NCBI GenBank assembly: GCA_030390025.1
Contig: JASTWF010000034.1
Span: 2,666,001 to 2,730,000 of the forward strand
DNA from: Squalus acanthias
Lineage: Eukaryota
DNA length: 64,000 nucleotides
Direction: 5' to 3'
Position numbers and translations under genes: made by a program. The number at the start of each line of letters is the position of its first letter. The first letter of the stretch is position 1. The notes under the pieces are model-generated. The model had not been told where the DNA came from and searched no databases. It saw only the letters and a program-made list of their open reading frames with translations. Below are positions 1-64,000 of the stretch, one piece after another.

Positions 1-532
1 GGTCATAAATCCTATCCCTCAGGACCTTTTCCATTATCTTACCAACCACCGAAGTAAGACTAACCGGCCTATAATTACCAGGGTCATTCCTATTTCCTTT
101 CTTGAAGAGAGGAACAACATTCGCCACTCTCCAGTCCTCTGGCACCATTCCCGTGGACAGTGAGGACCCAAATATCAAAGCCAGAGGCTCTGCAATCTCC
201 TCCCTTGCCTCCCAAAGAATCCTAGGATATATCCCATCTGGCCCAGGGGACTTATCGACCCTCACGTTCTTCAAAATTGCTAAAACATCTTCCCTCAGAA
301 CATCTACCACCTCCAGCCTATCCACCTTTATCACACTCTCATCCTCAAGAACATGGCCCCTCTCCTCGGTGAACACTGACGAAAAGTATTCATTCATCAC
401 CTCTCCTATCTCTTCTGACTCCATGCACAAGTTCCCACGACTGTCCTTGACCGGCCCTACCCTCACCCTGGTCATTCTTTTATTTCTCACATAAGAGTAA
501 AAAGCCTTGGGGTTTTTCTTGATCCGACCCGC
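1..532 (-). mobile_element. CR1-clade LINE ORF2 fragment (linker / RT N-terminal region), runs off the window start
   Basis: Minus strand reads ...GRIKKNPKAFYSYVRNKR...VPEDWRVANVVPLFKKGNRNDPGNYRPVSLTSVVGKIME..., the typical CR1 ORF2 motifs. The + ORF 102..494 is its antisense shadow. Confidence 0.92.
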
Positions 533-874
533 ATCTTCAACTTAAAATGTAAATCATAAAAGTTTAAAATATTGATCTCTGTAAATGATTATGAGCCCGT
601 AAAGTGCCTAAACTTTACCTGATATTCCCAGGTCGTGAGCCCAAGAATTAGTCCCACAGTTTAAATCAGTTCAAATCCAAGTAGCACTCAAAGTATCTCA
701 AACATAATCCAAATGTCTACACATACAAAGAGAAAACAATTAACACACTTAAAACAGCACATGCTTCACAAACTGAAACCGGAAACAAACATCACACAGA
801 CACAATTTAATAGAGATTTACAAACAAAAGAAATGAAGTAGAAACATTCTCAGCATTCTTAATGTGAAGCCCTC

Positions 875-3099
875 GGAGTTTCTCTGCATCCTCCTCACAA
901 CACACACGTTTGTCGTCTGCAAAGTTGGAGATATTACATCTAGTTCCCTCGTCTAGATCATTAATATAGAATGTGAATAACTGGGGTCCTAGCACCGATT
1001 GCTGCGGTACCCCACTAGTCACTGCCTGCCACTCGGAAAAAGACCCGTTTATTCAAACTCTTTGCTTCCTGTCTGCCAAACAGTTCTCTATCCAAGTCGG
1101 TACCTTACACCCAGTCCCATGTGATTTAACTTTGCACGCCAATCTCTTATGTGGGAGCTTATCGAAAGCCTTCTGAACGTCCAAATACACCACATCCACT
1201 GGTTCTCCCTGATCTATTCTACCAGTTACATCCTCAAAAAATTCCAGTAGATTAGTCAAGCTTGATTTACCTTTTGTAAATCTATGTTGACTTTGTCCGA
1301 TCCTGTCACTGTTTTCCAAGTGCTCTGCTTTTACATTTTTTATAATGGACTCTAGCATTGTCCCCACTACCGATGTCAGGCTTACTGGTCTATGATACCC
1401 CGTTTTCTCTCTCCCACCTTTTTTAAATCGTGGGGTTACATTAGCTACCCTCCAATCCATGGGAACTGTTCCAGAGTGTACACAATTTTGAAAGATGCCC
1501 AGCAATGCATCTACTATTTCTAGGGCCACTTCCCTAAGTACCCTAGGATGTAGATTATCAGGCCCTGCGGATTTATCGGGCTTTAATCCCGTCAATTTCC
1601 CTAACACCATTTCCCTACAAATACTGATTTCATTCAGTTCTTCCCTCTCATTAGACCCTATGTTACCTGACATCTCTGGGAGGTTATGTGTGCCCTCCTT
1701 TGTAAAGACAAAACCAAAGTATGTATTAATAGAAACATAGAAACATAGAAGATAGGCCCAGGAGTAGGCCATTCGGCCCCTCGAGCCTGCTCCGCCATTT
1801 AATGAGATCATGGCTGATCATCCAAATTCAGTACCCTGTTTTCACCCCATATCCCTTGATCACTTTAGCCTTGATAAATATATCTAACTCCTTCTTGAAT
1901 ATATTTAATGAATTGGCCTCAACTGCCTTCTGTGGTAGAGCATTCCACAGTTTCACCACTCTCTGGGTGAAGAAATTCCTCCTCATCTCAGTCCAAAATG
2001 GCTTTCCAGTTATCCTCAGACAGTGACCCCTGGTTCTGGACTCCCCCGCCATCGGAAACATCCTTCCTGCATCTAGTCTGTCTAGTCCTGTTAGAATGTT
2101 ATAAGTTTCAATGAGATCCCCTCAAATTCTTCTAAAATCTAGCGAATACAAGCCCAATCGTCCCAATCTCTCTTCATACGTAATTCCTGTCATCCCAGGT
2201 AGCAGTCTGGTGAATCTTCGCTGCACTCCCTCCATGGCAAGAACATCCTTCCTCAGATAAGGCGACCAAAACTGTACATTGGTCAGCCATTTCTTTGTTC
2301 CCCATTATAAATTCCCCTGATTCTGACTGCAAGGGGCCTAAGCTTGACTTCACCAATCTTTTTCTCTTCACATTTCTATAGAAGCTTTTACATTCAGTTT
2401 TTATGTTCCCTGAAAGCTTACTCTCATACTCTATTTTCCCCCTCTTAATTAATCCCTTTGTCCTCCTTTGCTGAATCCTAAACTGCTCCCAATCCTCATG
2501 TTTGCTGCTTTTTCTGGCCAATTTATATGTCCACTCCTTGAATCTTACGTTATCCCTAATTTCCCTTGTTAGCCACGATTGAGTCATCTGTTTGGTTTTA
2601 TTTTTATGCCAAACAGGGATGAACAGATTCTGTAGTTCATCCATGCGATCTTTAAATGTTTGCCATTGCCTATCCACCATTAACCATTTAAGTAACTTTC
2701 CCCAATCCATCCTAGCCAATTCGCGCCTCATACCATCGTAGTTTCCTTTATTTAAATTCATGACCCTAGTTTTTGAGTCAACTACTGCACACTCCATCTA
2801 AATGAAGAATTCTATCATATTATGATCGCTCCTCCCCAAGGGGCCTCACACAACAAGATTGCTAATTAATCATTTCCCATTACATAATGCCCAGTCTAAA
2901 ATGGCCTGATCTCGAGTTCGTTCTTCGACATATTGGTCCAGAAAACCATTCACTATACAGTCTAGGAAATTCCTCCTTCACAGTATTGTTACTAATTTGG
3001 TTAGCCCAATCTATATGTAGATTAAAGTCACCCATGATAACTGCTGTGTCCTTATTGCACGCGTCTCTAATATCCCATTTAATGCCATCCCCAACCTCA
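875..3099 (-). mobile_element. Degraded CR1/HER1-like LINE (endonuclease end, linker, RT), lacking its own 3' end and interrupted at 1729-2278
   Basis: ORFs 2174..2797, 1053..1811 and 807..1022 (-) carry DWRVANVTP, YHRPVSLTS, KAFDK, SGVPQ.SVLGP and FADD. Collinear with the copy at 10034-12238. Contains frameshifts and stops. Confidence 0.93.
1729..2278 (-). mobile_element. 5'-truncated CR1/HER1-like 3' end nested inside a same-family LINE
   Basis: (ATAGAAAC)n tail at 1729-1750, conserved 3' UTR and ORF2 C-terminus (TRGH...FFTQRVV.LWNALP). Host sequence 'gtatgtattaat|tggtcagccatt' is contiguous in the paralog at ~11726-11750. Confidence 0.9.
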
Positions 3100-3741
3100 G
3101 CATATGTTTTATATGTGCTATGGACTCAGGACTATTAATATAAGATATATGTAATAAAGATGAATTTGACGTGTATGGATCTCCCTGCTCAAGGCAATGG
3201 CGCGAAACTTAACAATTGAAACCTGCATAACAGGATACCCCCCCACAGAGACAGCATCGAAAACCCATCGAAACTCACCATCGAAACTCAAGTGCCATTA
3301 AAAGGTGTTAACAAACAATTAACTTAATCAAGAAATGGCACCAGACACATGTTCAAAGGAAAGCCAAACAAGAACTGCCATAAAACTTAGCCCCAATCCT
3401 TGGGTCTTAGCAATTTAGACTGGAGACAGTGGACTCAAAATGATATAAAATAAGAAACCTAAAGACTCTCATTCTCTCTGGAGGACCACGTGGAAAAGCA
3501 GGAAGCCCTCCCTCTACAGACCAGACCAAGAAGCAAGGAAAAAGACCGCGTGCATTGCTTGACTCAGGAAAGTACAAGTCTGTTTAAATCAAACCCATTG
3601 CCTTACCTGTTGTAATCGAGTAGAGTCCATAGGATATCAGTAGGCTATTGTTTTGATGTGCATGAGTGTGTGTGTTCCAAGTTGTTTCAAATGAATTGGT
3701 CTTGCTGTCAATGTAATGCCAGTCGATATAAAAAGCTTACA
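3100..3741 (+). repeat. 5' LTR (left boundary uncertain, abuts CR1)
   Basis: 3210-3741 aligns with 7945-8497. TATAAAA at 3444-3450. Ends in CA just before the PBS. 3100-3209 is assigned by position only. Confidence 0.8.
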
Positions 3742-3745
3742 AAAC

Positions 3746-3763
3746 TGCTGGCTCGTCCAGGAT
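3746..3763 (+). promoter_or_regulatory. Primer binding site, tRNA-Pro type
   Basis: TGCTGGCTCGTCCAGGAT matches the canonical tRNA-Pro PBS TGGGGGCTCGTCCGGGAT at 15/18 positions, 4 nt after the LTR end. Confidence 0.85.
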
Positions 3764-3867
3764 GTGGCGAGACAGCTTTAGATCATTGTTTTAAACAATT
3801 GGACATTTCGGGAGTTGTGATTCTAACCTGTGGTGCGAGGTTTAAAAGTAAATTCAAAAGACGCAGA

Positions 3868-5750
3868 ATGAAGGGATCGGGGGCACACAAAAAGACAGCA
3901 AAATACGTAGATGTAGCCTTCAATGAGAACATATACGAAAAGCTGTCCATAAGGAACTTACAAGAGTTACGGGCACGATGCATCTGTAAGGGCCAACATG
4001 CATCCAGGAGAGGATATATGAAGGAAAGCTAAGGCCCAGACAGGCAAACGGTCTCTTGGCATTCTGGGCATATTACTGTGCTCGGAGAGATGAGGAATTA
4101 ATGAGGCAGGATGCAAAAGAGATTCAAGATTTAAAGGGAGAGATACAAGATTTAAAAGAACTAAAAGTCAAAGAGATTCAACTAAAATAAAAAGAAATTC
4201 AAAGTATGAAAGAACAGAAAGAAGAAGGCATCCAGCTTGTTAGGCTGTTAAAGGAGGGTGAAATCCAAAATTTGAGACAAGAAATCAATCGATTTAGACA
4301 CAGTATCAGGCAATTATAAAGAGGTGCGGAGCAGGCAGCTTCGTTGCTACAGCAACAAAGCCTCTCACATTTAAATGCAGGAGCAGCCGGCGCTGCAACA
4401 AATGAAACGAGATTGGCACTCAAGAAATATAAATTGGAAAACCTGGGGCTCGGGCAGGAAGTAGAAGACTTTAGGGGGGCATTAAGGGAAGCAATTAAGA
4501 AGCCACTTAGGGAGGCAGACCACTCCCGGTGCAACCTAGAAATAGCGCGGCTAAAGAGTAAATTTGGGCAGGAACAGGCTCGAGTATCTGCAGTAACACG
4601 GGTAGTCATAACAGAGACACCAGAAGGGGACGAGGGGGAGACAAATTGGGAAGAGGAAAGCAGTCAGTATAATCCCCAAGATGACGATGAAGGATGGGAG
4701 ACAATAGGGCCAACCGCAGCAGTAGTGACCACCTCTTTACGGCATAATGTGCATGATCACATGACGAGTAACCATACCGACTCACGGCCCATATCTGGTG
4801 CCGAAACCACGGCGTGTAGCCACGAGTTAGGGCCCATTAATGATGGGGACGCCCCACTAGTAGTTAATAGAATTTCAGGAGGAGTCGCCCCGAGTTAGAA
4901 GAGGGTGACTTAACATGAGTTCTCCTCTTGGTCTGTTTCACTTCTTTAAACAATAATTTGCCATACGCGATCCTCCAGTGTGGCACAGCGACCGATGCTG
5001 TCGTGACCGAGATCCTAAACCACTTAGGGATCCAAAACTTAAACTTAGTGGCTATGCTTAATCAGACCAAACAGCGCCCAGATGAGACCCCGAGAGCGTT
5101 CAGTAATCGCCTGTACGATATCTATGAACGTCCCCAGAACCAGGCACCCGCAAATGCTGCAGCAGGAAAGAATCAGGAACAATTCAAAACGATGTTCCTG
5201 ACCCAGCTCCACTCTTTAGTTAAAACCACACTGGGTATAGCCCTGAGGCCCGCCGATCAGTGGACAGACATAGAGATTAACGTTTAAAGAGCCTGGGAGA
5301 TGGTAAAAGACCAGTTAAAAGTGAAGTCACCACCCACCGCAAAGAAAGCAGTGTCAGCGGTGGAGGGATCTAGGTACTTCCGCTTTAGGGGACAGTGGCT
5401 TTAATTGTAAGCAGGAAGGTCACCTCGCAAAACGCTGCAGGCGACCCAGACAGGCACCGGACCTCGATGCAACGCATAGATAGCTCCCGAGGGACGAACC
5501 CAAACCCTCTGGGATAGAAAAACAATTGGCTCAGTTACTTACCTTTCTAAAAAAGGACGAATCCAAGTCCTCTGGGACGGATCAACGATTGGACCAGTTG
5601 ATAACCCTCATGAAAGCCCAAATTGTCACGGGGGGGATGCAAAATAATTTACCGGTGCTTGCAATCGCCAGTGCACACCCATTGGGAATGCAAATTCCTA
5701 TTGTCAAAGCACACCCATTGGAGGGACCCCTCCAAGGATCCACCCTATGA
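3868..5750 (+). pseudogene. gag: gag remnant: K/E-rich coiled-coil-like N-terminus, capsid MHR-like motif, CCHC knuckle
   Basis: KQRPDETPRAFSNRLYDIY in ORF 4928..5287. C-FNCKQEGHLAKRC at ~5396-5438 with a 1-nt frameshift. Multiple stops and frameshifts; start codon uncertain. Confidence 0.8.
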
Positions 5751-7944
5751 CAGGGTTTGGCCCCCAAAGATTGGTCGGAAGTGGGGTTCCGACGTGATGG
5801 TAGCGAGAGACCAGTAGTCCTTGTTGTCTTAAAAGGGGGCCGGCAGCAGATTATGCTTATAGACACTGGCTCAGCCGTTACCATCATGCACAACACATAC
5901 CCTGAACGCCATGCAGCGGCGGGCAAGGGTTGTATGGCACTTAAAGGGTTGTTGGTGATACAACCACCGCATATACAGGGAAGACCTCTGAACTTCATTT
6001 GGGAGGCCTCATCTGTAAGGTCCCAGCGCCAATGCTGATGACCACCCCCGACGGAAGGGGAACTTTAGGGACTGATGTGTTGGATCATTATGGTGCGGTA
6101 ATAGATTACAATCCGGACTGTGTTTGGATTGAGAAATAATGCAAAAGTGATAGAAATTTCAGATGCTCACTCGGTTTTTGCTATTATAATGCCATCCGAG
6201 TATGACCCTCCAGGGAGCGAAAAGGAAGCTGCGGCAAAACTAATTCAGGAACACCTAGCGGTGTTTGCCACGTGCAAGCACGATTGTGGAAAAATGGCAG
6301 GCGAAGAGTCTATTGAGGGACACCCCCACTCATTCAGCAAACAGTACCACATCCCAAGGGAGAGTCACCCGAGACAACATAAAATCTCTAGTCGAGCAGG
6401 GTGTTGTTAGGACAGGTACTTTCACAATCAATTCACCCACATGGCCGGTTAAAAAGCCTGATGGCAGCTGGTGACTGAGTATTGATTACAGAAAGTTAAA
6501 TCCTGTAACGCCAGTCTGCTCACCGGTAGTAAGTGAAGCTCCCACCATATTATCTCAAATTCCTGATGATTCCAAGTACTACTCGACCCTCGACATTGCC
6601 AATTGATTCTGGAGTTTCCCTTTTAAAAGGGAGGACCAGTTAAATTCGCGTTCACAGTTGAGGACCAGAGCTACACCTGGACATGCCTGCCTCAGGGGTT
6701 CCACAATGCCCCCACGATCTTCCACAAAAGAATGGCTGCGATTTTAAAAGACTTTTCCCGCCCTACCTGCTTGCTACAGTACGTAGACGTCCTACTGCTG
6801 GCAACCGATAACATGGAGGAGCATCTGTCCCTTTTGCACGAACTGTTGACATTGTTGGCTCAGGCGGGACTAAAGGTGAATCCCCGTAAGGCTCAGTTGG
6901 TAAAAGAACGGGTCACCTTTCTAGGAGTGTCCATTTCTCCAGGGCGATCGTCCCCCGACTCCTACAAGGTGGAGATAATACAGCGACTACCATTACCCAC
7001 TTCCATAACAGCCCTACGATCATTCTTGGGTTTGGTGGGCTACCAAAGGAACTTTATCCCAGTCTTTGCAGAATGCGCAAAGCCCCTGTATGATTTGATT
7101 AAACTGCAGTGTGATGACATACGCCCGGCATGGACTAATGATCACACCCAGTCCGTGGCCAAATTAAAACCTGCAGTGACACAGGCCGCATGTCTTATTC
7201 CTCCAGTCCCACGCAGCCCTTCCATTTGGAGGTCGGGGCCACAGAAAAAATCCTCGCCGCAGTTCTGTGCGAAACGCCAGCTAATCGACGACAGCGCGTT
7301 GCATATGCATCTCGAATCCTGCAGGGGGCAGAAAAGACGTATACCGCGTGTGAGCGCCACCTGCTGGCCGTCTCTGGGCGATACATAATTTTACCTTTAT
7401 TTCTGGGCTACAAGAGACCATCCTTCACAGCGCTCACACGCCTCTGAACCTACTGATGAAACCTGGATATTCGCTAGTTTCCTCGCAGCGCCTCAGCAAA
7501 TGGACATTGAATTTATGGAAAGAGACATTGGTATCATTTCCAAACCCACCACATTGCTGCCACAATTTCTGGTTTATGCAGGGGAACCGCATAAATGTCC
7601 GCTACCCCTGATTAACTTTGAGACCTATCCTGTGCAGAAAGACCCCATACAGGGAGCCCCAGATGTGTACGTCGATGGGTCCTCATATCACATCGAGGGA
7701 ATCCCTCCACACCGGGTATGCTGTGGTATTGGCAGAGAGAACAATCCAGCGACGATGCAACCAACAGTCCACACAATATGCAGAAAAAGCCGCACTTCTA
7801 ACCGCCATGAAAGACAACTCAGAAAGACCCGTGAATATTTGGTCTGATAGTGCCTATGCTATAAACACCATGCTCTCCTTGCCCTTATACCACAAAAATG
7901 ACTACCGTACAATAGACTGTAAGGCACTGGTCCATGGGCCCTGG
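5751..7944 (+). pseudogene. pol: pol remnant: aspartic protease, reverse transcriptase, degenerate RNase H (tether), truncated RNase H; no integrase
   Basis: LIDTGS (DTG at 5862-5870), TLGTDVL, NSPTWPVKKPDGSW, IDYRKLN, WTCLPQGFHNAP, QYVDV (YVDD mutated, 6780-6791), LRSFLGLVGY, VAYASR, VYVDGSS (~7665-7685), QYAE, NIWSDSAY. Confidence 0.93.
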
Positions 7945-8497
7945 TAACAACGGAAACCTGCATAACAGGATAACCCCCACAGAGACACCATCGAAATTCA
8001 AGAGGCACTAAACGGTGTCAACAAACAATTAACTTAAGCAAGACATGGTACCAGCCACTGCAGACAGACACATGTTTAAAGGAAAGCCAATCAAGAACTG
8101 CCATGAAAGTAAGACCCAATACTGGGGTCATAGCAATTTAGACCAGAGACAATTGACTTAAAAATATATAAAACAAGGAATTCAAAGGCTCTCTCTCTCT
8201 CTCTCTCTCCGGATTGCCACGCAGAAAAACAAGAAGCCCCCCCCTCCCCCCCACCCTCTACAGACCAGACTAAGCAGCAAGGAAAAAGGCCGCGTGCATT
8301 GCTTGATTCAGGGAAGGACAAGTCTCTGTAAATCTAAGCCATTACCTTACGTGCTGTAATCGAGTAGAGTCCATAATTAAAAGGAGTCTATTGTTCTGAT
8401 GTGCATAAGTGTGTGTGTTTAATTAACTTCTTCCAAATTGTTTCAAAAGAATTGGTCTTGCTGTTAATTAAATGCCAGTCGAAATATAATGCTTACA
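7945..8497 (+). repeat. 3' LTR, left-truncated, fused to RNase H coding sequence
   Basis: Homologous to 3210-3741. TATA at ~8165-8173, (CT)n tract, ends GCTTACA directly against satellite. Confidence 0.9.
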
Positions 8498-10033
8498 ACT
8501 CTCTACACCGGGGAATAAAGTTAAAGTTAATGTTAGTTTGACATGATGCCATCTGCACCGGGGAATAAAGTTACAGTTAATTGTGAATTTGACATAATTC
8601 GATCTACGGCGGGGAATAAAGTTACAGTAAATTGTTAATTTGACATGATAACCTCTACAACGGGAAATACATTTACAGTCAATTGATAATTTGACATGAT
8701 GCCCTCTACACCGGGGAATAAAGTTATAGTTAATTTTTAATTCCACATGATTCAATCTACAACAGGGAATAAAATTACAGTTAATTGTTAATTTGATATA
8801 ATAGCCTCCACACCGGGGAATAAATTAACAGTTAATTGTTAATTTGGAAATGATGCCCTCGACACAAAGGAATAAAGTTACAGTCAATTTTTATTTTGAA
8901 ATGATACCCTCTAGAACATGTAATAAATGAACAGTTATTTGGTAATTTGACATGATACACTCAACACCAGGTAATAAATTAACAGTTAATTGTTAATTTG
9001 ACATGATGCCCGCTACACCGGGGAATGAATTTACAGTTAATTGTTAATTTAGACATGATGCCCTCTACACAAGGTAGTAAAGTTAAAGTTAATTGTTAAC
9101 TTCACATGATACCCTCCACAACAGGGAATAAAATTACAGTTAATTGCTAATTTGACATGATACCATCTACACCAGGGAATAAAATTTACGTTAATTGTTA
9201 ATTTGACATGATTCCCTTTACACTGTGGAATAAAGTTACAGTTAACAGTTAATTAGACATGTTACCCTCTACACCGGGGAATAAAGTTACAGTAAATTGT
9301 TAATTTGACATGATACCCTCTACACCAGGGAATAAATTTACCGTGAATTTTTAATTTGAGATCACACCCTCAACACCGGGGAATAAGTTTCAGTTAATTG
9401 TTAACTTAGACATGATGCCCTCTACACCTGGGTATCAAGTTACAATTAATTTATAATTTGACATGATAACCTCCACACCGGGGAATAAAGTTACATTTAA
9501 TTGTTAATTTAGTCATGATACCCTCCTCAATGTGGAATAAATTTGCAGTTAATTGTTAATTTGACATGGTGCACTTTACAACGGGGAATAAAGTAAAAGT
9601 TAATGGTTAATTTGTCATGATGCACTCTACAGTGGAAGCAAATTTACAGTTAATTGTTAATAATACATCATGCTCTCTACACCGGCGACTAAATTGGCAG
9701 TTAATTGTTATTTTAGATATGACACCCTGTACACTGGTGAATAAAGTTGCAGTTAATTGTTAATTTAGAAATGATGCCCTCTACACAAGGTAATAGTCTT
9801 ACAGTTACTTGTTAATTTGTCATGATAACCTCTACACCAGGGAATAAAATTAAAGTTAATTGTTAATTTAGACATGATATCCTTTGCACATGTGGAAAAA
9901 AGTTACACTTATTTGTTAATTAGACATGACAACCTCTGAACTGGGGAATAAAGCTACAATTAATTTTTAGTTTATATGATACCCTCTACACCGGGGAATA
10001 AAGTTACAGTTAATTGTTAATTTGACATGATAC

Positions 10034-12238
10034 AATCATAGAATCGTAGAAGATAGGAGCAGGAGTAGGCCATTCGGCCCCTCGAGCCTGCTCCGCCATT
10101 CAATGAGATCATGGATCATCATTCAAATTCAGTACCCTGTCCCTGCCTTCTCCCCATATCCCTTGATCCCTTTAGCCTTAAGAAATATATCTAACTCCTT
10201 CTGTGGTAGAGAATTCCACAGGTTCACCACTCTTTGGTTGAAGAAATTCCTCCTCATCGCTGTCCTAAATGGCTTACTTATTATCCTTAGACTGTGACCC
10301 CTGGTTCTGGAAACCCCGGCCATCGGGAACATCCTTCCTGCATCTAGTCTGTCTAGTCCTGTTAGAATTTTATAAGTTTCAATGATCTCCCTCTAATTCT
10401 TGTAAACTCCATCGAGTATAAGCCCAATCGACGCAATCTCTCATCATACGTCATTCCTGCCATCCCAGGTATCAGTCTGGTGAATCTTCGCTGCACTCCC
10501 TCCATGGCAAGAACATATTTCCTCAGATAAGGCGAACAAAACTGCAAACAATACTCAAGATGTGGTCTCACCAAGGCTCTGTACAACTGCAGCAAGACAT
10601 CCTTGTTCCAGTACTCGTACCCTCTCGCTACGAAGGCCAACATACCATTTGACTTCTTAACCGCATGCTGCACCTGCATGCTGACCTTCAGCGACTGGTG
10701 CACAAGGACTCCCAGGTCTTGTTGCACTTCCCCTTCTCCCAATCTATTGCCGTTCAGATAATAACCTGTCTTCCTGTTTTTGCCACCAAAGTGGATAACC
10801 TCGCGATTATCCACATTGCACTGCATTTGGCATGCAGCTGCCCAATCACCCAACCTATCCAATACATATTGGAGTTTCTCGGCATCCTCCTCAGAGCACA
10901 CACGCCCACCCAACATTGTGTCGTCTGCAAACTTGGAGATATTACATCTAGTTCCCTCGTCTAGATCATTAATATATATTGTGAATAGCTGGGTTACTAG
11001 GACCGATCCCTGCGGTACCCCACTAGTCACTGCCTGCCACTCGGAAAAAGACACGTTCATCCAACTCTTTGCTTCCTGTCTGCCAAACAGTTCTCTATCC
11101 AAGTCAGTACCCTGCCCCCAATCCCATGTGCCTCAACTTGACACGCTAATCTGTTATGCAGGACATTTTCGAAAGCCTTCTGAAATTCCAAATACACATC
11201 ATCCACTGATTCTCCCTTATCTATTTTACCAGTTACATCCTCAAAAAATTCCAGTAGATTAGTCAAGCACGATTTACCTTTTGTAATTCCATGTTGACTT
11301 TGACCGATCCTGTCACTGTTTTCCAAGTGCACTGCTATTACATCTTTTATAATGGTCTCTAGCATTTTCCCCACTGCCGATGTCAGGCTTACTGGTCTAA
11401 AATTCCCCGTTTTCTCTCTACGACCTTTTTTGAATAGTGAGGTAACATTAGCTACCCTCCAATCCATGGGAACTGCTCCAGAGACTATAGAATTTTGGAA
11501 GATGAGCAGCAATGCATCTACTATTTCTAGGGCCACTGCCTTAAGCACCCTAGGTTGTAGATTATCAGGCCCTGGGAATTTATCGGCCTTCAATCCCGTC
11601 AATTTCCCTAACACCATTTCCCTACAAATACTTATTTCTTTCAGTTCCTCCCTCTCATTCGACCCTATGTTCTCTGACATCTCTGGGAGGTTATTTGTGT
11701 CCTCCTTTGTGAAGACAGAACCAAAGTATGTATTTAATTGGCCTGCCATTTCTTTGTTCCCCATTATAAATTCCCCTGATTCTGACTGCAAGGTGCCTAC
11801 GCTTGACTTCACCAATCTTTTTCTCTTCACATATCTATAGACGCTTTTACAGTCAGTTTTTATGTTCACTGAAATCTTACTCTCATACTCTATTTTCCCC
11901 CTCTTAATTAATCACTTTGTCCTCCTTTGCTGAATCCTAAACTGCTCCCAATCCTCAGGTTTGCTGCTTTTTCTTGCCAATATAAATGTCCTCTCTTGGA
12001 TCTTATGCTATCCCTAATTTCCCTTGTAAGCCACGTTTGATTCACATTTTTTGTTTTATTTTTATGCCAAACAGGGATGAACAAATTCTGTAGTTCATCC
12101 ATGCGATCTTTAAATGTTTGCCATTGCCTATCCACCGTCAACCCTTTGAGTAACATTCCCCAATCAATCCTTCCCAATTCGCACGTCATACCATCGTAGT
12201 ATCCTTTATTTAAATTCAGGACCCAGTCTCGAATCGAC
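10034..12238 (-). mobile_element. 5'-truncated CR1/HER1-like LINE (~2.2 kb) inserted in satellite
   Basis: ORFs 11908..12291, 11057..11869, 10362..11102 and 10129..10332 (-) give RT motifs GVPQGSVL, FADD and LVRPHLEYC. 3' UTR and (ATAGAATC)-type tail at 10034. The satellite monomer resumes in phase. Confidence 0.95.
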
Positions 12239-15200
12239 ACCAGGGAGTAAAATAACTGTGAATTGTTAATTTGACAAGATTTCCCCTGCACTGGGGAATA
12301 AATTTACAGTTAATTTTTCATTTTACATGATATCTTTACAATGTGGAATAAAGTTACACCTAATTGTTATTTGACATGATACCCTCTGCACCAGGAAATA
12401 AAGTTACAGTGAATTTTTAATTTGACATGATACCCTCTACAGCGGGGAATACATTTAAAGTTAATCGTTAATTTAGACATGATGCCGTCTACACCAGGGA
12501 ATAAAGTTACAGTTAATTGTTAATTTGACATGACATCCTCTACATCGGGGAATAAAGTTACAGTTTATTGTTAATTTGTCATGATACCATCTACACCAGG
12601 GAATAAAGCAACAGTTAATTTTTAATTTGACATTTATCCTGCACACTGGAAAATAAATGAATAGCTAATTGTTAATTTGCCATGATACACTCTACACCTG
12701 GGAATAAAGTTACAATTAATTGTTAATTTGACATAATACCCTCTACACCAGGGATAAAGTTACAGTTAATTTTTAATTTGACATGATACCCTCTGCACCA
12801 GGCAATAAAATTACAGTTAATATTAAATTTGACATAATACCCTCTACACCAGGGGGAATAAAGCAACAGTTAATTGTAAAATTGATTTGATACCCTTTAC
12901 ACCAGGGCATAAAATAATAGTTAATTTTTAATTTGGCAAGATATTCACTACAATGGAGAATAAAGTTATAGTTAATTGTTAATTTAACATGATACCATTT
13001 ACACTGTGGAACAAATTTACAGTTTTTTAAAATGATAATGGATACCCTCTACACGGGGGAATAAAGCTACCGTGAATGTTTAATTTGACATGATACCCGC
13101 TACACCGGGGAAAAAAGTTCCAGTTAATTGGAATTTAGACATGATACCCTCTACACCGAGGAATAAAGTTACAGTTAATTGTCAATTTTGGAATGATATC
13201 CTCTACACCAGAGAATAAAGTTACAGTTTATTTTTAATTTGACATGATACCCTGTACAATAGAGAATAAAATTATAGTTAATTTTTAATTTGACATAATA
13301 TCCTCTACCCTGGAGAATAAAGTTAATTTAACTATTAATTTGACATGATATCCTCTACACTGGGGATAAAAGTTACAGTTCATTGTTAATTTAGACATGA
13401 TTCCCTCTACACCGGGGAATATAGTAACAGTTAATTATTAATTTGACAAGATACACTCTACAACAGGGAATAAAGTTACAGTTCATTGTTAATTAAACAT
13501 TTTACCATCCACAACGGGGAATAATCTTTCAGTTAATTGTTAATTTGACAAGATATCCTCTACACTGATTAATAAAGTTACAGTTAATTGATAATTTAGA
13601 CATAGTATCCTCTACACCAGAGAACAAAGTTACAGTTCATTTTAAATTTATACATTTTACCATCTACAACGGGAATAAAGTAACAGTTAATTGTTAATTT
13701 GACATGATACCGTCTACACCGCGGAATGAAGTTACAGTTGATTGTAAATTTGACATGATACCCGGTACACCAGGTAATAAAGTTACAGTTAATTGTTAAT
13801 TTGATATGATACCCTCTACACCAGGTAATACATTTACAGTTAATAGTTAATTTGACATGATATCCTCTCACCAGAAAGAAAGTTAGAGTTAATTGTTAAT
13901 TTGACATGATGCCCTCTACACCGGGGAATAATGTTACAGTTAATTGTTAATTTGACATGATACACTCTACACCAGGGAATAAAGTTGCAATTCATTGTTA
14001 ATTTAGAAATGGTTCCCTCTACGCCGGGGTATAATGTAACAGTTAATTGGTAATTTTACATGATACTCTCTAGACCGGGGAATAAAAATTACAGTTAATT
14101 GCTAAATTGACATGATACCCTCTACACTAGGGAATAAAGGTAAAGTAAATTGTTAATTTGGAATGGTACCCACTTCACCGGGAAATAAATTAACAGTCAA
14201 TTGATAAATTAGTCATGATATCATCTGCACCGGGGAATAAATTTTCAGTTAAATGTTAATTTGACATGATTCCCTCTACAGCGGGCAATAAGGATACAGT
14301 TAAATGTTAATTGAACATGATGCCCTCTACAACGTGTAACAAAGTTGCAGTTAATTGTCAATTCAGACATGATTCCCTATACACAGTGGAATAAAGTTAG
14401 AGTTAATTATTAATTTGAGATGATACACTCTACACCAGGGAATAAAGTTACAGTTCATTGTTAATTGAGACATGATACCCTCTACACTGTGGAATAAAGT
14501 AACAGTTAATTGTTAATTTAGATATGATATCCTCTACACCAGAGAATAAAGTTACAGTTAATTATTAATTTGACATGATATCCTTTACACCGGGGAATAA
14601 AGTTACAGTTAATTGTTAATTTGACATGAAATCCTCTACACCGGAGAAAAAAGATCTAGTTAATTGATAATTTAGACATGATACCCTCGACACCAGAGAA
14701 TAATGTTATAGTTAATTGTTTATTTTTGAAATGATACCCTCTACACCGGGGAAAAAAGTTATAGTTAATTGTTAATTTGACATGATATCCTCATCGCCAG
14801 GGAATAAAGTTACAGTTAATTGTTAATTTGACATGATATCCTCTGCACCAGGGAAAAAAGTTACAATTAATTGTTAATTTAGACATAATACCCTGTACAC
14901 CAGCGAATAAAGTTACATTCAATTGTTAATTTTACATGATGCCCTCTACACCGGGGAATAAAGTTGCAATTAATTGTTAATTTGTCATGATGCCATCTAC
15001 ACCGCGGACTAAAGTTACAGTTAATTGTTAATTTGACCTGATACCCTCTACACCGGGGAAAAACTTAGAGGTCATTGTTAATTTGACATGATACCCACTG
15101 CACTGGGGAATAAATTTTAAGTTAATTTTTAATTTGTCATGAAAACCTCTACACTGGGAATAAAGTTACAGTTGATTGTTAATTTTACATGATGGCCACT

Positions 15201-18039
15201 ACACTGGGGAATAATGTTACTGTCAATTATTTTAAGACATGATAACCTCTACACCAGGGAATAAAGTTACAGTGAATTGTTAATTATAAATGATACCCTC
15301 TACACCGAGGAATAAAGTTATAGTTAATTTTTAATTTGACATGATACACTCTACACCAGGGAATAAAGTTACAGTTAATTGTTAATTTATACATGATACG
15401 CTCTCCAACGGGGAATTAAAATTACACTAATTTGTTAATTTCGACAAGATGCCCTCTACATTGGTGAATAAAGTTAAAGTTAATTTTTATTTAGTCATGA
15501 TACTCTCTAAACCGGGATATAAAGTTACAGTTAATTTTTAATTTAGACATGATACCTTCTGGAAAGGGGAATAATGTTACATTTAATTGTTAACTTAGAA
15601 ATGATACCCTCTATACCGAAGAATAAATTTACAGTTAATTGTTAATTTGCCATTATGCCCTCGACACCAGTGAATAAAGTTACAGTTAATTGTTCATTTG
15701 CCATTATGTCCTCTGCACCGGGGAATAAAGTTACAGTTAATTGTTAATTTAGACATGACACCTTCTACACAGGGGAATAAAGTTACAGATAATGTTAATT
15801 TAGAGAGTATTCCCTCTAAATCGGGGAATATAGTTACAGTTAATTGTTAATTTAGGCATGATTCCTTCTACATCGTGGAATAAAGTTACAGTTAATTTTT
15901 AACTTGACATGATAACCTCTACAACAGTGAATATAGTTGCACTTAACATTTAATTTCACATGATGCCCTCTACAACGGAGAATAACGTTGCATTTAACAT
16001 TTAATTTAGACATGATTCCCTCCACACCGGGGAACAGATTTACAGTTAATTGCTAATTTTGACATGATGCCCTCGAAACCGGGGAAAAAAGTTACTGTTA
16101 ATTGCTAATTGAGACATCAGGCCCTCTACTCCGGGGAATAAAGTTACACATAATAGTTAATTTAGAAATGATTCCCTGCACACCGGGGATAAAGTTTGAG
16201 TCAATTGCTAATTTTGTCATGATACCCTCTACACTGTGGAATAATTTTACAGTTGATTGATAATATTGACTTGTAGCCCTCTACACCGGGGACTAAAGTT
16301 ACAGTTAATTGTTAATTTGACATGATACCATTTACATGGGGGAATAAAGTTAGAGCTAATTGTTAAATTGACATGATGCCCACTACACTGGGAAATACAT
16401 TTAAAGTTAATGTATAATTTGTAATGAAAACCTTTACACTGGGGAATAAAGTTACAGTTGATTCTTAATTTTACATGATAACCTCTACACCGGGGAATAA
16501 AGTTAGAGTGAATTGTTAATTTAGACATGATTCCCGCTACACTGGGAAATGAAGTTACAAGTAATTGTTAATTTGACATGATGCCCACTACACTGGGGCA
16601 TAAAATTAAAGTTAATTTTTAATTTGTAATGAAAGCCTCTACAATTGGAAATAAAGTTACAGTTAATTGTTAATTTAGACATGATACACTCCAAACCGGG
16701 AAATATAGTTACAGATAATTGTTAATTTAGACATGATTCTTTCTACAAAGAGGAATAAAGTTAAATTTAATTGTTAATTTTGGCATGATTCCCTCCACAC
16801 CGGGGAATATAGTTACACTTAATTGCTAATTTTGACATGATGCGCTCTACACCGGGAAATAAAGTTACAGTGAATTGTTAATTGAGAGATAATGCCCTCT
16901 ACACTGGGGAATAAGGTTAGAGTTAATTGTTAATTTGACATGATGCCCACTACACTGAAGAATAAATTTAAGGTTAATTTTTAATTTGTCATGAAAATAT
17001 CTACACTGGGGAAAAAAGTTTCAGTTGATTGTTAATTTTACATGATACCGTATACACTGGGGAATAATGTTACAGTCAAGTCTTTCAAAGACATGATAAC
17101 CTCTACCCCCGGGAATAAAGTTACAGTTAATTGTTAATTAGACATGATGCCCTCTACACCGGGGAATAAAGTTACAGTGAATTGTTAACTTAGAAATGAT
17201 TCCCTCTAAACTGGGGAATAAAGTCAGAGTTAATTTTTAATTTGACATGATACACTCTACACCAGGGAATAAAATTACAGTTAATTGTTAATTTAGACAT
17301 GATACGCTCTACAATGAGGAATTAAAATAACACTTAATTTTTAATTTGACATGATGCCCTCTACACCGGGGAATAAATTTTCAGTTAATTGTTAATTTCG
17401 ACAGGATGCCCTCTACTTTGGTGAATAAAGATACAGTTAATTTTTAATTTAGACATGATACCTTCTACACTGGGGAATAAAGTTAAAGTTAATTTTTAGT
17501 TTGTCATGATAACCTCTACACTGGGGAATAAAGATATAGTTGACTGTTAATTTGACATGATATCCTCTAAACCGGGGAATAAAGTTACAGTCAATTGTTA
17601 ATTTAGAAATGATACCCTCTACATTGGTGTAATAAATTTCCGATCAATTTTTAATTTGACATGGTACGCCCTACACCGGGTAATAAATTTACAGTAATTT
17701 GTTAACTAAAACATGATACCCTCTACACCGGGGAATAAACTTACAGTTAATTGTTAATTTGACATAATTCACACTACACCAGGAATAAAGTTACAGTGAA
17801 TTGTTAATTTCGACATATTTCCCTCTACACGGGGGGAAAAAGTTACACGTAATTGTTAATTTGACATGATGCCCTTTACACTGGGGAATAAAGTTACAGT
17901 TGATTGTTAATTTAGACATGAAACCCTCTGCACTGGGGAATAAAGATACAGTTAATTGTTAATTTAGACATGATACCCTCCAAACCGAGGAATAAAGTTA
18001 CATGTAATTGTTAATTTAGACATGATTCCCTCCACAGCA

Positions 18040-18468
18040 GGGCAACACGGTGGCATAGTGGTTAGCACTGGTGCCTCACAGCGCCAGAGACCCGGGTTCG
18101 AATCTGACCTCGGGTGACTGTCTGTGTGGAGTTTGCACATTCTCCCCGTGTCTGCGTGGGTTTCCTCCGGGTGCTCCGGTTTCCTCCCACAGTCCAAAAA
18201 TGTGTGGGTTAGGTTGATTTGGCTATGATAAATTGACCCTTAGTGTTAGGGGGGATTAAATATGTGGGGTAATGGGGATAGGATGGGATATGTTAGGGGG
18301 AATTAAATACGTGGGGTTACGGGGGTAGGGTGGGATATGTGTGCTGTGGGGATTGAAGCAGGGACAGGGTACTGGATTTGGATGATCAGCCATGATCGTA
18401 TTGAATGGCGGAGCAGGCTCGACGGGCCGAATGGCCTACTCCTGCTCCTAGATTCTATATGTTTCTAT
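18040..18468 (+). mobile_element. HE1-type SINE (tRNA-derived head, V-domain, CR1-derived tail)
   Basis: A box TGGCATAGTGG (18051-18061), B box GGTTCGAATC (18095-18104), V-SINE core TGTGTGGAGTTTGCACATTCTCCCCGTGTCTGCGTGGGTTTCCTCCGGGTGCTCCGGTTTCCTCCCAC, and a 3' ~110 bp matching the local CR1 3' UTR. Confidence 0.92.
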
Positions 18469-19099
18469 ACTTACAGGTAATTGCTAATTTTGACATGATG
18501 CGCTCTACACCGGGGAATAAAGTTACTGTTAATTTTTAATTTAGACATGATACCCTGTATACCGGGGAATAAAGTTAAAGTTAATTGTTAATTTGACATG
18601 ATGCCCACTACACCTGATAAAAAAGTTATAGTTAATTGTGAAATGCGACATGATGCCCTCTACACTGGGGAATATACTTACAGTTAATTGTTAATTTGAC
18701 ACGATTCACTCGACATCAGGGGATAAAGTTACAGTTAAATGTTAATTTAGACATGATTCCCTGCACACCAGGGAATAAAGTTTCAGTCAATTGCTAATTT
18801 TGACATGATTCCCTCTTGACTGTGGGATAATGTTACAGTTAATTGTTAATTTTGACATGAAGCCCTCTACACCGGGGACTAAAGTTACAGTTAATTGTTA
18901 ATTTGACATGATGACCACTACACTGGGGAACAAATTTAAAGTTAATTTTTAATTTGTAATGAACACCTCTACACTGGGGAATAAAGGTACAGTGAAATGT
19001 TAATTTAGGCATGTTTCGCTCTACACCTGGAAATGAAGTTACATGTAATTGTTAATTTGACATGAAACCCTCTGCACTGGGGAATAATGTTACAGTTAA

Positions 19100-22000
19100 T
19101 TGTTAATTTAGACATGAAACCCTCTACACTGAGGAATAAAGTTACTTTTAATTGTTAATATTGATAAGAGTCCCTCCACAACGTGGAATATAGTCACAGT
19201 TAACTGTTAATTTGACATGATGCCCTCTACACCGGGAAATACAGCTACAGTTAATTGGTAATTGAGACATGATGACCTCTACACCAGGGTAACGTTACAG
19301 TTAATTGTTACATTAGACATGATACCCTGTATACGGGGGAATAAAGTTACAGTTAGTTGTTCATTTGACATAATGCATTCTACATCGGGGAATAAGGTTA
19401 GAGTTAATTGTTAATTTGACCTGATGCCCAGTACACTGGGGAAAAAAATTACAGATGATTGTTAATTTTACATGATACCCTCTACACTGGGGAATAATGT
19501 TAGAGTCAAATCTTTCAAAGACATGATAACCTCTAAAACGGGGAATAAAGTTGAAGTAAATTGCTAATTTAGACATGATACCCTCTACACCTGTGAATGC
19601 AGTTAAAGTTAATTGTTTGTTTGACATAATACCCTCTATACCGGGGAATGAAGTTACAGTTAATTGTTAATTTGACATGATGCCCTCTACAGCGGGAATA
19701 ACGTTACAGCTAATTGTTAATTTAGATATGATACGCTCTACAACGGGGAATTAAAATTACAGTTCATTGTTAATTTGACAGGGTGCCCACGACACTGGGG
19801 AATAAAGTTAAAGTTAATTGTTAATTTGTCATGACACCCTCTCCACTGGGGAATAAAGTTACAGTAAATTGTTAATTTAGACATGGAACCCTCTACACAG
19901 GCAATAAAGTTAGAGTAAAATGTTAATTTGACAGGTTGCACTCTACACCAGGCAATAAAGTTACATTGAATTGTTAATTTAGACATGAATCCCGCTATTC
20001 CAGGGAATGAAGTAACAGTTAATTGTTAATTTGACATGAGGCCCTCGACACCGGGAATAAAGTTACAGTTAATTGTTAATTTATAAATGATTCCCTCTAA
20101 ACCTGGGAATACGGTTACAGTTAATTGTTAATTTAGACATGATACCCTCTACACGGGGGAATTAAAAGTACAGATAATTGTTTATTTGACATGAAGACTT
20201 TCTACACCGGGGAATAAAGTTACAGTTAATTTTTAATTTGACAGGATGCACTCTACTCCAGGGAATAAAGTTACATTGAATTGTTAATTTAGACATGAAT
20301 CCCGCTATTCCTGGGAATACGGTTACAGTTAATTGTTAATTTAGACATGATACCCTCTACACCGTGGAATTAAAATTACAGATAATTGTTTATTTGACAT
20401 GAAGCCTGTCTACACCGGGGAATAACATTACAGTTAATTGTTAATTTGACATGATACCCTCTACAACGGGAAATTAAAAATAGAATTCAGTGTTAATTTG
20501 ACATGATGCCCTCTACAACGGGGAATAAAGTTACAGTTCGCTCTTAATGTAGACATGATACCCTCAACAACGGGGAATAACATTAAAAATAATTATTAAT
20601 TTGATACGATACCCTCTTCACCAGGCTATAAAGTTACAGTTAATTGTTAATTTAGACATGATATCCTCTACACCGGGGAATAATGTTACAGTTAATGTAA
20701 TATATTTACAGTTAATTGCAAGTTTTGACATGATGCCCTCTACACTGTGGAATAACGTTACAGTTAATTGTTAATTTTGACATGAAGCCCTCTACACCGG
20801 GGACTAAAGTTACAGTTAATTGCAAATTTCACATGATACCCTCTACATCGGGGAATAAGGTTAGAGTTAATTGTTAATTTGACATGATGCCCACTACACT
20901 GGGGAATAAATTTAAAGTTAATTTTTAATTTGTCATGAAAACCTCTACACTCGGGAATAAAGTTACAGTTGATTCTTAATTTTACATGATACCCTCTACT
21001 ACGGGGAATAAAGGAACAGTGAAATGTTAATTTAGACATGTTTCCCTCTACACTGGGGAATAAAGTGACAGTTAATTGTTAATTTAGACATGAAACCCTC
21101 TACACTGGGGAAAAAACTTACACTTAATTGTTAATTTAGACAATAAACCCGCTACACTGGGGAATAAAATTACAGTTAATTGTTAAATTAGACATGATAA
21201 CCTCCAAACTGGGGAATATAGTTATAGTTAATTGTTAATTTGACATGAAACCCTCTACACTGGGGAATACATTTAAAGTTGTTTTTTAATTTGTAATGAA
21301 AACCTCTACACTGGGGAATAAAGTTACAGTTGATTCTTAATTTTACATGATACCCTTTACACCGGGGAATAAAGGTACAGTGAAATGTTAATTTAGACAT
21401 GTTTCCCTCTACACTGGGGCATAAAGTTACAGTTAATTGTTAATTTGACATGATGCCCACTACACTGGGGAATAAAGTTACAGTTAATTGTTAATTTAGA
21501 CATGAAACCCTCTACACTGGGGAATAAAGTTACAGTTAATTGTTAAATTAGACATGATAACCTCCAAACCGTGGAATATAGTTATAGTTAATTGTTAATT
21601 TAGACATGATACCTGCTACAAAGTGGAATAAAGTTACATTTAATTGTTAATTTTGATATGATTCCCTCCACACCGGGGAATATAGTTACCGTTAATTGCG
21701 AATTTTGACATAATGCGCTCTACACCGGGAAATAAAGCTACAGTTAATTGTTAATTGAGACATGATGACCTCTACACCAGGGAATAAAGTTACAGTTTAT
21801 TGTTAATTTGACAAGATGCCCTCGACACCAGGGAATAAGGTTAGAGTTAATTATTAATTTGACATAATGCCCAATACACTGGGGAATAAATTGAAAGTAA
21901 TTTTTTAATTTGTCATGAAAATATCTACACTGAGAAAAAACGTTACAGTTGATTGTTAATTTTACATGATTCCCTCTACAATGGGGAATAATGTGGCAGT

Positions 22001-25000
22001 CAAGTCTTTCAAAGACATGATAACCTCTACACCGGGGAATAAAGTTACAGTTAATTGTTACATTAGACATGATACCCTGTATACGGGGGAATAAAGTTAC
22101 AGTTAATTGTTCAGTTGACATTATGCACTCTACACCGGGGAATAAGGTTAGAGTTAATTGTTAATTTGACATGATGCCCACTACACTGGGGAATAAATTT
22201 AAAGTTAATTTTTAATTTGTCATGAAAATATCTACAATGGGGAAAAATGTTACAGATGATTGTTAATTTTACATGATACCCTCTACACTGGGGAATAATG
22301 TTAGAGTCAAATCATTCAAAGACATGATAACCTCTAAAACGGGAAATAAAGTTGCAGTAAATTGCTAATTTAGACATAATACCCTCTACACCTGTGAATG
22401 CAGTTAAAGTTAATTGTTTGTTTGACATAATACCCTCTATACCGGGGAATGAAGTTACAGTTAATTGTTAATTTGACATGATGCCCTCTACAGCGGGAAT
22501 AACGTTACAGTTAATTGTTAATTTAGATATGATACGCTCTACAACGGGGAATTAAAATTACAGTTCATTGTTAATTTGACAGGGTGCCCACCACACTGGG
22601 GAATAAAGTTAAAGTTAATTGTTAATTTGTCATGACACCCTCTCCACTGGGGAATAAAGTTACAGTTGATTGTGAATTTGACATGGTACCCTGTACAAGG
22701 GGGTATACTGTAAGAGTCAATTGTTTAGAAGACTTGGTATGGCGAGAAAGCAGGAATGCGGTACTGAGGTACCATGTTCAGCCATGAACGCATTGAATGG
22801 CGGTGCAGGCTCGAAGGACCGAATGGTCTACTCCTGTACCTATTTTCTATGTCTATGTTTCTATATACACCGGGGAATAAAGTTACAGTAAATTGTAAAT
22901 TTAGACATGGAACTCTCTACACCGGGGAATAAAGTTACAGTTAAATGTTAATTTGACAGGATGCACTCTACACCAGGCAATAAAGTTACATTGAATTGTT
23001 AATTTAGACATGAATCCCGCTATTCCAGGGAATGAAGTAACAGTTAATTGTTAATTTGACATGATGCCCTCGACAACGGGAATAAAGTTACAGTTAATTG
23101 TTAATTTAGAAATGATTCCCTCTAAACCTGGGAATACGGTTACAGTTAATTGTTAATTTAGACATGATGCCCTCTACACAGGGGAATTAAAATTACAGAT
23201 AATTGTTTATTTGACATGAAGACTTTCTACACCGGGGAATAAAGTTACAGTTAATTGTTAATTTGACATGATACCCTCTCCACTGGGGAATAAAGTTACA
23301 GTAAATTGTTAATTTAGACATGGAACCCTCTACACAGGCCATAAAGTTACAGTTAAATGTTAATTTGACAGGATGCACTCTACACCAGGGAATAAAGTTA
23401 CATTGAATTGTGAATTTAGACATGAATCCCGCTATTCCAGGGAATGAAGTTACAGTTGATTGTTAATTTGACATGATGCCCTCTACACCGGGAATAAAGT
23501 TACAGTTAATTGTTAATTTAGAAATGATTCACTCTAAACCAGGGAATACGGTTACAGTTAATTGTTAATTTAGACATGATACCCTCTACACATTGAAATT
23601 AAAATGACAGATAATTGTTTATTTGAGATGAAGCCTGTCTACACCGTGGAATAACATTACAGTTAATTGTTAATTTGACATGATACCCTCTACAACGGGA
23701 AATTAAAATTAGAGTTAATTGTTAATTTGACATGATGCCCTCTGCAACGGGGAATAAAGTTACAGTTCACTCTTAATGTAGACATGATACCCTCTACACC
23801 GGGGAATAACATTAAAAATAATTATTAATTTGATACGATACCCTCTTCACCAGGCAATAAAGTTACAGTTAATTGTTAATTTAGACATGATATCTTCTAC
23901 ACCGGGGAATAATGTTACAGTTAATGGAATATATTTACAGTTAATTGCAAGTTTTGACATGATGCCCTATACAATGTGGAATAACGTTACAGTTAATTGT
24001 TAATTTTGACATGAAGCCCTCTACACCGGGGACTAAAGTTACAGTTAATAATTAATTTCACATGATACCCTCTACATCGGGGAATAAGGTTAGAGTTAAT
24101 TGTTAATTTGGCATGATGCCCACTACACTGGGGAATAAATTTAAAGTTAATTTTTAATTTGTCATGAAAACCTCTACACTCGGGAATAAAGTTACAGTTG
24201 ATTCTTAATTTTACATGATACCCTCTGCTACGGGGTATAAAGCTACAGTGAAATGTTAATTTAGACATGTTTCCCTCTACACTGGGGAATAAAGTTACAG
24301 TTAATTGTTAATTTAGACATGAAACCCTCTACACTGGGGAAAACATTCACAGTTAATTGTTAATTTAGACAATAAATCCGCTACACTGGGGAATAAAATT
24401 ACAGTTACTTGTTAAATTAGACATGATAACCTCCAAACCGGGGAATATAGTTATAGTTAATTGTTAATTTGACATGATACCCTCTACACAGGGGAATAAA
24501 TTTAAAGTTATTTTTTAATTTGTAATGAAAACCTCTACACTGGGGAATAAAGTTACAGTTGATTCTTATTTTACATGATAACCTTAACACCGGGGAATAA
24601 AGGTACAGTGAAATGTTAATTTAGACATGTTTCCCTCTACACTGGGGCATAAAGTTACAGTTAATTGTTAATTTGACATGATGCCCACTACACTGGGGAA
24701 TAAAGTTACAGTTAATTGTTAATTTAGACATGAAACCCTCTACACGGGGGAATAAAGTTGCAGTTAGTTGTTAAATTAGACATGATAACCTCCAAACCGG
24801 GGAATATAGTTATAGTTAATTGGTAATTTAGACATGATACTTTTACAAAGTGGAATAAAGTTACATTTAATTGTTAATTCTGATATGATTCGCTCCACAC
24901 CGGGGAATATAGTTACAGTTAATTGCGAATTTTGACATAATGCGCTCTACACCGGGAAATAAAGCTACAGTTAATTGTTAATTGAGACATGATGACCTCT

Positions 25001-26400
25001 ACACCAGGGAATAAAGTTACAGTTTATTGTTAATTTGACAAGATGCCTTCTGCACCAGGGAATAAGGTTAGAGTTAATTGTTAATTTGACATAATTCCCA
25101 ATACACTGGGGAATAAATTGAAAGTAATTTTTTAATTTGTCATGAAAATATCTACACTGAGAAAATAAGTTACAGTTGATTGTTAATTTTACATGATTCC
25201 CTCTACAATGGGGAATAATGTGGCAGTCAAGTCTTTCAAAGACATGATAACCTCTACACCGGGGAATAAAGTTGCAGTAAATTGCTAATTTAGACATGAT
25301 ACCCTCTGCACCGGTGAATGAAGTTACAGTTAATTGTTAGTTTGACATAATACCGTCTACACCGGTGAATGAAGTTACAGTTAATTGTTAGTTTGACATA
25401 ATACCCTCTACACCGGGGAGTGAAGTTACAGTTAATATTTAATTTGACATGATGCCCTCTACTCCGGGAATAACGTTACAGTTACTTGTTAATTTAGACA
25501 TGATACGCTCTACAACGGGGAATTAAAATAACAGTTAATTGTTAATTTGACATGATGCCCACGACACTGGGGAATGAAGATAAAGTTGATTGTGAATTTA
25601 ACATGATACCCTGTACACTGGGTAATACTGCAACAGTCAATTGTTTAGGAAACTTGATAACCTCTACACAGGCAATAAAGTTACAGTTAAATGTTAATAT
25701 GACAGGATGCACTCTACACCAGGGAATAAAGTTACATTGAATTGTTAATTTAGACATGAATCCTGCTATTCCAGGGAATGAAGTTGCAGATAATTGTTAA
25801 TTTGACATGATGCCCTCTACACCGGGAATAAAGTTACAGTTAATTGTTAATTTAGAAATGATTCCCTCTAAACCAGGGAATAAGGTTACATTTAATTGTT
25901 AATTTAGACATGAAACCCTCTACACTGGGGAATAAAGTTACAGTTAATTGTTAAGTTAGAAAATAAACCCTCTACACTGGGGAATAAAGTTACAGTTAAT
26001 GGTTAAATTAGACATGATAACCTCCAAACCGGGGAATATAGTTATAGTTAATTGTTAATTTGACATGATACCCTCTACACTGGGGAATACATTTAAAGTT
26101 ATTTTTTAATTTGTAATGAAAACCTCTACACTGGGGAATAAAGTTACAGTTGATTCTTAATTTTACATGATACCCTTTACACCGGGGAATAAAGGTACAG
26201 TGAAATGTTAATTTAGACATGTTTCCCTCTACACTGGGGCATAAAGTTACAGTTAATTGTTAATTTGACATGATGCCCACTACACTGGGGAATAAAGTTA
26301 CAGTTAATTGTTAATTTAGACAGGAAACCCTCTACACTGGGGAATAAAGTTGCAGTTAATTGTTAATTTAGACAATAAACCCTCTACACTGGGGAATAAA
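19100..26400. repeat. Irregular ~2.7-3.4 kb higher-order duplication within the satellite
   Basis: Marker variants recur: ORFs 20764/23993 (offset 3229) and 21744/24971 (3227); 'gtggcagtcaagtctttc' at ~21993 and ~25220. Boundaries approximate. Confidence 0.8.
22736..22864 (+). mobile_element. Very short (~130 bp) CR1 3'-end insertion
   Basis: Last ORF2 codons (YGEKAG), 3' UTR ttgaatggcggtgcaggctcgaaggaccgaatgg, and ctatgtctatgtttctat tail. Confidence 0.88.
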
Positions 26401-29400
26401 GTTACAGTTAGTTGTTACTTTGGACAATAAACCCTCTACACCGGGAATTAAGTTACAGTAAACTGTTAATTTAGACATGTTACCCATTACAACGAGTAAT
26501 AAAATTGAAGTTAACTGTTAATTGGATATGATTCCCTCTACACCAGGGTAAAAATTTACAGTTAATTGTTTATTTAGACATGATATCCTCTACACCGGGG
26601 AATAATGTTACAGTTAATTGTTAACATAAACATCATACCATCCACACCGAGGAATATAGTTACAGTTAATTGTTGACTTCGACATGATGCCCTCTACACC
26701 GGGGAATAAAGTCACATTTAATTGTTAATTTAGACATGAAACCCTCTACACTGGGGAATAAAGTTACATTTAATTGTTAATTTGGACAATAAACCCTCTA
26801 CACTGGGGAATAAAGTTACAGTTAATTGTTAATTTAGAAATGATTCCCTCTAAACCAGGGAATAAGGTTACAGTTAATTGCTAATTTAGACATGGGAATT
26901 AAAATTACAGATAATTGTTTATTTGACATGATGCCCTCTACAACGGGGAATAAAGTTACAGTTGATTGTGAAATTGACATGATACACTCTACACCAGCGA
27001 ATTAAATTACAGATAATTGTTAATTTAGACATGATACTATCTATACCGGGGAATTAAAACTACAGTTAATTGTTAATTTGACATGATGCCCTCTAAACCG
27101 GGAATAAAGTAACAGTTAATTGTTAATTTATAAATTATTCCCTCTGAACCAGGGAGTAAAGTTACAGTCATTTGTTAATTTGGCATGATAAACTCTACAC
27201 CAGGGAATAAAGTTACAGTTAATTGGTAATTTCGACCTAATACCCTCTACACCGGGGAATTAAAATTACATTTAATTGTTTATTGGACATGATGTCCTCT
27301 ACACCAGGGAATAAAGTTACCTTTAACTGTTAATTTAGACATGATACCCTTTACACCGTGGAAAAAATTATAGTTAATTATTAATTTGATATGATACCCT
27401 CTTCACCTATGCATAAAGTTACAGTTAATTGTTAATTTAGATATGATATCCTCTACACTAGGGAATAAAGTTACAGTTAATTGATAATTTTGACTTGATG
27501 CCCTCTTCACCGGGGAATAAAGTTACATTTAATTGTTAAGTTATACAAGATGCCCTCTACAACGATTAATTAAGTTACAGTTATTTGTTAATTTAGATAT
27601 GATACCCTCTAAACCGGGGAATAAAGTTAAAATTAATTCTTAATTTGACATGATGCACTCAACACCGGGGAATAAAGTTACAGTTAATTGTCAACTCAGA
27701 CATGATGCCCTCTGCAGAGGGAATAAAATTACAGTTAATTGTTAATTTAGACATGATAACCTCTACACCGGGAAATAAAGTAACAGTTACTTATTCATTT
27801 GACATGATGCACTCTACACAGGGGAATAAAGTTTCAGTTAATTGTTAATTTCGATAAGATGCCCTCTACATTTTTAAATACAGTTATAGTTTATTGTTAA
27901 TTTAGACATGATGTACTCTACACAAGGGAATAAAGTTATAGTGAGTTGTTAATTTAGAAATGATTCCCTCTACACCGGGGAATGAGGTTGCAGTTAATTG
28001 TTAATTTGACCTGATGCCCTCTACACCGGGGAATGACGTTACATTTAATTGTTAATTTGACATGATACGCTCTACAGTGGGAAATTAAAATTACAGCTAA
28101 TTGTTAACTTGACATTATGCCCTCGACACCGGGGAATAAAGTTACAGTTAATTGTTAATTTAGACATGTTACCCTTTACAACGGGTAATAAAATTAAAGT
28201 TAATTGTTAATTCGATATGATTCCCTCTACACCAGGGTAAAAAGTTACAGCTAATTGTTAATTTAGACTTGATATCCTCTACACCCGGGAATAATGTTAC
28301 AGTTAATTGTTAACAGAAACATCATACCATCCACACCGGGGAATATAGTTACAGTTAATTGTTGACTTCGACATGATGCCCTCTACACCGGGGAATAAAG
28401 TTACATGTAATTGCTAATTTTGAGATGATGCCCTCTACACAGAGGATTACAGTTATGTTAATAGTTAATTTAGACATGATAACCTCTACACCGAGGTATG
28501 ACGTTACCGTTAATTGTTAATTTGATATGATACACGCTACACCAGGGTAAAAAGCTACAGTTAATTGTTAATTTAGACATTATACCCTATACAACGGGGT
28601 ATAAATTTACAGTTAATTTTTAATTTAGACATGCTACTCTCTATACTGGAAAATTAAAATTCCACTTATTTGTTAATTTAGACATGATACCCTCTAGACT
28701 GGGGAATAAAGTTACAATTAAATGTTAATTTATACAAGATTCCTCCACACCAGGGAATAAAGTTACAGTCAATTGCTAATGTTGACATGATGCCCTCTAC
28801 ACCGGGGAATAAAGTTACAGTTAATTTTTAATTTGACATGATGCCCTCGACACCGGGGAATAAAATTACAGTTAACTGTTAATTTAGACATGATACCCTC
28901 TACAACGGGTAATAAAATTAAAGTTAATTGTTAATGTGATATAATACCCTCTTCACCAGGGTAAAAAGTTACAGTTAATTGTTAATTTAGACATGATATC
29001 CTCTACACCGGGGAATAATGTTACAGATAATTCTTAACTTAAACATCATACCGTCTACACCGGGGGAATATAGTTACAGTTAATTGTTGACTTCGACATG
29101 GTGCCCTCTACACCGGGGAATAAAGTTCCAGTTAATTGTTAATTTACACATGATACCCTCTACACCGGGGTATGACGTTACAGTTAATTGTTAATTTAGA
29201 CATGATACCATCTACACCAGGGAATAATGTTACATTTCATTGTTAAGCTGACATGATACCCTCGACACGAGGGAATAATGTTACAGTCAATTGTTTATAA
29301 GACATGATAAGCTCTACACCGGGGAATAAAGTTTAAATTAATTGTTAATTTAGACATGATACCCTCTACACCGGGGAACTAAAATTACAGTTAATTGTTA

Positions 29401-29709
29401 ATTTGACATGATGGCCTCTACACCGGGGAATAAAGTTACAGTTAATTATTAATTTAGACATGAATCCCTCTGCACTGGGTTATAACGTTACAGTTAATGG
29501 TTAATTTAGACATGATAACCTCTACACCGGAACATTAAAATTACAGTTATATGTTAATTTAGACATGATACTCTCTACTCCAGGGAATAAAGTTTCATTT
29601 AATTGTTAATTTGACATGATACCCTCTACACTGGGGAATAATTTACAAGTCAATTGTTTATAAGGCATGATAACCTCTACACCGAGCGATAACGTTACAG
29701 GAAATTGTT

Positions 29710-30190
29710 TCATAAGAACATAAGAACATTAGAAATAGGAGCAGGAGTAGGCCAATTGGCCTCTCGAGCCTGCTCCGCCATTCAATAAGATCATGGCTGA
29801 TCTGATCCTAACCGCCAATCTACTATCACAGAACCATCTCCTGAACCTAACAGAATTGCACCCACGAAATAGGAGCAGGATCAGGCTACACGGCCCCTGG
29901 GCCCGCTACGCTACCCACAGGGCCATGACCGATCCGAACCTAGACTCATGTCCAAATTCCTGCCCGCACCCGTAACACTTAATTCCCTTTACTTCTCGGA
30001 AACTGTCTGTTTCTGTTTTAAATTTGTGTAATGATGTAGCTTCTACAGCTTTTTGTGGCAGCATATTCCATGGATCTACCACCCTCTGAGTGAAGTAGTA
30101 CCTTCTCATCTCAGTTTTGAAAGAGCATCCCCTTATTGTAAGACTATGCCCCCTAGTTCTAGTTTCACCCATCATCGGGAACATCCTCCC
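29710..30190 (-). mobile_element. 5'-truncated CR1 3' end, subfamily with long 3' UTR (copy 1)
   Basis: MFPMMGETRTRGHSL...FTQRVVDPWNMLP, (CATAAGAA)n tail, possible TGTT target duplication. Confidence 0.9.
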
Positions 30191-30466
30191 TGTTAATTTA
30201 GACATGATACCCTCTACACCAAGCAATAAAGTTACAGTTAAATCTTAATTTGACATGATGCCCTCTACACCGGAGAATGAAGTTACAGTTATTTGTTAAG
30301 TTAGACATGATACCCTCTACACGGTGTAACTAAAAATTAGAATAATTTTTTTAATTTGACATGATGCCCTCTACACCGAGGAACAAAGTTTCAATTAATT
30401 GTTAATTTCGACAAGATGCCCTCGACATTGGTGATTAAAGTTAAAGTTAATTGTTAATATAGACTT

Positions 30467-31603
30467 GAGGAGGTAACTAAGTGTGTAGATGAAGGTAGAG
30501 CAGTTGATGTCGTATACATGGATTTTAGTAAGGCGTTTGATAAGGTTCCCCATGGTCGGCTCATGAAGAAAGTAAGGAGTTGTGGGATAGAGGGAAATTT
30601 GGCCGATTGGATAAGTAACTGGCTATCTCATAGAAGGCAGAGGGTGGTGGTGGATGGAACATTTTCGGACTGGAGACCAGTTACCAGCGGTGTGCCACAG
30701 GGGTCGGTGCTGGGTCCTCTGCTGTTTGTGATTTTTATCAATGACTTGGAGGAGGGGACTGAAGGGTGGATCAGTAAATTTGCTGATGACACCAAGATTG
30801 GTAGAGCAGTGGATGAGGTCGAGGGCTGTTGTAGGCTGCAAAGAGACATTGATAGGATGCAGAGCTGGGCCGAAAAATGGCAGATGGAATTTAACCCTGA
30901 TAAGTGCGAGGTGATTCATTTTGGTAGGGCAAATTTGAATAAGGATTACAGGGTTAAAGGCAGGGTTCTGAGGAACGTGGAGGAGCAGAGGGATCTGGGG
31001 GTTCATATCCACAGATCTCTGAAGGTTGCCACTCAAGTGGATAGAGCAGTAAAGAAGGCCTATGGTGTGTTGGTGTTTATTAACAGAGGGTTTGAGTTTA
31101 AGAACCGTGAGGTTATGCTGCAACTGTACAGGACCTTGGTGAGACCACATTTGGAATATTGTGTGCAGTTCTGGTCACCTCACTATAGGAAGGACGTGGA
31201 AGCATTGGAAAGAGTGCAAAGGAGATTTACCAGGATGCTGCCTGGTTTGGGGGGGAGGTCTTATGAGGAAAGATTGAGGGAGTTGGGGCTTTTCTCTTTA
31301 GAGCGGAGGAGGATGAGAGGCGACTTAATAGAGGTTTATAAGATGATGAGGGGGATAGATAGAGTGGATGTTCAGAGACTATTTCCTCGGGTAGAGGCAG
31401 CTGTTACAAGGGAGCATAACTATAAGGTGCATGGGGGGAGATATAGAAGGGATGTCCGAGGTAGATTCTTTACTCAGAGAGTGGTTGGGGTGTGGAATGG
31501 ACTGCCTGCTATGATAGTGGAGTCGGACACTTTAGGAACTTTCAAGCGGTTATTGGATAATCACATGGAGCACACCAGAGTGATAGGGAGTGTGATAGCT
31601 TGA
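30467..31603 (+). CDS. CR1 ORF2 reverse transcriptase, C-terminal portion (5'-truncated, frame open from insertion edge to stop)
   Basis: EEVTKCVDEGRAVDVVYMDFSKAFDKVPH...SGVPQGSVLGP...KFADD...LVRPHLEYCVQFWSP...FFTQRVV with no stops or frameshifts. Not a complete gene. Confidence 0.85.
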   Translation, partial: EEVTKCVDEGRAVDVVYMDFSKAFDKVPHGRLMKKVRSCGIEGNLADWISNWLSHRRQRVVVDGTFSDWRPVTSGVPQGSVLGPLLFVIFINDLEEGTEGWISKFADDTKIGRAVDEVEGCCRLQRDIDRMQSWAEKWQMEFNPDKCEVIHFGRANLNKDYRVKGRVLRNVEEQRDLGVHIHRSLKVATQVDRAVKKAYGVLVFINRGFEFKNREVMLQLYRTLVRPHLEYCVQFWSPHYRKDVEALERVQRRFTRMLPGLGGRSYEERLRELGLFSLERRRMRGDLIEVYKMMRGIDRVDVQRLFPRVEAAVTREHNYKVHGGRYRRDVRGRFFTQRVVGVWNGLPAMIVESDTLGTFKRLLDNHMEHTRVIGSVIA

Positions 31604-31689
31604 TCTTGGTCTCGGACAATGCTCGGCACAACATCGAGGGCCGAAGGGCCTGTACTGTGCTGTACTGTTCTATGTTTCTATGTTTCTAA
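30467..31689 (+). mobile_element. Young 5'-truncated CR1 LINE
   Basis: Uninterrupted ORF2 3' part, short 3' UTR and (CTATGTTT)n tail. Empty site 'atagacttgataccttctac' present at ~36317-36336. Confidence 0.96.
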
Positions 31690-34600
31690 GATACCTTCTA
31701 CACAGGGGAATAAAGTAACAGTTAATTGTTAATTTAGACATGATTCCCTCCACACCGAGGTTAATTGTTACACTTAATTGTTAATTTGACATGATAATTT
31801 CTATACTGGGGAATTCTGTTACAGTCAATTGTTTATAAGACTTAATAACCTCTACACTGGCGAATAAAGTTACAGTTGATTATTAATTTGACATGATACC
31901 CTCTACACTGTGGAATTCTGTTACAGTCAATTGTTTATAAGACTTGATACCCTCTACACTGGGGAATAAAGTTACAATTATTTGTTAATTTAGAAATGAT
32001 TACCTCTAAACCGGGGAATAAAGTTACAGTTAATTATTAATTTGACAGGATGCCCTCTACACCGGGAAATAAATTTTCAGTTAATTGTTAATTTCGATGA
32101 GATGGCCTCTACATTGGTGAATAAAGTTACAGTTAATGGTTAATTTAGACATGATAACCTCTGCACCGGAACATTAAAATTACAGTTATTTGTTAATTTA
32201 GACATGATACTCTCTACACCGGGGAAATTAAAATTACAGTTAATTATTAATTTGACATGATGTCCTCTACACCGGGGAATAAATTTACAGTTAATTATTA
32301 ATTTGGACATGATTCCCTCTACACTGGGTAATAAAGTTACCGTTAATTGTTAATTTGTCCTTATACCCTGTACACTGTGGATTAATGTTACAATCAATTG
32401 TTTATAAGACCTGATAACCTCTGCACCGGGGGATCAAGTTACAGGAAATTGTTAATTTAGACATGATACCCTCTACACCAAGCAATAAAGTTACAGTTAA
32501 ATGTTAATTTGACATGATGTACTTTACACCGGGGAATGAAGTTACAGTTAATTGTTACGTTAGACATGATGCCCTCCACATTGGTGAATAAAGTTAAAGT
32601 TAATTTTTAATTCAGACTTGATACATTCTACACAGGGAAAAAAGTAACAGTTAATTGGTAATTTTAACATGATTCCCTCCACAGCGAGGGTTATTGTTAC
32701 ACTTAATTGCTAATTTGACATGATACCCTCTACACCGGGTAATAAATTAACAGTGAATTGTTAATTTAGACAAGATTCCGTCTATTCCGGGGAATGAAGA
32801 TACCGTTGATTGTTAATTTGACATGATGCCCCTGCCCCCTACACCGGGAATAACGTTACAGTTAATTGTTAATTTAGAAATGATTACCTCTAAACCGGGG
32901 AATAAAGTTACAGTTAATTGTTAATTTGATATGAGACACTCGACACCAGAGAATAAAGTTACAGTTATATGTTAATTTAGAAATGATAGCCTCTAAACTG
33001 GGGAAATAAAATTACAGTTAATTGTTTATTTGACATGCTGTCCTATACACCGGGGCATGAAGTTACAGTTAACTGTTAATTTAGACATGATACCCTCTAC
33101 ACCGGGGATTAAAATTAAAGTTAATTATTAATTTGATATGGTATCCTCTTCACCAGGGTATAAACTTACAGTTCATTGTAAATTTAGACCTTGTATCCTC
33201 TACACCGGGGAATAATGTTGCAGTTCATTGTTAAATTAAACATCATACCCTCCACACCGGGGAATATAATTACAGTTAATTGTTAATTTTGACATGATGA
33301 CTTCTGCACCGGGGAATTAAGTTGCAGTTGATTGTTAATTTAGACAAAATGCTCGCTACACCGGGGAATAAAGTTACAGTCAATTGTTATCTTAGACATG
33401 ATGCCATCTGCACCGGGGAATAAAGATACAGTTAATTGTTAATTTAGACATGATACCCTCTGCTCCGGGGAATGGAGTTACAGTAAATTATTAATTTAGA
33501 CATGATAACCTCTACCCCGGGAAATAAAGTATCAGTTAATTATTAATTTGACATGATGACCTGTACACCGGGGAATAAAGTTTAAGTTAATTGTTAATTT
33601 CGACAAGATGGCCTCTATATTGGTGAATAAAGTTACAGTTTAAAGTTAATTTAGACATGATTCCCTCTGCACTGAGGAATGAAGTTACAGTAAATTGTTA
33701 ATTTAGGCATGATACCCTCTACACTGTGAATAAAGTTACAGTGAATTGTTAATTTGGAAATGATTCCCTCTAAACCGGGCAATGAAGTTACAGTGAATTG
33801 TTAATTTGACATGATGCCCTCTACACTAGAGAATAAAGTTTCAGTTAATTGTTAATTCCGACAAAATGGCCTCTACATTGGTGAATAAATTTACAGGTAA
33901 TTGTTAATTAAGACATGTTACCCACTACACCAGGGAATAAAGTTACTTTTAATTGTTTATTTGACATGATGTCCTCTACACCGGGGAATAATGTTACAGT
34001 TAATTGTTTATTTGACATGATGCCCTCTACACTTGATAATAAAGATACAGTTAATTGTTAATTTGTCATGATACCCTCTACTCCGGGTAATAAAGTTACA
34101 TTTGATAGTTAATTTGACATGATACCCTCTACACTGGGGAATAATGTTACAGTCAATTGTTTATAAGACAAGATAACCACTACACAGGGGAATAAAGTTG
34201 CAGGAAATTGTTAATTTAGACATGATGCCCTCTACACAAAGCAATAAAGATATAGTTAACTGTTAATTTGACATGATGCCCTCTACACCGGGAATGAAGT
34301 TACAGTTAATATTAATGTTAATTGTTAATTTAGGCATGATGCCTTCTACACAGATGATTAAAATTACAGTTCATTGTTAATTCGACAAGATACCCTCTAC
34401 CCCGGGGAATAAAGTTACAGTTAATTTTTAATTTCACATGATAATCTCCACACCGTGGAATGAAGTTACAGTTCATTTTTAATTTGTCATGATACCCTCT
34501 ACAATGTGGAATAAAGTTTCAGTTAATTTTTAATTTAGACATGATATCCTCTAGACTGGGGAATAAAGTTACAATTAAATGTTAATTTATACACGATTCC

Positions 34601-35567
34601 CTCCACACCAGGGAATAAAGTTACAGTCAATTGCTAATGTGGACATGATGCCCTCTACACCGGGGAATAAAATTGCAGTTAACTGTTAATTTAGACATGA
34701 TACCCTCTACAACGGGTAATAAAATTAAAGTTAATTGTTAATTTGATATAATACCCTCTTCACCAGGGTAAAAAGTTACAGTTAATTGTTAATTCAGACA
34801 TGATATCCTCTACACGGGGGAATAATGTTACAGATAATACTTAACTTAAACATCATACCGTCTACACCGGGGAATATAGTTACAGTTAATTGTTGACTTC
34901 GACATGTTGCCCTCTACAACGGGGAATAAAGTTTCAGTTAATTGTTAATTTCGATGAGATGGCCTCTACATTGGCAAATAAAGTTCCAGTTAATTGTTAA
35001 TTTACACATGATACCCTCTACACCGGTATATGACGTTACAGTTAATTCTTAATTTAGACATGATACCCTCTACACCAGGGAATAAAGTTACATTTCATTG
35101 TTAAGCTGACATGATACCCTCTACACTAGGGAATAATGTTACAGTCAATTGTTTATAAGACATGATAAGCTCTACACCGGGGAATAAAGTTTAAATTAAT
35201 TGTTAATTTAGATATGATACCATCTACACCGGGGAATTAAAATTAAAGTTAATTGTTAATTTGACATGATGGCCTCTACACCGGGGAATAAAGTTAAAGT
35301 TAATTATTAATTTAGACATGAATCCCGCTACACTGGGTAAAAAAGTTACAGTTAATGGTTAATTTAGACATGATAACCTCTACACCGGAACATTAAAATT
35401 ACAGTTATTTGTTAATTTAGACATGATACTCTCTACACCAGGCAATAAAGTTTCATTTATTTGTTAATTTGACATGATACCCTCTACACTGGGGAATAAT
35501 GTTCAAGTCAATTGTTTATAAGGCATGATAACCTCTACACCGAGCGATAAAGTTACAGGAAATTGTT

Positions 35568-36049
35568 TCATAAGAACATAAGAACATTAGAAATAGGAGC
35601 AGGAGTAGGCCAATTGGCCCCTCGAGCCTGCTCCGCCATTCAATAAGATCATGGCTGATCTGATCCTAACCGCCAATCTACTATCACAGAACCATCTCCT
35701 GAACCTAACAGAATTGGACACACGAAATTGGAGCAGGATCAGGCTACACGGCCCCTGGGCCCGCTACGCTACCCACAGGGCCATGACCGATCCGAACCTA
35801 GACTCATGTCCAAATTCCTGCCCGCTCCCCGTAACCCTTAATTCCCTTTACTTCTAGGAAACTGTCTGTTTCTGTTTTAAATTTGTGTAATGATGTAGCT
35901 TCTACAGCTTTTTGGGGCAGCATATTCCATGGATCTACCACCCTCTGAGTGAAGTAGTACCTACTCATCTCAGTTTTGAAAGAGCAGCCCCTTATTCTAA
36001 GACTATGCCCCCTAGTTCTAGTTTCATCCATCATCGGGAACATCCTCCC
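35568..36049 (-). mobile_element. 5'-truncated CR1 3' end, long-3'-UTR subfamily (copy 2, duplicated together with its flanks)
   Basis: Same truncation point and same flanking monomers as 29710-30190. Confidence 0.9.
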
Positions 36050-39000
36050 TGTTAATTTAGACAAGCTACCCTCTACACCAAGCAATAAAGTTACAGTTAA
36101 ATCTTAATTTGACATGATGCCCTCTACACCGGGGAATGAAGTTACAGTTAATTGTTAAGTTAGACATGATACCCTCTACACTGTGTAACTAAAATTACAA
36201 TATTTTTTTTAATTTGACATGATGCCCTCTACACCGAGGAACAAAGTTTCAATTAATTGTTAATTTCGACAAGATGCCCTCTACATTGGTGATTAAAGTT
36301 AAAGTTAATTGTTAATATAGACTTGATACCTTCTACACAGGGGAATAAAGTAACAGTTAATTGTTAATTGAGACATGATTCCCTCCACACCGAGGTTTAT
36401 TGTTACACTTAATTGTTAATTTGACATGATAACCTCTATACTGGGGAATTCTGTTACAGTCAATTGTTTAAAAGACTTGATAACCTCTACACTGGCGAAT
36501 AAAGTTAAAGTTGATTATTAATTTGACATGATACCCTCTACACTGGGGAATTCTGTTACAGTCAATTGTTTATAAGACTTGATACCCTCTGCACTGGGGA
36601 ATAAAGTTACAATTATTTGTTAATTTAGAAATGATTACTTCTAAACCGGGGAATAAAGTTACAGTTAATTGTTAATTTGACATGATGTCCTATACACCGG
36701 GGAATAAAGTTACAGTTAATTGTTAATTTGACATGATACCCTCTACAACGGGAAATTAAAATTACAGTTAATTGTTAATTTGACATGATGCCCTCTACAC
36801 AGAGCACGAAGTTACAGTTAACTGTTAATTTAGACAGGATAACCTCTACACCGGGGAATAAAGTTACAGTTAATTTTAAATTTGACATGATGCCCTCGAC
36901 TCCGGGGAATAAAATTACAGTTAACTGTTAATTTAGACATGATACGGTCTACACTGGGGAATTCTGTTACAGTCAACTGTTTATAAGACTTGACAACCTC
37001 TACATTGGGGAAACAATTACAGTTGATTGTTAATTTGACATGATACCCTCTACACTGGGGAATTCTGCTGCAGTCGATTGTTTATAAGACTTGATAACCT
37101 CTATACTGGGGAATAAAGTAACAGTTGATTGTTAATTTGACATAATACCCTCTATTCCGGGGAATGAAGATACAGTTAATTGTTAATTTGACATAATGCC
37201 CTCTATACCGGGAATAAAGTTACAGTTAATTGTTAATTTAGAAATGATTACCTCTAAACCGGGGAATAAAGTTACAGTTAATTATTAATTCAGAAATGAG
37301 TACCTCTACACCGGGGCATGAAATTACAGTTAACTGTTAATATAGACATGATACCCTTTACACAGGAGAATAAAATTAAAGGTAAATATTAATTTGATAT
37401 GATACCCTCTTCACCAGGATATAAAGTTACACTTAATTGTTAATTTAGACATTATATCCTCTGCACCGGGGAATAATGTTACAGCTAGTTGTTAAATTAA
37501 ACATCATACCCTCCACACCGGGGGATATAATTACAGTTAATTGCTAATTTCGACATGATGCCCTCTACACCAGGGAATAAAGTTGCAGTTAATTGTTAAT
37601 TTAGACAAAATGCCCACTACACCGGTGAATAAAGTTACAGTTAATTGTTATCTTAGACATGATGCCCTCCGCACCGGGGAATAAAGTTTAAGTTAATTGT
37701 TAATTTTTCACAAGATGGCCTCTACATTGGTGAATAAAGTTACAGTTATTGTTAATTTAGACATGATACCCTCTACACCGAGGAATAAAGTTACAGTTTA
37801 AAGTTAATTTAGACATGATTCCCTCTATTCCGGGGAATGAAGATACAGTTAATTCTTAATTTGACATGATGCACTCTACACCGGGAATAAAGTTACATTT
37901 ACTTGTTTATTTAGAAATTATTACCACTAAACCGGGGAATTACGTTACAGTTAATTGTTAATTTGACATGAGACACTCTACACCAGGGAATAAAGTTACA
38001 GTTAATTGTTAATTTAGACAAGATAGCCTCTACACCGGGGAAATAAAATTACAGTTAATTGTTTATTTGACATGATGCCCTCTACACCGTGGCATGAAGT
38101 TTCAGTTAACTGTTAATTTAGACATTATATCCTCTACACCGGGGAATAATGTTATAGTTAATTGTTAAATTAAACATCATACTCTCCACACCGGGGAATA
38201 TAATTACAGTTAATTGCCAATTTTGACATGATAACTTCTACACCATGGAATAAAGTTGCAGGTAATTGTTCATTTCGGTAAAAGGCACGCTACACCGGGG
38301 AATAAACTTACAGTTTATTGTTATCTTAGACATGATGCCTTTTGCCCCGGGCAATAAAGTTGTAGTTAATTTTTAATTTGACATGATAACCTCTACACTG
38401 GGGAATAAAGTTACAGTTGATTGTTAATTTGACATGATACCCTCTACACTGGGGAATTCTGTTACAGTCAATTGTTTAGAAGACTTGATAACCTCTACAC
38501 TGGGGAATAAAGTTACAGTTGATAGTTAATTTGACATGATACCCTCTATTCCGGGGAAATAAAATTACAGTTAATTGTTTATTTGACATGATGCCCTCTG
38601 CACCGGGGAATAAAGTTGCAGTTAATTGTTAATTTAGACAACATTCCCTCTACACCGGGGAATATAGTTACAGTTAATTGTTATCATGAACATGATGACC
38701 ACTGTACTTGTGAATAAAGTTAAAGTTAATTGTTAATTTAGACATGATATCCTCTACCCCGTGAAATAAAGTATCAGTTAATTATTAATTTCATATGATA
38801 ACCTCTACACCGGGGAATAAAGTTGAAGTTAATTGTTAATTTTGACAAGGTGGCCTCTACATTGGTGAATAAAGTTACAGTTAATTGTTAATTTCGACAT
38901 GATACCCTCTACACCGAGGAATAAAGTCACAGTTTAAAGTTAATTTAGACATGATTCCCTCTACACTGATGAATAAAGTTACAGTGAATTGTTAATTTGG

Positions 39001-39260
39001 AAATGATTCCCTCTAAACCGGGCAATAAAGTTACAGTGAATTGTAATTTGAAATGATGCCCTCTACAACGGAGAATACATTTTCAGTTAATTGTTAATTT
39101 CGACAAAATGGCCTCTACATTGGTGAATAAAGTTACAGTTAATTATTAATTTAGACATGATACCCTCTACACCGGGGAATAACGTTACAGTTAATTGTTA
39201 GTTTGACATGATACCCTATACACTGGGGAATAATGGCACAGTCAATTGTTTATAAGACAA

Positions 39261-39512
39261 TGGCCCAGAAATTGGACTTCGATTGTTGCCGCGGGGTTAA
39301 GGATCCCCCACGAAATTGCACTCCGCGCCAGCCTTTATGGTTCGGGCCCACACGAACTTTAGTTCCTGGGCCTCTCCCTGGTGCCGGCGCGCAGTGTGTG
39401 CGTATCCCAAAGCCTCAGTTAGTTCGATGCGACCTCTGGGATCACGTGGGCCAGTTAGAGCCAATGGCAGCACACCATCTTTCATTCATAGTTTTGACAT
39501 GAGACCTGTCAA
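39261..39512. mobile_element. ~250-bp GC-rich non-satellite insert, probably one end of a non-autonomous DNA transposon
   Basis: Abrupt composition change. Begins GGCCCAGAAATTG, reminiscent of MITE termini. No matching inverted end and no TSD seen. Confidence 0.5.
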
Positions 39513-40501
39513 TTAGACATGATACCCTCTACACTGGGGAATAATGTTACAGTAAATTGTGTATAAGACATTATAAGCTCTACACCAGTGAATAAAGTTA
39601 CAGGAAATTGTTAATTTAGACATGATACCCTCTACACCAAGCAATAAAGTTACAGTTAAATGATAATTTGACATGATTGCCTCTACACCGGGGAATAAAC
39701 GTACAGTTAACTGTTAATTTGACATGATACCCTCTACACCGGAGCAATAACTTTACAGCTAATTGTTAATTTGACATGATGCCCTCTACACCGGGGCATC
39801 AATTTACAGTTAATTGTTAATTTAGACATTATATCCTCTACACCGGGCAATAATGTTACAGTTAATTGTTAAATTAAACATTCATACCCTCCACACCGGG
39901 GAATTTAATTACAGTTAATTGTTAATTTTGACATGATATCCTCTACACCAGGGATTAAAGTTGCAGTTAATTGTTAAGTTAAACTAAATTCCCGCTAACC
40001 GTGGAATAAAGTTACAGTTAATTTTTAATTTAGACAAAATGCCCGCTGCACTGCGGAAGAAAGTTACAGTTAATTGTTATCTTAGACATGATACCCTCTG
40101 CACCAGGAATAAAGTTACAGTAAATTGTTAATTTAGACATGATATCCTCTACACCGGGGAATTAAAATTACAGTTAATTGTTAATTTGACATGATGTTCT
40201 CTACACCGGGGAATAAAGTTACAGATAATTGTTTATTTGACATTATATCCTCTACACTGGGTAATAAAGTTACTGTTAATTGTTAATTTAGACATGATAC
40301 CCTCTACACTGAGGAATAATGTTGCAGTGAAATGTTAACTTAAATATCATACCCTCCTCACCGGGGATTATAGTTACAGTTATTTGCTAATTTTGACATG
40401 ATTCCCTCTACTCCGGGGATTAATGTTACAGTTAATTGTTATTTTTGAGATGATGGCCTCCAGACTTGGGAATAATATCGCATACAATTGTTTATAAGAC
40501 A

Positions 40502-40731
40502 TGAGATGAATCTTGTCATTCATGTGGAAATGACTTATGAAATAATAGTGTGCGGCCTGCTGGTGGCGCTGACCAGGAAGATTATAAATACACGGGCATG
40601 GGCCCAGCTTGCTCAGGACATTCCTTAACTGGAACTAGTGAAAAGAAACAACTAGATCTCCATGTTGGAAAACAGTTGATTAATGTTTTGTTTAACGCTT
40701 AGACCAAGTGCCTATTAGTTTTGTTACATCA
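40502..40731 (+). mobile_element. Small (~230 bp) solo LTR, copy 1
   Basis: TGAGATGA...TTACATCA termini and TATAAATA at ~40583. Reverse-complement homolog at 45248-45467. Imperfect 5-bp TSD agaca/agtaa. Confidence 0.72.
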
Positions 40732-42780
40732 AGTAATTATAACCTCTACACCAGGGAATAAAGTTACAGCAAATTGTTAATTTAGACATGATACCCTCTA
40801 CACCGAGGAATGAAGTTACAGTTAATGTATATATGACATGATTGCCTCGACACCGGGGAATAAGTTTACACTTAATTGTTAATTTGACATGGTCCCTCTA
40901 TACCGGGAATAAAGTTACAGTTTATTGTTAATTTTGAAATGATTCATTCTTAACCGGGGAATAAAGTTACAGTAAATTGGTATTTGAAATGATATACTCT
41001 ACACTAGGGAATAAAGTTACAGTTAATTGTTAATTTAGACATGATTCCCTGCATACCGGGGAATAAAGTTTCATTTAATTGTTAATTTAGACATGATTCC
41101 CTCCACATCAGGGAATAAATTAAAAGTTTATTGTTAATTTGAAAGATACGCTCTACACGGGGGTATAAAGTTACGCTCAATTGTTTATATACATGATAAC
41201 CTCGACCGTGGGGAATAAAGTTGCAGTCAATTTTTAATTTAGTCATGATACCCTCTACACCGAGGAATTATTTGACAGTTATTTGTTAGTTTGACATGAT
41301 GCACTCTACACCAGGGAATAAATTTACAGTTAATTGTTAATTTTACATGATACCCTCTTCAACGGGAAATTAAAATCACAGTTAATTATTAATTTGACGT
41401 GATATCCTCTACACCAGGGAATAAAGTCACATTTAACTGTAAATTTGACAAGATACCCTCCACACCAGGAAATAAAGTTACAGTCAATTGCTAATTTAGA
41501 CATGATACCCTCCACACCAGGGAATAAAGTTACAGTCAATTGCTGAATGTGACATGATACCCTCTACACTGTGGAATAATGTTACAGTTAATTGTTAATT
41601 TGATATGTTAACCTCCACACCGGGGAATAAAGTTAATGTTAATAGTTAATTTGTCAGGATAACCTCTGCACTGAGGAATAAAGTTACAGTTGATTGTGGA
41701 TTTGACCTGACGCCCTCTACACTGGGTATACTGTTAAAGTCAATTGTTTATAAGACTTGATAACCTCTACAATGGGGAATAAAGTTACAATGTATTGTTC
41801 ATTTAGACATGTTTCCCTCTACAACGGGGAATGCAGTTACAGTTAATTGTTAATTTGACATGATGGACTCTACACCAGGGAATAAAGTTGCAGTGAATTG
41901 TTAATTTGACATGATGCACTCTACACCAAGGACTAAAGTTACAGTGAATTGTTAATTAAGACTTGATTCCCTCTACAACGGGGAATGAAGTTACAGTTAA
42001 TTGATAATTTAGACATGATACCCTCTACGCCGGGGAACTAAAATTACAGTTAATTTTTAATTTGTCATGATTTCTTCTGCACAGTGGAATAACGTTACAG
42101 TTAATTGTTAATTTGACATTATTTCCTCTACAACGGGAAACTAAATTTACAGTTAACTGTTAATTTAGACACGATACCCTCTACAACGGGGAATAACGTT
42201 ACAGTTAATTTTTAATTTGAAATGATGCCCTCTACACTGGGTAAAAAGATTTGGTTAATTGCTATTTTCGATATGATGGCCTGTGCACTGGGGAATAAAT
42301 TTACAGTTAATTGTTAATTTCGAAATTATGCCCTCTACATTGGGGAATACATTTACAGTTAATTGTTAATTTTGAAATAATTTCCATCACACCAGGGAAT
42401 AAAGTTACAGTTTATTGTTAATTTGACATGATATCCTCTACACCAGAGAAAAAAGTTACAGTTAATTGTAAATTTAGACATGATACCCTCTACACCGGAT
42501 AATAATGTTACAGTTAATTGTTTATTTGACATGATAACCTCTACACTGTGGAATAAAGATACAGTCAATTGCTAATTTGAAATCATACCCTCTAGACCGG
42601 GTAATAAAGTTACAGTTAATTGGTAATTTGACATGATGTCCTCGACAACAGAGAATAAAGTTACAGTTAATTGTAAATTTAGACATGATACCCTCTGCAC
42701 CGGGTAATACTGTTACAGTTAATTGTTTATTTGAAATGATAACCTCTACACTGGGAAATAAAAGATCCAGTCAATTGCTA

Positions 42781-44777
42781 ATTTGAAATCATACCCTCTA
42801 CACCGGGGAATAAAGTTACAGTAAATTTTTAATTTGGCATGATATCCTCTTCCCCCACGAATAAAATTACACTTAATTGATTATTTCACATGATAATCGC
42901 TATACTGGCGAAAAATACAGACAATTGTTAATTTGAAATCATAACCTCTACACCGGGGAATAAAGTTACAGTTAGTTCTTAATTTGGACATGATACCCGC
43001 CACACTGGGGAATAAAGATAAAGTCAATTGTTAATTTGAAATGGTGCCCTCTTTACCCGGAAATAAAGTTTCAGTTAATTGGTAATTTAGAATGCTACCC
43101 TCTACACTGTGGAATAAAGTTACAGAACATTGTTCATTTACCCTGGTTATCCTCTACACCAGAGAATACAGTTACATTAATTTTTAATTTAACATGATAT
43201 CCTCAACACCATAGAATAAATTTAAAGTTAATTGTTAATTTTGACACTATGGCCTCTACACCCGGGAAAAAACGTTACAGTTATTTGTTAATTTGACAAG
43301 ATATGTTCTACTCCGGGGAGTAAAGTTTCAGTTAATTGTTAATTTTGACCTGACACCCTCTACACCGGGGAATAAAGTAGCAGGTAATTGTTACTTTGAA
43401 ATTATTCCCTCTACACCGGGGAATAAAATTACAGTTAATTGTTAATTTGACATGATACCCTCTACACCAGGAAACAAAGTTACATTTAATTGTTAATTTA
43501 GACATAATTTCCATCACACCGGGGAATAAAGTTACAGTTAATTGTTAATTTGAAATTATAACCTCTTCATCAGCGAATAAAGTTACAATTAATTTTTAAG
43601 TTGACATGATATCCTCTACACTAGAGAATAAAGATACAGTTAATTGTTAATTGTGACATGATGCTCTCTACACTGGGAATACAGTTACAGTTAATTATTA
43701 GTTTGACATGATATCCTCTACAGTGGGGAATAATGTTACATTTAATTGTTAATTTGAAATCATACCCTCTACACCGGGGAATAAAGTTACAGTAAATTTT
43801 TAATTTGGCATGATATCCTCTTCCCCCACGAATAAAATTACAGTTAATTGTTTATTTCACATGATAATCGCTATACTGGCGAAAAATACAGACAATTGTT
43901 AATTTGAAATCATAACCTCTACACCGGGGAATAAAGTTACAGTTAGTTCTTAATTTGGACATGATACCCGTCACACTGGGGAATAAAGATAAAGTCAATT
44001 GTTAATTTGAAATGGTGCCCACTTTACCGGGAAATAAAGTTACAGTTAATTGGTAATTTAGAATGCTACCCTCTACACTGTGGAATAAAATTACAGAACA
44101 TTGTTAATTTACCCTGCTTATCCCCTACACCAGAGAATACAGTTACATAAATTTTTAATTAACATGATATCCTCAACACCATAGAATACAATTACAGATA
44201 ATTGTTAATTTTGACACTATGGCCTCTACACCCGGGAAAAAACGTTAGTTATTTTTTAATTTGACAAGATATGTTCTACTACGGGGAATAAAGTTTCAGT
44301 TAATTGTTAATTTTGACCTGACACCCTCTACACCGGGGAATAAAGTAGCAGATAATTGTTACTCTGAAATGATTCCCTCTACACCGGGGAATAAAATTAC
44401 AGTTAATTGTTAATTTCGACAAGATGCCCTCTACATTGGGGAATAAAGTTACAGTTAATTGTTAATTTGACATGATACTCTCTACACCAGGAAACAAAGT
44501 TACATTTAATTTTTAATTTAGACATAATTTCCATCACACCGGGGAATAAAGTTACAGTTAATTGTTAATTTGAAATGATAACCTCTACATCAGCGAATAA
44601 AGTTACAATTCATTTTTAATTTGACATGATATCCTCTACACTAGAGAATAAAGTTACAGTTAATTGTTAATTGTGACATGATGCTCTCTACACTGGGAAT
44701 ACAGTTTCAGTTAATTATTAGTTTGACATGTTATCCTCTACAGCGGGGAATAATGTTACATTTAATTGTTAATTTGA
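42781..44777. repeat. ~1-kb tandem duplication of satellite monomers
   Basis: Rare variants 'cctcttcccccacgaat' and 'actggcgaaaaatacagac' recur at offset 971; the second copy has one extra monomer. Confidence 0.88.
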
Positions 44778-45247
44778 CATGATGCCCACTACACCGGGGA
44801 ATAATGGTAAAGTTAATTGTTAATTTATCATGATACCCTCTATACTGGGGAATAAAGTTACAGTCAATTCTGTATTTGATATGATAAACTCGGCACTGGG
44901 GAATAACGATACAGTCAATTGCTAATTTGAAATCATATCCTCTACACCGGGGAATAAATTACAGTTAATTTTAAATTAGGCATGATATCCTCTACAGCAG
45001 AGAATAAAGTTACAGTTAATTGTTAATTTGACATGATGCCCTCGACACCGGGGAATAAAGTTAAAATTAATTGTTAATTTGTCAAGATACCCTCTAGACT
45101 GCGGAATAAAGTTGCAGCAGTTTGTTAATTTATCATGATACCCTCTACACTGTGGAATAAAGTAACTGTCAATTGTATATTTGACATGATAACCGCTATA
45201 CTGAAGAATGAAGATACAGTCAATTGCTAATTTGAAATCATAACCTC

Positions 45248-45467
45248 TGACGTAAGAAAACTACTAGGCACTTGGTCTAAGCGTTAAACAAATCTTTAAT
45301 TAACTGTTTTCCAACATGGAGATCTATTTGTTCCTTCCTGTTAAGTAATGTACTTAGCAAGCTGGGCCCATGCCCGAGTATTTATACTCTCCACAGGCAG
45401 CGCCATCATCAGGCCACCCAGTACTACTTCATCAGTCATTTCCACATGAATGACAAGATTCATGTCA
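45248..45467 (-). mobile_element. Small (~220 bp) solo LTR, copy 2 (opposite orientation)
   Basis: TGAC...GTCA termini, TSD acctc/ccctc, TATAAATA and ATTAAA on the minus strand. Confidence 0.75.
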
Positions 45468-47111
45468 CCCTCTACACCAGGGAATAAAGTTACTGTTAAT
45501 TGTTAATTTAGACATGATGCCCCCTACACCGGGGAATAAAGTTACAGTTAATTGTTAATTTTGACATGATGCCCTCTACACTGGGGAATAAATATACAGT
45601 CAATTGTTAATTTTAAATGGTGCCCTCTACATTGGGGAATAAAGTTACAGATGATAGTTTATTTGACATGATATCCTCTACACCAGGGAATAAAGTTACA
45701 ATCAATTGCTAATTTAAACATGATACACTCTGCACTGTGGAAGTAGTTTACAGTTAATTATTAATTGAGATATAATTCCCATCACATCGTTGAATAAAGT
45801 AACAGTTAATTGTTAATGTGACATGATATCCTCTACATCAGAGAATAAATTTGCAGTTAATGTTTAATTTGACATGATGACCTCTAGACTTGGAAATAAT
45901 GTTACAGTTGATTGTTAATTTGACAGGATACCCTCTACACTGGGGAATAAAGTTTCAGTCATTTTTTTATTTAACATGATAACCTCTACACCGGGGAAAA
46001 AAGTTATAGTTAATTTTCAATTTGACATGATATCCTCTACACCGGTGGATAAAGTTACAGTTGGTTGTTAATTTGACAGGATACCCTCTACAGTGAGGAA
46101 CAAAGTTACAGAAATGTGTTAATTTATTCAGCATATCCTCTACACCAGAGAATAAAGTTATAGTTAATTTTTAATTTGACATGATATCCTCTACAGCAGA
46201 GAATAAAGTTACACTTAATTGCTAATTTGGACATGATGCCCTCTACACCAGTGAATCATGTTGGAGTGCATTGTTTATTTGACATGATATACACTACACA
46301 GGGGAATAAAGATACAAACAATTGTTAATTTGAAATCATACCCTCTTCACCGGGGTATAAAGTTACAGTTAATTGTTAATTTAGACATGATGCCCTCTAC
46401 ACTGGGGAATAAATATACAGTCAATTGTTAATTTTACATGGTGCCCTCTACACCGGGAAATAAAGTTACAGTTAATTATTAATTTAGACATAATTCCCAT
46501 TACATCGGGGAATACGGTAACAGTTAATTGTTAATGTGACATGATATCCTCTACAGCAGAGAATAAAGTGGCAGTTAATTTTTAATTTGACATTATATTC
46601 TGTACACCAGGGGAAAATTATACAGTTATTTGTTAATTTAACATGATGACCTCTTCACCGGGGAATAAAGTTAAAATTAATTTTTAATTTGTCATGATAC
46701 CCTCCAGACTGGGAAATAAAGTTACATTTGAATGTTAATTTGACAGGATACCCTCTAAACTGGGGAATAAAGTTCCAGTCATTTTTTATTTGACATGATA
46801 CCCTCTACACCGGTGGATAAAGTTGCAGTTAATTGTTAATTTGAAAAGATACCCTCTACACAGGGGAATAAACTTACAGTCATTTGTTTATTTGAAATGA
46901 TAACCTCTACACGGGTAAACAGAGATACCGACAATTGTTAATTTGAAATCATACCCTCTACACCGGGGAATAAAGGTACAGTTAGTTGTTAATTTAGACA
47001 TGATACCCTCTACACTGGGGAATAAAGATACAGTCAGTTGTTAATTTGAAATGGTGCCCTCTACACCAGGGGAAAAAGTTACAGTTAACTGTTAATTTAA
47101 ACATGATACCC

Positions 47112-50100
47112 TCTACACTGTGGAATAAAATTACAGAAATGTGTTAATTTAGTCAGGATATCCTCTACACCAAGGAATTAAGTTACAGTTAATTTTTAAT
47201 TTGACATGATATCCTCTACAGCAGAGAATAAAGTTAAAGTTAATTGCTAATTTTGACATGATGCCCTCTACACCCGTGAATAATGTTGGAGTTCATTGTT
47301 AATTTGACATGAAGCCCTCGCCACTGGGGATTAAAGTTAAAATTAATTGTTATTTTCATGATACCCTCTACTTTTGGGAATAAAGTAAAAGTCAATTGTA
47401 TATTTGACATGATAACATCTACACTGGGGAATAAAGAGATAGTCAATTTCTAATTTGAAATCATAACCTCTACACCGGGGAATAAAGTTACAGTTAATTG
47501 TTAATTTAGAAATGATACCCTCTACACGGGGAAATAAATAAACAGTTAATTGTTACTTTGACATGAAGCCCTCTACACCAGGGAATAAAGTTAGAGGTAA
47601 TTGTTAATTTAGACATAATTTCTATCACACCGGGGAATAAAGGTACAGTTAATTGTTAATTTGACAAGATATCCTCTACACCAGAGAATAAAGTTACAGT
47701 TAATTGTTAATTTTGACATGATGCTCTCTACATTGGGAATAAAGTTACAGTTATTTTTCAATTTGACATGATATCCTCTACAGAGGGGAATAATGTTACA
47801 GTTAATTGTTAATTTGTCATGATGCCATGTACACCGGAGAATGAAAGTAAAGTTAATTTTTAATTTGTCATGATACCCGCTAGACTGGGAAATAAAGTTA
47901 CAGTTAATTGCTAATTTTGACATGATGCCCTCTACACCCGTGAATAATGTGGAGTTCATTGTTAAATTGACATGAAGCCCTCGACACCGGGGATTAAAGT
48001 TAAAATTGATTGTTATTTTCATGATACCCTCTAGACTGGGGAATAAAGTTACAGTTGATTGCTAATTTGATATGGTACCCTCTACACTTGGGAATAAAGT
48101 AACAGTCAATTGTATATTTGACATGATAACATCTACACTGGGGATTAAGGAGACAGTCAATATCTAATTTGAAATCATAACCTCTACACCGGGGAATAAA
48201 GTTACAGTTAATTGTTAATTTAAACATGATACCCTCTACACTGTGGAATAAAGTTACAGAAATGTGTTAATTAATCAGGATATCCTCCACACCAGAGAAT
48301 AAAGTTACAGTTAACATTTAATTTGACATGAAGCCCTCTACAGCAGAGAATAAAGTTACAGTTGATTGACAATTTTGACATGATGCCCTCTAGACACGTG
48401 AATAATGTTGGTGTTCACTGTTAAATTAATATGAAGCCCTCGACTCCGGAGATTAAATATAAAATTAATTGTTATTTTCATGATACCCTCTAGACTGGGG
48501 AATAAAGTTACAGTTAATTTTTCATTTGACATGATATCCTCTACACCGGGGAACAATGCAACAGTTAATTGTTAATTTGAAATCATACCCTCTACACCGG
48601 GGAATAAAGTTACAGTTAATTGTTAATTTGACATGATGCCCTCTACACCGGAGAATGAAGTTAAAGTTAATTGTTAATTTGTCATGATACCCTCTGGACT
48701 GGGAAATAATGTAACAGTTATTTGTTAATTTGACATAATACGCTCTACACTGGGTAATAAAGATACAGTCAATTGCTAATTTGAAATCATACCCTCTACA
48801 CCGGGGAATAAAGTTACAGTTATTTTTAATTTGGCATGACATCCTCTACCCCAGAGAATAAATTTACAATTAATTGTTAAATTTGACATGATGTCCTCTA
48901 CACTTGGGAATAAAGTTACAGTTAATTGTTCATTTGACATGATACACTCTACACCAGGGAATAAAGTTAGAGTTAAATGTTAATTTAGACATGATTCCAT
49001 GCACACCTGGGAAAAAATTACAGATAATTGTTAATTTCACATGATATCCTCTACACCGGGGAATAAAGTTACAGATATTGTTAACTTGACACGATATCCT
49101 CGACTCCAGAGAATAATGTAACAGTTAATTTTTAATTTGACATGATATGCTCTACACCAGAGAATACACCAGGGAATAAGGTTACAGTTAATTGCTAATT
49201 TAGACATGATTGCTTCCACATCAGGGAATAAAGTTACAGTCAATTGCTAATTTGACATGATATCCTCTACAACGTGGTATATAGTTCAGTTAATTGTTAA
49301 TTTGACATGATCCCCTCTACACCGGGTAATAAAGTTTGAGTTAATTGTTAATTTCGACAAGAGTCCCTCTACATTGGTGATTAAAATTAATTACAGTTAA
49401 TTGTTAATTTAGACAAGATACCTTCTACACAGGGGAATAAAATTACAGCCAATTGTTAATTTAGACATGATTCTCTTCACACCGGGGAATAAGGTTGCAG
49501 TTATTTGCTAATTTAGACATGATTCCCTCACATCAGGGAAGAAAGTTAGACTTAATTGTTAATTTGACATGATATCCTCTACACCAGAGAATAAAGTTAC
49601 TGTTAATTTTTAATTGAACATAATATCCTCTACACCAGAGAATAAAGTTGCAGTTAATTGTTAATTTGACATGATATCCTCTACACCAGAGAATAAAGTT
49701 ACAGTTAATTTTTAATATGACATGATATCCTCTGCACTGGGGGATAATGTTGCAGTTAATTGTTAATTTGTCATGATGCCCTCTAGACTGGGAAATAAAG
49801 TTACAGTTAATTGTTAATTTGACATAATACGCTCTACACTGGGGAATACATTTACAGTTAATTGTTTATTTGACATGATAAACTCTGCACTGGGGAATAA
49901 AGATACAGTCAATTGCTAATATGAAATCATACCCACTGCACCGGGGAATAAAGTTACAGTTAATTGTTAACTAAACCTGATGCCCTGTGCACTGGGGATT
50001 AAATTAACAGTCAATTGTTAATTTGATATGAAGCCCTGTACACCGGGGAATTAAGTTACAGTTAATTGGTGATTTTGACGTTATACCCTCCACACCGCGG

Positions 50101-53100
50101 AATAAAGATTCAGTCGATTGTAAATTTGAAATGATTCCCTCTACAACTGGGGATAAACTTACAGTTAATTGTTAATTTAGATATGTTACCCTCTGCACTT
50201 GGGAATAAAGTTACAGTTAATTGTTAATTTGATATGATTCCGTCTAAACTGGGGAATAAAGTTACAGTTAATTGTTAATTTGACATGATACACTCTACAC
50301 CAGGGAATGAAGTTACAGTTAATTGTTATTTAGACATGATACCCGCTGCACCGGGGAATTTAAATTACAGTTAATTGTTAATTTGACATGATGCCCTCTA
50401 CACCGGGGAATAAAGTTTCAGTTAATTGTTAATTTCGACAAGATGCCCTGGACATTGGTGATTAAAGTGACACTTAATTGTTAATTGAGACATGATACCT
50501 TCTACACAGGGGAATAAAATTATAGTTAATTGTTAATTTAGATATGATTTCCTCCACACCGGGGAATAATGTTTTACAGTCAAATGCTAATTTGACATGA
50601 TACCCTCTACACCGGAGTATATCGTTACAGATAATTGTTAATTTGACATGATGCCCTCGACTCTGGGGAATAAAATTACAGTTAATCATTAATTTGACAT
50701 GATACCCTCTACACCAGGCAATAAAGTTACAATCCTTGGCTAATTTAAATATGATACTGTCTACACTGTGGAATAAATTTGCAATTAATTCTTAATTTAG
50801 ACATAATTCCCATCACATCGGGGAATAAAGTAACAGTTAATTGTTAATTTGACATGATATCGGCTACACCAGAGTATAAAGTTGCAGTTAATTTTTAATT
50901 TGACATGATGACCTCTTCACCAGGGAATAAAGTTAAAATTAATTGTTAATTTATCATGATACACTCTATACAGGGAAATAGAGTTACATTTGATTGTTAA
51001 TTTGACAGGATACCTTCTACACTGGGGAATAAGGTTGCAGTCAATTTTTTTGGGACTTGATTACCTCTACACCGGGGAATAAAGTTATTCTTTATTTTCA
51101 ATTTGACATGATACCCTCTACACCGGTGGAAAAAGTTACAGTTAATTGTGAATTTGTCATGATACCCTCTACACAGGGGAATAAACTTTCACTCAATTGT
51201 TTATTTGACATGATAACCTCTACACGGGGAACAAAGATACCGACAATTGTTAATTTGAAATCATACCCTCTACACCGGGGTATAAAGGTACAGTTAGTTG
51301 TTAATTTAAACATGATACCCGCTACACTGGGGAATAAAGATTCAGTCAGTTGTTAATTTGAAATGGAGCCCTCTACACTGGGAAATAAAATTCCTGTTAA
51401 CTGTTAATTTAAACACGATACCATCTACACTGTGGAATAAAATTTCAGAAATGTGTTAATTTAGTCAGGATATCCTCTACACCAAGGAATTAAGTTACAG
51501 TTAATTTTTAATTTGACATGATATCCTCTACAGCAGAGAATAAAGTTAAAGTTAATTGCTAATTTTGACATGATGCCCTCTACACCCGTGAATAATGTTG
51601 GAGTTCATTGTTAATTTGACATGAAGCCCTCGCCACTGGGGATTAAAGTTAAAATTAATTGTTATTTTCATGATACCCTCTACTTTTGGGAATAAAGTAA
51701 AAGTCAATTGTTTATTTGACATGATAACATCTACACTGGGGAATAAAGAGATAGTCAATTTCTAATTTGAAATCATAACCTCTACACCGGGGAATAAAGT
51801 TACAGTTAATTGTTAATTTAGAAATGATACCCTCTACACGGGGAAATAAATAAACAGTTAATTGTTACTTTGACATGAAGCCCTCTACACCAGGGAATAA
51901 AGTTAGAGGTCATTGTTAATTTAGACATAATTTCTATCACACCGGGGAATAAAGTTACAGTTAATTGTTAATTTGACAAGATATCCTCTACACCAGAGAA
52001 TAAAGTTACAGTTAATTGTTAATTTTGACATGATGCTCTCTACATTGGGAATAAAGTTACAGTTATTTTTCAATTTGACATGATATCCTCTACAGAGGGG
52101 AATAATGTTACAGTTAATTGTTAATTTGTCATGATGCCATGTACACCGGAGAATGAAAGTAAAGTTAATTTTTAATTTGTCATGATACCCGCTAGACTGG
52201 GAAATAAAGTTACAGTTAATTGCTAATTTTGACATGATGCCCTCTACACCCGTGAATAATGTGGAGTTCATTGTTAAGTTGACATGAAGCCCTCGACACC
52301 GGGGATTAAAGTTAAAATTGATTGTTATTTTCATGATACCCTCTAGACTGGGGAATAAAGTTACAGTTGATTGCTAATTTGATATGGTACCCTCTACACT
52401 TGGGAATAAAGTAACAGTCAATTGTATATTTGACATGATAACATCTACACTGGGGATTAAGGAGACAGTCAATATCTAATTTGAAATCATAACCTCTACA
52501 CCGGGGAATAAAGTTACAGTTAATTGTTAATTTAAACATGATACCCTCTACACTGTGGAATAAAGTTACAGAAATGTGTTAATTAATCAGGATATCCTCT
52601 ACACCAGAGAATAAAGTTACAGTTAACATTTAATTTGACATGAAGCCCTCTACAGCAGAGAATAAAGTTACAGTTGATTGACAATTTTGACATGATGCCC
52701 TCTAGACACGTGAATAATGTTGGTGTTCACTGTTAAATTAATATGAAGCCCTCGACTCCGGAGATTAAATATAAAATTAATTGTTATTTTCATGATACCC
52801 TCTAGACTGGGGAATAAAGTTACAGTTAATTTTTCATTTGACATGATATCCTCTACACCGGGGAACAATGCAACAGTTAATTGTTAATTTGAAATCATAC
52901 CCTCTACACCGGGGAATAAAGTTACAGTTAATTGTTAATTTGACATGATGCCCTCTACACCGGAGAATGAAGTTAAAGTTAATTGTTAATTTGTCATGAT
53001 ACCCTCTGGACTGGGAAATAATGTAACAGTTATTTGTTAATTTGACATAATACGCTCTACACTGGGTAATAAAGATACAGTCAATTGCTAATTTGAAATC

Positions 53101-55936
53101 ATACCCTCTACACCGGGGAATAAAGTTACAGTTATTTTTAATTTGGCATGACATCCTCTACCCCAGAGAATAAATTTACAATTAATTGTTAAATTTGACA
53201 TGATGTCCTCTACACTTGGGAATAAAGTTACAGTTAATTGTTTATTTGACATGATACACTCTACACCAGGGAATAAAGTTAGAGTTAAATGTTAATTTAG
53301 ACATGATTCCATGCACACCTGGGAAAAAATTACAGATAATTGTTAATTTCACATGATATCCTCTACACCGGGGAATAAAGTTACAGATATTGTTAACTTG
53401 ACACGATATCCTCGACTCCAGAGAATAATGTAACAGTTAATTTTTAATTTGACATGATATGCTCTACACCAGAGAATACACCAGGGAATAAGGTTACAGT
53501 TAATTGCTAATTTAGACATGATTGCTTCCACATCAGGGAATAAAGTTACAGTCAATTGCTAATTTGACATGATATCCTCTACAACGTGGTATATAGTTCA
53601 GTTAATTGTTAATTTGACCTGATCCCCTCTACACCGGGTAATAAAGTTTGAGTTAATTGTTAATTTCGACAAGAGTCCCTCTACATTGGTGATTAAAATT
53701 AATTACAGTTAATTGTTAATTTAGACAAGATACCTTCTACACAGGGGAATAAAATTACAGCCAATTGTTAATTTAGACATGATTCTCTTCACACCGGGGA
53801 ATAAGGTTGCAGTTATTTGCTAATTTAGACATGATTCCCTCACATCAGGGAAGAAAGTTAGACTTAATTGTTAATTTGACATGATATCCTCTACACCAGA
53901 GAATAAAGTTACTGTTAATTTTTAATTGAACATAATATCCTCTACACCAGAGAATAAAGTTGCAGTTAATTGTTAATTTGACATGATATCCTCTACACCA
54001 GAGAATAAAGTTACAGTTAATTTTTAATATGACATGATATCCTCTGCACTGGGGGATAATGTTACAGTTAATTGTTAATTTGTCATGATGCCCTCTAGAC
54101 TGGGAAATAAAGTTACAGTTAATTGTTAATTTGACATAATACGCTCTACACTGGGGAATACATTTACAGTTAATTGTTTATTTGACATGATAAACTCTGC
54201 ACTGGGGAATAAAGATACAGTCAATTGCTAATATGAAATCATACCCACTGCACCGGGGAATAAAGTTACAGTTAATTGTTAACTAAACCTGATGCCCTGT
54301 GCACTGGGGATTAAATTAACAGTCAATTGTTAATTTGATATGAAGCCCTGTACACCGGGGAATTAAGTTACAGTTAATTGGTGATTTTGACGTTATACCC
54401 TCCACACCGCGGAATAAAGATTCAGTCGATTGTAAATTTGAAATGATTCCCTCTACAACTGGGGATAAACTTACAGTTAATTGTTAATTTAGATATGTTA
54501 CCCTCTGCACTTGGGAATAAAGTTACAGTTAATTGTTAATTTGATATGATTCCGTCTAAACTGGGGAATAAAGTTACAGTTAATTGTTAATTTGACATGA
54601 TACACTCTACACCAGGGAATGAAGTTACAGTTAATTGTTATTTAGACATGATACCCGCTGCACCGGGGAATTTAAATTACAGTTAATTGTTAATTTGACA
54701 TGATGCCCTCTACACCGGGGAATAAAGTTTCAGTTAATTGTTAATTTCGACAAGATGCCCTGGACATTGGTGATTAAAGTGACACTTAATTGTTAATTGA
54801 GACATGATACCTTCTACACAGGGGAATAAAATTATAGTTAATTGTTAATTTAGATATGATTTCCTCCACACCGGGGAATAATGTTTTACAGTCAAATGCT
54901 AATTTGACATGATACCCTCTACACCGGGGTATATCGTTACAGATAATTGTTAATTTGACATGATGCCCTCGACTCTGGGGAATAAAATTACAGTTAATCG
55001 TTAATTTGACATGATACCCTCTACACCAGGCAATAAAGTTACAATCCTTGGCTAATTTAAATATGATACTGTCTACACTGTGGAATAAATTTGCAATTAA
55101 TTCTTAATTTAGACATAATTCCCATCACATCGGGGAATAAAGTAACAGTTAATTGTTAATTTGACATGATATCGGCTGCACCAGAGTATAAAGTTGCAGT
55201 TAATTTTTAATTTGACATGATGACCTCTTCACCAGGGAATAAAGTTAAAATTAATTGTTAATTTATCATGATACACTCTATACAGGGAAATAGAGTTACA
55301 TTTGATTGTTAATTTGACAGGATACCTTCTACACTGGGGAATAAGGTTGCAGTCAATTTTTTTGGGACTTGATTACCTCTACACCGGGGAATAAAGTTAT
55401 TCTTTATTTTCAATTTGACATGATACCCTCTACACCGGTGGAAAAAGTTACAGTTAATTGTAAATTTGTCATGATACCCTCTACACAGGGGAATAAACTT
55501 TCACTCAATTGTTTATTTGACATGATAACCTCTACACGGGGAACAAAGATACCGACAATTGTTAATTTGAAATCATACCCTCTACACCGGGGTATAAAGG
55601 TACAGTTAGTTGTTAATTTAAACATGATACCCGCTACACTGGGGAATAAAGATTCAGTCAGTTGTTAATTTGAAATGGAGCCCTCTACACTGGGAAATAA
55701 AATTCCTGTTAACTGTTAATTTAAACACGATACCATCTACACTGTGGAATAAAATTACAGAAATGTGTTAATTTAGTCAGGATATCCTCTACACCAAGGA
55801 ATTAAGTTACAGTTAATTTTTAATTTGACATGATATCCTCTACAGCAGAGAATAAAGTTAAAGTTAATTGCTAATTTTGACATGATGCCCTCTACACCCG
55901 TGAATAATGTTGGAGTTCATTGTTAATTTGACATGA
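47112..55936. repeat. Near-identical 4312-bp tandem duplication (~2.05 units)
   Basis: ORF pairs 47240/51552, 47609/51921, 48000/52312, 48356/52668, 48522/52834, 49037/53349 and 51057/55369 are all offset by exactly 4312. Confidence 0.97.
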
Positions 55937-58900
55937 TATCCTCTGCACTGGGGAATAATGTTAAATTTAATAGTTAATTTGACATGTTGCCTCTGCATCG
56001 GAGAATAAAGTTACAGTTAATTGTTAATTTGACATTATGCAACCTACACCGGGAAATAAAGTTACAGTTAATTGTTAATTTAAACATGATGCCCTCTACA
56101 CTGTGGAATAAAGTTACAGTTAATAGTTAATTTAGACATGATGCCTTCTACGCAGGGGAAATAAGTTACAGGTAATTGTTAATTTAGACATGATGCCCTC
56201 TACACCGGGGAATAATGTTATTGTTAATTGTTAATTTAGACAGGATTCCCTCAACACCAGGGAATAAAGTTTCAGTTAATTGTTAAATTGACATGATGCC
56301 CTCTACACCGGGGAATAAAGTTACAGTTAATTGTTAATTTTGAAATGCTGCCCTCTACGCCGTGGAATAAAGTTACAGTTAATTGTTAATTTTATATGAT
56401 GCCCTCTACACCGGGGAATAAAGTTACAGTTAATTGTTAATTTTATATGATGCCCTCTACACCGGGGAATAAAATTACAATTAATTGTTGAATTGACATG
56501 ATATCCTCTACACTGTGGAATAAAGTTAAAGTTAATTGTTAATCTGTCATGATAACCTTTACACTGGGAATAAAGTTACAGTTAATTGGTAATTTGACAT
56601 GATATCCTCTACACCGGGGAATAAAGTTACATTTAATTGTTAATTTATACATGATGCCTTTGCACCAGAGATTAAAGTTACAGTTAATTGTTGAATTGAC
56701 ATGATGACCTCTGCACTGTGGAATAAAGTTACAGTTAATTGTTAATTTGACATGATATTTGAATTGACATGATACCCTCTACACCAGAGAATAAAGTAAT
56801 TGTCAATTGTTTGTTTTGGCATGAAACCCTCTACAGCAGGGAGTAAATTTACAGTTAATTGTTAATTTGACATGATATCCTCTTCAACGTGGAATAAAGT
56901 TACATTTAATTGTTAATTTGACGTGATATCCTCTACACTGGGGAATAATGTTAAAGTGAATTTTTAATTTGTCATGATACCCTTTTCACTGGGGAATACT
57001 GTACCAGTCAATTGTTAATTGTTAATTTAGACAGGATTCCCTCAACACCGGGGGATATAGTTACAGTTCGTTGTTAATTTAGACATGATACCCTCTACAC
57101 CGGGGAATAAATTTACAATTAATTGTTAATTTTGACATGAAGCCCTCTACACCGGGGAATAAAGTTACAGTTGATTGTGAATTTGACATGATACCCTTTA
57201 CACCGGGGAATACTGTGCTAGTCAATTATTAATAAGACTTGATAACCTCTACACCGGGGAATAAAGTTACAGTAAATTATTAATTTAAACATGATGCCCT
57301 CTACAACAAGGAGTAAAGATACAGTTAATTTTTAATTTAACATGATACCCTCTACACCGGGAAAAAGTTACTGTTAATTGTTAATTTAGAAATTATTCCC
57401 TCTACACCGGGGACTACAGTAACAGTTACTTGTTAATTTGATATGATACACTCTACACCAGGGAATAAAGTTAGAGTTAATTGTTAATTTGACATGATGC
57501 CCACTAAACTGGGGAATATATTTAAAGTTATTTTTTAATATGTCATTAAAACCCCTACACTGGGGAATAAAGTTTCAGTTGATTGTTAATTTTACATGAT
57601 ACCCTCTACACTGGGGAACAATATTACAGTTGGTTGTTAATGTTACATGACAACCTCTGAACCGGGGAATAAAGTTACATTAAATTATTAATTTAGATAT
57701 GATACCCACTACACCGAGGAATAAGGCTACAGTTAAATGTTAATTAGACATGATGCCCTCTACACCGTGGAATAAAGTTAATGTTAATTGTTAATATGTC
57801 ATGATACCATCTATGCTGAGGATATAAAGTTACAGTTAATTGTTAATTTGACATGATGCCCTCTACACATGTAAAAACAGTTGCACTTAATATTTAATTT
57901 GAAACGACGATCTCTGCAACGGTGAATAAAGTTGCAGCTAATTGTTAATTTAGATATGTTACCTTTTACACAGTGGAATAAATGTAGTTATTTGTTAATT
58001 TAGATATGTTTCGCTCCACACTGTGGAATAAAGTTACAGTTTAAGTAAATTAAGAAAAGTTTCCCACCACACCAGGGAATAAAGTTACTGTCAATTGGTA
58101 ATTTGACATGATACCCTGCACACCAGGGTATAAAGTTACAATTAATTGTTAAATATGACATCATACCCTCTACACTGAGGATATAAGGTTACAGTTAATT
58201 GTTAATTTGGTAGGATACCCTCTACACCGGGGAATAAAGTTACACTTAATATTTAATTTGAAATGATACCCTCTACACCGTGGAATAACGTTACAGTTAA
58301 TTGTTAATTTAGACATGGTCCCCTCTGCACCTGGGAATAAAGTTACAGTTAATTGTTAATTTAGACATGATAATTTCAACACAGGGGAATATAGTTACAG
58401 CTAATTGTTATTTTAGACAAGATACCCTCTACACCAGGGAATAACGTTACAGTTAATTGTTAATTTAGATATGGTCCCCTCTACACCGGGGAATAAAGTT
58501 ACAGTTAATTGTTAATTTAGACATGATACTTTCTACACAGGGGAATATAGTTACAGTTAATTGTTAATTTAGATATGGTCCCCTCTACATCGGGGAATAA
58601 AGTTACAGATAATTGTTAAATTGACATGATGCCCTCTACACCTGTGAATATAGTTACACTTAATATTTAATTTGAAATGATTCCCTCTACAATGGGGAAT
58701 AAAGTCACAGTTAATAGTTAATTTAGTCATGATCCACTCTTATTCCGGGAATAAAGTTGCAGTTAATTGTTAATTTTGAAATGATGCCCTCTACACCGGG
58801 GAAAAATTTTACAGTTAATTGTTAATTTGATATTATACCCTTTAAACCGGGGAATAAAGTTACAGTTAATTTTTAATTTGATATGATACCCTCTACACCG

Positions 58901-59315
58901 GGGAATAAAGTTACAGTTAATTGTTAATTTAGACATGATACCTTGTACAAAGGGGTATAAAGTTACATTCAATGGTTTATTTAGACCTGATTCCCTCCAC
59001 ACCGGGGAATATAGTTGCAGTTAATTGCTAATTTTGACATAATACCCTCTACAACGGGAAATAAATTTACAGTTAATTGTTAATTTGATATGATACCCTC
59101 TACACCGGGGACTAAAGTTACAGTTAATTGTTAATTTGACATGATATCCTCTACACCGGGGAATAAAGTTACAGTTTAATTGTTGAATTGACATGATACC
59201 CTCTACACTGTGGAATAAAGTTAGTCATTTTTTTAACATGATAATCTCTACACCGGGAAATAAAGTTACAGTTAATTTTAAATTTCGACATGATACACTC
59301 TACACCTGGGAATAA

Positions 59316-60581
59316 TGTAGACTTCGCAAAATCCCCAGAAACTCGAACAGAACCCTAAGTGAAGTGATTTCAGGTAAAACACTCAGTTTTGGGAATTTTT
59401 AAAGATCAGGAAGAAAAACCCTGAGGAAAATGACTTTTTCAATCTTACTGTTGGGAAAGACCCCTTTCACAGACACCGAGAGGCTGCGGAGGGGCGTGGC
59501 CTGGCAGTGGACAGCTTTGGGTATTGGGGCCCAATCAAGCTGTCTGGGAATGTGTTTACACTGCCTTCCTACCAAGAAGGAAGAGACAAACCCAAAAGCA
59601 TCACACACACATCGAAATATGAATAATCCAAGACCTCTTTTGAAATTCCCAGGCCCAAACATGATACCAGAAGCCTGAAATCAATAAAACATTTAGTGCC
59701 CCGATTTACTTCATCAAAAACCAATCAACCAGGTATACACAAGACAGATTTTAAGTGCGCCAAAAACCTAGGACTATAGGGACAAGATTTGGCGCGTAGA
59801 TAAATGCCTTGCCTAAATCGGAAGCTATCAGGACATGTTTAACACCAAGTTAAAGCCATCGAAACTGACAAGCCCGCCAAAACTAAGACAATGGAGTAAA
59901 CAGGGCTCATTTGAAATCTAAAGGAAACCGTTTTAGTAAGGGGTTTTGGGCGCGAAAAGGAAAGTATAAATGGGGGCCTAATGTCACAAGACTCTCTCTC
60001 TGGACTCGCTGACAACGCACTCAACGCTCGCACAGCTCTCTCTCTCTCTCTCTCAGCACTGCTCCAGCAAAGACACCACAAGACACGAGGAGAAGGAGGA
60101 AAGAAGGCCAACAACTTCAGAAACAGGCCAACACACAAGAAGAAACCAGCGCGACTGCCTCAGTGACCATCGGACACCTCGCGGCAACAAGGGCCTTACG
60201 AAACCTTTTACTCAAAAGACTCTAAACCATAACTCTCAACTCTCAAGGATTCGTTCGGTGAGCATTATCCCTGATCTCCTGAAACCAAAACCTAGCTAGA
60301 TAGTGGGATTTTTGGGATGGGCAAGGTTTTTTTTGTATATTGTCGGTCTCCCTCGACTGTACCGTGTGTTCCCCAACCTGTGTTCAAGTATTAAGTGTGT
60401 TTTAAGTTTGTTACCTTTTTATTTTAATAAAATTAGAATTATTTCATCAGAACCTGTTGTCTACTGAATCTTTGTTCACGACCCGTAAATAAGTCCAAAG
60501 TCTAGGAACCAGGGGTGTGGGATCGATTCGAACCGCTCACTGAGTCAGAGGTGACGGCTGAACCCAATACCACACCCTACA
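59316..60581 (+). mobile_element. Solo LTR, 1266 bp
   Basis: TGTAG...CTACA inverted termini, perfect 4-bp TSD ATAA (59312-59315 and 60582-60585), TATAAA at 59965-59970, (CT)n tract, AATAAA at 60426-60431. No internal coding domain. Confidence 0.93.
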
Positions 60582-63500
60582 ATAAAGTTAAAGTCAATTG
60601 TTAATTCTGACATGATACCCTCGGCACCGGGGAATAAAGTAATTATCAATTGTTAATTTAGGCATGAAACCCTCTACAGCAGGGAGTAAATGTACAGTTA
60701 ATTGTTAATTTGACATGATATCCTCTTCACCGTGGAATAAAGTTACATTTACTTGTTAATTTGACGTGATATCCTCTACACTGGGGAATAATGTTAAAGT
60801 GAATTTTTAAAATGTCATGATATCCTCTACGCTGAGAATATAAAGTTACAGTTAATTGTTAATTTGACATGATGCCCTCTACACCAGTAAAAATAGTTAC
60901 ACTTAATATTTAATTTGAAATGATGCCCTCTACAACGGTGAATAAAGTTGCAGTTAATTGTTAATTTAGACATGTTACCTTGTACACAGGGGAATAAATT
61001 TACAGTTATTTGTTAATTTAGATATGTTTCCCTCCACACTGTGGAATAAAGTTACAGTTTATTGTAAATTAAGAAAAGTTTCCCACCACACCAGGGAATA
61101 AAATAACTGTCAATTGGTAATTTGACATGATACCCTCCACACCAGGGTATAAAGTTACATTTAATTGTTAAATAAGACATCATACCCTCTACATTCAGGA
61201 TATAATGTTACAGGTAATTGTTAATTTGACATGATAACCTCTACACCGGGGAATAAAGATCCAGTTAATGGTTAATTTGATATGATACCCTCTACACTGG
61301 GGAATAAAGTTACAGTTAATTGTTAATTTTACATTATGCCCTCAACACCGGGGAATAAAGTTGAAGTTAATTGTTAATCTTTCATGATACCCTCTATACT
61401 GGGGAATAAAGTTACAGTAAATTGTTGAATTGGCATGATACCCTCCACACTGTGGAATAAAGTTGCAGTCATTTTTTTAAACATGATAATTTCAACACTG
61501 GGGAATAAAGATGCAGTTAATTTGAAACGGTGCCCTCTACACCGGGGAATAAAGTTACATTTAATTGTTAATTTCGACATGATATCCTCTACACCGGGGA
61601 ATAACGTAAATATCAATTGTTAATTTAGGCATGAAACACTCTACACCAAGGAGCAAATTTACAGTTAATTGTTAATTTGACATGATATCCTCTACACTGG
61701 GGAATAATGTTAAAGTGAATTTTTAATTTGTCAGGATACCCTTTTCACTGGGTAATACTGTACCAGTCAATTGTTATTTGTTAATTTAGACAGGATTCCC
61801 TGAACACCGGGGGATATAGTTACAGTTAATTTTTAATTTAGACATGATACCCTCTACACCGGGGAATAAATTTACAATTCATTGAAAATTTTGACATGAA
61901 GCCCTCTACACCGGGAACTAAAGTTACAGATAATTGTTAATTTGACATGATAACCTCTACACTGGGGAATAAATTTAAAGTTAATTTTTAACTTGTCATG
62001 ATATCCTCTACGCTGAGAATATAAAGTTACAGTTAATGGTTAATTTGACATGATGCCCTCTACACCAGTAAAAATAGTTACACTTAATATTTAATTTGAA
62101 ATGATGCCCTCTACAACGGTGAATAAAGTTACAGTTAATCGTTAGTTTAGACATGTTAACTTGTACACAGGGGAATACATTTACAGTTATTTGTTAATTT
62201 AGATATGTTTCCCTCCACACTGTGGAATAAAGTTACAGTTAATTGTTAATTTCGACATGATATCCTTTACACCGGTGAATAACGTAAATATCAATTGTTA
62301 ATTTAGGCCTGAAACACTCTACACCAAGGAGAAGATTTACAGTTAATTGTTAATTTGACATGATATCCTCTACACTGGGGAATAATGTTAAAGTTAATTG
62401 TTAATTTGACATGATGCCCTATACACCGGGGAATAACGTTACAATTAATTGTTAATTTCGACATGATGCCCTCTACACTGGGGAATAATGTTACAGTTAA
62501 TTGTTAATTTAGACATGATACCTTCTCAACAGGGGAATAAAGTTACAATTAATTGTTAATTTAGACATGATACCTTCTCAACAATGGAATAAAGTTACAC
62601 TTAATTGTTGAATTAGACATGATACCTTCTACACTGGGGAACAAAGTTACAGTTAATTGCTAATTTAGACAGGATACCCTCTACATCGGGGAATTAAGTT
62701 ACTGTTAATTGTTAATTTGACATGATAACCTCTACACCGGAGAATAATTATACAGTTCATTGTTAATTTAGACATGATATACTCTACAGAATAGAATAAA
62801 GTCATAGTTAATTTTGAATTTGGCATGATATCCTGTACACAAGAGAACAATTTTACAGTTAATTTTTAATAGACATGATATCCACTACACCGGGGAAGAA
62901 AGTTACTGTTAATTGTTAATTTAGACATGATACCCATTACCATGCGGAATAAAATTACAGTTAATTGTAAATTTTTACATGATGCTCTCTACACCGGGGA
63001 ATAAAGTTACAGTAAATTGTTAATTTGATATGATACCCTCTACACCGGGAAATAAAGTTACAGTTAATTGTTAATTTTTCATGATGTCTTCTACACTGTG
63101 AAATAAAGTTACAGCTAATTGTTAATTTAGACATGATGCCCTGTACACCAGAGAATAAACGTACTGTTAATTGTTGGATTTACATCATACCCTCTACACT
63201 GTGGAATACAATTACAGTCAATAATCTCTACACTGGGGAATAATGATACATTTAATTTGAAATGGATCCCTCTGCACTGGGAAATAAAGTTACAGTTAAT
63301 TGTTTATTTGATATGATATCCTCTGCACCGGGGAATAAAGTTACAGTTAATTGTTAATTTGACATGATATCCTCTAAACCGGGGAATAAGGTTACAGTTA
63401 ATTGTTAACTTAAACATCATACACTTCACACCGGGGAATATAGTTACAGTTAATTGCAAATTTTGACATGATGCCCTCTACACCGGGGGAAAAAGTTACA

Positions 63501-64000
63501 GTTAATTGTTAATTTTGACATGATGCCCTCTACACCGGGGAGTAAAGTTACAGTTAATTGTTCATTTGATATGATACCCTCTACACCGGGAAATAAAGTT
63601 ACAGTTAATTGTTAATTTTATATGATGCCCTCAACACCGGGGAATAAAGTTGAAGTTAATTGTTAATCTGTCATGATACCCTCTGCACTGGGGAATAAAG
63701 TTACATGTAATTGTTAATTTGACATGATATCCTCTACACCGGGGAATAACGATACATTTAATTGTTAATCTATACATGCCACCCTCTGCACCATAGAATA
63801 AAGTTACAGGTAATTGTTGAATTTACATCATACCCTCTACACCGGGGAATAAATAAAAGTCATATTTTTTAACATGATAATCTCTGCACCGAGGAATAAA
63901 GATACAGTTAATTTGAAATGATACCCTCTACACCGCGGAATAAAGTTACAGTAAATTGTTAAATTAATATGATGCCCTCGACAACGGGGAATAAAGATAC

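What the first reader, a model, noticed from the sequence alone, without database searches (positions are those of the whole stretch)
7190..7944. Dual RNase H pol: possible deep-branching (loki-like or class III-like) endogenous retrovirus in a probable shark/ray
Seen: after RT there is an RNase H-fold region that still looks strongly Ty3/Gypsy-like (PFHLEVGAT...AAVL...VAYASRIL.GAEKTYTACERHLLA...ILHSAHTPL...SQRLSKW). It has lost the Asp of both the DAS and TDH motifs. A second RNase H follows with intact D-E-D (VYVDGSS, QYAE, WSDS). Established: tether plus second RNase H marks Retroviridae, their sister lokiretroviruses and Odin elements, not ordinary Gypsy. Inference: the well-preserved Gypsy-like tether, LPQGFHN-P/YVDD-type RT and CCHC gag suggest a basal lineage. 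To my recollection lokiretroviruses were reported from lampreys, bony fishes, amphibians and reptiles, so a chondrichthyan member would be notable.
Basis: partly seen in the sequence, partly recalled or inferred. Interest (0 to 1): 0.75.

Follow-up and report, generated by a model that had tools for sequence, protein, structure and literature searches.

The report
Shark retrovirus relic, not a lokiretrovirus
This is a broken copy of a many-copy retrovirus in a shark or ray genome whose enzymes likely belong to a lineage already described in elephant shark rather than to lokiretroviruses, but whose fuller sister copies carry an envelope predicted to resemble foamy-virus and measles-type fusion proteins, unlike the described member.

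Summary
After RT comes a Gypsy-like RNase H fold lacking both catalytic Asp (a tether), then a second RNase H with D-E-D. The window copy is dead: stops, frameshifts, and a deletion of integrase and env.

The host is a chondrichthyan (AChE test). The family has at least 40 scored copies, a tRNA-Pro primer site and 4-bp target duplications.

The lokiretrovirus reading fails. RT and RT+tether trees put it inside canonical Retroviridae, next to a Xenopus tropicalis Pol; an AU test rejects grouping with loki (p=1.7e-6). Read by eye, elephant-shark CmiERV lineage I (Han 2015, SnRV-related) is about 69% identical in RT, with the same tether, RNase H and integrase signatures.

What remains of note:
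- The tether is as Gypsy-like as loki's.
- A few sister copies carry an Env homologous to snakehead retrovirus Env and predicted to be F-type, whereas CmiERV-I has a gamma-type Env, implying an Env swap.
- 27 of 39 fetched copies share one env deletion, consistent with env-less spread inside the genome.

Verdict: new variant of a known class III-like lineage.

The parts
3102..3741 (+). 5' LTR (first ~16 nt missing relative to sister copies; ends ...CTTACA)
   Evidence: Boundaries from alignment with 20 sister loci
3746..3763 (+). Primer binding site, tRNA-Pro type (degenerate here)
   Evidence: Sister copies show the clean site; it matches the 3' end of genomic tRNA-Pro genes
3868..5750 (+). 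gag, broken; coiled-coil-like N-terminal part, one CCHC knuckle near 5400-5441; ends in a stop in frame with pol (readthrough inferred)
   Evidence: Frames; zf-CCHC E=5.5e-4; longer open stretches in sisters
5751..6135 (+). Aspartic protease, broken
   Evidence: DTG motif; Pfam protease hits in sister L032
6259..7189 (+). Reverse transcriptase, broken (LPQGFHNAP; YVDV)
   Evidence: RVT_1 E=1e-19; stops and frame changes against P0001
7190..7600 (+). Tether: degenerate Gypsy-type RNase H fold without its catalytic Asp
7660..7944 (+). Second RNase H, truncated at its C-terminal end
   Evidence: RNase_H E=2e-7; RNase H tree
7945..7950 (+). Deletion junction: end of RNase H, integrase, env region, polypurine tract and start of the LTR are absent here
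   Evidence: Most sisters have about 1.8 kb between this point and the 3' LTR
7945..8497 (+). 3' LTR, 5'-truncated, of a different LTR subtype from the 5' LTR
   Evidence: 86% identity, K2P 0.15, to the 5' LTR; 96% to L132 and 91% to L125

Best explanation
This is a dead, internally deleted copy of a multi-copy endogenous retrovirus family of a shark or ray, likely belonging to the canonical-retrovirus, class III-like lineage of elephant-shark CmiERV lineage I and a Xenopus tropicalis element, which likely entered the germ line as an enveloped virus with a predicted F-type Env and then likely multiplied mostly as an env-deleted retrotransposon. Shown: the LTR-PBS-gag-pro-RT-tether-RNase H layout, integrase and env in sister copies, one shared env deletion in most copies, and the tree position outside loki. 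Inferred from known retroviral biology: priming by tRNA-Pro, pol made by readthrough of the gag stop, a structural role for the tether with catalysis in the second RNase H, and integration with 4-bp duplications. Inferred from the copies: a short-homology deletion removed most of env once, and that form amplified inside cells. The window copy later lost integrase and was duplicated as a block with the neighbouring 51-bp satellite. The Env class differs from CmiERV-I, so one of the two swapped its envelope.
For: RT tree, 64 rows, 240 columns (SH-aLRT/UFBoot): family + P0122 + P0001 98.8/100; canonical retroviruses without loki 93.8/99; loki 99.9/100. RT+tether tree, 42 rows: family + P0001 99.9/100; canonical clade 99.4/97. 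Mixture model, 29 rows: same result; AU rejects family+loki p=1.7e-6 and the six-row clade + loki p=0.0066. The RNase H tree puts it away from loki and foamy (SH-aLRT 93). CmiERV_Scaffold 2 read by eye: about 82 of 119 RT residues identical, against 83 for P0122, 83 for P0001, 63 for SnRV and 53-57 for loki. Host AChE scores 999 bits against the PDB entries I recall as Torpedo, 778 against the next entry and about 690 against mammalian ones. Env: hhalign to SnRV Env E=2e-5 over 351 columns in register at the furin site, against E=0.2 for foamy Env; best structural match foamy Env Z 8.2, rmsd 3.6, 152 aligned, with eight F proteins in ranks 2-11; every listed Foldseek PDB row is an F protein; no gamma-type ISD motif in 25 env loci. 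Env state of 39 RNase-H-selected copies: 27 one shared deletion, 3 two other deletions, 1 interrupted, 2 long env, 6 no env region. TSD 4 bp in 2 of 2 copies with both ends resolved; LTR K2P 0.014 and 0.037.
Against: CmiERV-I could not be put in my trees; that link is a by-eye reading. The tie to SnRV itself is weak: 55.5/56 in the RT tree, not recovered in RT+tether, AU p=0.13. Sisterhood of the six-row clade with foamy viruses is only borderline (p=0.053). The integrase tree places loki integrases among this group's relatives (SH-aLRT 93, quick tree). The Env model is poor (mean pLDDT 40.5) and was built on a related family's Env about 45% identical; Z 8.2 is near the background the tool warns of; no Foldseek PDB match reached E 0.001; Pfam Fusion_gly was hit by only 4 of 24 members, best E=0.026; Atlas recognition scores were low; plain BLASTP to SnRV Env gave E=0.19 at best. 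No Odin sequence was in the trees.
Confidence: 0.85

Rival explanations
1. It is the first chondrichthyan lokiretrovirus, or an Odin-like element.
For: Tether as Gypsy-like as loki's; F-like Env; integrase near loki's; coiled-coil-like gag start; six chondrichthyan genomes are unstarred in the loki paper's Table S2 (that the star marks presence is my inference).
Against: AU p=1.7e-6 and 0.0066; loki-type rows and the published Odin rows have a PFGY-type RT motif where this has LPQGF; its RNase H is not in the loki/foamy group; SnRV and foamy viruses also have F-like Env; Odin has no env.
Confidence: 0.03
2. It is a separate, unnamed early-branching clade of canonical retroviruses (shark, frogs, coelacanth) that contains CmiERV-I but is no closer to SnRV than to other groups, so that 'SnRV-like' is a sampling label.
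For: A six-row clade without SnRV is supported in RT+tether (96.4/80; 96) and sits in the basal polytomy of canonical retroviruses; SnRV moves between trees.
Against: The RT-only tree and FastTree place SnRV next to it; AU does not reject the union (p=0.13); the Env is homologous to SnRV Env. This differs from the best reading in naming, not in mechanism.
Confidence: 0.35
3. It is a foamy-like ERV (FLERV) of sharks.
For: Best Env fold match is foamy Env; shark and frog FLERVs are reported to cluster (PMC5512871); AU p=0.053 for sisterhood.
Against: In all best trees it lies outside the foamy clade, which holds C. milii P0197 (probably CmiFLERV, inferred from the accession offset); 42% RT identity to foamy against 70% to P0001; ordinary protease, CCHC knuckle, gag and pol in one frame.
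Confidence: 0.05
4. The env-deleted majority kept a working 79-residue membrane protein from the env tail that aids cell-to-cell spread, so the deletion was a change of function rather than a loss.
For: The main deletion and a second independent one both leave the env start codon in frame with the transmembrane helix and basic tail.
Against: Two in-frame events occur by chance about 1 time in 9; shared-variant omega 0.45 (8 nonsynonymous, 5 synonymous) against private 0.71 has no power and resembles integrase (0.49 against 0.75); no signal peptide remains in the main form.
Confidence: 0.08

Closest known systems
CmiERV lineage I of elephant shark (Han 2015, PMC4422223; text part 1 of 2, supplement part 1 of 3 read)
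   Same: About 69% RT identity over 119 residues; same tether, RNase H and integrase signatures, coiled-coil-rich gag with one CCHC (all read by eye); chondrichthyan host.
   Different: Its env reads as gamma-type (ISD-like LQNRMALD followed by CX6CC; hallmark recalled) and its primer site is different; this family has a predicted F-type Env, a tRNA-Pro site and an env-deleted majority.
Xenopus tropicalis Pol P0001 (UniRef A0A803JYW4), probably one of the frog SnRV-like elements of PMC4131045 (passages; identity of the element not shown)
   Same: Best named hit: 66% in RT, 51% over RT-tether-RNase H; sister or nearest named row in the RT, RT+tether, RNase H and integrase trees.
   Different: Amphibian host; its env and primer site could not be retrieved.
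Snakehead retrovirus (SnRV; L033/P0131, matched to the SnRV row in the PMC9040795 supplement) and clade Huo (PMC6001957 passages)
   Same: Class III-like RT (54% over 117 residues), gag and pol in one frame, homologous Env with the same F-like Atlas neighbours.
   Different: SnRV's tether is far more degenerate (46 against 91 bits), its Env is longer, it has further 3' ORFs, and the Pol trees do not firmly join them.
Lokiretroviruses (PMC7947760; text parts 1-3 of 4, supplement passages) and Odin (PMC9040795; parts 1-2 of 4, supplement passages)
   Same: Dual RNase H with Gypsy-like tether, similar integrase, F-like Env in loki.
   Different: Different RT clade and motif, different RNase H group; Odin lacks env.
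Foamy viruses and FLERVs (PMC5512871 section 5 and passages; PMC11468914 passages)
   Same: F-related (class Ib) Env fold is the best structural match.
   Different: Outside the foamy RT clade; no spumavirus protease; CCHC knuckle present.

Membership tests
Retroviridae (canonical) | RT inside the canonical retrovirus clade | tested here: met
   93.8/99, 99.4/97, 98
Retroviridae (canonical) | LTR-PBS-gag-pro-RT-tether-RNase H-IN-env-PPT-LTR layout with target duplication | tested here: met
   Sister copies; the window copy lacks IN, env and PPT
Lokiretrovirus | RT monophyletic with lokiretroviruses | tested here: not met
   AU p=1.7e-6, 0.0066; loki rows labelled by motif and host, not the published consensus sequences
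Lokiretrovirus | Dual RNase H (tether plus new RNase H) | tested here: met
   shared by all retroviruses
Lokiretrovirus | New RNase H in the loki + foamy group | tested here: not met
   Quick tree, 142 columns, SH-aLRT 93 for the split
Lokiretrovirus | Integrase of the loki/CGIN1 group | tested here: inconclusive
   Family + P0001 unresolved near the base; loki nests among other relatives at 93; no CGIN1 row
Lokiretrovirus | Env related to paramyxo/pneumovirus F | tested here: met
   Moderate evidence; not diagnostic, since SnRV and foamy Env share it
Odin retrotransposons | No env gene | tested here: not met
   Env in L030, L032, L103, L105, L106, L108
Odin retrotransposons | RT in the Odin clade | not testable with these tools
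CmiERV lineage I / SnRV-related clade Huo | Pol closest to CmiERV lineage I | tested here: met
   By-eye reading, about 82 of 119 RT residues plus shared signatures; not placed in a tree
CmiERV lineage I / SnRV-related clade Huo | Pol forms a clade with SnRV | tested here: inconclusive
   55.5/56; not recovered; AU p=0.13
CmiERV lineage I / SnRV-related clade Huo | Same Env type as CmiERV-I (gamma-type ISD + CX6CC) | tested here: not met
   ISD motif in 0 of 25 env loci; Env homologous to SnRV's instead
Spumaretrovirinae / FLERV | RT nested in the foamy clade | tested here: not met
   Outside it; sisterhood of the wider clade is not rejected (p=0.053)
ERV4 (Chong et al. 2014, PMC4299795 passages) | No gag zinc finger and 5-bp TSD | tested here: not met
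   CCHC present; 4-bp TSD in 2 of 2 copies; no ERV4 reference in the trees
Ty3/Gypsy (Metaviridae) | Single active Gypsy RNase H and RT among Gypsy elements | tested here: not met

The most novel reading that the evidence does not exclude
The shark-frog-coelacanth clade is the most conservative living branch of canonical retroviruses. It keeps a loki-grade Gypsy-like tether, a loki-type integrase and an F-type (class Ib) Env shared with SnRV, foamy viruses and loki. The F-type Env would then be ancestral to all retroviruses and the gamma-type Env a later replacement, caught in the act within one shark Pol lineage (CmiERV-I gamma-type, this family F-type).
Probability: 0.3. Interest if true: 0.65.

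Novelty: new variant of a known kind. Interest (0 to 1): 0.36.

Why it matters
The headline hope, a shark lokiretrovirus, is not borne out, and class III-like ERVs are known to be common in cartilaginous fishes. The remaining value is for the open question of where retroviral Env came from. The loki paper lists four scenarios and found no overall similarity between loki Env and canonical Env; the foamy Env structure paper treats orthoretroviral Env as class Ia. A canonical-retrovirus lineage outside foamy viruses, plus SnRV, with a predicted F-type Env would favour an F-type ancestor and makes Env replacement testable within one Pol lineage. I found no paper stating this for SnRV or shark ERVs (searches; term look-ups), but the library lacks most subscription papers. 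Earlier agents of this scan reached the same reading for related families in this genome, so the idea is not unique to this locus.

Tried and rejected
- Dating from the window's own LTR pair (K2P 0.15): rejected, because the two LTRs are of different subtypes and the locus is a duplicated block.
- Identifying the best Xenopus hit with Loki-Xtr or XtrFLERV: four LPQG-type motifs, including its own, have no occurrence in the part of the loki supplement held (line breaks can hide matches); XtrFLERV is a single EST whose sequence I did not see.
- Single-sequence Env fold: pLDDT 35.5, not used.
- Env homolog search among longer proteins: none of 1993 candidates scored (weak evidence).
- Env against PDB by sequence: nothing significant.
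- Family RT in viral contigs: no match.
- Host test with shark ERV proteins P0239 and P0190: only 35-57% matches, uninformative for the host.
- Full 121-row RT tree: timed out without supports, so it was pruned to 64 rows; the support labels printed were shifted by re-rooting and were re-read by bipartition.
- Selection on the 79-residue env remnant: inconclusive.
- PMC9972966 (cartilaginous-fish endogenous foamy virus) is not held; the supplement of PMC12440569 is not available; the last 18 of 318 pages of the loki supplement were not held. Their alignments could bear on the naming of this clade.
- Earlier-findings look-ups by sequence and by words returned nothing.

Full report
What is in the window. 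Bases 3102-8497 hold one LTR element in a region that is 81% tandem repeat, mainly a 51-bp satellite, with LINE fragments. Pfam finds a CCHC knuckle, RT, the Gypsy-type RNase H fold at 7142-7444 and a second RNase H at 7612-7944. The copy is dead: pol has stops and frame changes, the RT motif reads YVDV, and the second RNase H runs straight into a truncated LTR.

The family. A 345-base RNase H query found 153 candidates in the 3.7-Gb genome, of which 40 were scored: the window itself, one at 99% and 38 at 92-94%. An LTR query gave 489 candidates. I fetched the 39 scored places other than the window. Most carry about 1.8 kb that the window lacks: the end of RNase H, an integrase (H2C2 and rve), a short env remnant and a polypurine tract. 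The LTRs run TGTAAG to CTTACA. The primer site matches genomic tRNA-Pro. Two copies with both ends resolved have 4-bp target duplications and LTR distances of 0.014 and 0.037; that is 14-37 My at the catshark rate used in PMC10699275 or 32-84 My at the rate used in PMC4422223. The window's own LTR pair (0.15) cannot be dated: its 3' LTR is 96% like that of L132, which repeats window 4002-10030 at 92% together with the satellite.

The tether. Both catalytic Asp positions are non-Asp in the family and in all retroviral rows shown, and Asp in the three Gypsy rows. A dual RNase H is common to all retroviruses (PMC7947760), so it does not point to loki.

Placement. References came from tools only. 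P0131 and L033 are SnRV, by match to the SnRV row of the PMC9040795 supplement. Foamy, gamma, epsilon and class II genomes came from IMG/VR (group labels from motifs, Pfam and recalled lengths). Loki rows are fish and lamprey proteins with the PFGY-type RT motif that the published Odin rows also show. In the 64-row RT tree the family joins P0122 and the Xenopus tropicalis Pol P0001 (98.8/100), then frog and coelacanth proteins (93.3/73), SnRV (55.5/56), a wider class III-like set with ERV-L-like rows (96.9/82), and all canonical retroviruses (93.8/99); loki is a separate clade. RT+tether trees agree on the family + P0001 pair, a six- to seven-row shark-frog-coelacanth clade and the exclusion of loki, but move SnRV elsewhere. 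AU tests reject family+loki (p=1.7e-6) and clade+loki (p=0.0066), and do not reject clade+SnRV (0.13) or clade+foamy (0.053). The RNase H tree separates it from loki and foamy; the integrase tree leaves it unresolved near the base, with loki integrases among its relatives (quick trees).

A described relative. Han 2015 reported three lineages in elephant shark, lineage I clustering with SnRV. Its sequence in the supplement, translated by eye, gives about 82 of 119 identical RT residues against L016, equal to the closest database rows (83 each for P0122 and P0001; SnRV 63; loki 53-57). It shares a distinctive RT octapeptide with P0122 and the tether, RNase H and integrase signatures of this family. 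I could not place it in a tree. Clade III ERVs are also the majority of ERV RT loci in six chondrichthyan genomes (PMC11089739).

Host. The genome's acetylcholinesterase scores 999 bits against PDB entries I recall as Torpedo, 778 against the next entry and about 690 against mammalian ones. The host is a chondrichthyan, probably an elasmobranch. A loki Pol query gave at most 36% identity among 58 scored places; three of the four top loci showed the LPQGF motif and one showed no motif match. No true loki was seen, within the limits of a stricter search.

Env. An env query found 11 places, 5 of them over most of its length. L030, L032, L103, L105, L106 and L108 link env to this family's LTR and integrase at about 90% or more. 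All are broken. The frame shows a signal peptide, a basic cleavage site, a hydrophobic peptide, helices, a Cys-rich part and a transmembrane tail. A protein query found 123 matches at 33-100%. Of 12 stretches fetched around related envs, 10 held pol (47-69% in the main blocks), in each case scoring higher to this family and P0001 than to loki or SnRV. A profile of 24 natural stretches aligns to SnRV Env in register across the cleavage site (E=2e-5, probability 77%) and barely to foamy Env (E=0.2). A low-confidence model of a related family's Env (pLDDT 40.5) matches foamy Env best (Z 8.2, rmsd 3.6, 152 residues) followed by paramyxo- and pneumovirus F proteins. The Atlas gives Baculo_F, Gypsy env and Fusion_gly clusters at 0.93-0.94 for this Env and for SnRV Env alike, with low recognition scores. 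Each line is weak; together they indicate an F-type Env. CmiERV-I instead reads as gamma-type, and none of 25 env loci here has that ISD motif. One of the two lineages therefore swapped its envelope.

How it spread. Of the 39 copies, 27 share one env deletion, 3 carry two other deletions, 1 is interrupted, 2 have a long env and 6 lack the region. The main junction has a short homology, as expected of a template switch (inference). One env-deleted ancestor thus produced most sampled copies, the pattern of intracellular retrotransposition (known for env-less ERVs; recalled). The deletion leaves a 79-residue frame with the transmembrane helix; a selection test had no power.

Literature seen. PMC7947760: text parts 1-3 of 4, supplement part 1 and searches. 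PMC9040795: parts 1-2 of 4, supplement passages. PMC4422223: part 1 of 2, supplement part 1 of 3 and passages. PMC10699275: parts 1-2 of 4. PMC5512871: section 5, passages, supplement passages. Passages only: PMC6001957, PMC12440569, PMC4977317, PMC4131045, PMC4299795, PMC11089739, PMC11468914, PMC12583693, PMC13709493, bioRxiv 10.1101/2023.10.26.564294. Listing only: PMC11521997.

Verdict. Observation confirmed; loki reading not supported. It is a new variant of a known class III-like shark lineage, of moderate interest because of its Env type. Notes of earlier agents on related families in this genome say much the same; they are not independent evidence.

Noticed in passing
window 8498-64000: A 51-bp satellite (with a 103-bp higher-order period) covers about 81% of the window, interrupted by LINE fragments; the provirus end and the satellite are duplicated together in L132.
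   Followed up: partly
window 1053-3097 and 10030-12224, minus strand: Two decayed LINE copies (RT/endonuclease-like frames), 89-94% alike over shared blocks; one abuts the 5' LTR where its first bases are missing.
   Followed up: no
G000, many contigs: A different class III-like family, 53% identical to Heterodontus P0190, has many copies with near-identical scores and open gag-pol frames of about 1700 residues, so it is very young.
   Followed up: no
G000, 123 matches; L133-L169: A radiation of related ERV families shares the same F-type Env at 33-60% identity and the same Pol lineage; several env frames are long and open.
   Followed up: partly
G000:C19:18097282-18123687: Five primer sites of this family spaced about 6.6 kb apart: a tandem array of a shortened provirus.
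   Followed up: no
L014 oriented 8341-9999: The gag of another LTR element (coiled coil, CCHC) with a different primer site lies 3 kb downstream of a family copy.
   Followed up: no
L014 6310-6897 and L018 818-1969 (-): Frames that look like Harbinger-type transposase (my recall, not tested) next to family copies.
   Followed up: no
L015 6585-9998 (-): An ordinary Gypsy element with an open 1138-residue pol has inserted into a family copy.
   Followed up: no
L030 / L113: An LTR of the same family sits inside the env gene of this copy.
   Followed up: partly
G000:C26:40.5-41.3 Mb: Long tandem arrays with a 1623-bp period that contain the tRNA-Pro 3' end; 543 exact matches genome-wide.
   Followed up: no
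P0003, P0004, P0123, P0322: Frog and coelacanth members of this retroviral clade are annotated 'NYNRIN-like', and loki integrases nest among them; the clade may bear on the origin of the CGIN1/NYNRIN integrase.
   Followed up: partly
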